Assembly (NCBI GenBank): GCA_041737385.1
Contig: JBGSRU010000002.1
Span: forward strand, 269,437-333,436
Reading direction: 5' to 3'
DNA: 64,000 bases
From: Candidatus Saccharimonadales bacterium
GTDB lineage: Bacteria; Patescibacteriota; Saccharimonadia; Saccharimonadales; SZUA-47
Shown: in pieces, positions 1 to 64,000 of the stretch
Layout: the number at the start of each line of letters is the position of its first letter
How positions within the stretch are numbered: position 1 is the stretch's first letter
Made by a program: the position numbers and the translations under genes
The notes under the pieces: model-generated
What the model was told of the DNA's origin: nothing
Databases searched by the model: none
What the model saw: the letters and a program-made list of their open reading frames with translations, nothing else

Positions 1-1101
1 AAGAATTTTGATGTCACACTCATAACCCCGCGAAGTCGGTTTGAATACCACGGTGCTATGTATCGAAGCGCCACTGGCAAGTCTCCTCTTGAAGTAGTGA
101 TACCCTTATCAGAGATATTTGCAGATTCTCTAAACGTCCGTGTTGAGCTCGATTCAGTCGCCGAATTACGACCACAAACTCGTGAGGTCGAAGGAGAATC
201 TGGTCGTGCCTACCCATACGACTACTTAGTTATGGCAGTTGGTTATGTTGTTAATTATTTCAATATTCCAGGTATGGCCCTATATGCTGATTCAATGTAC
301 AGCATTTCTGAAGCGATTAAATTACGGCATCGTTTAGTTGGTGCATTTCGGAATACAAAACCGCATCATCCAATACATATATCAATTATTGGTGCTGGCC
401 CAACTGGTGTTGAAATTGCCTCTGACATTCAGAATTTTTCGCAAGTAGTCGCCGGCAAGCATGGCATTCGAGACCTTGATGTGCAAGTGAGGCTAATCGA
501 AGCATCAACAAAAGTGTTGCCGATGCTGAGCGAAAAGAGCTCAAGCGCTGCACTAAAAAGACTCCAAGAGTTGGAAGTAGAAGTTTTGTTAAATGCAAAA
601 GTAACTAAGTGCTCAGAGCGGACAGTACTAGTTAACGGTGAGAAATTGGCCAGTGATATAACAATATGGACAGCAGGCAACAAAGCAAATCCGTTATTCA
701 GTTATTACCCAGATTTGTTTACGGTAAACGAACGCGGAAGAGTACAAGTCAGTGAATATTTCAATGCAAACAGCCCGAATATATTTGTCATCGGGGATGC
801 AGCCGATACTCCGTACAGTGGCATGGCGCAAACTGCAATTCATAATGCAATTGCACTCGCGACCAACCTAAAGCGCAGCGTAGCTAACCAACATCAACAA
901 GCGTACGTGCCTAAAAAGCCCGAGTACGTCGTACCTGTCGGCGGAGAGTGGGCGCTATTAGAGACGCAACATGGAGTTATCTCGGGAAAAGAAGGATGGA
1001 AAGCTAGGCGAGAAGCAGATAAATGGGTGTTACAGAACTTTTTGGTGTATGATTTAGCTAACAAACATTGGCAACAAGGCGACAGAATTGCAAATTTTTA
1101 G
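1..1101 (+). CDS. Type II NADH dehydrogenase-like FAD/NAD(P)-binding oxidoreductase, 5' end cut by the window edge
   Basis: Frame 1 is open from base 1 (KNFDVTLITPRSRFEYHGA precedes the listed Met at 58). It carries the dinucleotide-binding motif IIGAGPTGVE and a C-terminal FVIGDAA motif typical of NDH-2/pyridine nucleotide-disulfide oxidoreductases. Confidence 0.7.
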   Translation, partial: KNFDVTLITPRSRFEYHGAMYRSATGKSPLEVVIPLSEIFADSLNVRVELDSVAELRPQTREVEGESGRAYPYDYLVMAVGYVVNYFNIPGMALYADSMYSISEAIKLRHRLVGAFRNTKPHHPIHISIIGAGPTGVEIASDIQNFSQVVAGKHGIRDLDVQVRLIEASTKVLPMLSEKSSSAALKRLQELEVEVLLNAKVTKCSERTVLVNGEKLASDITIWTAGNKANPLFSYYPDLFTVNERGRVQVSEYFNANSPNIFVIGDAADTPYSGMAQTAIHNAIALATNLKRSVANQHQQAYVPKKPEYVVPVGGEWALLETQHGVISGKEGWKARREADKWVLQNFLVYDLANKHWQQGDRIANF

Positions 1102-1109
1102 GGGGTGAA

Positions 1110-2765
1110 ATGAAACAATTGTTTAACGTACTGAAAGACACTTTAGCAGGAGACATTAGCTTCCAAGAGGATGATTTAGACTACTATTCGACTGATGGAG
1201 GTGTTTTTGAAATTACTCCATCGGCAATTGTTTTCCCTAAAGATGCTAACGACGTAGCCAGTCTTGTTACCATAACCGATCATTTTCATCAGAACGGCAA
1301 TGATAAGATCTCTTTAACTGCTAGAGGCAATGGCACCGATCAGGGTGGTGGCCCTATAAATACAGGTATCATTGTAGACTTTATGAAATATATGAATCAG
1401 ATTTTAGAAATCGGGGATGACTATGCAGTTGTGCAGCCTGGGTGTCTATATGGGCGTTTACAGTCAGAGTTAAAAAAGCATGGCCAATACATCCCAGCAT
1501 ATCCAGCTTCTGTAGAGATTTGCACCATTGGCGGTGCTGTTGCAAACAACTCTGCAGGTGAAAAAACTGTTAAATATGGTTCTACACGTGACTATGTTGA
1601 AGCAATTCAAGTTGTGCTAGCAGATGGTACTGTAACTTGGCTACACTCGATGACTGATAACCAATTACAACATCGTAAAGGATTGCAGACCCTTGAAGGC
1701 GATATATTTACGAAGCTCGAGAAACTCATACATGATAACCACAAAACAATTCATGAAGATCATCCCCACGTGACAAAAGACTCTTCTGGCTACGCATTAT
1801 GGAGAGTTCTAGATCATGGACAGTTTAATCCAGCGCAAATAGTGATAGGTTCACAAGGAACGCTTTGTTTTATTACTGCAATCCGTATTAAAACCATCCC
1901 ACTTCCTGATCCAAACAAAGTAAGCTTACTTGTCAGTTATTACGACTCGCTTGAAAAGGCAGGACAAGCAGCGCAAGCAATTCACGCGCTTCAGCCAAGT
2001 GCACTAGAAATTGTTGACGAGAACTTACTACGACTTGTTCAAGGCCAAAAACCTGAATTATTAGAGGGTTTATTGCCTAAAGGTGATATTCCTGCAGTTG
2101 TGCTTCTGACAGAATTTGACAATCAAGATGACCAGGAACGAATGTCCAAAGAGACTGAGGCTGAAAAAATTATGAGTGAGTTCGCGTATAAAGAGGTGAC
2201 GAAACACAAGCCAGAAGAAGAGAGCCAGTTATGGAAATTACGTCGATCAGCTGCAGCAGTCATGTGGACTATTCCAGGAAAAAGAAAAGCTCTCCCGATA
2301 ATTGAAGATGGTACTGTTCCGCCAGAAAAACTAACGGAATTTATTACTCGAGCCTATAAAATTTTCGACAAGTACAATTTAGAAATAGCGATTTGGGGAC
2401 ATGCAGGCGACGCAGATCTACACATGCAACCATTTATCGACCTTTCTAAAAATAACGAGCGCAAGAAACTATTTGCGATGACAGATGAATTCTACGCTAT
2501 GGTTAAAGACCTAGGAGGAACGCCGGCAGGTGAACACAATGATAGCCTGATGCGCGCAGTGTATAGACCAACGATGTTTAGCCCAGAGATTGAAAAGCTA
2601 TTCAATGAGGTTAAGCATATTTTTGATCCAGAAAACATGATGAATCCCCATAAAAAGATCGGTGTCGATTTCAACTTTGTTAAAAAACATTTGCGCCATG
2701 AATACACGATAGAATCTATTGCAAAAATGGAGCGAGAAAAAGCACAAGACACTATCGATAGATAG
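1110..2765 (+). CDS. FAD-linked oxidase (GlcD / D-lactate dehydrogenase family)
   Basis: N-terminal FAD-binding PCMH-type pattern (ARGNGTDQGGG, GGAVANNSAGEK) and a C-terminal oxidase domain. The likely start is ATG 1110, preceded by GGGGGTGA; the listed 1068 start overlaps the upstream gene. Confidence 0.7.
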   Translation: MKQLFNVLKDTLAGDISFQEDDLDYYSTDGGVFEITPSAIVFPKDANDVASLVTITDHFHQNGNDKISLTARGNGTDQGGGPINTGIIVDFMKYMNQILEIGDDYAVVQPGCLYGRLQSELKKHGQYIPAYPASVEICTIGGAVANNSAGEKTVKYGSTRDYVEAIQVVLADGTVTWLHSMTDNQLQHRKGLQTLEGDIFTKLEKLIHDNHKTIHEDHPHVTKDSSGYALWRVLDHGQFNPAQIVIGSQGTLCFITAIRIKTIPLPDPNKVSLLVSYYDSLEKAGQAAQAIHALQPSALEIVDENLLRLVQGQKPELLEGLLPKGDIPAVVLLTEFDNQDDQERMSKETEAEKIMSEFAYKEVTKHKPEEESQLWKLRRSAAAVMWTIPGKRKALPIIEDGTVPPEKLTEFITRAYKIFDKYNLEIAIWGHAGDADLHMQPFIDLSKNNERKKLFAMTDEFYAMVKDLGGTPAGEHNDSLMRAVYRPTMFSPEIEKLFNEVKHIFDPENMMNPHKKIGVDFNFVKKHLRHEYTIESIAKMEREKAQDTIDR

Positions 2766-2769
2766 TAAG

Positions 2770-3369
2770 CTACTTTGTTAGTTTGTTTACGAAAGAGTTT
2801 TTGACTTGCAAAGTGGCTGCAAGTAATCCTAGCTTATAAAGTGAAAAAATAATTAGTATACTGCTCACTAGGTTTAGCAATAGCGATATATCTCTTAAAA
2901 ATGCACCTGATGTTGCGCCAAATGTTACTGCAATTGGTGTGAGAAGTGAAGTGCCGCATGCCACGCAGCCACCACTTATAACTGCAAAGACAAGTCCAGC
3001 GCCACTAGTACCTGATTTTTTAGCCATATCTTTAAGTCCTATGTTGCTAAGAACATAGCTGAAAAGAGCAATATTAATGCCGAAAAGTACAGAAAATATC
3101 GCTATACCTAGTGCTTGTGTACTCTCATAAGTAGTGAAGATATCTCTCACCGACGAGCTGAAGAAATATAACTTATCTGCAATATTTAAACTTTGTTCAC
3201 GAAGTATGTACTGAGCTAACTCTAGGTTCAAAGACCAAATAATAAGGTTTGCTGATATAAATATAACAATGATAGAAATTGCGAAATATTTAGGGTGTCT
3301 CATAACTCTGAGCATTGCGATTGTTGATACTTTTAGCTTCAACAGCAAAATCTGTAGGTTCTGCTTCAC
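2770..3369 (-). CDS. Polytopic membrane protein with an intramembrane CxxC (GGCVACG)
   Basis: Several hydrophobic segments, with the motif SGGCVACGTSLL inside one of them. It lies 2 nt downstream of the DsbA-like gene on the same strand. Confidence 0.5.
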   Translation of the reverse strand: MKQNLQILLLKLKVSTIAMLRVMRHPKYFAISIIVIFISANLIIWSLNLELAQYILREQSLNIADKLYFFSSSVRDIFTTYESTQALGIAIFSVLFGINIALFSYVLSNIGLKDMAKKSGTSGAGLVFAVISGGCVACGTSLLTPIAVTFGATSGAFLRDISLLLNLVSSILIIFSLYKLGLLAATLQVKNSFVNKLTK

Positions 3370-3371
3370 AA

Positions 3372-4082
3372 CTACTGAGCCTTCAGCTGAATATCTATAA
3401 GGGTTTTGAATGTCGTAAAGTTAGTTGGCCCAGTTATTTTTTGGTCGCCTATAACAAAACCAGGGGTGCCGGTAACTTCATCCTCTGCGCCTAATAATAG
3501 ATCAGCATCAATATAGCGGTTATAGTCTGTCGCGGCTATACATGACTCGAAAAGTACAACATCCTCTAGATCGCTGCCGATGATTTCTACTATTTTTTCT
3601 GAAGTGAATATATCACGAAATTCAGCAGGGAGGTCTCCAACATTATAATGATTATCCCAGAGATAGTTGTACAGTTTGTCATGATATTGTGTGAAAACAC
3701 CTTGATCATTTGCGCAATACGAACCTCGTGCTGTTCTACCGGAGTCTGGGCCAATAAATGGATAGTTTCTAAACTCTATATTTACTATGCCATCATCAAT
3801 GTATTGTTCACGTAACTGCGCACCAGCTTGATGATGAAACGAATTACATGAAGGACACTTAAAGTCTGCGTATTCAACAATTGTCACTTTAGCTTCTGGA
3901 CTCCCGATTAGAAGTTTAGGTTTATTTTCTATGTCTGCGTTTTCAATAATAGTTTTGTCTTGAGTAACTTCTGTAGGAGCTATAGTTGCTGTGTCAGTTC
4001 GTACTTCAGTTGGTGCTGTGAAGAGAAACAGTAAGAATAATCCGACGAGTAGGGTAGTGAAGCCAACGATAAACTTGTACAT
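3372..4082 (-). CDS. DsbA-family thiol:disulfide oxidoreductase (exported thioredoxin fold)
   Basis: N-terminal signal/anchor (FIVGFTTLLVGLFLLFLF), an active-site FKCPSCNSFH (CPSC) motif and a C-terminal GTPGFVIG motif typical of DsbA-like thioredoxins. Confidence 0.8.
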   Translation of the reverse strand: MYKFIVGFTTLLVGLFLLFLFTAPTEVRTDTATIAPTEVTQDKTIIENADIENKPKLLIGSPEAKVTIVEYADFKCPSCNSFHHQAGAQLREQYIDDGIVNIEFRNYPFIGPDSGRTARGSYCANDQGVFTQYHDKLYNYLWDNHYNVGDLPAEFRDIFTSEKIVEIIGSDLEDVVLFESCIAATDYNRYIDADLLLGAEDEVTGTPGFVIGDQKITGPTNFTTFKTLIDIQLKAQ

Positions 4083-4121
4083 ATAAGTATTTTAGCGAAT
4101 ACTTAAATATAGGGCAAATTT

Positions 4122-4153
4122 AAAACCTCGGCTTACGCTTAAGCCGAGGTTTT
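4122..4153 (-). terminator. Intrinsic terminator hairpin downstream of the large surface-protein gene
   Basis: A perfect 14-bp stem AAAACCTCGGCTTA / TAAGCCGAGGTTTT with a 3-nt loop, flanked by A/T runs, 20 nt past the stop of the 4174 gene. Confidence 0.75.
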
Positions 4154-4173
4154 AAAAAGTGTTTTTTGTATTT

Positions 4174-7100
4174 TTATTTATTTTCGTTTTGTCGGCTTCG
4201 GTAGTACAAGTATCCTATGACTAATGCGACAGGGATCGCGTACCAGTACCAGCAGATTCCAAAGACATCAAAGCAAGAATCATCCACAGTATCGTTATCT
4301 GTTTTCTGCTCATCACTACTATCATCTTCTGTTGAACTTTGTAATACCTGTGGAATGTCTGACTCTGTTCCGACATTATCTTCTTCTTGAGAATCGTTTA
4401 AAGATCGTCCATTAGCTTGAACTAGGAATGGTTGACCACCTGTTCCGTTATTTGTAACTGCGACCGGAGTCCCAACCTGCTGAGAAGTTGTTAGCGCACC
4501 AAGAACTGCAGTATTACCAGTAGGAGTCGAAGCTGGAGTTGGAGCAGTGATCGTAAGTCCATTAGCGAATGTTTGCGTTGAAGCGTTACCTACACTGTCA
4601 GTTGCAGTTACTATAATGTCATAGCTTACTCCTGCGCCTAGTGCAGAGATAGTATTGTCAGCAATCGTCCAAGTAGCGCCAGAAACGGCTGCAGGATACG
4701 TTTGTCCGTTTACAGTTACTTCAACTGATGCATTAGAATCGTCTACTGATCCTGCTAGCGGTGGAGTAGTATCAGTTGTAGATACATTCGTGAAGGCAGT
4801 CGTTGGTGCTGTGTTATCGAGCAAGAAAGAGACTGAGCTTGGTGAACTAGCATTGTTATTTCCTGCTGTATCGTAAGCAACCAGATTAACTGTGTAGCTA
4901 CCATCAGGTAGACCAGTCAAGTTAATGCCGCCAAGCTGGCCGCTCACGCTTACTGACGTAAATGTTGTCGTACATGCTGCATCTCTCACACCTACTTCTT
5001 GACCAGCGGTGTAAGTGCTGCCGTTAAAAGTGATAGTTTGGTTGGTTACAAGATAACAATAGTAATATCTAATATTTTCATCTGACACTATGCCGGACAC
5101 ATTCAAAGTTGTTCCAGCTAGTACCTGTGCCGCCGTTGGAGCGGATATGCTTGAATTTGGAGCAACCAAATCAATCGTAACTTTCCAAGGAGCAGTCCAT
5201 GAACTCTTGTTGCCGGCTGCGTCTACTGAACGAACCTGCCAGTACCATGCGCCATTTGCTCCTACAGAACGCGCTTCTGAATTGGTTGGCTGATTACTCT
5301 GGTAATCTCCTGTCCAGTTAACTGTCTGAAATGCACCTGTTGCATCAACTGCAGAATTTAGAGAGTATTGTGTCTCATATCTATCTGCACCTATTGCATC
5401 AGTCCAATTAAAGTAAAAATCATTGAAATTTATATACGCATTATTAACCGGATACTCATGAACCGGCTGTTCTGGTGCCGTGTTATCAACAGTAATAGTT
5501 CGCAGAGCTTGACCCCAAGCACCGTTACCGTCAAGAAATTGTGCAGATAAGACATATACACCATCATCTAAAGTAGTTGTATCAATAGCAGGGCATGTAA
5601 CATCTTGCGATGTTCCTAGCAAGTATGCTCCCGGAGCACTAAAGCAGTTATTTGAAACTAAATTCGTTATACCAGATTCGAAAGCACCCTTCCAAAGTCG
5701 TATATAGTAACTACCCATTCCTGTATCGTCAGTGGCTACTACGCGCGGAGTCATCATTCCGTTAACATACGAATCGGCAATCGGAGTAAGAGTTTCGAAT
5801 GAAACAACTGGAGGAGTGTTGGTCTTAGCCGTAAATCTTACTATACCGCTACCGTTAGCATCTACGCCTTCGACGAAACCGGCAGAAGTACGATTTCTGA
5901 AATTGCTTCCACTAATAGTATCAATTCCAACCGTAGGAGCACTCGCTGTGAGCGCAACATTTAGTGAATCGTATGGACCAGTTACACCTAGTGGTAATGA
6001 ACCATAGGTCATAGTATTGTAACTAATGCCGTAAACAACACTGTCAGGTACAGTTATGCCATCTAGATTAAACACGACTACATTATTGTATCCATTGAAA
6101 CAGTTACCATTCGTGTCTCTCCACGTTGTTGGGGTAGGGCAGCTTGGGTCAGACGACGGACGGAAAGGAATTTCAAAGCTCTGCGTGACTGAGCCTACTT
6201 GACTTCCAGCGCTACCGTCACCATTTACACTATATAAAGTAAGTGTAACAGGATGAGTAAATGTTGTTCCTGCAGTGGTCAAGCAGCTAGTATTCCATGC
6301 GCCATTTTCGCATGCCCAACTTGTTAAGGTGACTGCTGCTGAAACAAGCTGACGCTCAGTACTAGCAAAGGTAATTTTATCACCAAATTCTGCTGTTTGT
6401 GTTGCCTGATATCCGTAACTTGCAGAGCTTGAAGGTAGAACGCTTGGCATAGTTTCATAGATTACCGTTCCGTTTTGAGTAGGAATTGTCGGTGGTGCAG
6501 TAGGTGTGTATGGAATAGCGACACCCAGCCTATAAACTTGGTAAGTAGTACCTGCAATCGGAAAGCTTTCTATTAGATATTGACTATCAGAATCTACTAT
6601 AGATGCAGGGGCTCCTTCAATTCTGAGAATGTGTGCGCGCGGCACAGGTTCAGCATGCACTGATGTACCGTTTACCGTTAAAGCCGATGGAGAAGACACT
6701 TGATTGCTCGAAACATCTATAACCGCCCAGTTAAGTGAGTCGGTTCCGTTACCTGAAGTTGTGATACCAGTGATAGTCACTCCTGAGCGATTAACAACAA
6801 CAGCAGAGCGGTTCATATTGTTTATTGTGAGACCATTAAGAAGTGCTGCATCGGACTCGTAAACGTTTACACCGTGTAGTTGCGTTCCTGAAGTACCGTC
6901 GATTGTGAGATTATTGATTGTTACATTGTCAGCATTGATGATGCCGATTGCTGAGTTATTGTCATTACACGTTGGGCATGGTTTTGCAAATACAGGACTC
7001 ACGGTGAAACCATCACCGTTTATTGTTATTGATTTAGTAATTGTAACTTGAGAAACTGTTGTCAGGTTTTGATTAATAGTTATCGTGTGTCCATTGAGCG

Positions 7101-8190
7101 TATCGCTGTCGTCATTCGCTTCTTGCAAACTCGCGAAGTTCTCTCCAGTCGTAGTGTTTGTTACTGCACTTAGTACGATCGGAGTGGCTTGGTACGTATA
7201 GGTTCTTGTTTCAGTCGAGCCTACTAGGCCACCTTGGTCTGTAGCATTAACTACGAGGGTGAACTGGTCGCCATCATTTAGATTCATCGATGTTGCGAGA
7301 AGTGCACCTGTTCTATCAATACCAGCATTACCACTCAATACACCGGCCCCAAAAGTTGTTGAAACGGTATGTGGAGCTTGGCCAGAAGCAATAGATGTCG
7401 GAACAAAGTTAAAGTCAATTCTTCTTCCAGCAACAGGAGAATCAGCGTCAGCAGTATCTATAAAAAAGTCATATGTTGAAGCTTCCTGAATTATACTGCC
7501 GTCTGCTGGGGGGAGAGGACTAGAAAAAACAGTGCCAGGCTGCCCGTAGAAAGCCACTGCTGGCGCTATAGCTGGAGCGACAATTGGATTTCCGGTTACA
7601 ACGATCGCGTCTACTTGGAATTTTTCAGTAGATGGCGCACTTGTTAGAACACCAAAACCAAGTCTGAAGTTAGGATTATTATCTAGTGAAGCTGGTAAAT
7701 CTGATCCATTGATTAACCAATCCGTGTCAGTGACACCTTCAGCATTTGTCAATCCAGTCCCTGGAAATGGTCCACCGTTTAAAGTTGAAGCTCCACCGTC
7801 AGATGAATATGAAAAATAACCATAGTCAGCAGCTTCAAGCCCAATGCGCTTGTAGGCAAAAGATACATGAATGTCTTCATAGCCTGTCGTATCAATTGTT
7901 CTAAATATCGTTCCAACGCCACTTTCTGCACGTTTTGTGCTCTCATAACCATTGGCAGCAATCACGTCCCAATCTGTGCCACCACTTGTATCCCAGTTCT
8001 GAAATTCTGTTGCAGATTCAAAACTTTCGCTTAGTAGAACTGTACTACCAGCAGCTGCTGAAGTGCCACTTAGTAACAGCTCCATTCCTGGCATTGCAGG
8101 CACTGCGACCAAAATAATAGCTAGTAAAGAAACTAGCGTGGCTTTTTGTACTTTATTATAAAATGAAAATGCTCCTTGTAGTGATACCAT
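4174..8190 (-). CDS. Giant secreted, membrane-anchored surface protein (beta-helix and Ig-like repeats)
   Basis: 1339 aa from ATG 8190, which has a GGGAGA RBS; the listed start at 8202 is a TTG. It has an N-terminal signal-like hydrophobic stretch and parallel beta-helix style repeats (NLTIDG, LTINNMNRSAVVVNRSGVTITG). The body is Thr/Ser/Gly/Asn-rich with low charge, followed by an acidic stalk (SSTEDDSSDEQKTDNDTVDDS) and a C-terminal TM segment with a basic tail. Confidence 0.8.
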   Translation of the reverse strand: MVSLQGAFSFYNKVQKATLVSLLAIILVAVPAMPGMELLLSGTSAAAGSTVLLSESFESATEFQNWDTSGGTDWDVIAANGYESTKRAESGVGTIFRTIDTTGYEDIHVSFAYKRIGLEAADYGYFSYSSDGGASTLNGGPFPGTGLTNAEGVTDTDWLINGSDLPASLDNNPNFRLGFGVLTSAPSTEKFQVDAIVVTGNPIVAPAIAPAVAFYGQPGTVFSSPLPPADGSIIQEASTYDFFIDTADADSPVAGRRIDFNFVPTSIASGQAPHTVSTTFGAGVLSGNAGIDRTGALLATSMNLNDGDQFTLVVNATDQGGLVGSTETRTYTYQATPIVLSAVTNTTTGENFASLQEANDDSDTLNGHTITINQNLTTVSQVTITKSITINGDGFTVSPVFAKPCPTCNDNNSAIGIINADNVTINNLTIDGTSGTQLHGVNVYESDAALLNGLTINNMNRSAVVVNRSGVTITGITTSGNGTDSLNWAVIDVSSNQVSSPSALTVNGTSVHAEPVPRAHILRIEGAPASIVDSDSQYLIESFPIAGTTYQVYRLGVAIPYTPTAPPTIPTQNGTVIYETMPSVLPSSSASYGYQATQTAEFGDKITFASTERQLVSAAVTLTSWACENGAWNTSCLTTAGTTFTHPVTLTLYSVNGDGSAGSQVGSVTQSFEIPFRPSSDPSCPTPTTWRDTNGNCFNGYNNVVVFNLDGITVPDSVVYGISYNTMTYGSLPLGVTGPYDSLNVALTASAPTVGIDTISGSNFRNRTSAGFVEGVDANGSGIVRFTAKTNTPPVVSFETLTPIADSYVNGMMTPRVVATDDTGMGSYYIRLWKGAFESGITNLVSNNCFSAPGAYLLGTSQDVTCPAIDTTTLDDGVYVLSAQFLDGNGAWGQALRTITVDNTAPEQPVHEYPVNNAYINFNDFYFNWTDAIGADRYETQYSLNSAVDATGAFQTVNWTGDYQSNQPTNSEARSVGANGAWYWQVRSVDAAGNKSSWTAPWKVTIDLVAPNSSISAPTAAQVLAGTTLNVSGIVSDENIRYYYCYLVTNQTITFNGSTYTAGQEVGVRDAACTTTFTSVSVSGQLGGINLTGLPDGSYTVNLVAYDTAGNNNASSPSSVSFLLDNTAPTTAFTNVSTTDTTPPLAGSVDDSNASVEVTVNGQTYPAAVSGATWTIADNTISALGAGVSYDIIVTATDSVGNASTQTFANGLTITAPTPASTPTGNTAVLGALTTSQQVGTPVAVTNNGTGGQPFLVQANGRSLNDSQEEDNVGTESDIPQVLQSSTEDDSSDEQKTDNDTVDDSCFDVFGICWYWYAIPVALVIGYLYYRSRQNENK

Positions 8191-8268
8191 TGTTTCTCCC
8201 AAAACTTATATAACTCTAGTATAACCTCATTTGGCATGTAATGCATGCGTGAGCGGTATAATATTGAC

Positions 8269-8640
8269 ATGAAAGAAGTTACTAGCGAGGAGTTTGAAAA
8301 ATTAGTTAGCGAAGCGATCGATCATATACCAGAGCAGTATAGTAGTGTGCTGGAAGAAGTTGTATTCAAAGTAGAAGAGCAGCCGTCTAAAGAACAGCGA
8401 GTGAAGCTAGGGCTTCGAGATTGTGACGCGTTGTTCGGATTATATGAGGGAGTGCCGCGCACCAAAAGAAATGGACAGGTGCATATGCTACTTCCTGACA
8501 TAATTACCATTTTCAAATTTCCAATGATTCAGATGTTTCCTGATAAACAATCGCTAAAACAACAAATCTATGAAACGGTATGGCACGAGGTTGCTCACTA
8601 TTTTGGCCTCAATCATGAACAAATACACGCTTTCAAATAA
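8269..8640 (+). CDS. Zinicin-like metallopeptidase family protein (HExxH)
   Basis: C-terminal WHEVAHYFG motif typical of the small possible-zinc-metallopeptidase family (COG3824-like). TATAAT at 8257-8262 lies 6 nt upstream of ATG 8269, so the listed 8245 start is probably inside the promoter. Confidence 0.65.
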   Translation: MKEVTSEEFEKLVSEAIDHIPEQYSSVLEEVVFKVEEQPSKEQRVKLGLRDCDALFGLYEGVPRTKRNGQVHMLLPDIITIFKFPMIQMFPDKQSLKQQIYETVWHEVAHYFGLNHEQIHAFK

Positions 8641-8680
8641 CACTTTGTTTTTTGTAGCGTTATAAGCTAGCATTAAGCTA

Positions 8681-9382
8681 ATGTTCAATAAAAAATCTCT
8701 GAAGTTCTATTGTTTCTCGCCACCTGTAATGATTGCTACGTTTTTTATTGAGGTTGGGCTAGCTCTTTATATCGTCTTATTTCGTAAAATGAATCTTGCA
8801 TCAAGACTCAGTATCTTTTTGCTCGTTTGTTTAGCAATTTTTCAACTTGCTGAGTACGGTATATGTGAATCATGGGGAGCCAGTTCAACGGCCTGGGTGA
8901 AGATTGGCTTTGTTGCAATCACACTGTTACCCCCTCTCGGGTTACATCTTGTATATGTTATAGGTGGACGCAAAATAGACTGGGTGGTAAGAGTGTCTTA
9001 TCTAGTGGCGGTTGTCTGGATAGGTTTCTTTATTTTTGGAACATTGCTCAAGGGTGCCGTCTGTGAAGGCAATTACGTCATATTTCATATTCCTGAGCCA
9101 CACGAAGGCTGGTATTATTTTTACTACAACGTCACAATAGTAATCGCGATGACAATAGCTTATACGACGAGTAAGGTAGTTTCTTCTAAGAGAACAAAGG
9201 CTGCATTACAAAGCCTCATTGTCGGTTACCTGGCATTCATTGTTCCATCGATTGTCTTTACAACATTTGATAGTTACAGCGGTACAGATAGTCCGTTACC
9301 GTCGATTATGTGTGGCTTTGCTGTTTTGTTCGCTCTTATACTCACAATAAACGTGGTTCCTAAAGTAACCGAAAAGAAGTAA
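8681..9382 (+). CDS. Polytopic membrane protein, function unknown
   Basis: About seven hydrophobic segments and no recognisable catalytic motif. Confidence 0.45.
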   Translation: MFNKKSLKFYCFSPPVMIATFFIEVGLALYIVLFRKMNLASRLSIFLLVCLAIFQLAEYGICESWGASSTAWVKIGFVAITLLPPLGLHLVYVIGGRKIDWVVRVSYLVAVVWIGFFIFGTLLKGAVCEGNYVIFHIPEPHEGWYYFYYNVTIVIAMTIAYTTSKVVSSKRTKAALQSLIVGYLAFIVPSIVFTTFDSYSGTDSPLPSIMCGFAVLFALILTINVVPKVTEKK

Positions 9383-9384
9383 CG

Positions 9385-10050
9385 ATGAATTACATACATA
9401 TAAATAACTCAACTAGAATCGTCGTTGACTTAACCAGCACGATTCAACAGGAACTCGATCAAGGTAAAAGTGTTTTGTGGCTTTTGTCTGGTGGATCATC
9501 GATTGAGATTGCCGTGAATGTACAAAACAATATTAGAAACTCAAATCAAAACTTGCTTCACATAGGACTTATTGATGAACGTTATGGTGATGTGGGCCAC
9601 AAATACTCGAACTGGCATCAGCTCCTCATGAGTGGTTTTAGTACAAAAAAAGCAACTCTACACCCCATTTTAACCGGACTGAATATGAAAGATACGACTA
9701 AAAGCTATAACGATGAATTAGTTCATCTTATAAAACAAGCTGACGTTAAAATAGGCATTTTTGGTATTGGTGCTGATGGACACACTTCGGGGCTACTTCC
9801 TAACAGCGATGCACTTAAAAGCAACGAATTAGTCGATTCATATACAGGACCTGATTTCCAACGAATTACGACAACTGCGCATCTAATACCAATATTAGAT
9901 AAGATCTTTGTATATGCAGTTGGCGATGCTAAATGGCCTGCCATTATTGACATGCAGGACGAAGGATCAGTTTCAGAGGTTCCTGCCAGAATACTCCGTG
10001 ATGGTCACGACGTTACCGTGTATACTGATTATAAAGAGGAGAAAGTATGA
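9385..10050 (+). CDS. pgl: 6-phosphogluconolactonase
   Basis: LLSGGSS and GIGADGHTSGLLP motifs of the 6PGL/NagB family. It is the first gene of a pgl-gnd-zwf operon with 4-nt overlaps or short gaps. Confidence 0.8.
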   Translation: MNYIHINNSTRIVVDLTSTIQQELDQGKSVLWLLSGGSSIEIAVNVQNNIRNSNQNLLHIGLIDERYGDVGHKYSNWHQLLMSGFSTKKATLHPILTGLNMKDTTKSYNDELVHLIKQADVKIGIFGIGADGHTSGLLPNSDALKSNELVDSYTGPDFQRITTTAHLIPILDKIFVYAVGDAKWPAIIDMQDEGSVSEVPARILRDGHDVTVYTDYKEEKV

Positions 10051-10949
10051 AAATCGGTTTTATTGGACTCGGAAAAATGGGATCACAAATGGTAAAGCGT
10101 ATCACAGATGCGGGCCATGATGTTATTGGGTACGATGTAAACGATCTATTAGTTGAAGGTATGAGTGCAGTCGGAGGAAGTGGGGCTACTTCTCTAGAAA
10201 ATCTCGTCGAAACACTCGGTGAAAATCCAATAATCTGGATCATGATTCCTCAGGAATTTGTAACAGATACAATCACCGAGTTGCTCACACTAGTTCCGAC
10301 TGGAAGTATCTTAATCGACGGTGGGAATTCAAACTATCGGAATACCCTCGTCCATGCTGAACAGTGCGAAAAATCTACAGTTGCACTAATTGATGTTGGA
10401 ACGAGCGGTGGTGTGCATGGTTTAGCTCATGGTTTCTCCATGATGGTTGGCGGTAGCCAGCAAGCCGTTGAAGCTATAACCCCAATTTTAGAAGCACTTG
10501 CACAAGAAAAGGGTTACGGACACTTTGGCAAAACAGGTGCTGGACACTTTATAAAAATGGTGCACAACGGTATAGAATATGGCGTGATGCAAGCATTTGC
10601 TGAAGGGTTTCACATCATGAAAGAAGGACCGTTTGAAAATCTGGACTTAGGTGAGATTGCCGGAGTATGGCAACACGGAAGTATAAATGAGTCGTTCTTA
10701 AACGGACTTAACGAAACTATGCTGCGTCGAGATCAGCAGTTCAATGGAGTTGAAGGATTTGTAAAAGAGTCAGGAGAGGCTAGGTGGACACTTGAGACTG
10801 CCAAAGAGCTCGGTATCAGCACTCCAGTTATTCAGGCTGCTTTCGATGTACGTGTCGCGTCACAGGCCGGAAATGTCTCATATGCAACTAAATTTCTTGC
10901 TCAGCTTAGAAACGAATTCGGCGGGCACGCTACGAATAAGGAACAATAG
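10047..10949 (+). CDS. gnd: 6-phosphogluconate dehydrogenase, decarboxylating (short ~300-aa form)
   Basis: N-terminal Rossmann motif MKIGFIGLGKMGSQM, plus GAGHFIKMVHNGIEYG and a C-terminal 6PGDH domain. Operon context with pgl and zwf. Confidence 0.85.
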   Translation: MKIGFIGLGKMGSQMVKRITDAGHDVIGYDVNDLLVEGMSAVGGSGATSLENLVETLGENPIIWIMIPQEFVTDTITELLTLVPTGSILIDGGNSNYRNTLVHAEQCEKSTVALIDVGTSGGVHGLAHGFSMMVGGSQQAVEAITPILEALAQEKGYGHFGKTGAGHFIKMVHNGIEYGVMQAFAEGFHIMKEGPFENLDLGEIAGVWQHGSINESFLNGLNETMLRRDQQFNGVEGFVKESGEARWTLETAKELGISTPVIQAAFDVRVASQAGNVSYATKFLAQLRNEFGGHATNKEQ

Positions 10950-10954
10950 GCGGT

Positions 10955-12421
10955 ATGGCCGTTGCTTTAGAACCTGCAATTCTGACAATTTTTGGTATAA
11001 CTGGCGATCTTGCACACAGAAAATTACTACCAGCACTCTACAATCTTGCCGACAGCGGCATATTGCCCGAGACGCTACGGATTGTCGGAATTACAAGGAG
11101 TGGTACTACTGTTAAAGAACTTCTCGTTTCAATAAAGAAATCAGTTGAAGATAGCGGCAAGACGTGTAACGACATAACGCTTTCATGGATAGAGCGTGCA
11201 ATGAACGTCGTTACTATGGATATCACCGATTCAGATGATTACAAAAAATTAAAATCTGCATTAGACGAGATCGAAACCGATCTAGGTGTATGTATGCAGC
11301 GGTTGTTTTATTTAGCAATCCCGTCAACTGTGTTCGAACCAGTTGTTAATAGGCTTGGTGAGCACGGACTTAGGAACGGTTGTCAGCACGGTGAAACCGA
11401 AAGTCGCTTACTAATCGAAAAACCGTTCGGCTATGATCTTGCATCAACTGAGACTTTAATTGCAACACTGCAACAATCTTTTAACGAAGATCAGATCTAC
11501 CGTATAGATCATTACCTTGCAAAAGAGACCGTTCAGAACGTGTTATCTTTCAGGTTTGAAAACCCATTGTTTAACGGCGCTTGGGATAAAGTCTCCGTAA
11601 GTCACATTATGATTACCGCTGCAGAATCTATAGGTATCGAAGGTCGAGTTGCCTTTTATGAACAAATGGGAGCAATGCGTGATCTAATTCAGAGCCACTT
11701 ACTTCAGTTGCTCGCTCTCGTGACAATGGAAGAGCCCACAGCAGCAACTGCTACTGCAATACATACAGCGAAAGAAGCAGTTTTTAGCACAATGCAGCCG
11801 CCAAAAGACAACGAAATGGATACTAAAACGGTTCGAGGACAATACACAGGGTACAAACAAGAGATCAAAAACCAAAACAGCAAAACTGAAACCTACGCTG
11901 CACTAGAGATTTCTATTGATAATGACCGTTGGCGCGGTGTACCAATGTTTATTAGAACGGGGAAGGCTCTAGCTAATAAAGTCACCGAAATAACTGTTGT
12001 TTTCAAAGATAGATACGGCACCAAGCGCACAAATACTTTGACGCTACGCATCCAACCTCATGAAGGAATTGTTATGGATCTAATTATAAAGAAACCTGGA
12101 TATGATAAATCCCTTCAGCATGTGCAGATGGATTATTGTTATGAGCAAGATGACCAAGATAGTCCTGAAGCTTATGAGCGTGTACTGGTTGACTCCATGC
12201 GTGGAGACCGAACGTTATTTGCAACCAGCCAAGAGGTGTTGTCAAGTTGGCATGTTGCTGAGCCAGTTATTAAAGCATGGGAAAACGATAGAAGTCCGCT
12301 GCATATATACCGCAAAGAAAGCTGGGGGCCAATATCAGCAAACAAACTCGTGGAAAGGCATGGGGGGTCGTGGCTGACCGATATTTTACAGATATGTTCA
12401 ATACACTTGCCTAAAAACTAG
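10955..12421 (+). CDS. zwf: Glucose-6-phosphate 1-dehydrogenase
   Basis: FGITGDLAHRKLLPALYNL NADP-binding motif, the RIDHYLAKE active-site signature and EKPFG. Confidence 0.9.
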   Translation: MAVALEPAILTIFGITGDLAHRKLLPALYNLADSGILPETLRIVGITRSGTTVKELLVSIKKSVEDSGKTCNDITLSWIERAMNVVTMDITDSDDYKKLKSALDEIETDLGVCMQRLFYLAIPSTVFEPVVNRLGEHGLRNGCQHGETESRLLIEKPFGYDLASTETLIATLQQSFNEDQIYRIDHYLAKETVQNVLSFRFENPLFNGAWDKVSVSHIMITAAESIGIEGRVAFYEQMGAMRDLIQSHLLQLLALVTMEEPTAATATAIHTAKEAVFSTMQPPKDNEMDTKTVRGQYTGYKQEIKNQNSKTETYAALEISIDNDRWRGVPMFIRTGKALANKVTEITVVFKDRYGTKRTNTLTLRIQPHEGIVMDLIIKKPGYDKSLQHVQMDYCYEQDDQDSPEAYERVLVDSMRGDRTLFATSQEVLSSWHVAEPVIKAWENDRSPLHIYRKESWGPISANKLVERHGGSWLTDILQICSIHLPKN

Positions 12422-13062
12422 CGTTTTAGTACTGAAAATGCATGATCCCAAGTATCGTTTCGTGCGCCGTACTCAATCCACAAAAGACATAGCGGCTCCA
12501 ATAAACGACTTTTCTCAATGCTCCCGACGTCCTGTATATCTTTCCAGCCGAGCTCAATTAACAGCTCACCTACATGGTTTTTAGCTGATTCATTGTTTCC
12601 ACACATAAACATTGTCGGTGTGCCAGAACTAAATTTGGGCTGAATCATATTCTTGAAGTTAACTGTGTTCAATGTTTTCACCACATGACTGTCGGTTAGT
12701 GTCTGCTGCACCATTTCACCTGCACTCATATTGTGGCCAACAGCAAGTTGCGGCTCTTCATCGTCAGAAAACAATAGCGGGTTTGTCACATCTATAACAA
12801 TCTTGCCAGATAGCTCAGGTCGAATTATGGCAAGCACGTTTTCAGTTGCGTGCCATGCGACAGCCAAAACTGCTAGTTCTCCAAAATCTGCCGCTTCGGC
12901 AAAAGAACCAAGCTGCAATTTATCTTTATGGTGTTTTTTAGCCCACTTTAAATCTTTTTTAGTTGTATCACGCGTCCCGATCATCACGCTATGTCCACTT
13001 GCGACAAGACCTTTAGCTAAAGCCTGTCCAACATCTCCAGAACCTATAACTGCTATCTTCAT
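12418..13062 (-). CDS. NADP-dependent oxidoreductase, F420-dependent-NADP-reductase-like dinucleotide-binding family
   Basis: MKIAVIGSGDVGQALAKGL Rossmann start, and a length and layout typical of COG2085-type proteins. Confidence 0.6.
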   Translation of the reverse strand: MKIAVIGSGDVGQALAKGLVASGHSVMIGTRDTTKKDLKWAKKHHKDKLQLGSFAEAADFGELAVLAVAWHATENVLAIIRPELSGKIVIDVTNPLLFSDDEEPQLAVGHNMSAGEMVQQTLTDSHVVKTLNTVNFKNMIQPKFSSGTPTMFMCGNNESAKNHVGELLIELGWKDIQDVGSIEKSRLLEPLCLLWIEYGARNDTWDHAFSVLKR

Positions 13063-14213
13063 AATCCCATTTTACGGTATTTCTTCGGTTTTTTTGTACG
13101 TTTTTTAGGTTTCTTTTTAGTTTCACTCGTCTGGACGGGTGGAGACTTGAATGTTTTTGGATCATTTCGAATGCTTTTACCAATGCTCGAGCTCATACCA
13201 GAGCGCCTCGCAAGTCCTGCATACATACTCTGCGGTCTACTCATCCGCTCAAGCACTATTATAAGTACCGCAAGAGCGATGATTTGTAGTGCAGTGTTAA
13301 TAATTATAATGTCAAAACGTCTAGTTAATATCTCCGTGACTGTATTAATTTGTGTGATTGTATCGTTACCTTGAAGTGTAAACGTATCAGTTACAGTAGG
13401 GAGTACGAATCCAAATATCACTGTTGCGATAATTAGCGTGGCACCGTTTGACAGCAGATCCCGTCCAAGCGACTGAAACCCTTTACGGTAAGTTTTGCGA
13501 GCTTTTACAAATAAACCAGCAGCTATGACAAACACAACAATAAACAACCATAAGTATGAGTTAAAAAATTGCATAACAGATGGTAAGAATAATACTTTTT
13601 CGTATACTAACGTTCCATCTTCTGTCTTTGGCAAATTTTGTTCAGTAAGGATAAATTCAGCTTTTAGCGTATCACTGCTTCGGAGATCTGCACTCATTTT
13701 ATCTTTTACAAATTGGAGGGGAACATTCTCTGGTCGACACTCCAGCTCAAATATAGTGACTTCAGGAATTTCATTAGTTTGGCACAGCGGTAAGCTGCCA
13801 ACGTATTCTGCTGCGAACGTACTAACACGTTCGATAAATTGTTGCTTTTCATCTTCAAGGTTGACCGCAAACGATAATACTTCGCTATCACCATTAACCC
13901 AGTCGTAAATTCCGTCAACAGCTTTTTCAGCATTTAGACGTAAAATATTTGAAGGGAAGGTATTCTCAGCAATTTCAGTGAGTCGTTGATCCTCGTATGG
14001 CAATACACTTCTTTTTCCTTCGTTCGATTTTCTGTTATCTTCGATAAAAGAAGGGACAATTGTCGTATAAATTCTAGACTCAACCAATGAGTCCTTTATG
14101 ACTTGCCTATTACCAAATAAGAAAATAACACTGATTGAAGCAAATAGTAATAATAGCGCACCATGCAAGAAAAGTGACGAGAGCCAACGAAGTAAGAGGT
14201 GAACAAACTTCAT
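13059..14213 (-). CDS. Membrane protein with a lysine-rich C-terminal tail, function unknown
   Basis: An N-terminal TM segment, a large middle domain, several C-terminal TM segments and a KKKPKKRTKKPKKYRK tail. A 4-nt overlap couples it to the downstream reductase gene. Confidence 0.45.
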   Translation of the reverse strand: MKFVHLLLRWLSSLFLHGALLLLFASISVIFLFGNRQVIKDSLVESRIYTTIVPSFIEDNRKSNEGKRSVLPYEDQRLTEIAENTFPSNILRLNAEKAVDGIYDWVNGDSEVLSFAVNLEDEKQQFIERVSTFAAEYVGSLPLCQTNEIPEVTIFELECRPENVPLQFVKDKMSADLRSSDTLKAEFILTEQNLPKTEDGTLVYEKVLFLPSVMQFFNSYLWLFIVVFVIAAGLFVKARKTYRKGFQSLGRDLLSNGATLIIATVIFGFVLPTVTDTFTLQGNDTITQINTVTEILTRRFDIIIINTALQIIALAVLIIVLERMSRPQSMYAGLARRSGMSSSIGKSIRNDPKTFKSPPVQTSETKKKPKKRTKKPKKYRKMGL

Positions 14214-14303
14214 ACGTTTTCTAACAATCTATAATTTTTATGTTTATGTATTTACTTTTCAACATCTAAACAGATTATAGGTAACCTTTATGTTTATCGC
14301 AAC

Positions 14304-14687
14304 TTAGATGGTTTTTAATCTATCTGCAAAGTAGACTCGTACTTCTTGTTCGTCTGTTTTCATTTGCACAATAAGTGCTTCAATAGAAGTAAATTTTTCG
14401 TTATCACGCATTTTCTTTTCAACAGAAAAAACAACTGGTTTGCCATACAAATCCACATCTTCGAAGTCTAGAATATGAGCTTCAGCTCGTTTAATATCGT
14501 CGTCAAGAGTCACGGGCGCACCAATGAAAATTAATGCAGGTAGATATTCGCCATCCAAAAGCACGGTGCCAGCGAATAAGCCTTCATCAGAATTTACAGA
14601 AATTGGAATATTAGCAGTTGGATAACCTAACTTACGACCATTGCCAGTGAATGGAGTTACAATGCCTGAAAATTCGAACTGATCCAT
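14304..14687 (-). CDS. Riboflavin kinase (stand-alone RibF C-terminal-type domain)
   Basis: GNGRKLGYPTANI, EAHILDFEDVDLYGK and RDNEKFTSIEALIVQMKTD match the riboflavin kinase signature regions. Confidence 0.7.
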   Translation of the reverse strand: MDQFEFSGIVTPFTGNGRKLGYPTANIPISVNSDEGLFAGTVLLDGEYLPALIFIGAPVTLDDDIKRAEAHILDFEDVDLYGKPVVFSVEKKMRDNEKFTSIEALIVQMKTDEQEVRVYFADRLKTI

Positions 14688-14801
14688 GTATAGATGTTAG
14701 CATGCAGAGAAAATACTGACTTTACTTTTAGACGATTTTTTCTGATTAGCGCCAGCCGTATATATTTTGTGAATGGGTTAAACAGATATAGAATATAGTT
14801 A

Positions 14802-16550
14802 ATGATTAAGAAAACTCTGTCTATTTATTGGGCCATTATGAGGCCGCATAGGTTGCTCTGGGCTATTTCTTTGTTTACTGGTGTATTGTTCTTTACGGGC
14901 ATAAATGTAATATTGCCTTTTCTTATAAGCAAATTTATAGGTAGTTTAACAAACGTAGACGGTAAATCATTTAATGATTTTTCTGCATTCCTATGGGCTT
15001 GGGGGGGCGTACGCTTCTCGCTTGTGATAATCGGCAGAATTGAAATTATAACCACTAACATAGCTTTAACAAGAACGTTGCGTGACATTGATTTAAAAAG
15101 CTTCTCCGTTACTTTGGCTCATAGTAGTGATTTTTTTGCTAATAACTTTACTGGTTCGATAGTGACAAAATTTAATAGATTCGCTCGATCGTTTGACGCA
15201 CTTTCTCAAGCTGTAGTGTTTGAATTTACTTCTCTTGTAGTGCAAATTGTATTCCCGTTTATTATATTGTTATATATAGCACCGACAATAGCCTTCATAT
15301 TTTTAGTGTGGGCACTAATCTTTGGTGCAAGTCTTGTGTACGTACACAAGAAAAAAATACCACAGTCGCGCAGAGTGTCCGAGTTTGATTCTAGAGTAAC
15401 TGGCGCCGTTGCAGATACAATTACAAACGCATTGTCAGTAAAAATGTTTTCTAGTTTCACGTCTGAATTTAAATCTTTCACCAAGTTAAGTCAGCAAAAA
15501 GCAGATGCACGATTTAAAAACTTACTTTACGGTGATTTTATTCGAGTATATAAATTTATATTCATTACAGCGCTTGAATTACTTATTTTTATATTCACCA
15601 TACAAGCCGTTACTTCAGGCAGTATTGATGTAGCTGATGTTGTGCTAATTCAACTCTATGTATTGCAGCTCGTTACTAGTCTGTGGAACTTTGGTAAGAT
15701 CGTAGAAAAATTAGAAGAAGCCTTAGCAGACGCCACAGAAATGACAGAAATTTACGATTTAGAACCAACAATCTTGGACGTTTCTAAACCAGATAAATTT
15801 GAAAACATCTTAGGTTCAATAAAACTAAAAAATGTTGGTTTTAAATACAAAGGCAATAGAGAGCAAGCTGTTTTTAATTCGCTTGACCTAGACATACCAG
15901 TCGGGCAAAAAATCGGATTCGTGGGCCCAAGTGGTGGGGGTAAAACAACTTTAACTAAATTACTGTTAAGATTTATGGATGTTACAAACGGCAAGGTTAC
16001 AATAGATGGTATAAATATTGCCGATGTGTCTCAAGACGATTTACGTAGGTGCATTGCATACGTACCACAGGAACCATTACTGTTCCATCGTTCGATTTAT
16101 GACAACATTTTATATGGCGATCCTGATGCTAGCAAGGAAGAGGTCTTAAAGGCATCGAAACTTGCACATGCAGATGAATTTATTAAAAAACTTCCGTATG
16201 GCTACGAAACTTTAGTTGGAGAGCGAGGAGTAAAGTTATCTGGTGGACAAAAACAAAGAGTAGCAATAGCAAGAGCAATGCTTAAAAAGGCCCCTATACT
16301 TATTTTAGATGAAGCCACTTCAGCACTAGACAGCAAGAGCGAAAAACTTATAACAAGCGCACTTGATAAACTCATGGAGAGTCGTACGACTATTGTTATT
16401 GCTCATAGACTATCAACCATCAAGAAGCTAGATAGAATTGTTGTACTAACAGACGGTGAAGCTATAGAAGACGGCACGCACAATGAGCTGCTAAAGCTAA
16501 ATGGTCTCTACAGCGAACTCTGGCACCACCAACACGATGATTTCCTTTAA
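14802..16550 (+). CDS. ABC exporter, fused permease and ATPase (MsbA/ABCB-type)
   Basis: Six-TM N-terminal domain, then Walker A GPSGGGKTT, the signature LSGGQKQR and Walker B ILILDEATSALD. TAGAAT at 14789-14794 lies 7 nt upstream of the ATG. Confidence 0.85.
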   Translation: MIKKTLSIYWAIMRPHRLLWAISLFTGVLFFTGINVILPFLISKFIGSLTNVDGKSFNDFSAFLWAWGGVRFSLVIIGRIEIITTNIALTRTLRDIDLKSFSVTLAHSSDFFANNFTGSIVTKFNRFARSFDALSQAVVFEFTSLVVQIVFPFIILLYIAPTIAFIFLVWALIFGASLVYVHKKKIPQSRRVSEFDSRVTGAVADTITNALSVKMFSSFTSEFKSFTKLSQQKADARFKNLLYGDFIRVYKFIFITALELLIFIFTIQAVTSGSIDVADVVLIQLYVLQLVTSLWNFGKIVEKLEEALADATEMTEIYDLEPTILDVSKPDKFENILGSIKLKNVGFKYKGNREQAVFNSLDLDIPVGQKIGFVGPSGGGKTTLTKLLLRFMDVTNGKVTIDGINIADVSQDDLRRCIAYVPQEPLLFHRSIYDNILYGDPDASKEEVLKASKLAHADEFIKKLPYGYETLVGERGVKLSGGQKQRVAIARAMLKKAPILILDEATSALDSKSEKLITSALDKLMESRTTIVIAHRLSTIKKLDRIVVLTDGEAIEDGTHNELLKLNGLYSELWHHQHDDFL

Positions 16551-16562
16551 AATTTATACAGG

Positions 16563-17825
16563 ATGAAAATGAAATATAATAAAATAGAATATGACGTAAT
16601 TGTAATAGGTGGTGGAGCTTCTGGCATGATGGCAGCTATTGTTGCCGCAGAGCAAGGTGCTTCAGTGTTATTGCTTGAAAAGAATAAGAAATTAGGGAGG
16701 AAACTTTCGATCACTGGAGGAGGTCGTTGTAATATACTTAATGCAGAAGAAGACACAAGACTGTTGCTTGCAAATTACGGGTCATCTGATAAATTTCTGT
16801 TTTCAGCTTTTTCAAGATACAGTATGCAAGATACACGTAATTTTTTCGAATCCCGAGGTCTACCTATCAAAGTAGAAGCAAAAAAACGAGCATTTCCAAA
16901 TACCGAAAAAGCACAAGACGTCGTCGACTTTCTGCAAAACGAACTACAAAAACAAAAAGTCGAAATTAGGACAGAAACAACTGTTCAATCATTTTACTCA
17001 TCAAACGGAGCTATTAACTATCTACAAGTCGATGGAAAACGCTTAAACGCTAATCGTTATATTCTAGCAACCGGCGGAACCTCACGTCCTGAAACCGGTG
17101 CAACTGGTGACGGATTCAAGTGGTTGAAATCAATGGGCCATACCGTACGACAGCCCACGCCCGACATAACCCCGCTGTCCGTTAAAGATCGTTGGGTGCG
17201 TGAAATCGCTGGTGTTAGTGTCAGATCAATTACCGCAACATTTAGTCTAGATGAAAAACCGGTATTCAAGGTGCGAGGAGACATACTATTTACTCATTTT
17301 GGTGTATCGGGACCAACAATTCTTAATAGCGCCAGTAGAGTATCAAAGTTATTGGAAAAGGGAACCGTACAGCTAAACATTGATTGCTTTCCTTTATTAA
17401 ACGAGAAACAACTAGACGAGCAGGTTATAGCTATACTGCAACTTCACAAAACTAAACAGTTGCGAAACACGCTACGTTTTATTGTTCCAGCCGGTATGAC
17501 TAAAGCATTCTTAGCACTACTGCCTGCTGTAAACCTAGAAACAACGAACAGCGAGCTCAGCAGGTTAGAACGACTTAAAATTGTTGCATTATGTAAAGCT
17601 TTACCGCTAAATATAAATAGTTTAATGGGCTTAGAGAGGGCTGTAGTAGCAGATGGTGGTGTAGATCTTAGAGAAATAATAACCAGCACGATGCGCTCTA
17701 AAAAGATCGATAATCTATATATAACAGGTGATCTTTTGGATATTAGCCGTCCGACGGGAGGGTTTTCGCTACAACTATGTTGGACAAGTGGCTACATTGC
17801 AGGCCTAAACGCTGCAAAGAATTAG
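16563..17825 (+). CDS. NAD(P)/FAD-dependent oxidoreductase, HI0933/YhiN/BaiN family
   Basis: YDVIVIGGGASGMMAAI FAD motif, and GGGRCN and ITGDLLDI motifs characteristic of the HI0933-like family. Confidence 0.7.
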   Translation: MKMKYNKIEYDVIVIGGGASGMMAAIVAAEQGASVLLLEKNKKLGRKLSITGGGRCNILNAEEDTRLLLANYGSSDKFLFSAFSRYSMQDTRNFFESRGLPIKVEAKKRAFPNTEKAQDVVDFLQNELQKQKVEIRTETTVQSFYSSNGAINYLQVDGKRLNANRYILATGGTSRPETGATGDGFKWLKSMGHTVRQPTPDITPLSVKDRWVREIAGVSVRSITATFSLDEKPVFKVRGDILFTHFGVSGPTILNSASRVSKLLEKGTVQLNIDCFPLLNEKQLDEQVIAILQLHKTKQLRNTLRFIVPAGMTKAFLALLPAVNLETTNSELSRLERLKIVALCKALPLNINSLMGLERAVVADGGVDLREIITSTMRSKKIDNLYITGDLLDISRPTGGFSLQLCWTSGYIAGLNAAKN

Positions 17826-19489
17826 TGCATATAAAAGCCGCGGCCGGTTTTGTCGGGAACCATCATAACTGCGACGCCCGCTTTTTGTAGCTCTGCCACA
17901 ACCGTTTCATCGGCCCTAGAACCACTACTAGTCAAAATAGCTTTTACCCCAGCACCTGAAAGGAGCATTGGACCGTCAGGAAACGGGAAAAAGCTGTCGC
18001 TGTATGCAACGGCACCTTGTAGTTTATCTTGATCGATTAGAACAGTCATAGATCTACCGTCGCTAGCAATAATTGGGATCTGGATAGTAGTGCGAGTGAT
18101 CGCTAGCTGTCCAGCACCAACACGGTCTTGTTGACCAACTCCGTTACCGATTAACGCTCCATTTTTAACAATAGTTATAGTGTTACTGTTACTCGTCGAG
18201 CCGACAGCCCATCCAAGAATCATATCTCGTTTCTGATCTTCAGAGATTTCGCCATACTGTTGCATTCCATCAGCCTTCAAATCTTGCACGAAAGTATAGT
18301 TTGGTTGCTTCAAGTAACCACCTCGAACTTGGCGGTATAGGGGAGTATGATCAAGAGATATTTCAGACAAGCCAGCAAGTGCAGGGTTGACGATGACACG
18401 AAGTTTATTTCTGCTTAAGATTTCAAGCGCTTCTTCGCCCACACTTGATCCGATGACACCGTCGAGAAGTCGTTTCATATCATTATCCATAGAATGATGC
18501 ATCAATGTTTCAGCGATTTCTTCAGTAATTTCGCCATTTATCATCACGACACCGCCAAATATTGCTCGAGTATCACCTTCAAGCATTTTTTTAATGGCCT
18601 CGTTTGGCGTGTCACCGACTGCCGCACCACACGCATTGCCATGTTTGACACCAACAGCAATATACGGAACAGTACCAAAGTTTCTGTCAAAACCAGCTGC
18701 AACATGCGTCACCGTTTGCAACAGCCGATCAATGTCGGTTGTATTGATATGGCTTTTTTCCATACCTTGGACATGATCAAAGTTAGCTAAACTCAGTGGG
18801 TCCGAAGCGCTATTCTTGTCCGCATACAGACCAGTTGTTCCATTTTGTTGCGGGTTCTCGCCGTATTTTGTTGGCATATTTAACTTACCGATGAATCCGA
18901 TCGCTGTTTCTCCTTGCAAGTACAAGGCACTCTGCATAATATATCGTGCTGATTCGTATTCTGCAGCTGCTGCAAGTTTTTCAACAAACAAATCTGCATC
19001 TGGTTTTCCGTTCTTTAACCACGAGACAACTTCTTTTCTCTGCGATGCAGATGAAAGCACGATTCGTCGTCCTTTTGCAGCAGCACGTATCATTGTTGGT
19101 CCACCTATATCTGTTTGTTGCGTTACACTTTCACGCGTGGAGTTATCTTTAGCAATCTCTTCCTCAAGTGGATACATATCGACACAAACAAGATCAATAA
19201 CAGGTATGTTTAATTCTCTCAATTCTTTCATGTGAGCAGGATCAGCTGTGTCCGCAAGTATACCCGCATGTATCTCCCTTGATAGCGTCACAACTCTATG
19301 ACCGAGTATTGCTTCTCCACCAACTAGTTCTACAACATCGATTACAGGTATACCAGCAGCAGCAATTGCTTTAGCTGTTCCGCCAGAAGCATAAATAGCC
19401 CAAGACATCTCATGTAGTTGACGAGCAAATTCTTCGATGCCCGACTTGTCGTATACGGACAGTAGTGCGTTTCCTGCTGATTTAGTCAT
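17822..19489 (-). CDS. purH: Bifunctional AICAR transformylase / IMP cyclohydrolase
   Basis: MGS-like N-terminus ALLSVYDKSGIEEFARQL...ASGGTAK and a C-terminal AICARFT domain. It lies immediately downstream of purL. Confidence 0.9.
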   Translation of the reverse strand: MTKSAGNALLSVYDKSGIEEFARQLHEMSWAIYASGGTAKAIAAAGIPVIDVVELVGGEAILGHRVVTLSREIHAGILADTADPAHMKELRELNIPVIDLVCVDMYPLEEEIAKDNSTRESVTQQTDIGGPTMIRAAAKGRRIVLSSASQRKEVVSWLKNGKPDADLFVEKLAAAAEYESARYIMQSALYLQGETAIGFIGKLNMPTKYGENPQQNGTTGLYADKNSASDPLSLANFDHVQGMEKSHINTTDIDRLLQTVTHVAAGFDRNFGTVPYIAVGVKHGNACGAAVGDTPNEAIKKMLEGDTRAIFGGVVMINGEITEEIAETLMHHSMDNDMKRLLDGVIGSSVGEEALEILSRNKLRVIVNPALAGLSEISLDHTPLYRQVRGGYLKQPNYTFVQDLKADGMQQYGEISEDQKRDMILGWAVGSTSNSNTITIVKNGALIGNGVGQQDRVGAGQLAITRTTIQIPIIASDGRSMTVLIDQDKLQGAVAYSDSFFPFPDGPMLLSGAGVKAILTSSGSRADETVVAELQKAGVAVMMVPDKTGRGFYMH

Positions 19490-19491
19490 AA

Positions 19492-22400
19492 TTACTCCTT
19501 TATACTATTTTCTTCAGTCCACTCGCGCGCATTTTGGAACATTTTAAGCCACGGTGAATCACTATCCCAATCTGAAGGATGCCATGAAAGTTGTCTCGAC
19601 TGAAACACACGCTCCGGATGAGGCATCATAATCGTTACGCGCCCATCCGGCGTCGTTAGTGACGTGATTCCATCAGGTGATCCATTGGGGTTACTTGGAT
19701 ACTTTTGGGTTGGCTTCATCGTACTATCGGTATACTGCATAGAAATTAGTTTTTTAGTTGTTGCATGTTTCATATCGTCTTTATTCATAAACACAACTCG
19801 TCCTTCACCATGCGCAACGGGTAACGGCAGTACTGCTCCTTCCATACCTTTAAAAAATAGAGAGGGCGATGAGTTGATTCGAACCGTCGCAACTCGTGCC
19901 TCGAATTGGTCTGAAGTATTTTTAAGGAATCTTGGCCACAGCTCTGCGCCAGGAATAATCTCTTTTAGTGCTGAGAGCATCTGACAACCATTGCACACAC
20001 CCAGTGTGAAGGTATCTGATCTTTTAAAGAAATCTTCAAACCTGTTACGTAGCTGCGCATTGTTCAATATTGTTTTTGCCCAACCTTCGCCCGCGCCCAG
20101 TACGTCGCCGTAAGAAAATCCACCGCATGCAACAAGACCAGAAAAATCATCAAGCGAGTGACGTCCGCTTAGAAGATCCGTTAGATGAACGTCTACTGCA
20201 GTGAAGCCAGCTTCAGTATATGCTGCAGCCATTTCAACCTGACCGTTCACGCCTTGCTCTCGAAAAATCGCAACTTTCGGACGAGTATCGAAAGCCTTGT
20301 TGCTAAGTGTAACTGTATTATTTACTTGCAAACCGTTGTATTGTTCACTAATCAGCACGCGCTCGTCATCTGCAGAGTCAGGGTTATCTCTTAATTTTTG
20401 GATCTGATAACTTGTATCTGACCATAGTAGCTCCGCTTCAGCGCGCGTCATTGTGAGCGACTCATTTTCGTCTTCAATCTGTATCTTTTCTTCTTTAGTC
20501 GGCGAACCAATACTATGTACTACGCTCCCAAGCTGTTTTTCTAGACTAGAAACAATTCGTTTTTCGTCAGACTTTCTTATTTGCAGTACACAGCCAATCT
20601 CTTCGTTGAATAACTTTTCGTTTAAAGATCCGGTTAATGATGTAAGGTTAACGTTGATTCCGCAACGACTTGCGAATGCCATCTCGCACAACGTCGCCCA
20701 CAGACCGCCGTCTGAACGATCATGATATGCAAGCACTTCCGAGGATGCCTTTAGCTTTGAAACCGCACTAAACATTTTACTGAGAAGTTCAGGCTCAACA
20801 TCAGGCGTTTCATCTCCGATTTGGTTATAGACTTGAGCGAGTGCAGATCCTGCTAATCTATTTTTTCCAGCACCAAGATCAATCAGAATTAGTGAGCTAT
20901 CTTGTGATACATCTAAATAAGGCGTCAATGTATTAGTGACATCAGCAACTGGCGCAAATGCCGTGATAACAAGCGACAGCGGGGAAGTAACTTGCTTCTT
21001 CTTATTAGTTATTCCGTCTTCCCAGACCGTACGCATACTAAGTGAATCTTTTCCGACGGGAATCGTAATCCCAAGAGCTGGGCAGAACTCTTCGCCAACT
21101 GCTTTAACCGCGTCGTATAGTTTTTTATCCTCATCAGGCGTGCCAGTTGCTGCCATCCAGTTTGCTGACATTTTTATATCTGAAGTATTTTCAACATTTG
21201 CTGCAAGGATATTGGTAACTGCTTCTGCGACAGCCATTCGAGCTGAGGCAGCCGCATTTATTAGAGCCAGCGGAGATCGTTCACCCATCGACATCGCTTC
21301 ACCTTTTTCACTATCAAAACTTACAGCACTAACCGCAACGTCGCTCACCGGCACTTGCCACGGCCCGACCATCTGATCACGCATAATCAATCCACCAACT
21401 GTTCTATCACCGATAGTAATAAGGAATTTTTTGCTTCCAACTGAAGGCAACAACAATATCCTTTTTGCGGCTTCAAGCGTATCGACAGTAGTGTCAATTT
21501 TATGTAGTTGTACTTTACTTGACACGGCTATTTTTGTAAGTCGCGGTGTCTGACCAAAAAGCATACTCATTGGTATATCTATTGGGGTTTCATTTAAAAG
21601 TGCATCTGATACAATTAATCGATCTTCCTTAGTCGTTGTTCCTACGACAGCGAACGGGCAACGCTCTCTTTCACAAAGTGCAGTAAATAATTCCAAGTCT
21701 TTTTCTGAAATACCCAACACATAGCGTTCTTGTGCTTCGTTACACCAGATTTCGAGCGGGGACATACTTGGTTCCGCACTAATCAAATCACGTAATTCTA
21801 TTTCAGCTCCTAAGTCCGAGTCATGCACAAGCTCGGGTAATGCATTAGAGAATCCACCGGCTCCAACATCATGAATACTTATAATCGGGTTTGCTTCTCC
21901 TAGCGACCAACAAGCATCAATAACTTGTTGTGCACGTCGCTCCAACTCTGGATTTCCGCGCTGAACTGATGCGAATTCTAAATCTGCACGAGATGATCCT
22001 GCTTGCATACTCGACGCAGCACCGCCGCCAAGACCGATAAGCATCGCAGGTCCACCAAGAGTAATTAGCTTTGCACCAACCGGTAAAGCTTTTTTATCAA
22101 CATGCTCTGGACGAATATTTCCAAGCCCACCAGCTATCATAATCGGCTTATGATACCCCCATCTATTTCCGTCAAAAGTATCCTCATATGTACGGAAATA
22201 GCCCAGAACATTTGGTCGACCGAATTCATTACTGAACGCAGCACCGCCTAGCGGCGCGTCAATCATTATTTCTAGAGCTGAGCTAATCCTATCAGGTTTA
22301 CCATAGTGTGACTCCCATGGTCTGACGCCGTCAGGAAGATATAAATTAGAAACGCTGAATCCGCTTAATCCCATTTTTGGCTTTCCGCCTCGGCCAGTTG

Positions 22401-23346
22401 CACCTTCATCTCGTATTTCACCTCCGATGCCCGTGGCAGCGCCAGGGAAAGGAGCTATAGCAGTTGGGTGGTTGTGTGTTTCAACTTTCAATACAGAATG
22501 AATGTTCTCGGTATGCGCGCTGTATTCACCAGTTGCGTCAGCAAAGAAGCGACCACCGCTTCCACCGGCCATAACTGCCGCATTATCAGAATACGCAGAC
22601 AACACGCCTTTTGAGTTGTGCTCGTAGGTATTTTTTATCATTTCAAACAAACTTTTATCTTGTTTTTTATGGTCAATAATCCAGTCAGCATTGAATATTT
22701 TATGTCGACAATGTTCACTATTAACTTGAGCAAACATCATTAGCTCAACGTCTGTCGGGTTTCTATCTAATTTCGTATAGGCGTCATACAAATAATCAAT
22801 TTCTTCGTCAGCTAGTGCTAAACCAAGATTTTTATTTGCTTCCACCAACGCTTCTTTACCGTTTTCACGGATTTCAACTTTGAAGAGCTGTTTCTGTGTT
22901 TTCGTATCAAACAAATTTTCAATATTAGAAAAAGAATCGCTCACGTGTTCAGTCATACGGTCACTTACTACATTAACTATCTTTGTTCTATCGATAGGTT
23001 TCTCGGAAACGACATAATACACTGTGCATCGTTCAACTCTAGTAACGTGATCTAGGCCTGCGTTAAGAGCAATATCAGTTGCCTTAGAAGACCAGGGAGA
23101 TATTGTGCCAGATCGCGGTGAGACTATAAAGAGTTCGCCGCTTTTTTCACCTTTAAAAGGACTGCCGTAGCTAAGAAGCTTTTTGAGCGTTATTTCTGAC
23201 GCTGTATCAAGTTTTGCACTTGTGTCTACGAGGTGAATATACTCTGCTTGTACGTCTACAATAGCTCCATCATTAAGACGTAAAGCTCGTAGCAGCTTTT
23301 GAGATTCTGCCGGCGAAAGTGCTGCTATATCGCCTACCGTCAGCAC
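19492..23346 (-). CDS. purL: Phosphoribosylformylglycinamidine synthase, single-chain large form
   Basis: A protein of about 1284 aa with an FGAM synthetase domain and a C-terminal glutaminase (GVCNGCQML). GTG 23346, preceded by GGAGGTG, gives an N-terminus that aligns with large PurL proteins. The listed 23376 start is a TTG inside purM. Confidence 0.9.
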
Positions 23347-23347
23347 G

Positions 23348-24454
23348 TTATCGCACCTCCAATGAGTCGCCCGCAAAAACGATAGATTTAGGTTCTATAA
23401 TCACTTGCTTAGGACCATCTTCAACGCAACCCGCATCAACAGCTTTAAAGCCACAGACTTCAGCAGATTTAAGCACATTAGCAACCTCTTTTTCAGGTAC
23501 ATACACTGCAAATCCAGCGCCCATATTAAAATTTCCATACATTTCACTGTCATCAACATCGACAGTTTTTTGCATAAATACGAACTCAGGTTGAGCGACT
23601 GTCACGTCTGATAACCGATAAGTAAAATTTTTATTTGCACGCATTAGCTTACGCCAGCCGTGACCGGTAATATTTACCATGTAATGGATGTCTGTCTTCA
23701 GTTCCTGCATGCGTTTCACGAAATCTACATACAAGTGTGTAGGGGTAAGAATAGCTTCACCGAAAAGCCTACCATCAGTAAGCTTCTGGCTGTATATTGT
23801 AGAGTCTTTTTCAGCCATTGAGCGAACGAAAGTAATGCCGTTAGCGTGTATGCCACTACTTTCAATCAGTACTATCCGGTCACCAGCAGTTAACTTTTCG
23901 CCCAAAACAAGATTTGATTTTGGACTGACGATACCCGTTGCTGATCCGGCTAAGTCAATAGTGTCGGGGTGAATGATATTTTTTAGCGTCGGCGTCTCAC
24001 CACCTCCCCAAGAAGCACCTGATTCAACGCAAGCTTGTGCCCAACCGTTGATTAGATCTGTTGCTCGTTGCTCGTCAAGCATCCACTTTGAATCACCGAT
24101 TGCAAAATACGCATTGACTACTTGGGGAAGCGCACCGACAACAACTAAATCATTCACAATCATTGCTATTGTATCTTTAGCTATCGTGTCGTAGTGTGAT
24201 TTTCCAGTCACTGATCTCATTACATCTGCAACTAGGTTTTTTGTACCTAGTCCTTCTATCACAAGTGACCGATAGGAATCATTTTCTTCCCATACATAGG
24301 CCGACTCTCCACGGCTCTCAGTAACTTCATTCGCTTTAAAAGCGAGTAATTGAGAAGAAGTCGATGCAGCCTTTTTTTGCGCCAAAACTTTGATCGGATC
24401 CATAGCGCTGTAATCAACCCCAGACTCAGCATAAGTGTTTTTGTTTTTACTCAA
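23348..24454 (-). CDS. purM: Phosphoribosylformylglycinamidine cyclo-ligase (AIR synthase)
   Basis: PurM-family motifs: [43 protein letters not shown] and FNMGAGF. Confidence 0.85.
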
Positions 24455-24456
24455 AT

Positions 24457-24948
24457 TTAATACTCCAAAGCTTTATCTTTTTTAATGACTTCTGCAGTTT
24501 GACTCTCACGAAATTCTTCGTACTTTTTCAAGACTGTGGTGTCAGCTAAAGCGAGTATTTCAACTGCAAACAACGCAGCGTTCTTAGCACCATTTTCTGG
24601 CATTGTTGCCAGTGAAACACCTGAAGGCATTTTTATGTTTGACCATAGCGCCTCATGATCATGGTTGTCTTTTTTTATTGGAACAGCAATAACGGGCAAA
24701 GTAGTGTGTGACGCAGTCATGCCAGGCAAATGCGCAGAACCGCCGGCTCCTGCAATGATAATTTGCAGCCCTCTTTGAGCCGCAGACGAAGCGTATTTAG
24801 CCATAGTATCAGGTGTACGGTGCGCAGATATAATCCTCATCTCAAACGGTATACCAAAACTTTCAAGTGTCTCTGCCGCTTCACGCATGCAGTCCAGATC
24901 AGAATCTGAACCCATAATAATACCCACCAACGGTTTTGCATCACTCAT
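24457..24948 (-). CDS. purE: N5-carboxyaminoimidazole ribonucleotide mutase
   Basis: VGIIMGSDSD, SAHRTP and AGGSAHLPGM signatures. Confidence 0.9.
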   Translation of the reverse strand: MSDAKPLVGIIMGSDSDLDCMREAAETLESFGIPFEMRIISAHRTPDTMAKYASSAAQRGLQIIIAGAGGSAHLPGMTASHTTLPVIAVPIKKDNHDHEALWSNIKMPSGVSLATMPENGAKNAALFAVEILALADTTVLKKYEEFRESQTAEVIKKDKALEY

Positions 24949-24957
24949 ACTTATATA

Positions 24958-26088
24958 CTACACTCGTAGGTGCTTTCTCGCCAGACGAGCACGACTTTTC
25001 GCTTCTACCATTGTGTCTGCTGTTGCGGTTATGTGTCCCATTTTTCGGTCTATTTTAGTTGGTGACTTTCCATATAAATGGACAGATACTCCGCTGATTG
25101 ACAGCGCCAAATCAAGACCTTCACTTGTCGTTTCACCGTCACGATCACCGAGTATATTTACCATGACAGCTGCTGGAACTATCAACGACGTATCACCTAG
25201 AGGCAGGCCAGTAATAGCCCGAATATGTTGTTCAAACTGTGATGTTCGGTTACCTTCAATCGTGTGATGGCCAGAATTGTGTACACGTGGTGCAATTTCA
25301 TTTACAAGAATCTTGTTATCTTGACTCAAGAACATTTCTATCGCGAACACACCAGCTCCACCCAATTTTTCTGCGACGTTATGCGCCACTTGTCGAGCCT
25401 CTTTGCTGATTTCATCACTAACTTGTGCTGGCGATAACACTTCAACGCAGATATTCCGCTCGTGCCTCGTTTCAACAACTGGATAGGTTGCTACCGTTCC
25501 ATCCATTGCTCGAGCCACAATTACTGCTAGCTCTTTTTTAAAAGGTACAAATTTTTCTGCATACAGCTCAATATTTTTAAACTTACTCAGCGCTTCATCG
25601 ATATCAGCAACAGATGACACCACCATATTTCCCCGACCATCATAGGCGCCATGACGAGTTTTGATTAACATTTTTCCGCCGTAAGTTTTGAGTGCAGTAG
25701 TGGCGTCCTTTTTGTTCTTTACGCCAACAAAATCAGCTACTGGAATATTGTTCGCAGACAAGAATTTCTTTTGTTGCAATTTGTCTTGGATAAACTGTAC
25801 TGTTCTCGGATGTGGGTTTATTACAGCGCCTCCGTCAGAAAGCGTTTCTAGCGTTTTCGCATCAAGATGCTCTATTTCAATTGTCACATAGTCAGCGACT
25901 GAAGCTAGCTCGCGTAGAGCAGATGGATCATAAAGGTCAGCCACGATTTCTTTCGCACCAACTTGTGCAGCTGGACTGTTCGGCGACGGATTGATGACTA
26001 TTACTTCAAACCCTAGCGGCAAGGCAGTCAGAGTAAGCATTCGTCCAAGCTGTCCACCTCCAACAATGCCAATAATTTGTTTGCTCAT
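24958..26088 (-). CDS. purK: N5-carboxyaminoimidazole ribonucleotide synthetase (ATP-grasp)
   Basis: IGIVGGGQLGRML N-terminus, an ATP-grasp core and NEIAPRVHNSGH. The start is ATG 26088 (MSKQIIGIV) with a GGGAG RBS; the alternative is 26103. Confidence 0.85.
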   Translation of the reverse strand: MSKQIIGIVGGGQLGRMLTLTALPLGFEVIVINPSPNSPAAQVGAKEIVADLYDPSALRELASVADYVTIEIEHLDAKTLETLSDGGAVINPHPRTVQFIQDKLQQKKFLSANNIPVADFVGVKNKKDATTALKTYGGKMLIKTRHGAYDGRGNMVVSSVADIDEALSKFKNIELYAEKFVPFKKELAVIVARAMDGTVATYPVVETRHERNICVEVLSPAQVSDEISKEARQVAHNVAEKLGGAGVFAIEMFLSQDNKILVNEIAPRVHNSGHHTIEGNRTSQFEQHIRAITGLPLGDTSLIVPAAVMVNILGDRDGETTSEGLDLALSISGVSVHLYGKSPTKIDRKMGHITATADTMVEAKSRARLARKHLRV

Positions 26089-26297
26089 AATCTCCCTTAA
26101 CATCTAAGTTTGGTGTAGGTAACATCTGTAAATACGATTCTTAGCTAATGCAGATTGCCTTAAATAATTCGCTTTCGTAGCAACTACTACCAATAAGAAT
26201 TATTTAGGGCGAGATGGACAGATAAGATTTGTATTTATCTGGGCTTATTTTACACAAAGCTTAGATTAATAGTAACGTAAATATATTGTGGTGTACA

Positions 26298-27248
26298 ATG
26301 ACGATAAATATGAAAAATCAATCAAAAATTCAGTTCAGCGGTCAGACAAACTTCTATCAAGGCAAGGTACGCGATGTCTACACGCTGGATAGTGGACATA
26401 TCGTCATGGTTGCGAGCAACAGACTTTCAGCATTTGATGTTGTACTACCTAAACCAATCCCGTTTAAAGGCCAAGTGCTTACGCAGCTCGCCACATATTT
26501 TTTGCGCGAGACGGCAACTGTTGCTGAAAACTGGCTGATCGATACACCACACCCGTGCGTCAGTGTTGGCTACGCGTGCACCCCATATCCGCTTGAAATA
26601 GTAGTACGTAATTGTCTCGTCGGTCATGCGTGGCGAACCTACAAGTCAGGTGAACGCAGGCTATGTGGTGTGACGCTCCCGGATGGGATGAAAGAATACG
26701 ACCGTTTTGATCCGATCATCACGCCAGCTACTAAAGCAACTTCTGGCCACGACGAAGACATTAGCTACGAAGAAATTCTAGAACGCAAACTAGTTAGTAA
26801 ATCTGAGCTAGATATAATGTATGCAACTGCTCTAAGGCTTTTTGCAAAAGGCCAAGAAATGGCAAACGAGCGGGGTTTGTTCTTGGCCGACACAAAATAC
26901 GAATTCGGAGAGAGAAATGGAAAGATCCTCGTCATTGATGAAATTCACACTCCAGACTCGTCCAGATACTTTGATCTTGATAGCTACGAAGCATTTATAT
27001 CAGGCAATTCAGACTCAGAACCGAAACATCTCTCGAAAGAATTTGTGCGTGAATGGCTGATGGAGCAGGGCTTTAGCGGCCAAGAAGGCCAAAAGATCCC
27101 AGATCTAACTGACGATTTCATCGAATCAATTTCAGAAAGATATATAGATCTCTATGAAAAAATAACTAGCAGAACTTTCATCAAATCATCTGTCACGAAC
27201 GAAAAAGACATCGAAACAGTTGTCAGCGAAGCTATAAGGAATCTTTAA
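26298..27248 (+). CDS. purC: Phosphoribosylaminoimidazole-succinocarboxamide (SAICAR) synthase, long form
   Basis: GKVRDVY, NRLSAFD, LADTKYEFG and IDEIHTPDSSRY motifs. The start is ambiguous (ATG 26298 or 26310; the listed 26286 is a TTG). Confidence 0.85.
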   Translation: MTINMKNQSKIQFSGQTNFYQGKVRDVYTLDSGHIVMVASNRLSAFDVVLPKPIPFKGQVLTQLATYFLRETATVAENWLIDTPHPCVSVGYACTPYPLEIVVRNCLVGHAWRTYKSGERRLCGVTLPDGMKEYDRFDPIITPATKATSGHDEDISYEEILERKLVSKSELDIMYATALRLFAKGQEMANERGLFLADTKYEFGERNGKILVIDEIHTPDSSRYFDLDSYEAFISGNSDSEPKHLSKEFVREWLMEQGFSGQEGQKIPDLTDDFIESISERYIDLYEKITSRTFIKSSVTNEKDIETVVSEAIRNL

Positions 27249-27269
27249 CATCTGTGAGATAATTACATA

Positions 27270-28148
27270 ATGCGTAACATTGGCCTAGTCACAGACACTC
27301 TCAACCCTCTTGAAGGCGATGAACTTTTACTACTACAAGCCTTACAAGCTGATGGCGAATTTTCTGTCGATGTTGCTAGTTGGGATGATCCTTTGGTTGA
27401 TTGGAACAGATTTGGTACTTTAATCATTCGTTCTGCTTGGGATTACACCAATTCAATTGATGAGTTCGTTCACTGGACACAACATTTAGCGCGCGATGGT
27501 ATAGACCTACTCAATCCTCCGGAGGCAATTGCTTGGAATGCAAACAAGAAATATTTACTAGATCTCGCAGCATCTGGTATACCCATGCTTCCAACAGTTC
27601 TAGCAGATAAGTTATCTATTGATTCGCTAGAGATTCCGAGTAGCGAAACTGGATGGATTGTGAAGCCAACTATAGGCGCATCTTCTAAAAAAGTTCAGAA
27701 ATTTGATGCTGGAAGTGCAGACGAAACTAGAAAATACGCTACAGAACTAGTTAGTTCTAATATGGATGCGTTGATCCAGCCGTTTGCAAAAGAAATTGAA
27801 AATGGTGAAGTTTCATTTGTATTTTTTGGTGATGAATACTCGCATGCATGTATAAAAACACCTGCCAAAGGAGACTTTAGAGTACAGCATGAATATGGTG
27901 GTCGAGATAGATACTTTGACGCAACACCTGACCAAATAGCTCAAGCAAGAGCTGTTCTTGAGGCTGTTCCATATGATCTATTGTATTGTCGAGTCGATAT
28001 GGTTGAGATAGATGACAGGTTTATGCTAATGGAGCTAGAAGCGATTGAACCGTATCTTTTCTTTGGATATAACAACGCACCACAAGTTTTTTTGTCAGCC
28101 TTGAAGAAGCACATTGCTAGTTTAGAGAGTAACCAAGGCGCAAGCTAG
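27270..28148 (+). CDS. ATP-grasp fold protein of unknown specificity (RimK/glutathione-synthetase-like)
   Basis: It has the pre-ATP-grasp pattern IIRSAWDY...WNANKKYLLDL...GIPMLPT. The central region is W.VKPTIGASS. The C-terminal Mg-binding region is YCRVDMV...LMELEAIEP. It is embedded between purC and purF. Confidence 0.55.
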   Translation: MRNIGLVTDTLNPLEGDELLLLQALQADGEFSVDVASWDDPLVDWNRFGTLIIRSAWDYTNSIDEFVHWTQHLARDGIDLLNPPEAIAWNANKKYLLDLAASGIPMLPTVLADKLSIDSLEIPSSETGWIVKPTIGASSKKVQKFDAGSADETRKYATELVSSNMDALIQPFAKEIENGEVSFVFFGDEYSHACIKTPAKGDFRVQHEYGGRDRYFDATPDQIAQARAVLEAVPYDLLYCRVDMVEIDDRFMLMELEAIEPYLFFGYNNAPQVFLSALKKHIASLESNQGAS

Positions 28149-28207
28149 CTTTGCATTGATTAAGGGTTTCGTCTACAATTAGTTTTTAAGCTAGTGAGGG
28201 ATATCTT

Positions 28208-29599
28208 TTGCACTCTATTAATGAAAAGTGCGCTGTAATCGCTGTTTCTAATTCGCAAGACTTCGATGTCGCGCGCCTCGTATACCTCGGCCTCTGGGCG
28301 ATGCAACACCGTGGACAAGATAGCTCTGGAATCGCAAGCTATAACGGCAGCAAACTTCATCACCGCAAAAAACGTGGACTGGTAACGCAAGTGTACGATG
28401 AAGAATCATTAGCCTCCTTAAAAGGTCAAGCAGCAATTGGCCATAACCGCTACTCCACTTCAGGTGGCGATGACAGTTTCCTTAACCAACCGTTTACAAA
28501 TGAAGGATTAGGGTTCGCGTTTGCACATAACGGCAATCTTCCATTCACTACGAAGCTTCGAGAATACGCATTTGAACAAAAACTCACCGTAAACGGGCAT
28601 AACGATTCTGGGCTTATGGCACTAGCACTTGCTAACGAGCTAAAAAATAATGGTGGATCAATAGAAAAAGCCGTTCGAAGTTGTTGGCCACTGTTCGAAG
28701 GAGCTTTTTGTTGCGCTGGCTTATTAGAAAAAAACGTTTTCGCGTTTCGAGATGGATACGGCATACGACCGCTCAGTCTCGGTGAGACAACTCATGGCTA
28801 CGTCGTTGCATCAGAAACCGCAGCGCTTGACGCAATTGGGGCAACATATGTGAGAGACATAAAGCCGGGTGAGCTCGTCGTAATCAATAAAAAAGAAATT
28901 CAATCTTTCCAGATAGTAGAGGGCACCGAAATGCTTGATGCATTTGAATTCGTCTATCTCGCTCGTCCTGATAGTAAACTCGCAGGTAAAAGTATATTCA
29001 TGATCAGAAAAGATGCAGGAAGATTACTTGCCAAAAACTCTCCAGCAGAAGCAGATATTGTGCTTGCTGCACCGGATTCAGGTACCCCAGCTGCAGTTGG
29101 CTACTCTGAGGAGTCGGGCATCCCAATGGGCCACGGACTTATTAAAAACCGATATATCGGACGAACATTTATTGAGCCAGAAAAAATCAGGAAGAGTTCT
29201 GTCGAGCTAAAATTCAATGTCATACCTGAAGTCATTGAAGGGAAGCGAATAGTGTTGGTTGATGATTCGATAGTGCGTGGCAATACCTTAAAGCACCTGA
29301 CTAAACTGCTCAAAAAAAACGGCGCAAAAGAAGTACACCTCCGTATCGCTTCACCTCCTGTGAAATATCCAGATTTTTATGGCATAGACACGCCCAACGG
29401 GTTTGATCTACTTGCGCATTCGTACACTGTAGAAGAAAGCAGAGAGCGTCTCGACGCCGATAGTCTTGAATATCTAAGCGTTGGTGATCTAGTAAAGAGT
29501 ACTGGTCTTAGCCGCGGTAAATTATGTTTATCGAGCTTCACTGGAGAATACCCAATTCCTGTTCCTGACCAAAAACAACAAAGAGAAAGTAACGAATAG
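28208..29599 (+). CDS. purF: Amidophosphoribosyltransferase
   Basis: Ntn-type Cys after a short propeptide (MHSINEK-CAVIAV), HRGQDSSG, the PRT motif IVLVDDSIVRGNT, and a TTG start with a GAGGGA RBS. Confidence 0.9.
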   Translation: MHSINEKCAVIAVSNSQDFDVARLVYLGLWAMQHRGQDSSGIASYNGSKLHHRKKRGLVTQVYDEESLASLKGQAAIGHNRYSTSGGDDSFLNQPFTNEGLGFAFAHNGNLPFTTKLREYAFEQKLTVNGHNDSGLMALALANELKNNGGSIEKAVRSCWPLFEGAFCCAGLLEKNVFAFRDGYGIRPLSLGETTHGYVVASETAALDAIGATYVRDIKPGELVVINKKEIQSFQIVEGTEMLDAFEFVYLARPDSKLAGKSIFMIRKDAGRLLAKNSPAEADIVLAAPDSGTPAAVGYSEESGIPMGHGLIKNRYIGRTFIEPEKIRKSSVELKFNVIPEVIEGKRIVLVDDSIVRGNTLKHLTKLLKKNGAKEVHLRIASPPVKYPDFYGIDTPNGFDLLAHSYTVEESRERLDADSLEYLSVGDLVKSTGLSRGKLCLSSFTGEYPIPVPDQKQQRESNE

Positions 29600-30891
29600 T
29601 GGAGAAAAACGTCTTGATCGTAGGTGCAGCCGGTCGAGATCATGCGCTCGCATGGAAACTTTCACAAGCTAGTAGAATCGGAGAAATATTTGTCGCACCA
29701 GGAAACGGAGGGACTGCGCTGATTGCTACAAACGTAGCCATCGCAGTTGATGCATTTGATGAACTCATTGCTTTTGCAAAAGCCAACGCTGTAGACATAG
29801 TCTATGTCAGTGGTGACGACGAGCTAGGAGCTGGACTTGTAGATATGTGTAACGCTGCTGGGCTAAAAGCTTTTGGACCAACCAAAGCCGCAGCAAGAAT
29901 TGAATCGTCTAAAGCGTTCTCCAAAGATTTTATGATTAGCCACGATATTCCGACCGCAGCCTACAAAACATTCAAGGATTACGATGCCGCCAAAACATAT
30001 ATACAGACTCAGCCCTTGCCGGTTGTGATAAAAGCTAGTGGACTCGCAGCTGGTAAAGGAGCAATAATTTGCCGTACACTCGACGAAGCAGAAACGTCGC
30101 TATATGAAATTATGGTTGATAAGATGTTCGGATCAGCTGGCGACAAAGTAGTTATCGAAGAATTCATGGAAGGACCAGAAATATCTATTCATGTATTCAG
30201 TGACGGCAGTACATACAAGCTATTCCCCCCAGCGCAAGACCACAAGGCTATTTATGAAGGTAATAGTGGCCCTAATACAGGGGGCATGGGTACGCTTGCA
30301 CCGCTTCCTTATGTCAGCGATGAACTTATGAATGAAATAGACCGTAAAATTGTCGCACCTGTTATCTCTGGTATGAGAGAGATGGGTTGTGAGTTCAAGG
30401 GCGTTTTATACCCAGGTATTATGCTCACTTCAGAAGGGCCTAAGGTGCTTGAATACAATGCACGGTTTGGTGATCCTGAAACACAATCATATCTTCGCTT
30501 ACTTGAAACTGATTTACTGGAAATATTAGAAGCATGTATAGACGGGACCTTGGATAAGGTTAATCTCAAATGGTCAGACAAAACTGCAGTCAACATTGTT
30601 CTTGCTTCAGCTGGATATCCAGAAGCTTACGAAAAAGGTAAAGAAATTATCGGGATCACAGAAGCTGAAAATAACGATGATATTGTTGTATTTCAAGCAG
30701 GAACTACGCTAAAAGACAACGCATTGCTTACAAATGGCGGACGTGTGCTGGGAGTTAGTGCAGTCGGCGACAATCTTGACGATGCATTAGCCAAAGCATA
30801 CAGTGCTGCCGAGCATATCCAGTTCGAAGGCAAAACACTCCGAACAGACATCGGAAAAGCACACAACAATGCTCGTTTAAGGGACTTTTAA
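29599..30891 (+). CDS. purD: Phosphoribosylamine-glycine ligase
   Basis: VLIVGAAGRDHALAWKL, VAPGNGGT, an ATP-grasp core and ARFGDPE. The GTG start overlaps the purF stop by 1 nt. Confidence 0.9.
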   Translation: MEKNVLIVGAAGRDHALAWKLSQASRIGEIFVAPGNGGTALIATNVAIAVDAFDELIAFAKANAVDIVYVSGDDELGAGLVDMCNAAGLKAFGPTKAAARIESSKAFSKDFMISHDIPTAAYKTFKDYDAAKTYIQTQPLPVVIKASGLAAGKGAIICRTLDEAETSLYEIMVDKMFGSAGDKVVIEEFMEGPEISIHVFSDGSTYKLFPPAQDHKAIYEGNSGPNTGGMGTLAPLPYVSDELMNEIDRKIVAPVISGMREMGCEFKGVLYPGIMLTSEGPKVLEYNARFGDPETQSYLRLLETDLLEILEACIDGTLDKVNLKWSDKTAVNIVLASAGYPEAYEKGKEIIGITEAENNDDIVVFQAGTTLKDNALLTNGGRVLGVSAVGDNLDDALAKAYSAAEHIQFEGKTLRTDIGKAHNNARLRDF

Positions 30892-30897
30892 TAACGT

Positions 30898-31539
30898 ATG
30901 AAGAAAATTGCGATTTTGGCATCCGGAAGTGGCACCACAGCCGAAGCCGTAGCAATTGCAACACAGAACGGAACATTACAAGCAGAAATCGCACTTATTG
31001 TCATCAATAACCCTACTGCTGAAATCAAAAATCAGCCATCTATAGCTACTCTAAAGATTCCGGTGGTTTGTATAAACAGCCGCACACATCCAGGCGACAC
31101 TGAAAAGGGCAGTATGACTGATGCGGAATCACAAGCAATTCTTAGCGCCGTAGAAGCAACAAATTGTGAACTCGTTGTGTTGCTTGGGTACATGAAAAAA
31201 GTAAGAGGACCGCTATTAGACAAATTAGGTGAAAAGCACGGGAGGCTAGGTCGAATACTCAACACCCATCCAGGCCCGCTACCAGAAACTGCTGGGTTAC
31301 ACGGTGAATCAACTCATGAAGAAGTTTTTAAACTTTATAAATCTGGGCAATTAACACACACCGGTCCGACTCTCCACCAAGTAACTGCAGGTTACGACGA
31401 AGGGTCAATCGTCCAGTTCGCTAGCTTGGTCGAACTGCAAGATTCAGATACAGTAAGTAGTATTGAGTCGAGAGTTCGAACCGTCGAAAGAGAACAAACC
31501 CCAATAGGAATACAAAACTACTTAGGAGATTTAACATAA
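30898..31539 (+). CDS. purN: Phosphoribosylglycinamide formyltransferase
   Basis: KIAILASGSGTTAEA, LNTHPGPLP and HQVTAGYDEGSIV motifs of the formyltransferase family. Confidence 0.8.
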   Translation: MKKIAILASGSGTTAEAVAIATQNGTLQAEIALIVINNPTAEIKNQPSIATLKIPVVCINSRTHPGDTEKGSMTDAESQAILSAVEATNCELVVLLGYMKKVRGPLLDKLGEKHGRLGRILNTHPGPLPETAGLHGESTHEEVFKLYKSGQLTHTGPTLHQVTAGYDEGSIVQFASLVELQDSDTVSSIESRVRTVEREQTPIGIQNYLGDLT

Positions 31540-32342
31540 TGCCAACATATTTGAGCAGTAAAATAGCGGTTGAAGAAACGCGCATCAAACAAACAGAGCA
31601 AGTAAAATCACTTTTGGCTAAATGCGGTAACACACCGAAACTGGTCATCATCCAGATCAAAGACGATCCTGTCATAAACGTATATGTAAATGCTAAAAAA
31701 CGATATGGAGCTCGTATTGGTGTCGACGTCGACATTCTCAAGATAGAGCAGAGTGAAGCACTAACAACTATTCAGAAAATGAACAATGACAAATCGGTAC
31801 ATGGCATCATCGTGCAGTTGCCGATCGATGATACATCACAAACTGACGAAATAGTTAACGCTGTCGCTAAGTCGAAAGATGTCGATGGCCTAAGCAAAGA
31901 TTCACCATTTACGCCAGCAACTCCGCTGGCAATTATGTTCATACTAGCGCACTACAAAATAACGTTTGAAGATAAAAATGTCGCAGTTGTTGGTCGTGGA
32001 TCGCTTGTCGGTGCGCCAATCATGAAGATACTCGATGGGATGGGCGTTCCATATACGAACATCAACTCTAAGACAATCAACCCTGAAGAAGTTATGAATG
32101 GTGCGGATATATTGATTTCGGCAACCGGCATACCGAGCTTAGTAAAGTCAGAGAACATCAAATCAGGCGCAGTCGTTGTAGATGCGGGTACGGCGACTGA
32201 CAGCGGCAAAACTGTCGGCGATGTCGCTGATGAAGCCTATGAGCGTGATGATATCAGCATCACTCCGAAAAAAGGAGGCGTCGGTCCTATGACCGTCTGC
32301 GCTCTTTTCAGCAACGTCCTCACTGCGTACGAAAGCGAGTAG
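31539..32342 (+). CDS. folD: Bifunctional methylenetetrahydrofolate dehydrogenase / methenyl-THF cyclohydrolase
   Basis: HGIIVQLPI, DVDGL, VVGRGSLVGAPI and GGVGPMT motifs. Its start overlaps the purN stop. Confidence 0.85.
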   Translation: MPTYLSSKIAVEETRIKQTEQVKSLLAKCGNTPKLVIIQIKDDPVINVYVNAKKRYGARIGVDVDILKIEQSEALTTIQKMNNDKSVHGIIVQLPIDDTSQTDEIVNAVAKSKDVDGLSKDSPFTPATPLAIMFILAHYKITFEDKNVAVVGRGSLVGAPIMKILDGMGVPYTNINSKTINPEEVMNGADILISATGIPSLVKSENIKSGAVVVDAGTATDSGKTVGDVADEAYERDDISITPKKGGVGPMTVCALFSNVLTAYESE

Positions 32343-32517
32343 GCCCGTATACGGTAATTCTATCGGGTATTGCTAGTAAATTGTTCAAACATCCATAAAC
32401 AGAATAAACTTTTCTTAAAGTATACAAAGTGTTTGAAGCAGCAATAAACATCACCGCAACACACTCGGCACGACGTACGACGCTCCAACTGATTAATTAA
32501 ATATTGTCTGGGAAAGC

Positions 32518-32570
32518 GGGGATATATTCAATAACTTTTTTCTGGCTCAAGTCTGCAGGTCTGAAACCTA
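32518..32570. repeat. Direct repeat: a 30-bp flank plus a degenerate copy of the tRNA-Gln 3' half
   Basis: GGGATATATTCAATAACTTTTTTCTGGCT (32518-32547) is identical to 33141-33169. The following CAAGTCTGCAGGTCTGAAACC aligns, with an indel and mismatches, to the tRNA 3' half GGGTCGGCAGGGATCGAACC. Confidence 0.7.
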
Positions 32571-32594
32571 GCACTTTGTATAACAAATTATCGC

Positions 32595-33002
32595 TTATTT
32601 CTTATCAGGTATAGTGCAGAATTTCATTACAGCAAAGAATAGTATTGCAGCTACAATGCCGAATACTGCATCTATAGGGTCCGCTGTATTAAAATCAACC
32701 CAGGTCACCCCAAGAGGTAGTTGGATGTCATCAATACTTATTAACTCAACAACTATATTCAGTACTATTGAAATGACTACCAACGAGCGAAGTTGAGTAA
32801 CCAAATATTCACCTTTTCTTACACTTTTGAACATTTCTAACGACATGATAAGGCCTGTAATCGCAAAATTGGAAATGTGCAGACTAATAAAATTTGCGTG
32901 ATCCTGGGAGACAATCTTATATATAAAAGGTAATGTGTATAAGCACAGTAACCCAAAAATAGGATATTTATATTTCAACTTTAGTACTTGTTGTTTCGTC
33001 AC
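32595..33002 (-). CDS. Small membrane protein, function unknown (between the tRNA-fragment repeats)
   Basis: 135 aa with four hydrophobic segments and no motif recognised. Confidence 0.4.
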   Translation of the reverse strand: MTKQQVLKLKYKYPIFGLLCLYTLPFIYKIVSQDHANFISLHISNFAITGLIMSLEMFKSVRKGEYLVTQLRSLVVISIVLNIVVELISIDDIQLPLGVTWVDFNTADPIDAVFGIVAAILFFAVMKFCTIPDKK

Positions 33003-33140
33003 AAGTTTATTTTAACACTACTGATATGATGCCAAAGCCCTATTAATATAAATCGTTATCGTAAAATTGGTTTCTTATAAAATAGCAGAATTAGTGACAT
33101 AGGTCTCAAATTCTGCTGTCGTATATAGCTCAAGTCAGGA

Positions 33141-33183
33141 GGGATATATTCAATAACTTTTTTCTGGCTGGGTCGGCAGGGAT
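33141..33183. repeat. Direct repeat: a 30-bp flank plus an exact 19-bp copy of the tRNA-Gln 3' end
   Basis: TGGCTGGGTCGGCAGGGAT at 33165-33183 is identical to 33318-33336, which is the CCA end, acceptor arm and start of the T arm of the intact tRNA. The preceding flank equals 32518-32547. Confidence 0.8.
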
Positions 33184-33317
33184 ATAAGGCATAAAATCCG
33201 ACCTTTTTGCGAACAAGTTCGCGGGGGATTAAACGAACGCTGCGCGCAGGTTCGATCCACCGCGAATCGCGGTCCAACAAAAAAAGCCTAACTGTAGAAC
33301 AGATAGACTTCTTTTGT

Positions 33318-33392
33318 TGGCTGGGTCGGCAGGGATCGAACCTGCGAATGCCAGTACCAAAAACTGGTGCCTTACCACTTGGCGACGACCCA
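33318..33392 (-). tRNA. tRNA-Gln (anticodon UUG), CCA encoded
   Basis: The minus-strand sequence reads TGGGTCG-TC-GCC-AAGTGGTAA-GGC-A-CCAGT-TTTTGGT-ACTGG-CATTC-GCAGG-TTCGATC-CCTGC-CGACCCA-G-CCA. It folds as a 7-bp acceptor stem, a 5-bp anticodon stem with loop positions 34-36 = TTG, and a canonical T arm. Total length is 75 nt. Confidence 0.85.
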
Positions 33393-33531
33393 TTACTTGT
33401 GTGGTTAATAACTCCGGTAGATTATACCAAAAATTTCCACAATTACATACTAACACTATTAATAACTACTACTAGAAAATGTTGTAAATAAACCTATTGC
33501 GAAATTAGCTTAACAAGTTTAGTCTATATAA

Positions 33532-34398
33532 ATGAGAAACATACCAAGTGCTGGAACTCTTGAAACAATGGCACCCATAGATTGGGACACACACGCCAAG
33601 CAAGTTCTCGAACTCGGAGGCGATCATTACGAATTCATAAAAAGACAAAAGATTGCAGAGTTATACGGCGCAGCAGCCGTGTTTTTTATTTCTGAGGACA
33701 TAGACAGGCAATTAATGCCAGCTGCTACGCAAGCTATTCAATCCGGTCAAACAGATCACGCAGTATTTATTCCAATTATGAAAGGCGCTAGACCATTCTT
33801 CAGCGATTTAGAAAGAACAATTTATGACCGCCAAGAGCGCCGACTCAGAACAGAATGGATGAGGACGAGTACTTTCGTCGGGACAGACAGAGTACCGACT
33901 TATGTTGTTGTGAATGATCCGGATCTACCGCTACCTGATATTGAGTCTATTACACCGGATGATACAGTAATTTTTGTTGATGATGGGCTAGACAACGGCG
34001 AAACTCTTGAAGTGATAGCAGATTTCGTGCACGAACGACATGGTGTCACTGATTTCGAGGTATTTGTAGCACTTACTAAACAACCTGGCTTTGTTATTCC
34101 GAGAATAAGTAGAATATCCAGTCTCTTCACTACACCGCACGGCGTTTACGGGTCGATGTATGGATTCAACGGCGGCCTTGAAGGAATTGAAATAGGCGGT
34201 AAAAGAGAATCATCGGATGAAGTCGGTAGGTTTGTTCGCGCAATAGGCATGGCGATGATTCAGCCAAAAGAGTCAGTCGACAGTGGACTCGTAACTGCAA
34301 CGCTTGAAACCTTAGGTGGCAAGGACGGATTTGCTCGAGCAACAATCGATGATATCGTCAAATACAACCAAGTTTACAACAGTAGCTGGGCGAATTAG
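33532..34398 (+). CDS. Atypical phosphoribosyltransferase-domain protein with N- and C-terminal extensions
   Basis: PRPP-binding signature VIFVDDGLDNGETL within a 288-aa protein. The flanking regions are not recognisable. Confidence 0.5.
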   Translation: MRNIPSAGTLETMAPIDWDTHAKQVLELGGDHYEFIKRQKIAELYGAAAVFFISEDIDRQLMPAATQAIQSGQTDHAVFIPIMKGARPFFSDLERTIYDRQERRLRTEWMRTSTFVGTDRVPTYVVVNDPDLPLPDIESITPDDTVIFVDDGLDNGETLEVIADFVHERHGVTDFEVFVALTKQPGFVIPRISRISSLFTTPHGVYGSMYGFNGGLEGIEIGGKRESSDEVGRFVRAIGMAMIQPKESVDSGLVTATLETLGGKDGFARATIDDIVKYNQVYNSSWAN

Positions 34399-34946
34399 CC
34401 TTTACTAACTGAGCGCTGGTGCAGCGTCCCAATCGGATCAATAACTTCCCAAGGATAATATACCCAACCACTAGTCGCTGTGACGTAGAAATCAGGCACG
34501 AAGTTAGTTTTATTTTTGCTAGGTTTGTAATGAATAGCCGCTGTTACCACCGATTTTGCACCAAGTGCGAGCAGCTCTTTAACCGCTCGCTCAACTGTCT
34601 CACAGCTATCAAATATCTCTTCAGCAAGCAATACTGTTTCGCCCTCGACGTCTGACTCAACTGGCATTTGTCCAATCTTGAATTCCCCCGCTTGCTTCGC
34701 ATCTTCTCGGTCATATCGTGACATACCTAGCGAAAGCACTTTGTCTCCAGATAGCGCCAACTGACGAGCCAATACATTGACAACGTACATCCCGCCCCTT
34801 GGTATACAGGCTATTTTTGTTATTGTTGGCGTTTTGCCTTGGTGCATCGAATTCTGTATATCAACACCGAGTGTCATCGTCTTGAGGAGCACGCTATCCC
34901 ACGTCTCCCATATAGTTTCTACAGTATCCTGTTTGTTATTGCTCAT
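34395..34946 (-). CDS. Purine phosphoribosyltransferase (Gpt/Xpt/Hpt-like)
   Basis: PRPP motif VLLAEEIFDSCET, with the size and layout of type I purine PRTases. Its stop overlaps the stop of the convergent 33532 gene. Confidence 0.6.
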   Translation of the reverse strand: MSNNKQDTVETIWETWDSVLLKTMTLGVDIQNSMHQGKTPTITKIACIPRGGMYVVNVLARQLALSGDKVLSLGMSRYDREDAKQAGEFKIGQMPVESDVEGETVLLAEEIFDSCETVERAVKELLALGAKSVVTAAIHYKPSKNKTNFVPDFYVTATSGWVYYPWEVIDPIGTLHQRSVSKG

Positions 34947-34973
34947 AGCGTTAATGATACTACAGTAGCCTGG

Positions 34974-35954
34974 CTACAAGATCAACATAGCGTCACCAAA
35001 ACTGTAGAACCGGTACTTGTTTTCAATCGCATGATCATATATTTTTTGCATCTCAGCACTAGAACCAACAAAAGCTTCGATCATGAGTAATAGTGACGTT
35101 CCGGGTAAGTGGAAATTCGTAATCATACTGTCAACTGCTTTGAACTCGTACCCAGGCCGAATAAATATGTCAGTGTCTCCGGAGACATTGTCTGTTTGCT
35201 TCCATGATTCCAGCGTTCTGGTTGTTGTTGTCCCCACGGATGTGATGTGCTTTGCATGTTCAATTGTGCTGATTGTCGCTTCGTTGATTTCATAGGTCTC
35301 AGCGTGCAATCGACCAGTTTTATAGTTTTCATCAGTTAAACCAGCAAATGTTCCAAGCCCAACATGCAACGTCACCTCGGCAAATTCATGATTCTTTTTA
35401 ATAGCGTCAAGCAAACTCTCCGTAAAATGTAGCCCAGCAGTTGGTGCCGCCTTAGAGCCACCAGACTCAGACAACTTTGCGTATATTGTCTGATATTCTT
35501 CGGCTAATGTATCATTTTGAGCTATATAAGGTGGAAGCGGTACGTGTTCAATAGCACTAAGTCGCGTATCGTCATGCTCTATGTTTAGCCTAATCGTCCG
35601 TATACCATCCTCATCAATTGCAGTTGTCTCAGCTTTCAGCCAATCATTTATCTGACTGTTCGTACCTAGCTTAAACTTCTTCCCGGGCCGGACGAGCGCC
35701 CGAATAGTATGCTGATCTAATTTTTCTAAAACAAAAATCTCAGTTTTATTATCATCAAATAGCCACCGACAATGCTCAACTTTAGAGTTGTTCACTACAA
35801 GAGTTGTATTTTCAACCAAATATTCAGGTAAATCTGAAAACACAGCATCAGTTATCTCCTTCGTTTTCCTGTCATACACAAGTAACCGCGCTGAATCACG
35901 CGGGATTGCAGGTTCTTGTGCAATTAATGTTTTAGGCAATTCAAAGTTTATCAT
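34974..35954 (-). CDS. queA: S-adenosylmethionine:tRNA ribosyltransferase-isomerase
   Basis: N-terminus MINFELPKTLIAQEPAIPRDSARLLV, AAPTAGLHFT, VGLGTF, VGTTTTRTLES and FHLPGTSLLML signatures. Start at ATG 35954. Confidence 0.9.
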   Translation of the reverse strand: MINFELPKTLIAQEPAIPRDSARLLVYDRKTKEITDAVFSDLPEYLVENTTLVVNNSKVEHCRWLFDDNKTEIFVLEKLDQHTIRALVRPGKKFKLGTNSQINDWLKAETTAIDEDGIRTIRLNIEHDDTRLSAIEHVPLPPYIAQNDTLAEEYQTIYAKLSESGGSKAAPTAGLHFTESLLDAIKKNHEFAEVTLHVGLGTFAGLTDENYKTGRLHAETYEINEATISTIEHAKHITSVGTTTTRTLESWKQTDNVSGDTDIFIRPGYEFKAVDSMITNFHLPGTSLLLMIEAFVGSSAEMQKIYDHAIENKYRFYSFGDAMLIL

Positions 35955-35978
35955 CTCAAAAATTGTAGCATATTGACA
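35894..35978. repeat. Copy 1 of an ~85-bp direct repeat (queA 5' coding end plus the divergent promoter -35)
   Basis: AATCACGCGGGATTGCAGGTTCTTGTGCAATTAATGTTTTAGGCAATTCAAA...TGTAGCATATTGACA recurs at 36580-36665 with few mismatches in the first ~55 bp and again in the last 15 bp. Confidence 0.8.
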
Positions 35979-36001
35979 AAATACATACAATTTGATATAA
36001 T
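35973..36001 (+). promoter_or_regulatory. Sigma70-like promoter for the leaderless ORF at 36009
   Basis: TTGACA (35973-35978), a 17-nt spacer, then TATAAT (35996-36001). ATG 36009 lies 7 nt downstream of the -10 box. Confidence 0.6.
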
Positions 36002-36008
36002 ATGTTAA

Positions 36009-36572
36009 ATGGGCTTTAGCGCTTTAGAAATACCAATAATAGATCCTGAATACGTGAACGAAATGAGAGAACAAGGTTTCTCGGTAGCTCGTCAAGTAAT
36101 TCCTGTTGAGATATACTCTGGATTAGTTGATCTAGCAACTAATAAAGCTGGAAGGCAGTTAGATTTATCTGACGAGGCAACAAATCAACAGTTTGACATC
36201 ACTGACAACACCAGAAAAATCGCATTATCAGTTTATGAAGCATTTTTTCAAGCAGGCTTAACAGAGTGGAAGCCAAATCTTTCGACTTTTTTGAAAAACG
36301 GTCCGCTTCAAAATCCACATGCTGATAATCCACGCTACAAATATGGAGTTGCACTAGCTTACTTATCTGGTGAATTAGATATGCAGGTTGCTTCTACTTA
36401 CAGTGGCTTAGGCCTAGAAACTACAATTAAAGGAATTGAACCAGGTGACGTCGTATTTCTTAGAGCAATAGAGCCTGAAGTGCAGCATTGTAACTTTACG
36501 AGCGACGGTCGAACGTGGCATAACGCAATTGGCAGCGATCGTCGCATGCTCCATCTAGGGTATGAGAAGTAA
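36009..36572 (+). CDS. Hypothetical protein (possible HxD...H cupin/dioxygenase-like, weak)
   Basis: 187 aa. NPHADNP and a later TWHN could form an HxD...H facial triad. It is flanked by the duplicated queA 5' segment. Confidence 0.45.
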   Translation: MGFSALEIPIIDPEYVNEMREQGFSVARQVIPVEIYSGLVDLATNKAGRQLDLSDEATNQQFDITDNTRKIALSVYEAFFQAGLTEWKPNLSTFLKNGPLQNPHADNPRYKYGVALAYLSGELDMQVASTYSGLGLETTIKGIEPGDVVFLRAIEPEVQHCNFTSDGRTWHNAIGSDRRMLHLGYEK

Positions 36573-36579
36573 GTTGTAA

Positions 36580-36665
36580 AATCACGCGGGCTTGCAGGTT
36601 CTTGCGCAATTAATGTTTTAGGCAATTCAAATGAAATCATACTAACAGAGTGTAGCATATTGACA
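36580..36665. repeat. Copy 2 of the ~85-bp repeat: an orphan queA N-terminal fragment plus a duplicated promoter -35
   Basis: The minus strand encodes ISFELPKTLIAQEPASPRD, which matches the queA N-terminus. The segment ends in TGTAGCATATTGACA as in copy 1. Confidence 0.8.
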
Positions 36666-36688
36666 TATAGAATAGAATGTGTTATCAT
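36660..36688 (+). promoter_or_regulatory. Duplicated sigma70-like promoter
   Basis: TTGACA (36660-36665), a 17-nt spacer, then TATCAT (36683-36688). Confidence 0.45.
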
Positions 36689-37196
36689 TAGATCTTATGC
36701 ATACCTTCACGAACACAACAACCCTAACAGCTCAGGTGAAGTGACAAAAGGTTTTGTACTATCAGCCACACAAGAAAATGATGGCTTTAGCTTTGAGCTT
36801 TTATTTGGTCGAGCGCCGTCACATGATGATTTATTAATACATGCACCGTTTGATTATTCTATGCATAATCGACCAAATATACCACTCGTTGGTGTAAGTG
36901 CAGATGACCAAGTTGAAGCTTTTGATTTCGAGGTAAACTTTGAGCATGATTCTATAGATGGGTTTACAAAGATATCAATGTTCGATGAGACAGATAGTGT
37001 TGAGAACGTTGACGAAGCGTACGTGCATAAGTTTGTCGGCGGATTATGGCACGCCATAAGCAAAATTAAAGCGTTTGAAAACGGCGAAATTCTAAGATTA
37101 AGATTTATGAGCGGCTATGATTTAAGCAATCATTACATCAGGATATTTGAGTGTGGCTCAAAGGGTGAGTTGGTCGTTATTGGTCTGGGTGATTAG
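36660..37196 (+). CDS. Hypothetical acidic protein, start codon uncertain
   Basis: The frame is open from 36660, but that TTG is the promoter -35 itself. The first plausible in-frame start is GTG 36741. ATG 36697 is out of frame and opens only a 15-codon ORF. Confidence 0.4.
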   Translation: MTYRIECVIIRSYAYLHEHNNPNSSGEVTKGFVLSATQENDGFSFELLFGRAPSHDDLLIHAPFDYSMHNRPNIPLVGVSADDQVEAFDFEVNFEHDSIDGFTKISMFDETDSVENVDEAYVHKFVGGLWHAISKIKAFENGEILRLRFMSGYDLSNHYIRIFECGSKGELVVIGLGD

Positions 37197-37222
37197 ACAG
37201 CTAAACGCTGTATACTATAGAT

Positions 37223-37747
37223 ATGAAAACTATTGTACTTGGCGGTGGATGTTTCTGGTGTATTGAAGCAGTGCTACAGATAGTAATAGGCATCGATAAA
37301 GTCGTTTCTGGATATGCAGGTGGCGGCACAGAAATAGAGCCAAGTTATTGGGATCTACACTCAGGAAAATATGGCCACGCTGAAGTTGTTGAAGCAACCT
37401 ACGATCCAGCTATAATTTCTCTTAAGACTATTCTAGAAATGTTTTTCTACACCCATGATCCGACAGTATCAAGACAGCCAGGAACTGGTGACGAAGGGCC
37501 TGAGTATCGATCAATAATCCTGTGCGAAAATGATGAGCTAGAAATTGCAGAAAGAGCAAGAGAAGAAGCACAAAATTTATGGGATGATCCTATCATTACA
37601 GAAGTTAAAGTAATAGATAAATTTTACCCAGCAGAAGAAAACCATCAAAACTTTTATAACAACAACCCCAATTCCGGCTACTGCCAAGTGATCATCAACC
37701 CCAAAATAGCCAAATTCGAGAAAAAGTTCGCAGAGTATCTCAAATAA
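37223..37747 (+). CDS. msrA: Peptide-methionine (S)-S-oxide reductase
   Basis: GGGCFWCIEAV active-site motif, HAEVVEATYDP and YHQNFY-like ENHQNFY. TATACT at 37211-37216 lies 6 nt upstream of the ATG. Confidence 0.9.
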   Translation: MKTIVLGGGCFWCIEAVLQIVIGIDKVVSGYAGGGTEIEPSYWDLHSGKYGHAEVVEATYDPAIISLKTILEMFFYTHDPTVSRQPGTGDEGPEYRSIILCENDELEIAERAREEAQNLWDDPIITEVKVIDKFYPAEENHQNFYNNNPNSGYCQVIINPKIAKFEKKFAEYLK

Positions 37748-37767
37748 TCGCGTTATACTATCTCTAG

Positions 37768-40700
37768 ATGAAAGAGATTAAACTAAACGCAGCGCAACAA
37801 CAGGCAGTTGATCAGATTTATGGTCCGCTATTAGTTTTAGCAGGTCCAGGGACAGGCAAGACGCAGCTACTCTCAGCTCGCATTGCAAACATACTTGAGC
37901 AAACTGATGCTTCAGCGCAGAACATATTGTGTTTGACGTTCACTGAAAAGGCTGCACTAAACATGCGTGAACGTTTGGCTGGAATCATCAAAGACGATGC
38001 TTATGATGTGCATATCAACACCTACCACGGATTTGGTAGCGATATTATCCGCCAATATCCAGAATATTTTGAAGAAATTAATCTAGAGACAGGTGAAGAT
38101 TCGCGGCTTGAGCGACCAATCGACGATCTACAGCGCATTCAGATCATCACTGAGTTAGTAAATAAACTTCCGTATTCGAGCCCACTTATCGGCGCACGGC
38201 ATTATGTCAAAAACGTAGCAAGCACCATTAGCGAGCTGAAACGTGGTTTATATACTCCCGAGTCACTACGCACTCTAGCCAGCGACAATCTTCGACAAGT
38301 ACAAGAGTTGTCTCCGAAGCTTGCTGATTATATAGGCATAATCAAATCCTTCCCACGTACTGCAGACAAAGCCGTAGAATTATTTTCTGGCGTAGAAGAT
38401 ATTTTATCTGATCACAAAGGACTCGCTGAAATCGCCCATGAAGAACTTGAGCAGGCTATTGCTGAAGCCGTGGAGACTCAAAAATCTAAACCACTTACCG
38501 CTTGGAAGAATGTTTGGCTTACAAAAGATGCTCAAAACAACTACAGATTTACTGACGAACAACAGCATTTACGTATAGCTGAATTAGCAAACCTCTACGA
38601 GAAATATCAGCAAGCGCTCGAAGCAAGTCAACTCTATGATTTTGACGATATGATTTTGCGCTCGATTGACGCACTGAAGAACAAAGATGAGTTGCGCTTC
38701 AACCTCCAAGAAAAATATCAGTTTATTTTACTCGATGAGTTCCAAGACACCAACGCAGCACAATTTGAGCTAGTGAAACTACTAGCTGATAATCCGATCA
38801 ATGAAGGCCAGCCCAATATTTTTGCAGTTGGTGATGACGATCAGGCAATATACGCATTTCAGGGAGCTCGCGTTAGTAATATGCTCGGCTTCATCAACGC
38901 GTTTCGTGATGTCAAAGTTATAAACCTCACAGAAAACTATCGTTCACATCCAGACCTCATTCATACCGCGCACAATGTGGCTAGTCAAATCGAGTCACGG
39001 CTTCACTACAATCTAGAGGGAGTCAACAAAACATTACAGGCAAGCGCGAGCGACTTACCGGCCGACGCCAGCATTGAGCGACATGAGTTTGCAAGTGAAG
39101 CAAGCGAGTATGCATGGGTTGCTGACCGTATTGCGTCGCTGATAGCAGGCGGGACAAATCCTAGCGAGATTGCCGTGCTCGCACCGAAACACAAACTACT
39201 CGAAAACATCGTCCCGTTTATGGTCGCCAACGGCATACCAATTAGTTATGAGAAACGCGAAGACATACTTCATACACCGTTAATGCGCGCCTTCCGCAGT
39301 ATGATTGAACTTGTTCGTGCTGCACATGATGGTGATGATATACGTATAAACGAATTACTACCTCGTGTGTTGTCACTCGATTTTTACCAGATACCCGTGG
39401 CGGACATATGGAAAGTGAACTGGGCCTACCGGACACGGGATGAAGATCGAAGCTGGGTAGAGATTGCACTTGAAACTGACAGCTTAGCTCCGCACGTTAT
39501 GTTCTACTTATCACTGGGCTTAAAAGCAGCCGAAGAACCACTTGAATACTTGCTAGATTATCTGACTGGTAGCGCACCACTAGTTATCGATGCTGAGATT
39601 TCATACACCTCGCCACTTAAAGAATTTTACTTTAGCGATAGAGATTCTGATCCGTTGAAGTTCTATGAAACATTGGCAAATCTGTCCACCATCCGCGAGC
39701 ATTTACGCGCGCACCAAACTGGTGAAGTCCGGCTGTTAGGCCTGCAAGATTTCCTAGACTTCATCGATGCGCACGAAGCAGCAGATCAACCGCTCATCAA
39801 CACGCATCCGATTGCACAGGCGCAGAGTTCAGTGCAGCTCATGACCGCCTATAAAGCCAAAGGCTTAGAGTTCGAACATGTATTTTTACTGTCGGTTCAT
39901 GACGACGTATGGGGCAAAAAAGCCCGAGTCAACTCCAACAAACTATCACTTCCGGCCAACCTCCAACATATACGCTACCAAGGCAGCTCAGAAGACGAAC
40001 TTCGACGTATATTGTTCGTTGCTATCACTCGTGCCAAACACGGCTTGTACCTCAGCTCGCACGCCAACAAAGACAATGGTCGTAGCACCGAAGCAGTCAA
40101 ATACTTATTGGAATTTGACGACGGCGAAGCTCGCAAGACAACCGTGTTTCCAGAAGCTAAACAGATACTCAGAGAAACATCATTTACTCCAGCGGAAACC
40201 ATGCAGCATATTGATACCATGTGGCATAGCCGGCACGTTACGCTTGATGCAGATTTAAAGAGCCTGTTATCTTCCCGATTAGAAACCTACCAAATGTCAC
40301 CGACACATCTCAACACATTTATAGATATGGAATACGGTGGACCTGAACAATTCTTGTTGAATACGCTCCTTCGGTTCCCGAAGGCGCCAGGAGAAGACGG
40401 CGAATTCGGTAACGCAGTCCACACTACATTAGACTGGTATCAGAAGCGCATCGGCGAAGACTCCAAACCAGAGCTAGACAAAGTTTTAGTAGAATTTGAC
40501 AAGCAATTATCGCGCCGTTATATCCCGGCAGATCGCATGGATGATTTTAGAGACCGCGGGCATCATGCGTTGAAGCTGTACATTCCAGCGTCAGAAGATA
40601 CGTTCACTCGCACCGCCAAAGCAGAGGTTGATTTCAAAGGTGAAGGCGTTATGTTAGGCGAAGCGCACCTAGCCGGCAAGATTGACCGACTAGAAATTGA

Positions 40701-41067
40701 TACAGAAAACAAGACAGTGAACATCGTCGACTTCAAAACGGGCAAGCCACATGACAAATGGGAGCGCAGCGTCAAACTTCTTAAATACAAACAGCAGCTA
40801 TACTTCTACAAATTCTTGATAGAAGGCTCACACACATGGAGTGGGTATAAAGTAGCAGAAGCCCGCCTCGAATTCGTCGAGCCAAACAGTGAAGGCAAGG
40901 TATTGCCGCCGTTAAAGATTGAGTTCAGTGTTGCAGATGTAAAAGAGACAAAAGCGCTGATTCAAGCAGTCTGGAACAGGATCGAAGCTCTTGATCTACC
41001 CGATGTTTCAACATACTCTGACGATTACAAAGGTACGTCAATGTTTATAGAGTCTTTGCTGCTATAG
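37768..41067 (+). CDS. UvrD/PcrA-family helicase fused to a C-terminal PD-(D/E)XK nuclease (AddA/RecB-like)
   Basis: Walker A AGPGTGKTQ, LLDEFQDTN, VGDDDQAIYAFQGA, TAYKAKGLEF and VAITRAK, plus the C-terminal nuclease motif GKIDRLE...IVDFKTGK. TATACT at 37754-37759 lies 8 nt upstream of the ATG. Confidence 0.85.
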   Translation: MKEIKLNAAQQQAVDQIYGPLLVLAGPGTGKTQLLSARIANILEQTDASAQNILCLTFTEKAALNMRERLAGIIKDDAYDVHINTYHGFGSDIIRQYPEYFEEINLETGEDSRLERPIDDLQRIQIITELVNKLPYSSPLIGARHYVKNVASTISELKRGLYTPESLRTLASDNLRQVQELSPKLADYIGIIKSFPRTADKAVELFSGVEDILSDHKGLAEIAHEELEQAIAEAVETQKSKPLTAWKNVWLTKDAQNNYRFTDEQQHLRIAELANLYEKYQQALEASQLYDFDDMILRSIDALKNKDELRFNLQEKYQFILLDEFQDTNAAQFELVKLLADNPINEGQPNIFAVGDDDQAIYAFQGARVSNMLGFINAFRDVKVINLTENYRSHPDLIHTAHNVASQIESRLHYNLEGVNKTLQASASDLPADASIERHEFASEASEYAWVADRIASLIAGGTNPSEIAVLAPKHKLLENIVPFMVANGIPISYEKREDILHTPLMRAFRSMIELVRAAHDGDDIRINELLPRVLSLDFYQIPVADIWKVNWAYRTRDEDRSWVEIALETDSLAPHVMFYLSLGLKAAEEPLEYLLDYLTGSAPLVIDAEISYTSPLKEFYFSDRDSDPLKFYETLANLSTIREHLRAHQTGEVRLLGLQDFLDFIDAHEAADQPLINTHPIAQAQSSVQLMTAYKAKGLEFEHVFLLSVHDDVWGKKARVNSNKLSLPANLQHIRYQGSSEDELRRILFVAITRAKHGLYLSSHANKDNGRSTEAVKYLLEFDDGEARKTTVFPEAKQILRETSFTPAETMQHIDTMWHSRHVTLDADLKSLLSSRLETYQMSPTHLNTFIDMEYGGPEQFLLNTLLRFPKAPGEDGEFGNAVHTTLDWYQKRIGEDSKPELDKVLVEFDKQLSRRYIPADRMDDFRDRGHHALKLYIPASEDTFTRTAKAEVDFKGEGVMLGEAHLAGKIDRLEIDTENKTVNIVDFKTGKPHDKWERSVKLLKYKQQLYFYKFLIEGSHTWSGYKVAEARLEFVEPNSEGKVLPPLKIEFSVADVKETKALIQAVWNRIEALDLPDVSTYSDDYKGTSMFIESLLL

Positions 41068-41964
41068 ATAATACCGTCTGCTGTTCGTATTTCCAGTTGC
41101 CTTAATCCGACCAGCATGTACGAGTTTCTGCAGATAACCTGACGTTAGTTTTTCTGATAGATTAATTTGGTTTGCGATAGAGTGCACGGTCGTTTGCGAG
41201 TTAGCTCTCACTATTTTTTCAATTGCATCCATCATGTCGTTCATATGTGCTTTTCGGTTACTGTTTGATTGTGCCCGTGCGCCTGCAATATGTTCACGTG
41301 CCCACAGTCGACGCGCTGCATCTAGTTCATCGCTGGTTAATGCTAATACTCGTTCCGGCACACCTTCAGTATCTTTATCTACATGTTCAGCAGGCACCGG
41401 AGTTGCTTCTTCTGCTTTTATTTCTTCGACTTTCTTCTCAACCTCAATATCCTTCCTCACTTCTGTCTCCACTTTGGGAGTTACCGGCGCTACAGGTGGT
41501 GTTGTTTCTGGCGCAGTTATTTTTGGCCCCACTACAGGTGGTGTAGACGCTACAGGTGGTGGTGTATCAACTTTTGGTGCTTCGTCCTTTGGTTGCTCAA
41601 CTGCAACAGCCTCTGCAGCTGGTTCTTTCTCAACTATCAAATTTGTATTATCAATTATTCCTGTACCTTCAGATTCCTGTGTTGGAGCAGGGGGAGCTGG
41701 AAGTGGAACTGTTTCCTCAGCAGCTGGTTCATTTTCAAGTATCAAGTTTGAATTATCAATTATTCCTGCATCTTCGGGTTCTTGTGTTGGAGTTGGAGCG
41801 GGAAGTAGAGCTGTTTCCTCAGCAGCTGGTTCTTCCTCAACTATCAAATTTGAGTTATCAATTATTCCTATATTTTCAGGTTCTGTTGCCTCAATTATCA
41901 CCGTATCATTATCAGATATATCCGCTGCTATAGGTTCTTCTGGCATGGCTTGATTATAGCGCAT
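41062..41964 (-). CDS. Acidic, proline-rich repeat protein with a C-terminal winged-helix-like domain
   Basis: Three ~33-aa tandem units (GIIDNSNLIVEEEPAAEET...PAPTPTQ), a P/T/V-rich linker and a C-terminal TVHSIANQINLSEKLTSGYLQKLVHAGRIKATG resembling a wHTH. Confidence 0.5.
   Translation of the reverse strand: MRYNQAMPEEPIAADISDNDTVIIEATEPENIGIIDNSNLIVEEEPAAEETALLPAPTPTQEPEDAGIIDNSNLILENEPAAEETVPLPAPPAPTQESEGTGIIDNTNLIVEKEPAAEAVAVEQPKDEAPKVDTPPPVASTPPVVGPKITAPETTPPVAPVTPKVETEVRKDIEVEKKVEEIKAEEATPVPAEHVDKDTEGVPERVLALTSDELDAARRLWAREHIAGARAQSNSNRKAHMNDMMDAIEKIVRANSQTTVHSIANQINLSEKLTSGYLQKLVHAGRIKATGNTNSRRYYL
41590..41886. repeat. Three in-frame tandem repeats of about 100 bp inside the 41062-41964 gene
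   Basis: ATTATTCCT...TCAACTATCAAATTTG-type units recur three times on the plus strand. They correspond to the GIIDN(S/T)NLI(V/L)E repeats of the protein. Confidence 0.7.
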
Positions 41965-42003
41965 ATGCTAAAAGTGCTTTTTTATTTTTGATTTTAAAAT
42001 TTT

Positions 42004-42308
42004 GTGGGTTACCTCGTCCCACACCCACGACATACTTTCTTGTGTTGACTATAAAGTATGCAAAGAAACAACAGCAGGGCAATATAGCACTATAGAAAAG
42101 CATGCAACTGCTCCAGTTCTTGCGGAACACTAAGGCGGTCAAAAGTGTTACATGTTTTAATTACTTTTGACTGGTCCTCAGAAATGATTCTGAATCAGCT
42201 CCATACTTTTCATCGGTATATCGCCTTTATGCTGGTTTAAAGCAAACTCAGGCATCAATTATCAGACATCAGACATTACTCATACTAGTTATATGCTGGT
42301 TTGGCTGC
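42004..42308. repeat. Structured intergenic repeat, copy A (hairpins H1, H2 and H3 plus two ATGCTGGTTT modules)
   Basis: H1 is GTGGG-N9-CCCAC (42004-42022). H2 is CATACTTT-N14-AAAGTATG (42031-42060). The conserved CAAAGAAACAACAGC follows. H3 is GTCAAAAGT-N16-ACTTTTGAC (42138-42171). ATGCTGGTTT occurs at 42229 and 42293. The copy is homologous along its whole length to 52017-52255. Confidence 0.8.
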
Positions 42309-42415
42309 AAACTGTAAATCTAAAATCAATAATCTAATATCTAATATCTCCATCGTCTATCAAACCATTTGACTGCAACTAGTAACAAGCTTCGATACAG
42401 AGTAAAATAAAATTA

Positions 42416-42829
42416 ATGGCAATTTATAAATCTAAATACAGCAAAATTAAAGCAAGTTCTCACTCTGTATTAATAAAAGAAACTAGAAAACAGTACCACA
42501 CTATTCAGAAAAAGAACCCACGTAGAGTGCCCTACGTTAGGTCTGCATACTTTACAAAGGATAAAATATTTGTAAATCTATTTTGGCCGCATTTACAACA
42601 AAAGACATCAGGAGATCAAGTTAGGCGATTGCAGTTATATGCATGTGCTATTGATTTAATTCGCAATTCAAAAAATACTCCAGAAACAATATTCACCCAC
42701 ACAGACAAAGAACACGCACTGCATCGCTTTGAAGGGTTAAGTGCTGATGGTGCAAAATTCTATGTTCAAATAAGAGAGAATAAACGGACAAACAGAAAAG
42801 ATTTTATGTCTTGTTTCCCTGCAAAATAA
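42416..42829 (+). CDS. Basic hypothetical protein
   Basis: 137 aa, Lys/Arg-rich. The YVQIRENKRTNRKDFMSCFP C-terminus resembles uncharacterised proteins I recall from small-genome bacteria. No functional motif found. Confidence 0.45.
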   Translation: MAIYKSKYSKIKASSHSVLIKETRKQYHTIQKKNPRRVPYVRSAYFTKDKIFVNLFWPHLQQKTSGDQVRRLQLYACAIDLIRNSKNTPETIFTHTDKEHALHRFEGLSADGAKFYVQIRENKRTNRKDFMSCFPAK

Positions 42830-43007
42830 AAAGGCCCTTTGCGCTGGGTAGCCTAGAAACTACGGGCAAAAGGTCTTAAAATTATATTAGCATAAGGGTA
42901 TGCCATATGTCAATTTGTGTAGAGGCAGTTCGGTAGGGTGTAAAAAGGCAGTCGTTCATTTTAAACATGCTTTTGTATAGACGCATCAATTACTATAAAA
43001 TTTGACG

Positions 43008-43562
43008 ATGAGCTCAAGCATAAATAGACTAGAATCTTTATTCGGAGAAGATAGACCACAGTTAGATGTGACCGCAGGATATGAGGATAGGAGTCCTGAT
43101 GGTATTGCTACAGAATTTTTAGCAGGCTTAGATGAGACGGAAAGAGAAGCTATTCAATCGCTAGCCGAAAGGGGACTAAATGATCCTTTATTATTTCCCG
43201 CCCATATTCACGCATTACTTGATGAGCTGGATGGCTATGACCCTAACCGCACTAAAGGTAGTAGCTACTATGCAACTGAAGAACTTAGAAGAATTGAACT
43301 ATGGTTTTCTGTACTGCATAATCGTGGAGCAGTTCCATATTTAAGGACTGAGTTTGACACAAAAACGAGTGTTGATGCCTCAATTACTTTTTGGGATATT
43401 TTAGAAATAGATCAGGTAAATAAACTAGAAGAACTTATGCACCCACCCTTTGAGCTTATAAACAGACACATACAAGATGAGGCTAATCCAAGCAGCAATT
43501 TCATGAAGACGATGTATGCTGTACTGGCACAGAGTATGCTAAGAGATAAAGCACAACAATAG
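43008..43562 (+). CDS. Hypothetical protein
   Basis: Open frame from TTG 43002 or ATG 43008. No recognisable motif. Confidence 0.4.
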   Translation: MSSSINRLESLFGEDRPQLDVTAGYEDRSPDGIATEFLAGLDETEREAIQSLAERGLNDPLLFPAHIHALLDELDGYDPNRTKGSSYYATEELRRIELWFSVLHNRGAVPYLRTEFDTKTSVDASITFWDILEIDQVNKLEELMHPPFELINRHIQDEANPSSNFMKTMYAVLAQSMLRDKAQQ

Positions 43563-43614
43563 ATTAGTAGTTCTTAAAATATCCGCCGTTTAAATTGTGC
43601 ATTATGCGTTGCTT

Positions 43615-44127
43615 TTAAAACAGCATCTTTTCAAGTGCTTTGATATCTCGTTGACGCCATTTATCTTGAGATATTAGGCCTTTATTATTAGCAATAATTG
43701 CTTCTTTTGATAGTAACGGGAGTGTAAAGCCTTCAAACTCGACATTCTCAACTTCAGGGAACCCATCTTTATAATACTTACTAAATACACTAACTTTTGG
43801 GTTATAAACAAGTAGTTCATCCATAGTGCACATATCTAAAACTTGTCCTTCAATATTTAACTCTAAATTATAGTTATTGTAATTCTCATCAACATAGTTA
43901 ATTAAATCTTGCGAAATATGTGGCTTTACATCCTTCAAAAAATTCCTAAACTCTGGGCTGTCTTTTGACGTATCAATGTCTATATCGATATCAGTCAGCA
44001 GCCTATCTACTCCGTATACATAGCATGCAAAACCACCTGTTATAACCCAGTCAAACTTATATATATTTAGTAAGGGGATTATGAAGTTTAAGGCTTTTCG
44101 GGCTTTTTGATTTTCTTTATGTGTCAT
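43615..44127 (-). CDS. Nucleotidyltransferase-fold protein (Lnu/ANT-like)
   Basis: WVITGGFACYVYGVDRLLTDIDIDID matches the GG...G..R...D.D pattern of lincosamide/aminoglycoside nucleotidyltransferase-like enzymes. The start is probably ATG 44127 (MTHKENQ), because the listed 44214 start runs into repeat copy B. Confidence 0.55.
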   Translation of the reverse strand: MTHKENQKARKALNFIIPLLNIYKFDWVITGGFACYVYGVDRLLTDIDIDIDTSKDSPEFRNFLKDVKPHISQDLINYVDENYNNYNLELNIEGQVLDMCTMDELLVYNPKVSVFSKYYKDGFPEVENVEFEGFTLPLLSKEAIIANNKGLISQDKWRQRDIKALEKMLF

Positions 44128-44184
44128 GAGAGGAGTATAGCAAGAATTGGAGTGAAGAACCGGCTGTCTTTTTAGAACCTGTTT

Positions 44185-44338
44185 GTGGGGTACCTCGTCC
44201 CATACTCTCAGCATTGATTCGGAAAATTATTGGACACATCACTCAGTTTTCACGCTTTATGCTGGTTTAAAGCAAACTCAGGCATCAATTATCAGACATC
44301 AGACATTACTCATACCAGTTTTATGCTGGTTTGGCTGC
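44185..44338. repeat. Structured intergenic repeat, copy B (H1 plus the right-hand 86-bp module; H2 and H3 absent)
   Basis: GTGGGGTACCTCGTCCCAT at 44185-44203. Segment 44253-44338 is nearly identical to 42222-42308 and includes both ATGCTGGTTT motifs (44259, 44323). Confidence 0.8.
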
Positions 44339-44352
44339 GAGCAGACAGGATA

Positions 44353-44381
44353 TTGACTTTTAGTACTCTTTGTGTTACTAT
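44353..44381 (+). promoter_or_regulatory. Sigma70-like promoter for the leaderless ORF at 44388
   Basis: TTGACT (44353-44358), a 17-nt spacer, then TACTAT (44376-44381). ATG 44388 lies 6 nt downstream. Confidence 0.55.
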
Positions 44382-44387
44382 ACAATT

Positions 44388-44960
44388 ATGAGTAATTGGG
44401 TACATTTTCCCCTTGACGTTCCGCGCCCTGATATAAACTCGGACTTCAACGAAAAACAAAGGGATGAGCTTGAACTACTTGTAGCACATCAAGTAAGCGG
44501 CTTACTTCGACATTACGGAGAAATAATTGATCAAGGCGTTGACAATTCAGGTTGCCCGGACGTTGACGAACCTCAAACGTTTTACGGTATTGAAGTCGAC
44601 TGCTTCGTTTTTGATGATGACAGCGAGTTACTATTAGGTCAATTTCCGGATAGCCCTGACGGATTCGTCACATCTGCAGGAGCTCATGCAGTACGGAAAT
44701 TGGATGATGATGGTTCGCCTGAATTTTGTATTACTGTCTGGGATCCCGAAGTTGATTCAGCAAATCGAGTACATACTTCCACAGGGGATAAAGTTGAACT
44801 TGCTACGCTAAACGAGCTTTATCATGTATTATTTGTAATAGCATCTGATTTTGCATTTACACACGACGCACCAGAAAATAATGATCCTTCAGAATATCCA
44901 ATACCAGTCGTTGAACCCATAATTGAAACTATGGCACAACAATTTTTAGGTGATGAATAG
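44388..44960 (+). CDS. Highly acidic hypothetical protein
   Basis: 190 aa from ATG 44388 (MSNWVHFPL), rich in Asp and Glu. No motif recognised. Confidence 0.45.
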   Translation: MSNWVHFPLDVPRPDINSDFNEKQRDELELLVAHQVSGLLRHYGEIIDQGVDNSGCPDVDEPQTFYGIEVDCFVFDDDSELLLGQFPDSPDGFVTSAGAHAVRKLDDDGSPEFCITVWDPEVDSANRVHTSTGDKVELATLNELYHVLFVIASDFAFTHDAPENNDPSEYPIPVVEPIIETMAQQFLGDE

Positions 44961-45116
44961 CTAATAACTTTCAACTAGGTCTCATAGACTGATTCAGCGC
45001 AGCAGCGTCACTCGTCACCTCTTTTTGCTGAAAAAGAAACTTGCATTAACCTTAATAAAGATTACGCCGTATTAAAATTATTTGTTTTTGTATAAATTTT
45101 ATTATATAATAATCTT

Positions 45117-45842
45117 ATGAGATCTGACCAACTACCATTCCATCCGTCTTTTGAGCGTACACGTAGAACAGACGAGGGTCACTTGATGTCTTCAGATCGT
45201 TTTCCTGATATAGTGATTAGAGATAGCACATATATCGATCCGAACGAAGACAGAATGTTTCTTGTCAGATCAGGCAATGAACAAATAAAGTTACTAGAGA
45301 CTCTAGGAATACAAACTGTAAACCCTCGACCGATAATTACTGAAACTGGAATTGCACTAGTGGTAGACAGAGTCCAAGGAAACACCCTGGAGGAAGAAAT
45401 AGAATCTGGCAACACAGAGGCAACAACTGAATATGGAAGAACTTTGGTTAAGTTGACTCAGTACTACAAAGGCAGTATAGAAGAACCCGGTACTGCTGTA
45501 CTGGGCGACATCGTTGCCTCATGCCAGTTCACGTGGCAGAATAACGAAGCCGTACTGCATGACATAAGCACCGTAAAAATGGATAAACTAAGCTTCGTTT
45601 TACTTAACAGCTGTCATATCGCTTACGAATTAGCCAGACATCATAAGTCATTTGACGAAGCCACAATAACAGAAATCACGAAAGGTCTTGGTGAAATAAG
45701 TAAATCTTTAGATGATAGTCAAGACATTGACCGTAAATCGAAATTATTCTTAAGCCTGACGCTAGCACTAGTAGAAAGTTCCCGGTCAGATACACTGCAA
45801 CTTCTAGCTGATGCTTACGATGCAGATGTTTTTGAAAATTAA
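45117..45842 (+). CDS. Hypothetical protein (weak kinase-like N-lobe resemblance)
   Basis: 241 aa. TATAAT at 45105-45110 lies 6 nt upstream of the ATG. LVVDRVQGNTLEEE resembles the hinge of APH/choline-kinase folds, but no clear catalytic loop is present. Confidence 0.4.
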   Translation: MRSDQLPFHPSFERTRRTDEGHLMSSDRFPDIVIRDSTYIDPNEDRMFLVRSGNEQIKLLETLGIQTVNPRPIITETGIALVVDRVQGNTLEEEIESGNTEATTEYGRTLVKLTQYYKGSIEEPGTAVLGDIVASCQFTWQNNEAVLHDISTVKMDKLSFVLLNSCHIAYELARHHKSFDEATITEITKGLGEISKSLDDSQDIDRKSKLFLSLTLALVESSRSDTLQLLADAYDADVFEN

Positions 45843-46191
45843 AAACATCTATTCCTGTCAACTATCCGCCTATACCGAATTCTTAATAGAATAGATACCA
45901 AAATAATCGCAGCGGGATAAAAAAGCAGGGTAAACTCATAGTCTATTTTTGCTTAAGTCAAGAACGCTTTGGCGTCCAGCAAACAATTCTTACGTTGTGT
46001 GTTTCTGGATTAGCTTTCTGCTTGACTCAAAAATAAACTATAAGCCTTCTCTGACTCCTCCTCATTATGCTGGTTTAGCTGCAGAGATATTAAAAAACTA
46101 ACAACTATAAATTTATAATGGTTAAATTAATAATCTGTAATAATTGCCATCCGTAAAAGGTCAGAATTTCATTTTTATTTTTTTAAATTGA

Positions 46192-47664
46192 TTATTTATT
46201 CCTATTATTTAATTTTATTGTTTGTGTAACACCAATAGCTTTGAAGAAAAATTCATCATGTGATGAAATCAGCATAGCGCCTTTATATTTTTCTAAAGCC
46301 TGTTCGATGTTTTCTCTTGTTGGTATGTCTAAGTGATTTGTCGGTTCATCTAAGATCAACAAGTCATTTTTAGCAAGTAGTAACTTTGCGAAACTTAGCT
46401 TAGACTGTTGGCCACGAGATAATTCACTTGGGTATTTTTTCAAATCTGTTCCACCCATGCCGAGTGCGCGCGCCTCACGGTAAATGTCTGTTATGTCCGC
46501 ATCGGAGTCAAGCAAGTTATCTAACGCAGTTTTAGAGGTATCAATTCCGTCGACATCTTGTGACAGATATCCAATAGAAATATTTTCTCCGACAGTAACT
46601 TTACCACTTGTTGGACTAATTTCACCTAATGCTATCTTTAGTAGAGTAGATTTACCGCTACCGTTCTTGCCATTTATCCTAAATCGATCATTGCCCCGCA
46701 CTTCAAAAGACAGGTTGCTAAAAAGTTTTTTACTGAACTCCATCGAAACATCTTCCACGCTCAATACAAGTTTGTGCAAATGTGCTCCGCCATCAATAGC
46801 TATTTTATAGCTTCTTTTGTTCTCTGGTTTATCGAGCTCACTAATTTGCTTCAAACGCGATTCCATAGAACGTACTTGCTGTCCATACTGCCTAGTTACA
46901 CGGTTCTTGAAATAGTCCCGTTGAGCCTTGTCATTATCCGTGCGCTTGATGTGTTTATGAGTGTGCAGTTCTAATTCACGACGCTGTCTAAGAGCACTCT
47001 CTACCCGTCTACGTTCTTCGATGCTTGCTTCGTACGCTTCTTCTGCGTGGAGACTTTCAAGGTCCTTTTGTTGCCTATAGTTATCATAGTTTCCGCTATA
47101 GACTTTCAGGATTCCTGATTTAAGATCTAATATCTTAGATGCAGATTTATTAATGAAGTTACGATCATGGCTTATTATCACTACTGAGCCCTTAAAATGT
47201 TTTACATATTTTTCTAACCACACTAGGCCTTCCGCATCAAGGTTATTGGTAGGCTCATCTAGTAGTAGTACGTTAGGTTTAGGCTGTTTTGCTAGAACTA
47301 TAGCTATAGCAAGACGAGTTTTCTCACCACCGCTTAAAAGCTTCGTGTTAAAATCCATTGGTTTTTTTAAGCCAACGTCTTGCAACGCTAAATCAATTCG
47401 CCATTGTTCAGTATCGTCATCAAAGCACTGATTAATAGCCGTTCCAAAATCCTCTTGCTGTGGTACATAACCAGCAGCTGCACTCGGAACCTCGACTTTT
47501 CCATTATCGGGCTTGATTTTACTTAGCAGAATCTTTAACAGCGTCGTTTTGCCAGCTCCATTTTCACCAATAAGAGCAATAACCTCGTTGTGAAGCGTGA
47601 GGTTTATATCTTTAAGGACTTCTTTAGCCCCAAAGGATTTACTAATATTTATGAGTTTATACAT
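46192..47664 (-). CDS. ABC-F family ATPase (two ABC cassettes, no TM domain), ARE/translation-factor type
   Basis: Walker A GENGAGKTT and GKNGSGKST, signatures LSGGEKTR and LSRGQQSK, and Walker B LLLDEPTNNLD and LILDEPTNHLD. A charged interdomain linker is present. The start is ATG 47664 with a GGAGA RBS. Confidence 0.85.
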   Translation of the reverse strand: MYKLINISKSFGAKEVLKDINLTLHNEVIALIGENGAGKTTLLKILLSKIKPDNGKVEVPSAAAGYVPQQEDFGTAINQCFDDDTEQWRIDLALQDVGLKKPMDFNTKLLSGGEKTRLAIAIVLAKQPKPNVLLLDEPTNNLDAEGLVWLEKYVKHFKGSVVIISHDRNFINKSASKILDLKSGILKVYSGNYDNYRQQKDLESLHAEEAYEASIEERRRVESALRQRRELELHTHKHIKRTDNDKAQRDYFKNRVTRQYGQQVRSMESRLKQISELDKPENKRSYKIAIDGGAHLHKLVLSVEDVSMEFSKKLFSNLSFEVRGNDRFRINGKNGSGKSTLLKIALGEISPTSGKVTVGENISIGYLSQDVDGIDTSKTALDNLLDSDADITDIYREARALGMGGTDLKKYPSELSRGQQSKLSFAKLLLAKNDLLILDEPTNHLDIPTRENIEQALEKYKGAMLISSHDEFFFKAIGVTQTIKLNNRNK

Positions 47665-47676
47665 ATTTTCTCCAAA

Positions 47677-47723
47677 CAAAAAACCGAGCACGTTGTTGAC
47701 TAGTAGTCACACGAATGCTCGGT
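47677..47723 (-). terminator. Leader terminator (attenuator) immediately upstream of the ABC-F RBS
   Basis: The minus strand reads ACCGAGCA-N25-TGCTCGGT followed by TTTTTT, and ends 7 nt before the GGAGA of the ABC-F gene. Confidence 0.65.
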
Positions 47724-47785
47724 ACTTTTAGATAGAGTTAACTGATATAACAATCAATAGCAAAGTCTGCACGAATTCGTGTGAT

Positions 47786-47809
47786 CTAGCTGTTGATTGT
47801 GTCTATCAT
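47786..47809 (-). CDS. 7-codon upstream ORF (MIDTINS) in the ABC-F leader
   Basis: ATGATAGACACAATCAACAGCTAG on the minus strand, preceded by AAGGAG. The stop is followed directly by ATCACACGAAT, which is complementary to ATTCGTGTGA inside the terminator loop. Confidence 0.5.
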   Translation of the reverse strand: MIDTINS

Positions 47810-47836
47810 TTGTATAAAAACTCCTTATTTGTATAG

Positions 47837-47865
47837 ATATTACCATAAACAAGAAGGTTGGTCAA
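47837..47865 (-). promoter_or_regulatory. Sigma70-like promoter of the ABC-F leader
   Basis: The minus strand reads TTGACC, a 17-nt spacer, then TAATAT. Confidence 0.55.
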
Positions 47866-47922
47866 CAATATTGCTTGTGTTTTTCAATCTGCCAGCCCTC
47901 AAGAGAAACTCAGCTGTTGATA

Positions 47923-48861
47923 TCAACTAATCTGCTCGTTAAACTTATCCACCAATTCTGTTACGTGTGACCATTCCTTCATGAGATTCATGGTATCTAG
48001 TAAGATATATGCTTTTATCCTATCTTTAAGCAAGGGATGTTTGAACATTTCAGGGTAGTACTTTTCATACCAACTGCGGAGGTTTTTGTAGTCTTCAGGC
48101 ATAGCAAACTTTTCGTTTTCTTCAGTAGCGTACTTCTTTGGGTCGTCCATGAGCTTCGTTACTACAAATAGAGGATAGTCTACAGCACAGACATCAACAC
48201 TCTCTAGATCAATGAGAGCTTTAAGCTTAAAATTATCATCAACAATAATATTGTCGAAATGTACGTCCCAGAAAACAGGGCACATTTTATCCGTCTTGAG
48301 GGCGTCTAGATACTTACTAAACGTATTCTTTAGCGCAGAATCCTGAGCCTGAGCGATTATATTCTTATCAAGTAGTTCTCTGGCCATATCCTCAAGTCTT
48401 GTTTGCAGGTAAATGTGCCAGGGCTGGTCTTGCTCGCTAGGCAAAAACTCGACGCTAATCTTGTTAATTTTTCTTAAAATAGTTGATAGGTCTTTGACGA
48501 TGGCTTCTCTTTGAGCGTCGGTTGCAAGATGCCATACATGCCCTAAAACAGGGCCGTCTACGAACGCCATGAATATGTAATGTCTTCTATCGTCCGTCTC
48601 TCCTTCGGCAACAAAAGATGGTCTTGCAAAATCTATATCCGAGCTAAGTATCGCACGTTCAGTTTGGTACCGCTTATTACCATCTTCAGACTTATAGATT
48701 TTAAGTACCAGGTCATCATTAATTTTATAGACCTCGTTCATAAAGCCTATTGTTATTCGTGAATGAGTAAAATACTCTATGTCATTTAGTTCGCATAGTT
48801 GCTTGATCTGGTCTGTGCTGAACGTTGATTCTGGATTCATTACGCTAAATATCTTCCACAC
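47923..48861 (-). CDS. Aminoglycoside/macrolide phosphotransferase-like kinase (APH/ChoK fold)
   Basis: Catalytic-loop-like FWDVHFDNIIV (D-x4-N) followed by ALIDLES (the DFG equivalent), in a protein of about 300 aa. Confidence 0.65.
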   Translation of the reverse strand: MWKIFSVMNPESTFSTDQIKQLCELNDIEYFTHSRITIGFMNEVYKINDDLVLKIYKSEDGNKRYQTERAILSSDIDFARPSFVAEGETDDRRHYIFMAFVDGPVLGHVWHLATDAQREAIVKDLSTILRKINKISVEFLPSEQDQPWHIYLQTRLEDMARELLDKNIIAQAQDSALKNTFSKYLDALKTDKMCPVFWDVHFDNIIVDDNFKLKALIDLESVDVCAVDYPLFVVTKLMDDPKKYATEENEKFAMPEDYKNLRSWYEKYYPEMFKHPLLKDRIKAYILLDTMNLMKEWSHVTELVDKFNEQIS

Positions 48862-48905
48862 ATATGGTTAGCTTATTTATCTGGCCTTCAAGTTTTTCGA
48901 TTGTG

Positions 48906-49460
48906 CTATTCACTGATCAACTCCTTAATACGCTGTGTACCCTCGTTAATAGGCTGTGTCCCGTCAATAACCATATCTGCGTACTCTTTTGGCGCATCTC
49001 GAACTAAATATTTATCTTCATTTTCAAACCACTGATCCCACATAGCTACAATTTCTTCATCTGACTTGCCTTCATTTCCTTTATCCCTAGCAAGTCCGCG
49101 CTCCAGACAAATTTCTTTTGGCGTATCTACATACACCCCAAAGTCTATATACTCACGAAGCTCTTTGCGCAGTGCCGATACGCCCTCTAGAATCATGATC
49201 TCGGTAACTGGCTGATCAACAACAGGTTCTGGTTTGTGGTCTGCCCACCATTTTGACCTTGGATAACTTAATTTTGTTGCGCCTTGCCTGACCGGCTCAA
49301 GAACCCGTTCAATCACAAGTGGCCACCAATTGATAGGATTATAAAAGGACGCGAAATCATCAGTATGAATAATCTCTGCGCCCAGCTCTTTAGCTAATTC
49401 TTGGGCAAGAGTAGATTTACCAGATCCACCATGTCCGTCTATTGCTATGAACTTAGTCAT
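48906..49460 (-). CDS. P-loop nucleoside/nucleotide kinase-like protein
   Basis: IAIDGHGGSGKSTLAQELAKELG Walker A at the N-terminus, with the size and layout of uridine-kinase/NMP-kinase-like proteins. Confidence 0.6.
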   Translation of the reverse strand: MTKFIAIDGHGGSGKSTLAQELAKELGAEIIHTDDFASFYNPINWWPLVIERVLEPVRQGATKLSYPRSKWWADHKPEPVVDQPVTEIMILEGVSALRKELREYIDFGVYVDTPKEICLERGLARDKGNEGKSDEEIVAMWDQWFENEDKYLVRDAPKEYADMVIDGTQPINEGTQRIKELISE

Positions 49461-50046
49461 TCCTTAAATCATTCCAATTCGTTCTAGGCAATAATGCCTC
49501 TGATCCATTTCTACAAAGCACACATTCGTCAGGAGAATACTTACTGGTCTTCATGGATGCAGCCGATAGTATTCTACGGCGATTGAGCGTTTCTTGACCG
49601 GTCATATTTGCAAGACAGTATACGAGATCGACTACTTTGATGCCCTTTGACTCTAATTCCTGAATTGTAGCTAAGGCAGCACCTCCGCCGTACATATCAT
49701 CTGCGACCACAAGTGCCGTTGATCCATCAGGAATACTGAATGTTGTCACGTATTTTTCTGATGGCAGAGTGTACGCAAACTTAGCACCTAAGAGCTTCGC
49801 TGCTTCAAAAGCGATAGGAATGCTGTAGGGAGCATAGCCAACAATATAATCAATATTGTCTGAGAGTTCAGGCAATAAAGTTGATTTGATAATTTCAGAT
49901 ATAAGCTGCGGTTCTTGAGTTATCACATCCGAATTAAAGTATGCATCTACATACTTGCCAGACATGGATGTTTTGACGTGAGGACCAACTCCACCGTAGC
50001 ACCAAAACGCTCCTTTTTCTTCAAGAACTTTTTTCCAATTAGTCAT
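49453..50046 (-). CDS. Phosphoribosyltransferase (orotate-PRT-like)
   Basis: PRPP motif ALVVADDMYGGGAA and the upstream IVGYAPYSIPIA pattern. An 8-nt overlap couples it to the downstream kinase gene. Confidence 0.6.
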   Translation of the reverse strand: MTNWKKVLEEKGAFWCYGGVGPHVKTSMSGKYVDAYFNSDVITQEPQLISEIIKSTLLPELSDNIDYIVGYAPYSIPIAFEAAKLLGAKFAYTLPSEKYVTTFSIPDGSTALVVADDMYGGGAALATIQELESKGIKVVDLVYCLANMTGQETLNRRRILSAASMKTSKYSPDECVLCRNGSEALLPRTNWNDLRND

Positions 50047-50449
50047 TTTTTCGTCTTTCTTGCTATGGATTATGACACAAAGAACAATCTGAGTACATTA
50101 CGGCTTGTTTGGCACACAAGAATAATTGTTAGACTGTAGAGTTAAATCACTTCACCTTTGTTATTCGCTTCATGCTGGATTAACTAATTTATTGACTATT
50201 TTTCTAAAGTTAAAATATTTTAGCTTCATTAGAGTATAATAAACTCGGCGATATAGTCACTTTCATAAATTTAGACTATAGGCTTTTAACTCAAGCAATC
50301 ACACTTCGGTCACTGTGCGCTTGCAATCCATATTTAGTTTCCCAGTATTGGCTATCGTGAGTAACGGCTCTTACATAGTTTTAGCTCGGTAACTACTAAA
50401 CCAAAACCCGTTATATATCACTTAATATCTCTTTTAGGTTTAGTTTAAT

Positions 50450-50734
50450 ATGGATCCAACTCAAGTAATAAATCAGCGTGTTGAAGTGGCTGTCTTTTAC
50501 AGAAAAGATTGCGACATTAGTATGTTGGCGTACCCGGTTAAAATGAAATATAAAAACCAAGAAATACTTTTTACTCGTTTAGGTCTCAGGCACGAAACAG
50601 CTAAAGGCAAAAGAATGATTCACGTGTTTGATATGTCAGATGGTGTAAATGATTATAGATTAGAATTTGATGCACAAGGCTTAACCTGGACACTCGTTGC
50701 GATTATCCCGGGCGTCTATGAGGCAGGGAAATGA
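50450..50734 (+). CDS. 94-aa hypothetical protein translationally coupled to the Y-family polymerase
   Basis: Its stop overlaps the polymerase start (ATGA, 50731-50734). It shows no S24 peptidase (UmuD) or YolD motif. Confidence 0.5.
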   Translation: MDPTQVINQRVEVAVFYRKDCDISMLAYPVKMKYKNQEILFTRLGLRHETAKGKRMIHVFDMSDGVNDYRLEFDAQGLTWTLVAIIPGVYEAGK

Positions 50735-51987
50735 ACTACGATTTAAACCAAGACGAACCAAGAATAATGTGGGTAGATTTGAATAGTGCATTTGCAATGG
50801 CAGAACAGCAAGCCCATCCATCACTGCGCAACAAACCACTAGGCGTGACGAACAGACTGTCAAAAGAATGCTGCGTCATTGCAGCCTCATATGAAGCGAA
50901 GGCTCTTGGAATAAAGGTGGGGGTTAGACGCTCCGAAGCGAAAGCACTCTGTCCCGACTTCATCATGCTAGAGACTGATCCACCAAAATACCATCACGTA
51001 TACAAAAAACTAGCGGCAATAATGAAAAGTTACTGTCCAGATGTAAAGATGAAAAGTATAGATGAAGGAATTATGGACTTTAGAAAGATGGACAAAACTT
51101 ACACAACAGAGCGCCTGATTGCTATCGGCTACGAAATGAAAGAGCGCGTCAAAACTGAAATTGGAGACTATATAAAAATAAACGTAGGAATCGCGCCTAA
51201 TAGATTCTTGGCTAAAACAGCAGCCGGTTTGCACAAGCCGGACGGGCTTGACGTCATAGACCATAGGAACCTAATAAAAGTCTACAGGTCGTTAGAACTA
51301 CAAGATTTAAACGGCATAGCTGATGGCTATGGAAGCAGGTTAAGATCGTTTGGCATTGCAACACCAATGCATTTTCTTAATGCTCGTGAAGACCTACTCC
51401 GCAAACAAGTTTTCAAAAGTATAAACGGAATGCACTGGTATAAGAGACTTAGGGGCTATGAAGTGGACGACTACGAAACCAACATAAGCATGGTTGGCCG
51501 TCAGTGGGTAGTGAAGAGTCCAAGCAACAACGAAGACTACCTGCGTTCATGTCTGCATTTCCTAGCTGAAACAACTGGCATGAAACTACGTTACAGAAAT
51601 GTCGAAGCTAGAGGCGTTGCAGTCTGGCTGGCCTTCCAGTCTGGGGAAGTATTCTCAGACAAAAAAATGTACAAAACTGGAGTTTTTACTAACGAAGATA
51701 TTTGGCTTCGTGTATCGAAAATATTTAACAACCGCCCCAAGCATATGGTGGTCAGAACCATGGGGCTATATTTATATAAACTTGAACCGTCTAGTCGCAG
51801 TCAAATTGGCTTATTTCACAATACTGAAAAATCACAATACATTACCGAGGCAATGGATGAGATAAACGATTTCTATGGTTCATTCACCGTGTTTTCAGGC
51901 GACTCACTTGAAGGAACCAAGCACGTGAAACAGAAAATTCCATTCGGCGGTACAGAGTATTTCGATTTATTATTAAAGAGACAATAA
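50731..51987 (+). CDS. Y-family DNA polymerase (UmuC-like translesion polymerase)
   Basis: MWVDLNSAFAMAEQQ...LRNKPLGV resembles the UmuC N-terminus (D-x-N-x-F-Y-A-S-x-E). The catalytic SIDEG motif is retained, and little-finger-size C-terminal domains are present. Confidence 0.8.
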   Translation: MNYDLNQDEPRIMWVDLNSAFAMAEQQAHPSLRNKPLGVTNRLSKECCVIAASYEAKALGIKVGVRRSEAKALCPDFIMLETDPPKYHHVYKKLAAIMKSYCPDVKMKSIDEGIMDFRKMDKTYTTERLIAIGYEMKERVKTEIGDYIKINVGIAPNRFLAKTAAGLHKPDGLDVIDHRNLIKVYRSLELQDLNGIADGYGSRLRSFGIATPMHFLNAREDLLRKQVFKSINGMHWYKRLRGYEVDDYETNISMVGRQWVVKSPSNNEDYLRSCLHFLAETTGMKLRYRNVEARGVAVWLAFQSGEVFSDKKMYKTGVFTNEDIWLRVSKIFNNRPKHMVVRTMGLYLYKLEPSSRSQIGLFHNTEKSQYITEAMDEINDFYGSFTVFSGDSLEGTKHVKQKIPFGGTEYFDLLLKRQ

Positions 51988-51993
51988 TTTATT

Positions 51994-52255
51994 GTGGCTT
52001 TTCGCGCCACACTAAAGTGGGTTACTTCGTCCCACACCCTCGACATACTTTCTTGTGTTTACTAGAAAGTATGCAAAGAAACAACAGCGGGCGATAAAAG
52101 CGCGACACACTCAAAACAACTTTGCACTGTGCCTGCGGGACTCCCGTTGGTCGGTCAAAAATGTTTCTTGAAGTTACATATTTTTGACTTGTCCTCGGCA
52201 ATGACTCAGCGCGAAGTTGCTCCAAGTGATCGGTTTTACCGCTTCATGCTGACTC
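51994..52255. repeat. Structured intergenic repeat, copy C (H0, H1, H2, H3 and one ATGCTG module)
   Basis: H0 is GTGGC-N7-GCCAC (51994-52010). H1 is GTGGG-N9-CCCAC (52017-52035). H2 is CATACTTTC-N12-GAAAGTATG (52044-52073). H3 is GTCAAAAAT-N17-ATTTTTGAC (52154-52188). ATGCTG occurs at 52246. Confidence 0.8.
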
Positions 52256-52284
52256 AATACAAGCTTGAGAAGTATTGACAGATG

Positions 52285-52293
52285 TGATATAAT
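52285..52293 (+). promoter_or_regulatory. Extended -10 promoter (TGaTATAAT) for the leader transcript
   Basis: TGATATAAT at 52285-52293, with ATG 52301 lying 7 nt downstream. The nearby TTGACA (52275-52280) is only 7 nt away and so is not a functional -35. Confidence 0.5.
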
Positions 52294-52300
52294 ATATCTA

Positions 52301-52399
52301 ATGAATAAAATCAGTATTTCAGTTTCAACAGAACACCTTTTGCAGCAAGCTGCGGTATTTTTTGGTTTTATCTCTTTTATCCAGGCGGTAGCTCCTTAG
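52301..52399 (+). CDS. Candidate 32-aa Phe-rich leader peptide (MNKISISVSTEHLLQQAAVFFGFISFIQAVAP)
   Basis: Leaderless ATG. Four TTT Phe codons fall within seven codons (52358-52378), and the ORF end overlaps the antiterminator segment GGCGGTAGC (52384-52392). Confidence 0.45.
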   Translation: MNKISISVSTEHLLQQAAVFFGFISFIQAVAP

Positions 52400-52431
52400 A
52401 ACGTATTAAACGACCATAAATAATTACAAAA

Positions 52432-52457
52432 GCGACCGCCAGAAAGCGGTCGTTTTT
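52432..52457 (+). terminator. Leader terminator of the PheRS-like operon (attenuator)
   Basis: CGACCGC-cagaaa-GCGGTCG followed by TTTTT, 14 nt upstream of the GGAGA RBS of the 52485 ORF. Its 5' arm is complementary to 52384-52392. Confidence 0.6.
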
Positions 52458-52484
52458 AATTAAATATTAATTGGAGAAATTACT

Positions 52485-52676
52485 ATGAGTGAAATACAAA
52501 AATATATTGGAGAAGAGTTAGATAAACCAGAAACCCTAAGCAAACAGTTAGATAAACAAGATGATGGGCTTGAAGTTGAAGCCAGTGTAGCGCCTGTAAC
52601 CGAACTTGGAGCTGGTGAAATAATAGCCTTATCACTAGATGATATTGTTCCGCGTAGCTGGAAAAGCTGGGAATAG
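52485..52676 (+). CDS. 63-aa acidic protein, function unknown
   Basis: The GGAGA RBS lies 8 nt upstream, and the stop lies 2 nt before the next start. It is very acidic and has a C-terminal ALSLDDIVPRSWKSWE. Confidence 0.5.
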   Translation: MSEIQKYIGEELDKPETLSKQLDKQDDGLEVEASVAPVTELGAGEIIALSLDDIVPRSWKSWE

Positions 52677-52678
52677 TC

Positions 52679-53818
52679 ATGAAAATGAATATTAAGCCAC
52701 TAACAAAGGCTCAGGCAGATTACTACCTGAGCCTCCCAGATCTTACAAAAGAAGAGAGCAATCATGCGGTTGGCTTGCTGTACAGAAAAATCAAAAAGAA
52801 AATAGAATCAACACATCCAGATAGTGAAATTATGATCTATCGGGATAATCAGATCATTTCTATTGAAGATAACTATGAAAACTTGCTGATTCCAAAATAC
52901 AATATTAGTCGTTCATCTACCTACACACATTATGTAGATGGGGGTACGTTGCTACGAACTCACGCATCATCAGCAATACCTGGCGCTATGCGTGAGCTTG
53001 CAAAACGCAGCGACTGGAATGACGTCGTGATTCTCGTTCCAGGACTCGTATACAGGCGTGATGTGGCAGATAAGAAACATGTCGGACAGATTCACATGCT
53101 AGATGTTTGGCGTGTTGTAAGAACAGCCGGCAGGCCAGAAGTTACTCACGATACACTTCTAGGTGCAGTTAAAGATATAGCAGCAACAGCTGCACCTGGG
53201 TGGATGCTACGCATTGAGGATTCACCTCATCCATACACTGACGGCGGCATTGAGGTTAATGCCGTCAACAAAGATGATGGACGAGATATAGAAATACTAG
53301 AGTGTGGACTCATCAAAAAAGAAGTCTTAAAAATCAATGGCCTAGACCCACGGGTCTATTCAGGATGGGCGCTCGGTATGGGGCTCGACAGACTCGTTAT
53401 GACGCTGAAGGATTTACCAGATATACGTTATTTGCGTTCAGGTAACCCTAAAATAGCTAAACAAATGCTAAACCTTAATACGTATTTGGAAGTGTCTAGT
53501 CAGCCTGCAATACAGCGCGATATGTCCTATTCAGTACCTGAAAGTTACGTTGAAGAGGATATATCTCAAGACATAATGTCTGCAATGGGTGATGATATAG
53601 CAGCTCTTGAAGAAGTAGAGATATTAAACGAAACCAGCTACGAAGACTTGCCGGATACAGCACGTAAAAATCTTGGCATACAATCAGACCAAAAGAATGT
53701 GCTAGTTCGTGTGACGTTGAGGCATCTAGAAAAAACGCTAACTAGTAAAGAGGCCAACATAATCTATGACAATATCTACCCACAAATTAACTACGGGGCA
53801 GCGGGGTACGCATCATGA
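52679..53818 (+). CDS. Single-chain PheRS-like class II aminoacyl-tRNA synthetase homolog (alpha-type catalytic core plus a C-terminal FDX-ACB-like domain)
   Basis: LLRTHASSAIPG aligns with LLRTHTS. Motif 2 is GLVYRRDVADKKHVGQIHMLDV. Motif 3 is GWALGMGLDRLVMTLKDLPDIRYL. The C-terminal PAIQRDMSYSVP...VLVRVTLRHLEKTLTSKEANIIY resembles the ferredoxin-fold anticodon-binding domain. Confidence 0.7.
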   Translation: MKMNIKPLTKAQADYYLSLPDLTKEESNHAVGLLYRKIKKKIESTHPDSEIMIYRDNQIISIEDNYENLLIPKYNISRSSTYTHYVDGGTLLRTHASSAIPGAMRELAKRSDWNDVVILVPGLVYRRDVADKKHVGQIHMLDVWRVVRTAGRPEVTHDTLLGAVKDIAATAAPGWMLRIEDSPHPYTDGGIEVNAVNKDDGRDIEILECGLIKKEVLKINGLDPRVYSGWALGMGLDRLVMTLKDLPDIRYLRSGNPKIAKQMLNLNTYLEVSSQPAIQRDMSYSVPESYVEEDISQDIMSAMGDDIAALEEVEILNETSYEDLPDTARKNLGIQSDQKNVLVRVTLRHLEKTLTSKEANIIYDNIYPQINYGAAGYAS

Positions 53819-53863
53819 TTATTTCGACAACATCAACTAACTTATATTTGATAGACTAAACAT

Positions 53864-54883
53864 ATGAAACAAGAAAAAATTATCAGAACAGTTTGTGTAT
53901 TTACAAAAGAACCCAATGATTCGTCCATTGATAGATTAGACTTAATTGTTCAAAAACTCGAGCAAAACGGCTATATTGTGCAAACAAAACGAGTCGCATC
54001 GACAGTTGATTATCTTAATGAGCTTGTTGCGCTTACGCAGAAAGGCATTGAATACGTGAGTGTTGGCGATGTAACTACTGAACAAGCACTAGAAATACTG
54101 CCTACTTTCTATGAAAACAAGGCACTTACATTCAATATAGAGCTAGCAAAAGAAGAAATATCTCAGAAGCATGTAGATATACTCCACAAAATCATAGAAA
54201 ACAACGCTTCGAAAACATTTAGCTTCACCTATACCTTCAACAACGCAGCTTCCAGCCCATATTTTCCATCTGCTCGCTTCGTAGAAGATGGTTTTGCCAT
54301 AGGACTGCAGCCAACCGATCTGTCTGTCGGCTGTGATACGCTCGAAGAATGGCTAGAAAACATGCATAAAACATGGCAAGAGATTACCGATCTATTTGCC
54401 AACGAACCAGATTTTCTAGGTATTGATAGTTCTATAGCCCCGCTACTTGACGGAAATAGCAGTTTTATAAACTTCATAAAACGGCTTGGGCTTACATTCG
54501 AACAAACAGTAACTACGGATATGTACACGACAATAACGAAGTTTCTAAAAGAACAGAACCCTAAGCCTATAGGTCTATGCGGCATGATGCTCCCGTGTTT
54601 AGAGGATTTTGAATTAACTACAGAATACGAGGCAGGAAACTTTTCTATTGAAAGAAATGTTTTCTTGTCATTACATTCAGGGCTAGGTATAGATACCTAT
54701 CCCATTGGCGTCGATGAAAAGCCAGAGCGTGTAATAGAAATACTAAAGCTAATCCAGTCGCTGTCAAATAAGTACAATAAGCCACTTTCTGCTCGTTTTG
54801 TTTCAGACGGCAAAGCTAAAATCGGTGAAAAATCTGATTTTCAAAATCCTTATCTCAAAGATTGCGTGATTCGTCCGCTTTAG
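53864..54883 (+). CDS. DUF711 / UPF0210-family-like protein (shortened, 339 aa)
   Basis: Collinear similarity, judged from memory, to UPF0210 proteins. The matching segments are IIRTVCVF, QTKRVA, SSPYFPSARF, LGIDSSIAPL, GLCGMMLPCLED and GLGIDTYPIGVDEKPERV. Confidence 0.55.
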   Translation: MKQEKIIRTVCVFTKEPNDSSIDRLDLIVQKLEQNGYIVQTKRVASTVDYLNELVALTQKGIEYVSVGDVTTEQALEILPTFYENKALTFNIELAKEEISQKHVDILHKIIENNASKTFSFTYTFNNAASSPYFPSARFVEDGFAIGLQPTDLSVGCDTLEEWLENMHKTWQEITDLFANEPDFLGIDSSIAPLLDGNSSFINFIKRLGLTFEQTVTTDMYTTITKFLKEQNPKPIGLCGMMLPCLEDFELTTEYEAGNFSIERNVFLSLHSGLGIDTYPIGVDEKPERVIEILKLIQSLSNKYNKPLSARFVSDGKAKIGEKSDFQNPYLKDCVIRPL

Positions 54884-55056
54884 TTTCTAGTAATAGTATC
54901 AATAATTACTATTTGCTCGTCTATTTCTTGTTTTGTGCGCGGATCGGGTTTCTTGGGGCCTAAGATTTTTGAAAATATACCCATATTTATTTATATATAG
55001 TAGCAACTTTTTTATTTTTCTAAGGCGGAGAATTCTTCCGAACAAGTTAAGAGTTT

Positions 55057-55125
55057 GTGGCTTTTCGCGCCATGTTGAATTCTTCATTTCTTGTGTCGAC
55101 CAGAAACGAAGCAAAGAAGCGACGG
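55057..55125. repeat. Structured intergenic repeat, copy D (H0 plus an H2 with compensatory substitutions)
   Basis: GTGGCTTTTCGCGCCA (55057-55072) equals 51994-52009. H2 is CTTCATTTC-N12-GAAACGAAG (55082-55111), with the conserved loop TTGTGT and the trailing GCAAAGAAGCGACGGCGGG. Confidence 0.65.
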
Positions 55126-55404
55126 CGGGAAATAGACGAAAAGCTATGAGTTTTTGTTGATTGTAATCACAATGCAGACTATTTAGGCGTTCTCTTGAAG
55201 TTCACTTCCTCCTCAAGCTGCAACGTCCGCAATATTGTAATTAACAACAACAAACTCATCGGTTCGCCATTCTTTTATGCCGATTGACTGCAGAAACTCA
55301 CTTCAGGAGTAAGAATATAACGGAAATTTACTCTCGAACATCCGCAAATCATTCGACAAAAGCTACCTACCCAACACCAAAAGGTAAACCACCCGCGCCG
55401 CCGC

Positions 55405-55445
55405 TTGCCATAAAAGTGGCAAATTCTCCCGAACAGAGGTAGAAT
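55405..55445 (+). promoter_or_regulatory. Putative mod promoter with an overlapping palindrome
   Basis: TTGCCA-taaaag-TGGCAA forms perfect 6-bp arms (55405-55422). TGGCAA, a 17-nt spacer, then TAGAAT (55440-55445). Confidence 0.35.
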
Positions 55446-55470
55446 AGTATTTATAACTACTGGAAAAAAC

Positions 55471-57699
55471 ATGAATTTAAGCGATAACGAAAAACGAGAT
55501 GTAATTAAATATCTAGAGGCTGGCAAGCCCCTGCCAGAGAAATATCGTTTTTTGTTATTTGATGACGCTCGCGAAGTTGAATTACTGTGGAATGGCAAGA
55601 CTAATGAAGTTACAAATACCGTCCTACCATTCCAAGTTATTGAACAGATTGATGAGCCACGGAGTGACGACAAAATTGGACTACAATCAACATTGTTTGA
55701 CGATAGCGGTAGACAGTTAACAGGTTGGACTAACAAGTTAATATGGGGCGATAACAAGCTAATTTTGTCATCCCTGAGTAATGGCCCATTTCGTAAAGAA
55801 ATTGAAGCTCAAGGCGGATTAAAGCTGATATATATTGACCCGCCTTTTGATGTTGGTGCAGATTTTTCAATGGATATATCAATTGGAGAAAGCCAAGACG
55901 AACAAAGTTTTACAAAGAAACCGTCCGTCATTGAAGAGATTGCATATCGTGACACTTGGGGTAAGGGTGCTGACAGCTTCATATCAATGGTGTATGAACG
56001 CCTAAAATTAATGCATGATTTACTGGCTGAAAACGGTAGTATATATGTTCATTGTGACTGGAGAGTAAATGGTTACATGCGTCTAGTGCTAGACGAAATC
56101 TTTGGTAAAGATAATTTTTTGAATGAGATTTTATGGAAAAGAAGAACAAACACAGTAAAAGCTATATCAAATAAATTTCAAATCAATACAGATACAATCT
56201 TCGTTTATACGAAGTCAAAGGGGAGCTATCAGTTTAATCTTCAGTATGGAGAGTATCCGAAAGAATATCTAGATAGGTTTAAGTACGAAGATGAAAAAGG
56301 TAAATTCAGGTGGCAAGTAATGGCTACATACTCAGAGGCAAGGCTAGCTTCTCTACAAAGAGAAGACAAAGTTAGATTTTCAAAGGGTGCAAAATATCCC
56401 GAGTTCAAGCAGTATGTATACGAATTAAAAGGTAAGCCCATAGAGAATGTTTGGGATGATTTAAACATGATAAATGCTATGGGAGATGAAAGACTCGGCT
56501 ATGCTACCCAGAAGCCTGAAGTGCTACTTGAAAGAATTATCAAGGCGTCGTCAAATGAGGGTGACTTAGTCGCTGACTTCTTCTGTGGTTCAGGAACAAC
56601 CATGGCTGTAGCTGAAAAATTAAATAGAAAATGGATAGGCTCGGACCTAGGCAAGTTTGGCGTCCATACTTCTCGGAAGCGAATGATTGATGTACAGCGT
56701 AAGTTAAAAAAAGACGGTGTTAACTTCAGAGCTTTTGAAATATTAAATGTCGGTAGATATGAACGAGATAGCTACTTAAATGTTAATGACGACTTGCGTG
56801 TCGAAGAAAAGGCCCAGCAAGCTATAAGAAAAGAAAAAGAGTTTGTTAAGCTAATTATTACAGCATACAAGGCAGAGCCTGTTGAGTCGTTTGTAAACAT
56901 TGTTGGGAAGAAAAGAGATAGGTTAGTAGCAGTTGGTCCAATTAGTACGCCTGTTTCGTCTAAGCAAGTGGACGATATAGTAGCTGAGTGTAAAGACAAA
57001 GGCATTACAAAGGTTGACATACTTGGGTTTGACTACGAAATGGGATTAGATTTTCATGCATACGCCAGTCAAGGCATAGATGTTGCATTTAGGATAATAC
57101 CAAGGGAAGTGTTTGATAAAAAAGCTGTGGAGCGAGGACATGTTAAGTTCTACGATGTTGCTTTTATTGAAGCTAAACCAACCGTTAAAGGTCCGATGAA
57201 TAAGAAAGAAGTATCAATAGAATTGACCGACTTCTCCGTTTTTTATAATCAAGATGACTCCGGCGAAGTTGCAGAGGCATTACGCCCCGGCGGAGAAAAG
57301 GTCATTGTAGAAAACGGCCAAGTAGTAAAAGTTTCAAAAGATAAAGAGAGCGATATTATCTCAAAAGAAGTACTAACCAAAAAATGGAGCGACTGGGTTG
57401 ACTATTGGGCTGTGGACTTTGACTTTTCAAGCCGAAAAGAAATGATTAGAGTACCAAAAACTCATGGAGATAATCTATTTGAAAAAGGTAAAGTTCAGGA
57501 ATTGCTTGAGTTTGAAGATGTGTGGACTGGAGACTACATATTTGATAACGAATGGCAGAGTTTTAGGACAAAAAAGAACAGAGAGCTTGAACTGACCTCA
57601 GCGGCAAAAGAAGTTGGGCGAGGCAAATATAAAGTAGCAATCAAAGTTGTAGACATATTTGGTAATGACACTACTCGGGTTATTGAGGTAGAGGTATAG
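55471..57699 (+). CDS. mod: Type III restriction-modification DNA methyltransferase (Mod, N6-adenine/N4-cytosine beta class)
   Basis: Motif IV LIYIDPPFD precedes motif I DFFCGSGTTMAVAEKLNRKWIGSDL. The N-terminal EKYRFLLF...LIWGDNKL region is typical of type III Mod proteins. It lies directly upstream of res. Confidence 0.85.
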   Translation: MNLSDNEKRDVIKYLEAGKPLPEKYRFLLFDDAREVELLWNGKTNEVTNTVLPFQVIEQIDEPRSDDKIGLQSTLFDDSGRQLTGWTNKLIWGDNKLILSSLSNGPFRKEIEAQGGLKLIYIDPPFDVGADFSMDISIGESQDEQSFTKKPSVIEEIAYRDTWGKGADSFISMVYERLKLMHDLLAENGSIYVHCDWRVNGYMRLVLDEIFGKDNFLNEILWKRRTNTVKAISNKFQINTDTIFVYTKSKGSYQFNLQYGEYPKEYLDRFKYEDEKGKFRWQVMATYSEARLASLQREDKVRFSKGAKYPEFKQYVYELKGKPIENVWDDLNMINAMGDERLGYATQKPEVLLERIIKASSNEGDLVADFFCGSGTTMAVAEKLNRKWIGSDLGKFGVHTSRKRMIDVQRKLKKDGVNFRAFEILNVGRYERDSYLNVNDDLRVEEKAQQAIRKEKEFVKLIITAYKAEPVESFVNIVGKKRDRLVAVGPISTPVSSKQVDDIVAECKDKGITKVDILGFDYEMGLDFHAYASQGIDVAFRIIPREVFDKKAVERGHVKFYDVAFIEAKPTVKGPMNKKEVSIELTDFSVFYNQDDSGEVAEALRPGGEKVIVENGQVVKVSKDKESDIISKEVLTKKWSDWVDYWAVDFDFSSRKEMIRVPKTHGDNLFEKGKVQELLEFEDVWTGDYIFDNEWQSFRTKKNRELELTSAAKEVGRGKYKVAIKVVDIFGNDTTRVIEVEV

Positions 57700-57700
57700 C

Positions 57701-60391
57701 ATGGCTCTACATAAAGACTTTCCAACAGACCCTTACGCTATATTAGACCCAAGTATTCGCTGGTTTCCCGCTGATGAAGATTTGAGGGACAAGGGGCACG
57801 AGAAGCTACTCCCACCACTTGTTGCTGACTTGCGAAAAAAAGTTAAGGAATGGCGACTGCTCAATTATGAGGGTGCAAGTGATACATCTATTGCACTGCT
57901 AAACTGGTGGTTCAAAGAAGACCATATTCAATACAATCAAGACGGCTCTTCGTACATTTTTAGATACTACTTTGCACAGCGTGAAGCACTTGAAACAGTT
58001 GTCTGGCTTTACGAAGTTGCTAAGGTAAAAGATAAGTACGACCTCATACGATACAACTCCACTGGTGTGCTAAGTGCAGGCATGTTTACAGAGGAATGGC
58101 TTCGGTTCGTAATCAAGATGGCTACTGGTGCTGGAAAGACAAAAGTCATGAGCCTTGTGCTCGCATGGGCTTACTTTCACAAAAAATATGAGGAAGACTC
58201 ACAACTGTCAAAGAACTTCCTCTTAATTGCCCCCAATGTGATTGTGTTTGAGCGTATAAAGAATGACTTTGAGGGATTGAAGATATTCCATGAAGACCCT
58301 GTACTTCCTGATAATGGCTATCGTGGTCAGAATTGGCAGGATGACTTCCAACTCACGCTTCACTTACAAGACAATCTACGGAACATTTCTGACACGGGCA
58401 ACATCTTCCTTACTAACATACATCGTGTGTTCGAGTCGGATGTTAAGAACGCCAGTGCTGATGACGAAGACTCATCGACCTATTTCTTAGGCGACAAGCC
58501 TGTGACTAAAACAAATGACTCAACAGTTGACCTAGGAATGATAGTTAGAGATATTGATGAGTTGATTGTTATCAATGATGAAGCTCATCATATATGGGAC
58601 GAAAAGTTAGCATGGGCAAAGTCAATTCAAGATATAGACAACCAGTTAAAGCAAAAGGGCTCAGGGTTATCACTACAGCTTGATGTTACGGCTACACCAA
58701 AGAAGCGAGACGGTTCAATCTTTGTACAGACAATTAGTGACTACCCTCTTGTCGAGGCAATACACCAACAGATTGTTAAAAACCCTGTTGTGCCTGACGC
58801 CGCAAGTCGGGGTAAGTTACATGAAAACCAAAGCTCACTGTTTAGTGAAAAATATAGAGACTTTATTAACCTTGGTATTGAAGAGTGGCGTAAAACCTAC
58901 GATGAATTGAAGCCTATGGGCAAGAAGTCAATCTTGTTCATAATGACAGATGACACTAAGAACTGTGATGAAGTAGCAGAATATATCAGAACTAGCTTTG
59001 CTGATTTGCGAGACGGCGTACTAACTATTCATACCAATAAGAGTGGCGATATCTCAGAAAGCGTTTCAGGAAAGAACAAAGACGAGCTAGATATACTCCG
59101 TAAGCAAGCTAACGAGATTGATAGTTGGGAAAGCCCATTCAAAGTAATCATTTCTGTAATGATGTTGAAAGAGGGTTGGGATGTTAAGAATGTAACTACT
59201 ATTGTTGGACTAAGGCCATATGCCGCTGACTCTAAAATCTTACCCGAACAAACACTTGGTCGTGGTTTGCGTAGAATGTTCTTTGGTCGAGATGATGTAA
59301 AAGAATATGTCAGCGTAGTTGGTACGCCAGCCTTTATGGAGTTCGTGGAGTCAATCAAGGGCGAGGGCGTTATCTTAGAAAAGAAAGCCATGGGCACAGG
59401 CTCTAAGCCAATAGCACCTATGGTTGTTGAGGTAGACAGCGAAAATCCACAAAAAGATATTGAAAAGCTAGATATTGAAATACCAATCATGACTCCAAGA
59501 ATACAGCGGGAGTACAAGAACCTTTCTGACTTAGATGTATCAAAGTTTGGTAACAAAAAAGTTTCAATAAAAACATTTACTGAGCAAGAAAAGCGAGAGA
59601 TTGTTTTCAAGGATGTTGTTGGCGAAAACGAACATCACACTACTGTACTTAGTGGCGAGATAAACCCTGACTACCAAAGCGTGATTGGCTTCTTCGCACA
59701 AGCGATTATGCGAGAGCTAAGACTGTTTGGTTGCTATGACATTTTGTTTGGCAAGGTCAGAGAATTCGTGCACCAGTATATGTTTGAGAACGAAGTTGAG
59801 CTGTCTGATTTGAACATGCTCAGAAACCTATCCGAAGTTGAGTATATTCATCTGATAAAAGACTCGTTCAAAAAAGCAATCAACGAACTAACGGTTCAAG
59901 ATAGTGGCGATACCGAGATAAAGAACTATATCAAGATAAGTGAGTCACGCCCATTCGTCGTGAATGACAAGGGTTTCGTTGTACCTAAAAAGTCAGTCTT
60001 CAATAAAATTGTCGGCGATAGCGATTTTGAGCTAGTGTTTGCTGGCTTTATAGAGGGATGTGAGGATGTTATTTCGTTTACCAAGAACTTCCAAAACAAA
60101 GAAGCTAGTGCCCTGCGAATTGAGTATAAAAACTCTGAGGGCTTCATAGCTAACTACTACCCTGACTTCTTTGTAAAAACTGATAGCAAAACGGTCTATA
60201 TAATTGAAACTAAGGGTCGTGAAGAAGAAGATGACAAGCTAAAATTTGAGCGTCTAAAAAAGTGGTGTGATGATGTTAATGACCGCCAAAGCAAAATGGC
60301 CTATAATGCTCTCTACATAAAACAAGAAGAATGGAATAGAGACAGACTAAAGAGCTTCGATGAGGTTGTCCGAGTATTTGGAGATAAGTAG
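57701..60391 (+). CDS. res: Type III restriction endonuclease Res subunit (SF2 helicase plus PD-(D/E)XK nuclease)
   Basis: Walker A MATGAGKT, DEAHH, MLKEGWDV and the C-terminal YYPDFFV...YIIETKG nuclease motif. It starts 1 nt after the mod stop. Confidence 0.85.
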   Translation: MALHKDFPTDPYAILDPSIRWFPADEDLRDKGHEKLLPPLVADLRKKVKEWRLLNYEGASDTSIALLNWWFKEDHIQYNQDGSSYIFRYYFAQREALETVVWLYEVAKVKDKYDLIRYNSTGVLSAGMFTEEWLRFVIKMATGAGKTKVMSLVLAWAYFHKKYEEDSQLSKNFLLIAPNVIVFERIKNDFEGLKIFHEDPVLPDNGYRGQNWQDDFQLTLHLQDNLRNISDTGNIFLTNIHRVFESDVKNASADDEDSSTYFLGDKPVTKTNDSTVDLGMIVRDIDELIVINDEAHHIWDEKLAWAKSIQDIDNQLKQKGSGLSLQLDVTATPKKRDGSIFVQTISDYPLVEAIHQQIVKNPVVPDAASRGKLHENQSSLFSEKYRDFINLGIEEWRKTYDELKPMGKKSILFIMTDDTKNCDEVAEYIRTSFADLRDGVLTIHTNKSGDISESVSGKNKDELDILRKQANEIDSWESPFKVIISVMMLKEGWDVKNVTTIVGLRPYAADSKILPEQTLGRGLRRMFFGRDDVKEYVSVVGTPAFMEFVESIKGEGVILEKKAMGTGSKPIAPMVVEVDSENPQKDIEKLDIEIPIMTPRIQREYKNLSDLDVSKFGNKKVSIKTFTEQEKREIVFKDVVGENEHHTTVLSGEINPDYQSVIGFFAQAIMRELRLFGCYDILFGKVREFVHQYMFENEVELSDLNMLRNLSEVEYIHLIKDSFKKAINELTVQDSGDTEIKNYIKISESRPFVVNDKGFVVPKKSVFNKIVGDSDFELVFAGFIEGCEDVISFTKNFQNKEASALRIEYKNSEGFIANYYPDFFVKTDSKTVYIIETKGREEEDDKLKFERLKKWCDDVNDRQSKMAYNALYIKQEEWNRDRLKSFDEVVRVFGDK

Positions 60392-60969
60392 TGGATGACC
60401 TAGAGTTGTCCGCTAATGTATTCCACGAACAAGCTGTACAGGCTTATGTGTCCTCTAGAATGTTGCTGGCTACTACCTCGTTATTCCCAGTAGGTTTGTA
60501 TAGCGCGCATCTAGCATGTGAATGTATGTTGAAATCATTAACTGCTCAGTCAGGCTCACATCCTGTGCAGAAGCACGATTTATTAATGCTGAACACTAAC
60601 TTGCAGATAGCAATAAATGACAATGATTTATTAGGACAAGAATATATACGAATACTTACTTGGCTCAATCCATATAGTGAGCTAGGTAGGTATGGTGCTT
60701 TAGCAAGGCCACAAAATGATCCCGATAGAGTTATATCAGGACCAGTACAAGTAAGAGGTGCTGTATCATCACAACCGTCGGGTGATATGAAAGATATAGA
60801 TTTTGTTTTCACTCTGTTAAGAAGTATATCAACGGTTGAAAATGATATAATAAGTAAAATTGTTGCTGGCAAAACAGTCAGAGGCTGGAACTCATCTGTT
60901 TCCATCGAGGAAGTAGTGCTGGCGCATAACAAATATACTAATCTTCTCAATAAATCAACAGGGATCTAA
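60391..60969 (+). CDS. HEPN-domain-like protein coupled to res
   Basis: The GTG start overlaps the res TAG by 1 nt. The pattern AHLACECMLKSL...VQKHDLLML...YSELGRYG fits the HEPN helix arrangement (A.E..LK.L...H.L..L......RY). Confidence 0.5.
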   Translation: MDDLELSANVFHEQAVQAYVSSRMLLATTSLFPVGLYSAHLACECMLKSLTAQSGSHPVQKHDLLMLNTNLQIAINDNDLLGQEYIRILTWLNPYSELGRYGALARPQNDPDRVISGPVQVRGAVSSQPSGDMKDIDFVFTLLRSISTVENDIISKIVAGKTVRGWNSSVSIEEVVLAHNKYTNLLNKSTGI

Positions 60970-61008
60970 ATCACAGCTTTAATGTTTATAAATGCGATTC
61001 TTAAATAA

Positions 61009-61034
61009 AATAAGAGGCTACGCAGCCTCTTATT
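61009..61034. terminator. Bidirectional terminator hairpin between convergent genes
   Basis: AATAAGAGGCT-acgc-AGCCTCTTATT, an 11-bp stem with A/T-rich flanks on both sides. Confidence 0.55.
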
Positions 61035-61167
61035 GTTGGAAGGTGTGACCTTTCTAGCGCTGTTGGTGTTTTGAATACAATCTAAATTGCACAGGTAGCT
61101 CCTCAAGTTCTCTATAATCCAGCCACTTTTCCATTGACCCCTAACACTATACGAACACGTTGAACTT

Positions 61168-61383
61168 TTACACTGTGTGGCAGTTAGTGCAGAATGCGCA
61201 ACCATCAATCACTGCCTGACTATATCTAAGTCTGGCTTCATTAACCGCAAGTGCACAGTTAGCATGAAAGCCTAGATCTATGCGATGCTCTGGCAATGGG
61301 TACGTACACTGATTCGTATGTTGAGTATCATGAACTTCATGATGACCGTTATATTCTTGCGAGTTTAATACGTAAAATGGCAT
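61168..61383 (-). CDS. Small Cys/His-rich protein, function unknown
   Basis: 71 aa with HHEVH, C..LP, and C and C..C.H at the C-terminus, suggesting metal binding. It resembles a widespread uncharacterised small-protein family (from memory). Confidence 0.45.
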   Translation of the reverse strand: MPFYVLNSQEYNGHHEVHDTQHTNQCTYPLPEHRIDLGFHANCALAVNEARLRYSQAVIDGCAFCTNCHTV

Positions 61384-61618
61384 ATTGTCTCCTTTCTTGA
61401 TTTTACAGTCTTTTTATACCCTCGTGACTGTTTAACGATGTTTGTGTTCCAGAAGCTTTTATTCTTCGTTGTTTCTTGTTTTATATTGTATCAAAATAAT
61501 TAGACAATAACTCCTTATATTACGATTTTAAACATTGTAATATTGACATATTTGACATTGCTCGTTATACTTCCCAGCAAGCATAACGAGCAAAATTATT
61601 AAAAGACGGGCAACTATT

Positions 61619-62395
61619 ATGACTTTTCCACAAATTATTCGAAAATTAAGAGCAGATAACAGCTTAAGCCAGCAGGATCTTGCTGACTACGTTGATATTG
61701 CTCGCGCAACCTATGTTGGCTTGGAGAACGGTCGACGTGACCCGAATTTGAGCGAAATTAAGGCAATTGCCGAGTACTATCAAATATCGCCCCAGGAATT
61801 AATTGACGGGAAGTTGACTGATAAGAAGGCTCCTGCTGTAGTCATTCTCGAATCTAACACAGCCGAACTAACACAAGTTGTTAATCTCAACAAAGAAAAG
61901 TTTAGAGAAGTAGTTCTGTATATACTCAACAAAGTAGGCGCCAAACCTAATGTGGGCGAAACTGTGTTATATAAGCTATTGTACTTTATTGACTTTGATT
62001 ATTACGAGCAAAAAAATACATCTATAACGGGTATGCAGTATGTGAAAAATCACTTCGGTCCGACTCCAAGAAAGAGGGATTTTGACGCAATTATAGATGC
62101 AATGAGCGCTCAAAAAGAAATCGAATTAATCAAAACAAAATATGCAACAAAAGATCAAAAAAAGTACCTCCCAGCAAAGAGCCCTCAACTTACTAATTTG
62201 AGTGCAGATGAGATTAAGCATATCGACGAAGTACTTAGCAGATTAAGCGACAAAAACGCCACAGAGCTATCTGACCTGTCCCACAGGGATATGCCATGGA
62301 TAGCATCAGACCCAAACGAGGTTATAGATTACGACCTTGTTTTTTACCGTACACCAGTAACAGCTAGAAGTAACAGCAGCGATGATCCCCTTTGA
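61619..62395 (+). CDS. XRE-family HTH fused to a Panacea (DUF4065/SocA-like) antitoxin domain
   Basis: N-terminal IIRKLRADNSLSQQDLADYVDIARATYVGLENGRRDP HTH. The central KLLYFIDFDYYEQKNTSITGMQYVKNHFGPTP is typical of DUF4065. Confidence 0.7.
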   Translation: MTFPQIIRKLRADNSLSQQDLADYVDIARATYVGLENGRRDPNLSEIKAIAEYYQISPQELIDGKLTDKKAPAVVILESNTAELTQVVNLNKEKFREVVLYILNKVGAKPNVGETVLYKLLYFIDFDYYEQKNTSITGMQYVKNHFGPTPRKRDFDAIIDAMSAQKEIELIKTKYATKDQKKYLPAKSPQLTNLSADEIKHIDEVLSRLSDKNATELSDLSHRDMPWIASDPNEVIDYDLVFYRTPVTARSNSSDDPL

Positions 62396-62774
62396 TCAGG
62401 CACCTGAGTTTGAGAAAGAATTAAAAAAGCTTTCTAAAAAATGGCGATCTCTACCTACGGATTTAATTCGTGCCCAGAGAGTTATATCCGGTATATATGA
62501 GCCTCAGCGAGGCGTTTCTGCTTCTGAAATTAAAAGTGAGTTTTTTGCAGGCAACAATGTGACTCAGATAAAAATAGCTGATAGTTATGAAGTGGTAAAA
62601 ATGCGACTGTATTGCAAGGATCTTCGGACAGATAAAATGATTAGAATCGTGTTTATTTTTATAAAAACTCATGACCAAATTCTGCTGATTGAAATGTATG
62701 CTCACAACGATAAAAGCAGAGAAGATGATTATCGTATAGATAAATACTCCAAGAAAATCGAGACAGACATATGA
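62382..62774 (+). CDS. Putative toxin partner of the Panacea antitoxin (RelE/ParE-superfamily-like, weak)
   Basis: It overlaps the antitoxin gene by 14 nt. It is 130 aa. EFEKELKKLSKKW...RIVFIFIKTHDQILLIEMYAHNDKSRED resembles the RelE/ParE-type toxin layout. Confidence 0.45.
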   Translation: MIPFDQAPEFEKELKKLSKKWRSLPTDLIRAQRVISGIYEPQRGVSASEIKSEFFAGNNVTQIKIADSYEVVKMRLYCKDLRTDKMIRIVFIFIKTHDQILLIEMYAHNDKSREDDYRIDKYSKKIETDI

Positions 62775-63187
62775 AAAATTGGTGGTTATACGTTTTAAGA
62801 CTAGAGCAAGGGAAGTACTACGTTGGTATCACTTCTCAAACACCTGAGATACGGATGCAAGAGCATGTTGATGGAGTACGCGGTGCGTACTGGACAAAGC
62901 AGTACAAGCCTATAGAAATTTTCTACAAAGAACAAATTGGTGCAATGGAAAAAGCAGATGCAGAGAAAATAGAAAATGTTTCAGTTAGAAAATACATGAA
63001 ACAGTTTGGTTTAAATAATGTTAGAGGCGGGGACCTGACTGGAAACCTAACAGTTTCAAAAACTGGTGAATACTCGAAATTTTTTGGCTATATTTATATG
63101 AAGCGTGAACTAGACGCAGCTAAATTCATATACTTTTTGATTTTTTGTATGCTTGTTATGTTTTTCCTTGGTCGCCTTTCAGCATAA
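62771..63187 (+). CDS. GIY-YIG nuclease-domain protein with a C-terminal TM segment
   Basis: WWLYVLRLEQGKYYVGIT...R..EH...E...NVRGG motifs. A hydrophobic tail FIYFLIFCMLVMFFLG. An ATGA overlap with the upstream toxin gene. Confidence 0.65.
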   Translation: MKNWWLYVLRLEQGKYYVGITSQTPEIRMQEHVDGVRGAYWTKQYKPIEIFYKEQIGAMEKADAEKIENVSVRKYMKQFGLNNVRGGDLTGNLTVSKTGEYSKFFGYIYMKRELDAAKFIYFLIFCMLVMFFLGRLSA

Positions 63188-63285
63188 AGGCTACATACCT
63201 ATGAAGAGTAGGCTGCTGCAGAACACACAGCAAGATAAGTGTTAGTCCCGCTAGTTACTGTGCTGCTACTTAGATTTGATTGTGC

Positions 63286-63314
63286 TTGACATATTATATA
63301 TAAAGTAATATAAT
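63286..63314 (+). promoter_or_regulatory. Consensus sigma70 promoter of the terminal methyltransferase gene
   Basis: TTGACA (63286-63291), a 17-nt spacer, then TATAAT (63309-63314). ATG 63324 lies 9 nt downstream. Confidence 0.6.
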
Positions 63315-63323
63315 ATTATAATT

Positions 63324-64000
63324 ATGCGAAGCAGTTTTGAAGGTGTTCCAAGTAACCCTGTAATATTTAATAATAGCGGAAACCACATTGGCCCGAACAA
63401 TGCAGGCACCATTGATGATCCTCAGAACTTGTGGGCGAGTGTCCAAAACACTTTGGGGTGGTCAATGGGCACAATATTCGTTGATGGTGACTTTGGTCAG
63501 CATGCGAACGAAAGAACTGTGAGTGAAGAAGTAGCCAAAAACGACGCTGCTAGACTCGTTGATAAAGCTAATGGTACTTATGCCGACCATCGTGGGCTAG
63601 CAAGTCTTGGTCTTTTTCTAGGCGTATTTGATCCTATAACAGGAACTATCGACGACGAACGATTAAAGGCAGAGTTTCATGGTGGTAAATCAGTTTTAGA
63701 TGTAGGGGCAGGACTAGGAATATTGAGTCAGGATTTGCGTGATAACACGGATGCTTTTGTTGTTGATGTCGATTTTTCTACTGAAGTACTACAAGGTGCA
63801 AACGACAGAGCGTCTAGAGCACAAGTTTGTTCTGATGGGCTTACTTTGCCTTTTGCTGATAATACATTCGATCGCACAATAGCAATGCTATCAACCAATC
63901 TACATACACCTACGCTTGAAGGCCACCTTGGAGCGTTAATGGAAAAACTACGCGTCACAAATGTCGGAGGTAGAGTATTGTCTACGCCAGTTTTCCCGGC
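63324..64000 (+). CDS. Class I SAM-dependent methyltransferase (3' end beyond the window)
   Basis: My own translation is open from ATG 63324 to the window end. This ORF is not in the supplied track. It has motif I VLDVGAGLGIL, post-I VVDVDFS and LPFADNTFD. Confidence 0.6.
   Translation, partial: MRSSFEGVPSNPVIFNNSGNHIGPNNAGTIDDPQNLWASVQNTLGWSMGTIFVDGDFGQHANERTVSEEVAKNDAARLVDKANGTYADHRGLASLGLFLGVFDPITGTIDDERLKAEFHGGKSVLDVGAGLGILSQDLRDNTDAFVVDVDFSTEVLQGANDRASRAQVCSDGLTLPFADNTFDRTIAMLSTNLHTPTLEGHLGALMEKLRVTNVGGRVLSTPVFP

Follow-up and report, generated by a model that had tools for sequence, protein, structure and literature searches.

The three same-strand open reading frames at positions 61619-63187 of the window (the whole stretch of DNA that was analysed, 64 kb in length) are best explained, with a probability of about 0.8, as a bicistronic type II toxin-antitoxin (TA) module of the PanAT kind followed by an unrelated gene that evolves separately. 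The first gene, panA, encodes a protein with a helix-turn-helix (HTH) and a Panacea domain, and the second, panT, a putative toxin whose predicted fold is that of HigB-2 and RelE. This two-gene unit is conserved among relatives (Table 1 lists coordinates). The third gene encodes a GIY-YIG putative nuclease with a C-terminal transmembrane helix (GIY-YIG+TM). It belongs to a family found at the 3' edge of defence islands and is probably not a component of PanAT.

Table 1. Features of the locus and of the region upstream of it, in window coordinates
Feature	Position	Strand	Basis or remark
Type III restriction-modification (RM) operon and HEPN gene	55471..60969	+	Pfam and PADLOC matches
N6_N4 methyltransferase of type III RM operon	55471-57699	+	Pfam/PADLOC
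Res of type III RM operon	57701-60391	+	Pfam/PADLOC
HEPN gene, overlapping end of Res	60391-60969	+	Pfam/PADLOC
Divergent 71-aa Cys/His-rich ORF, upstream of panA	61168..61383	-	ORF list, sequence
Predicted sigma-70-like promoter, TTGACA-17-TATACT	61543..61571	+	Consensus scan, 11/12 matches
Candidate operator, inverted repeat TTGCTCGTTATACTT-6 nt-AAGCATAACGAGCAA	61558..61593		Overlaps -10 hexamer
panA, 258 aa, antitoxin and probable autorepressor	61619..62395	+	Pfam, above gathering cutoffs
HTH_3 in PanA	aa 7-61, nt 61637-61801	+	Pfam E 3.7e-14, 52.9 bits against a cutoff of 23
SocA_Panacea/DUF4065 (PF13274) in PanA	aa 117-227, nt 61967-62299	+	Pfam E 2.6e-19
panT, 130 aa, putative toxin of HigB-2/RelE fold	62382..62774	+	AlphaFold2, Foldseek, family alignment
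GIY-YIG putative nuclease with C-terminal TM, 138 aa	62771..63187	+	Pfam, AlphaFold2, Foldseek
Predicted TM helix of GIY-YIG protein	aa 116-134, nt 63116-63172	+	Kyte-Doolittle 19-residue maximum 2.26

Layout and transcription of the locus

The three-gene operon with overlapping ends described in an earlier note on this DNA was confirmed by the ORF list and the sequence. The panA and panT genes overlap by 14 nt, and panT and the GIY-YIG gene by 4 nt (ATGA). All three are real genes, each with many homologs (37 for panT and more than 150 for the GIY-YIG gene). The predicted sigma-70-like promoter precedes panA, and the consensus scan predicted no strong promoter between the second and third genes or after the third, the best match internal to the operon (9/12) being within panA. 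Terminator-like sites were also absent between the second and third genes and past the third; the operon's single plus-strand match, a minimal stem of 5 bp, falls within panT (62501-62513). The three genes are probably co-transcribed in this genome, given that panT and the GIY-YIG gene overlap (ATGA) and that no internal promoter is predicted, and the overlap would make expression of the third gene depend on the TA promoter. Independent transcription of the GIY-YIG gene, which the earlier note had named as one observation that would speak against its own reading of the locus, is thus not indicated here.

The inverted repeat that overlaps the -10 hexamer has 15-nt arms, complementary at 14/15 positions (93%), and scores 12, against a mean of 6.1 and a maximum of 9 in shuffled sequences. 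It is a candidate operator for the HTH domain of PanA. Upstream of panA in relatives, no operator repeat rose above shuffled controls, the repeat in the window being the stronger.

Together with the panAT pair, the type III RM-HEPN block makes up a defence island that precedes the GIY-YIG gene. The block is 79.4% identical at the nucleotide level, across 4.4 kb, to that of a related locus (L049), in which the GIY-YIG gene directly follows HEPN. The divergent Cys/His-rich ORF upstream of panA has an AGGAG ribosome-binding site and, in the terminator scan, a hairpin terminator at 61009-61034. A Pfam search with this ORF gave no match, and a homolog (56% identical) occupies the equivalent position in L075. 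Base composition gave no clear signal of foreign DNA across the locus, and the 64-kb window holds no extra copies or remnants of the GIY-YIG, PanA or toxin genes.

The GIY-YIG protein and its family

The earlier note had described the third gene product as a GIY-YIG protein with a C-terminal membrane helix. The domain is borne out by the Pfam match (aa 3-75, E 1e-7, 32.5 bits where the cutoff is 22.6), and the helix by the Kyte-Doolittle profile and a high-confidence helix at residues 111-137 of the AlphaFold2 model (pLDDT 87). The catalytic core covers roughly aa 3-89 and keeps the catalytic Tyr, Tyr, Arg, His, Glu and Asn (Y7, Y17, R28, H32, E68, N82). These residues are invariant in 39 sequences of the family, as are G19 and R85-G86-G87. 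An aligned C-terminal hydrophobic segment is present in 39/39 members; none of them has a hydropathy maximum below 2.0, and in 37 the maximum falls no more than 15 residues from the C-terminus. The core is followed by just some 25 residues and the TM helix, with no sequence-specific DNA-binding domain. Foldseek ranked UPF0213 proteins, UvrC-N and I-TevI highest for the model, the nearest structures being BH0048 (1zg2), EF2693 (1ywl), UvrC-N and I-TevI. Outside the family, the closest relatives of the core are GIY-YIG proteins of about 200 aa from giant viruses (36-47% identical over the core), and the TM tail is absent from all 80 of the giant-virus core-domain relatives. PADLOC returned a single weak match, to UzuA at E 0.01. 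Judged from these sequence features, the protein is probably a nuclease and probably inserts into the membrane.

The GIY-YIG+TM family consists of Saccharimonadales proteins of about 130-140 aa, the genes of which are found behind no fewer than a dozen unrelated defence modules. These include type III RM/Res, AAA_13, AAA_13+DUF2130, CTD1-MComp1-SMC, GmrSD, SLFN helicase+MazG, reverse transcriptase and Fic, among others; some members come after ABC transporters or a G5-domain protein. The upstream gene lies on the same strand in 37 of the 42 non-redundant loci and on the opposite strand in the other 5; the median gap is 10 nt. Enrichment of defence genes is seen on the upstream side of the family only: 364 PADLOC families were matched by 82 upstream neighbours, against 15 (each one protein) by 58 downstream neighbours.

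Nucleotide homology between loci with different upstream modules begins at the GIY-YIG start codon, as in L025/L028 (88.5%, offset 0), L031/L051 (81.7%, offset 0) and L021/L022 (88.6%, offset +2); for the gene in the window, homology to other loci sets in at offset -2 to 0. The gene upstream does not predict the similarity of the nuclease. In L031 and L051 it follows AAA_13/GmrSD and PanAT, respectively, yet the two copies are those just given as 81.7% identical, whereas the GIY-YIG proteins of the window and L049 are just 42% identical behind RM-HEPN blocks that are 79% identical. In one clade the homology block ends about 190-220 nt past the stop codon, and in L017, L025 and L028 the DNA to either side of it is unrelated. 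A conserved stretch of about 200 nt, which follows the GIY-YIG gene in six loci and is absent from the window, was considered as an RNA gene and rejected: Rfam gave no match, whether at the gathering threshold or with a permissive E-value, and the consensus fold was weak (-9 kcal/mol, 2 compensatory pairs).

Saccharimonadales are naturally competent, genome-reduced bacteria. We tentatively propose that GIY-YIG+TM genes are an undescribed class, encoding a promoterless membrane-tethered nuclease that ends the defence islands of Saccharimonadales regardless of the system before it and acts either as an effector or 'gatekeeper' or as a driver of cassette exchange. A gatekeeper would be a common nuclease placed where DNA enters the cell, and in the exchange version the gene would serve as a recombination arm or through its nuclease.

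A doubtful reading along the second line makes the gene a selfish or recombination-prone unit of about 0.6 kb, promoterless and related to free-standing GIY-YIG homing endonucleases, that inserts or recombines at operon 3' ends; in its recombination-arm version, it is a conserved single-copy gene whose sequence lets upstream defence cassettes swap. The homology blocks that start at the ATG and run past the stop codon between unrelated flanks fit such a unit, as do the kinship of the core with giant-virus proteins and the Foldseek match to I-TevI. Furthermore, just before its PanA-toxin-GIY block L014 has a remnant of the first 11 GIY-YIG codons that has a ribosome-binding site of its own, and L065 has two convergent copies. 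A TM helix where a DNA-binding domain would be expected in a homing endonuclease argues against it. So do the fact that neither the 973-kb contig nor the 64-kb window holds more than one copy, the stably syntenic Res-GIY-metK order of the L052-L064 clade, and the finding of no terminal repeats or target-site duplications around the family.

It is unlikely that the protein is a generic defence accessory or effector shared among systems, that is, a membrane-tethered, cytoplasm-facing nuclease aiding whichever system lies upstream, for example by cutting DNA on cell entry. Such a role would explain why the family ends many different defence operons, and it is consistent with the one-sided defence association, the mostly shared strand, the short gaps that leave no room for a promoter of its own, the invariant catalytic residues, and a TM tail that is conserved in the family and missing from the giant-virus relatives. 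However, this reading is pure guilt by association. No PADLOC model fits the protein beyond the weak UzuA match, some members follow ABC transporters, a G5-domain protein or an opposite-strand neighbour, and how similar the GIY-YIG copies are does not follow the partner system.

The PanA-PanT pair

In PanA, Pfam matches to HTH_3 and SocA_Panacea above their cutoffs bear out the XRE HTH and DUF4065 (Panacea) domains assigned by the earlier note. The Panacea match (70.6 bits against a cutoff of 25.7) covers profile positions 1-112 of 113, so that the protein carries the domain that defines PanA antitoxins, and a C-terminal tail of 31 aa follows it. The relative loci (labelled L012, L049 and so on) include 18 or more distinct pair loci from different MAGs. 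An HTH-Panacea gene, full-length or truncated by the contig end, lies directly upstream of the toxin in 18/18 distinct relatives examined. All ten genome loci found through the toxin have it at full length, 45-54% identical and ending at or overlapping the toxin start; the same arrangement occurs in L019, L086/87, L012/14 and L041, and contig-truncated L051 and L075 hold partial copies. Wherever the contig of a relative extends far enough, a full-length PanA homolog (45-70% identical) directly precedes the toxin homolog. The 140-aa partner of PanA in L091 was tried as a member of the PanT family and rejected (hhalign probability 0.2%).

N-terminal HTH domains were found on 343 PanAs (Kurata et al., 2022; PMC8832971). 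Dataset S1 of that study pairs HTH-PanA with HigB-2-like toxins in Saccharibacteria, as cluster T14 (Kurata et al., 2022). The T14 entries within it give an HHpred match to HigB-2 of 99.73%, an HTH-PanA partner in Ca. Saccharimonas aalborgensis and TM7 HOT_356, and antitoxin-toxin order with an 11-nt overlap (PMC8832971). The pair in the window appears to match this HTH-PanA/T14 kind, and PanT may be a T14 toxin, judging from the description of that cluster.

At the sequence level PanT is divergent. Searches of Pfam, NCBIfam and PADLOC gave nothing above threshold; for the RelE-family Pfam models, the window protein had no match at the gathering threshold and the best family member (E 2.4e-4) stayed below the cutoff. 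Ten distant members had no Pfam match. PF06296 (RelE) is nevertheless the commonest weak match, in 21/37 members, and the family, which comprises 390 representatives at 50% identity, is one without a Pfam model. No match to it was found in the viral contigs scanned.

The AlphaFold2 model (pLDDT 88.6) has the N-terminal helices packed on an antiparallel sheet that characterise the RelE-type fold. Its top Foldseek matches are HigB2 (8a0x_C), RelE of P. horikoshii (1wmi_A), RelE of T. thermophilus (2khe) and YafQ (4ml0_B), at probabilities of 0.91-1.0 and E-values of only 4e-3 to 3e-2; for 1wmi_A the probability is 1.0 and the target-normalised TM-score 0.71. When a broad family profile was compared with PDB sequences, the five best matches were V. 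cholerae HigB-2, at a marginal E of 0.005, with an alignment spanning the core K.R...R.IY...Y.KN; a narrow profile reached HigB-2 at E 0.78 only. The weak resemblance to RelE/ParE that the earlier note had seen is upheld by the predicted fold, whereas its suggestion of a new toxin type gives way to the HigB-2/RelE fold and the T14 precedent. As modelled, PanT is a divergent HigB-2/RelE-fold protein and not a new type of toxin.

An inactive or non-toxic RelE-fold protein such as a co-repressor, which would make the pair a regulatory module and not a TA system, is improbable. Its score below the Pfam RelE threshold would suit that reading. However, the family alignment shows invariant residues that include K15, W21, R22, S23, D27, Y39, E70, K73, R75, R88, E104, K111, R113, E114, D115 and R118. 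The strongly conserved basic residues among them (K73, R75, R88, K111, R113, R118) lie on the beta-sheet and C-terminal helix of the model, within the region aligning to the HigB-2 core. In addition, the genes have the canonical antitoxin-toxin order with overlap, and the pair is found within defence or TA islands.

As a TA module, the pair would work as follows. The XRE-type HTH of PanA most likely represses the promoter of its own operon through the 15-nt inverted repeat over the -10 box, and the Panacea domain, with the linker and tail, would bind and neutralise PanT; among the multidomain PanAs examined to date, it was other domains that neutralised the toxin. By analogy with HigB-2 and RelE, PanT most likely arrests translation as a ribosome-dependent mRNA endonuclease, and it would do so once PanA has been lost or inactivated, phage infection being one possible occasion. 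With PanAT immediately upstream in this genome, the nuclease gene would be co-transcribed and translationally coupled (ATGA) by position.

The conserved tripartite module proposed in the earlier note did not hold up. Among 12 distinct toxin-anchored PanA-toxin loci, none has a GIY-YIG gene in the downstream sequence covered (0.9-5 kb), and no third gene of any kind recurs. The unlinking of the nuclease in relatives, which the note had itself named as counting against a tripartite system, is what was found, and as to the co-occurrence of GIY-YIG-TM proteins with PanA loci that it had asked about, most family members follow unrelated modules. GIY-linked pairs occupy at least three places on the toxin tree, and the nearest toxin relatives of the window (L086/87 and L019) have no GIY-YIG gene. 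The PanA-toxin-GIY order does recur in L012-14, in L051, in L041 (across a gap of 340 nt) and in L091, where the toxin is a different one. The three-gene blocks of L012 and L014 have 86% nucleotide identity, and what lies upstream of them differs; thus the three genes can travel together, and there may be a functional PanAT-GIY link in some lineages.

As a general account, a true tripartite system, with the membrane-anchored nuclease as a functional third PanAT component (a second effector released or activated on loss of PanA, or a partner of the toxin), is very improbable: the ATGA overlap, the shared promoter with no strong internal promoter or terminator, the recurrences just listed, and the accessory third genes, nucleases included, of some PanAT clusters (Kurata et al., 2022; PMC8832971) speak for it, whereas its absence from the 12 toxin-anchored relatives, the polyphyly of GIY-linked pairs, the same family behind at least a dozen unrelated modules, the decoupling of GIY-YIG similarity from the upstream gene (L031 and L051), and the absence of the string 'GIY' from the searched portion of the supplement to that study speak against it.

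Significance and comparison with known systems

The TA pair is one more PanAT member of an already catalogued kind and adds little, except as a convenient test case for an HTH-Panacea antitoxin against a HigB-2-type mRNase. The GIY-YIG+TM pattern is the more interesting lead. Across Saccharibacteria the gene marks where defence islands end on their downstream side, co-oriented with more than a dozen unrelated systems and nearly abutting them. If functional, it would represent a shared effector or a mechanism of cassette exchange in CPR bacteria, in which immunity is poorly understood and which depend on DNA uptake. At the least, it is a practical landmark for new defence systems in Saccharibacteria genomes.

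With other PanAT systems the window shares the HTH and Panacea antitoxin, the antitoxin-then-toxin order with a short overlap, and the conservation of the pair across species (Kurata et al., 2022; Ernits et al., 2023). As described, HTH-PanA/T14 pairs also share the small HigB-2-like partner and the Ca. Saccharibacteria host. PanT resembles HigB-2 and the RelE/YafQ mRNases in its predicted N-terminal helices followed by a four-stranded sheet, in its conserved basic residues and in the alignable HigB-2 core motif. It differs from them in its identity of about 12-15%, its score below the Pfam gathering threshold, an additional helix, the third (aa 47-56), and the length of its C-terminal helix (aa 116-129), and its antitoxin is PanA instead of HigA or RelB, in a gene order that is the reverse of higBA.

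Three-component TA systems are known, such as paaR-paaA-parE, TA-chaperone modules and mazEF-mazG, in which the pair and its third gene are conserved together. The locus shares with them a third gene in the TA operon of this genome. Unlike theirs, this gene is missing in 12/12 toxin-anchored relatives and common to unrelated systems.

Defence-island hotspots bounded by conserved genes have been described for Pseudomonas, E. coli and Vibrio. They have in common with the GIY-YIG loci a variable defence cargo beside a conserved flanking gene at which homology resumes. Here, in contrast, the flank is itself a nuclease gene, without space for a promoter and mostly co-oriented with the cargo, and on its downstream side there is no synteny between lineages.

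Finally, the third gene product shares the GIY-YIG fold and the full set of catalytic residues with UPF0213/YhbQ, I-TevI, UvrC-N and the giant-virus proteins, the last of which have extensions of about 110 aa. Unlike free-standing GIY-YIG endonucleases, its family has a TM helix in place of a DNA-binding domain, and as far as seen it is restricted to Saccharimonadales and located at the 3' end of defence operons.

Anatomy and setting of the panA-panT-GIY locus

The three open reading frames lie on the forward strand, exactly where the earlier note had placed them (see table). Genes 1 (panA) and 2 (panT) overlap by 14 nt, and genes 2 and 3 by an ATGA. Gene 1 was rightly called an antitoxin; Pfam identifies HTH_3 (aa 7-61) and, with near-complete profile coverage, SocA_Panacea/DUF4065 (aa 117-227); a GIY-YIG domain is present in gene 3 (Pfam). 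The inverted repeat 5' of gene 1 scores above 100 of 100 shuffles. No strong internal promoter was found in the operon by promoter scan, the best match (9/12) lying within gene 1, and the sole forward-strand terminator-like match is a minimal 5-bp stem within gene 2 (terminator scan). The perfect consensus promoter downstream would serve the next gene and so show where panAT-GIY transcription stops.

Positions of features in the window and, where named, in L017 (L-numbers are loci retrieved for comparison)
Feature	Position	Strand	Details
Type III methyltransferase (N6_N4)	55471-57699		upstream of locus
Res subunit	57701-60391		upstream of locus
HEPN gene	60391-60969		192 aa; third cistron, overlapping Res; upstream of locus
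Terminator of 71-aa ORF, predicted	61009-61034
Cys/His-rich ORF	61168-61383	-	71 aa; divergent from panA; strong AGGAG ribosome-binding site
Sigma-70-like promoter, predicted	61543-61571		TTGACA-17-TATACT; 5' of gene 1 (promoter scan)
Inverted repeat	61558-61572 + 61579-61593		15-nt arms, 14/15 complementary; overlaps -10 hexamer
Gene 1 (panA)	61619-62395	+	258 aa (ORF list)
Gene 2 (panT)	62382-62774	+	130 aa (ORF list)
Gene 3 (GIY-YIG+TM)	62771-63187	+	138 aa (ORF list)
Sigma-70 consensus promoter, predicted	63286-63314		TTGACA-17-TATAAT, perfect 12/12; 5' of SAM-methyltransferase gene
Conserved non-coding tail, ~200-220 nt	L017 5417-5638		directly 3' of GIY-YIG stop; also in L021, L022, L024, L025, L028

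The locus lies within a defence island, with DinB, PheS and DUF711 farther left of the RM block. The RM-HEPN block (55471-60969) has 79% nucleotide identity over 4.4 kb to L049 (616-4953), which suggests that the cassette was recently exchanged between Saccharibacteria by horizontal transfer. In L049, only 3 nt separate HEPN from the GIY-YIG gene downstream. The 71-aa ORF has no Pfam match, and a homolog with 56% identity occupies the same position in L075 (617-829), between the GIY-YIG gene and panA.

A predicted HigB-2-like toxin paired with an HTH-Panacea antitoxin

Gene 2 has no significant match in Pfam, NCBIfam or PADLOC, and its family comprises 37 clusters in a word-indexed database and 390 representatives at 50% identity by exhaustive profile search, none of them covered by a Pfam model. 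Nine of ten genome records encoding homologs are labelled Ca. Saccharibacteria MAGs, and the tenth Gammaproteobacteria. Invariant residues in the family alignment, which include K73, R75, R88, E104, K111, R113, E114, D115 and R118, are mainly basic or acidic and are located on the sheet and C-terminal helix. AlphaFold2 predicts the structure confidently (pLDDT 88.6, pTM 0.84), and the PDB entries that best match the model are V. cholerae HigB2, P. horikoshii RelE (probability 1.0, target-normalised TM-score 0.71), T. thermophilus RelE and E. coli YafQ. Furthermore, 21 of the 37 family members match PF06296 (RelE) weakly, and the best five PDB sequences found with a 96-sequence family profile are all HigB-2 (E 0.005), with the alignment spanning the K.R...R.IY...Y.KN core. 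Because of these structural and profile matches, gene 2 can be assigned to the RelE superfamily, where it is nearest to HigB-2, although it fails the formal Pfam membership test for RelE. The suggestion of a new toxin type is thus not borne out.

The conserved unit is the HTH-Panacea/toxin pair. In all ten reference-genome loci found via a gene 2 homolog, a full-length HTH-Panacea gene (45-54% identity) precedes the toxin gene, abutting or overlapping its start. The same arrangement occurs in L019, L086/87, L012/14 and L041, while the contig-truncated L051 and L075 hold partial HTH-Panacea copies. In L012, the gene immediately 5' of the PanA-toxin-GIY block encodes a CBASS-type oligonucleotide cyclase (SMODS; 2924-3658; PADLOC Cyclase E 2.4e-84), and no obvious effector gene separates the two.

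The GIY-YIG+TM family and its recurrent 5' junction

The C-terminal transmembrane helix attributed to gene 3 was upheld by hydropathy (19-residue maximum 2.26 at aa 116-134), by the helix in the AlphaFold2 model (111-137) and by conservation: the hydrophobic segment aligns in 39/39 family members, whose hydropathy maximum never falls below 2.0 and, in 37 of them, lies no more than 15 residues from the C-terminus. Since positive charges precede the helix and a 4-residue tail follows it, the sequence suggests that the catalytic domain faces the cytoplasm. The family (>150 clusters, 130-140 aa) has invariant Y7, Y17, G19, R28, H32, E68, N82 and R85-G86-G87; both NCBI-named homologs come from Ca. 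Saccharimonadales MAGs, and a literature search found no prior description. The nearest structures are the UPF0213 proteins BH0048 and EF2693, followed by UvrC-N and I-TevI. The core (aa 5-89) shares 36-47% identity with ~200-aa proteins that giant-virus contigs carry in abundance. A hydrophobic segment is absent from all 80 such proteins (L092-L171, IMG/VR contigs, mostly giant-virus MAGs), making the membrane anchor specific to the GIY-YIG+TM family.

Among loci with differing upstream modules, nucleotide homology starts at the GIY-YIG start codon: the offset is 0 for L025/L028 (88.5% identity) and L031/L051 (81.7%; AAA_13+GmrSD upstream in one, PanAT, the Panacea antitoxin-toxin pair, in the other), +2 for L021/L022 (88.6%), and -2 to 0 for the window against L012-14, L031, L090 and L091. 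In one clade, homology extends 190-220 nt beyond the stop codon and then gives way to unrelated DNA, though the contigs continue; this non-coding tail has no Rfam match, shows weak evidence of conserved structure and is absent from the window. The window GIY-YIG protein is only 42% identical to that of L049 and is closest (71%) to PanAT-linked copies in L012-14. L014 (3660-3707) keeps a remnant of a GIY-YIG+TM gene with its own ribosome-binding site: 11 initial codons (MKNWWLYVLRL), after which the reading frame is lost up to a stop. It directly follows an FtsK-like gene, lies just 5' of the PanA-toxin-GIY block and resembles an insertion scar, the block having apparently inserted into a GIY-YIG locus already present. 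Together, the start-codon limits, the L049 comparison and the L014 remnant show that the GIY-YIG gene has a history separate from that of its upstream neighbours and that its 5' end is a recurrent junction. The reading ranked first of three, at a probability of about 0.25, is that gene 3 is a selfish unit, or else an island-edge gene that is resident or prone to recombination. L065 carries convergent, abutting copies (2793-3047, +; 3058-3371, -), the second frameshift-broken.

Neighbourhoods were compared in 66 retrieved metagenomic loci (~50 clear GIY-YIG+TM members) and several contigs obtained by exact look-up. Type III Res lies upstream in 10 loci, and other upstream modules include Mtase-Res-HEPN, RhuM+Res, AAA_13 alone or with DUF2130 or GmrSD, SMC/AAA_21+DUF2130+82 aa, CTD1-MComp1-SMC+82 aa, EcoRI methylase+GmrSD-HNH, MazG-like+SLFN helicase, reverse transcriptase+305 aa, Fic, and PanA with the HigB-2-like toxin or an unrelated 140-aa protein; ABC transporters or a G5 protein are rare. 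Of 42 non-redundant loci, 37 have a co-oriented 5' gene, and in 27 the 5' gene is within 50 nt (median gap 10 nt). At E below 1e-5, 82 upstream neighbours (positions -1 to -3) matched 364 PADLOC families, versus 15, each in one protein, for 58 downstream neighbours; genes 3' include metK and rpsF-ssb-rpsR. A generic defence accessory is the second-ranked reading and a somewhat less probable one. The lead to pursue here is the family's value as a 3'-edge marker for defence islands in Saccharimonadales. In several lineages (L014, L015 and L091) the defence cluster carries on its left an FtsK-family or FtsK_gamma-domain gene, which may form the opposite boundary to the GIY-YIG gene on the right. 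A DUF3800-IX RNA motif (Rfam; 55.4 bits, E 4.8e-9) lies in L052 (2148-2217, -), just 5' of the type III Res gene preceding the GIY-YIG gene.

Gene 3, the pair and published precedent

The toxin-anchored sample, found via gene 2 homologs, is unbiased with respect to gene 3. Neither a GIY-YIG homolog nor any other recurrent third gene was found in its 12 distinct loci, with 0.9-5 kb of downstream sequence checked, and downstream gaps are mostly >100 nt. On the toxin tree, GIY-linked members are scattered over at least three positions, and the closest relatives of the window's pair, L086/87 (61% identity) and L019 (56%), lack the GIY-YIG gene. The tripartite module of the earlier note is not supported: by this comparison gene 3 is not part of the panA-panT module, and a role as a specific third component, ranked last, is very unlikely.

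The operon would probably be repressed by PanA dimers bound to the inverted repeat at the -10 box, and the toxin, by family analogy, would be bound and neutralised by PanA. Upon PanA depletion or triggering, the fold and conserved residues predict cleavage of ribosome-bound mRNA and a halt in translation. In the window genome, the GIY-YIG+TM protein would be made from the same transcript via ATGA coupling.

L091 (3831-5420) has another type of PanAT at this place, an HTH-Panacea gene and a 140-aa protein with the GIY-YIG+TM gene 2 nt later; membership of this protein in the HigB-2-like family was rejected (hhalign probability 0.2%).

Panacea can neutralise directly, or can leave neutralisation to other domains and act as scaffold or sensor (Ernits et al., 2023). 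In Kurata et al. (2022; PMC8832971), HTH domains are reported in 343 PanAs, and toxin cluster T14 of Dataset S1 has an HHpred match to HigB-2 (99.73%), its entries all being marked untested. T14 pairs with HTH-PanA are listed there for Ca. Saccharimonas aalborgensis and TM7 HOT_356, with antitoxin then toxin and an 11-nt overlap. The window pair appears to match this HTH-PanA/T14 type, T14 identity being judged from the published description, and is a fresh example of an already catalogued kind.
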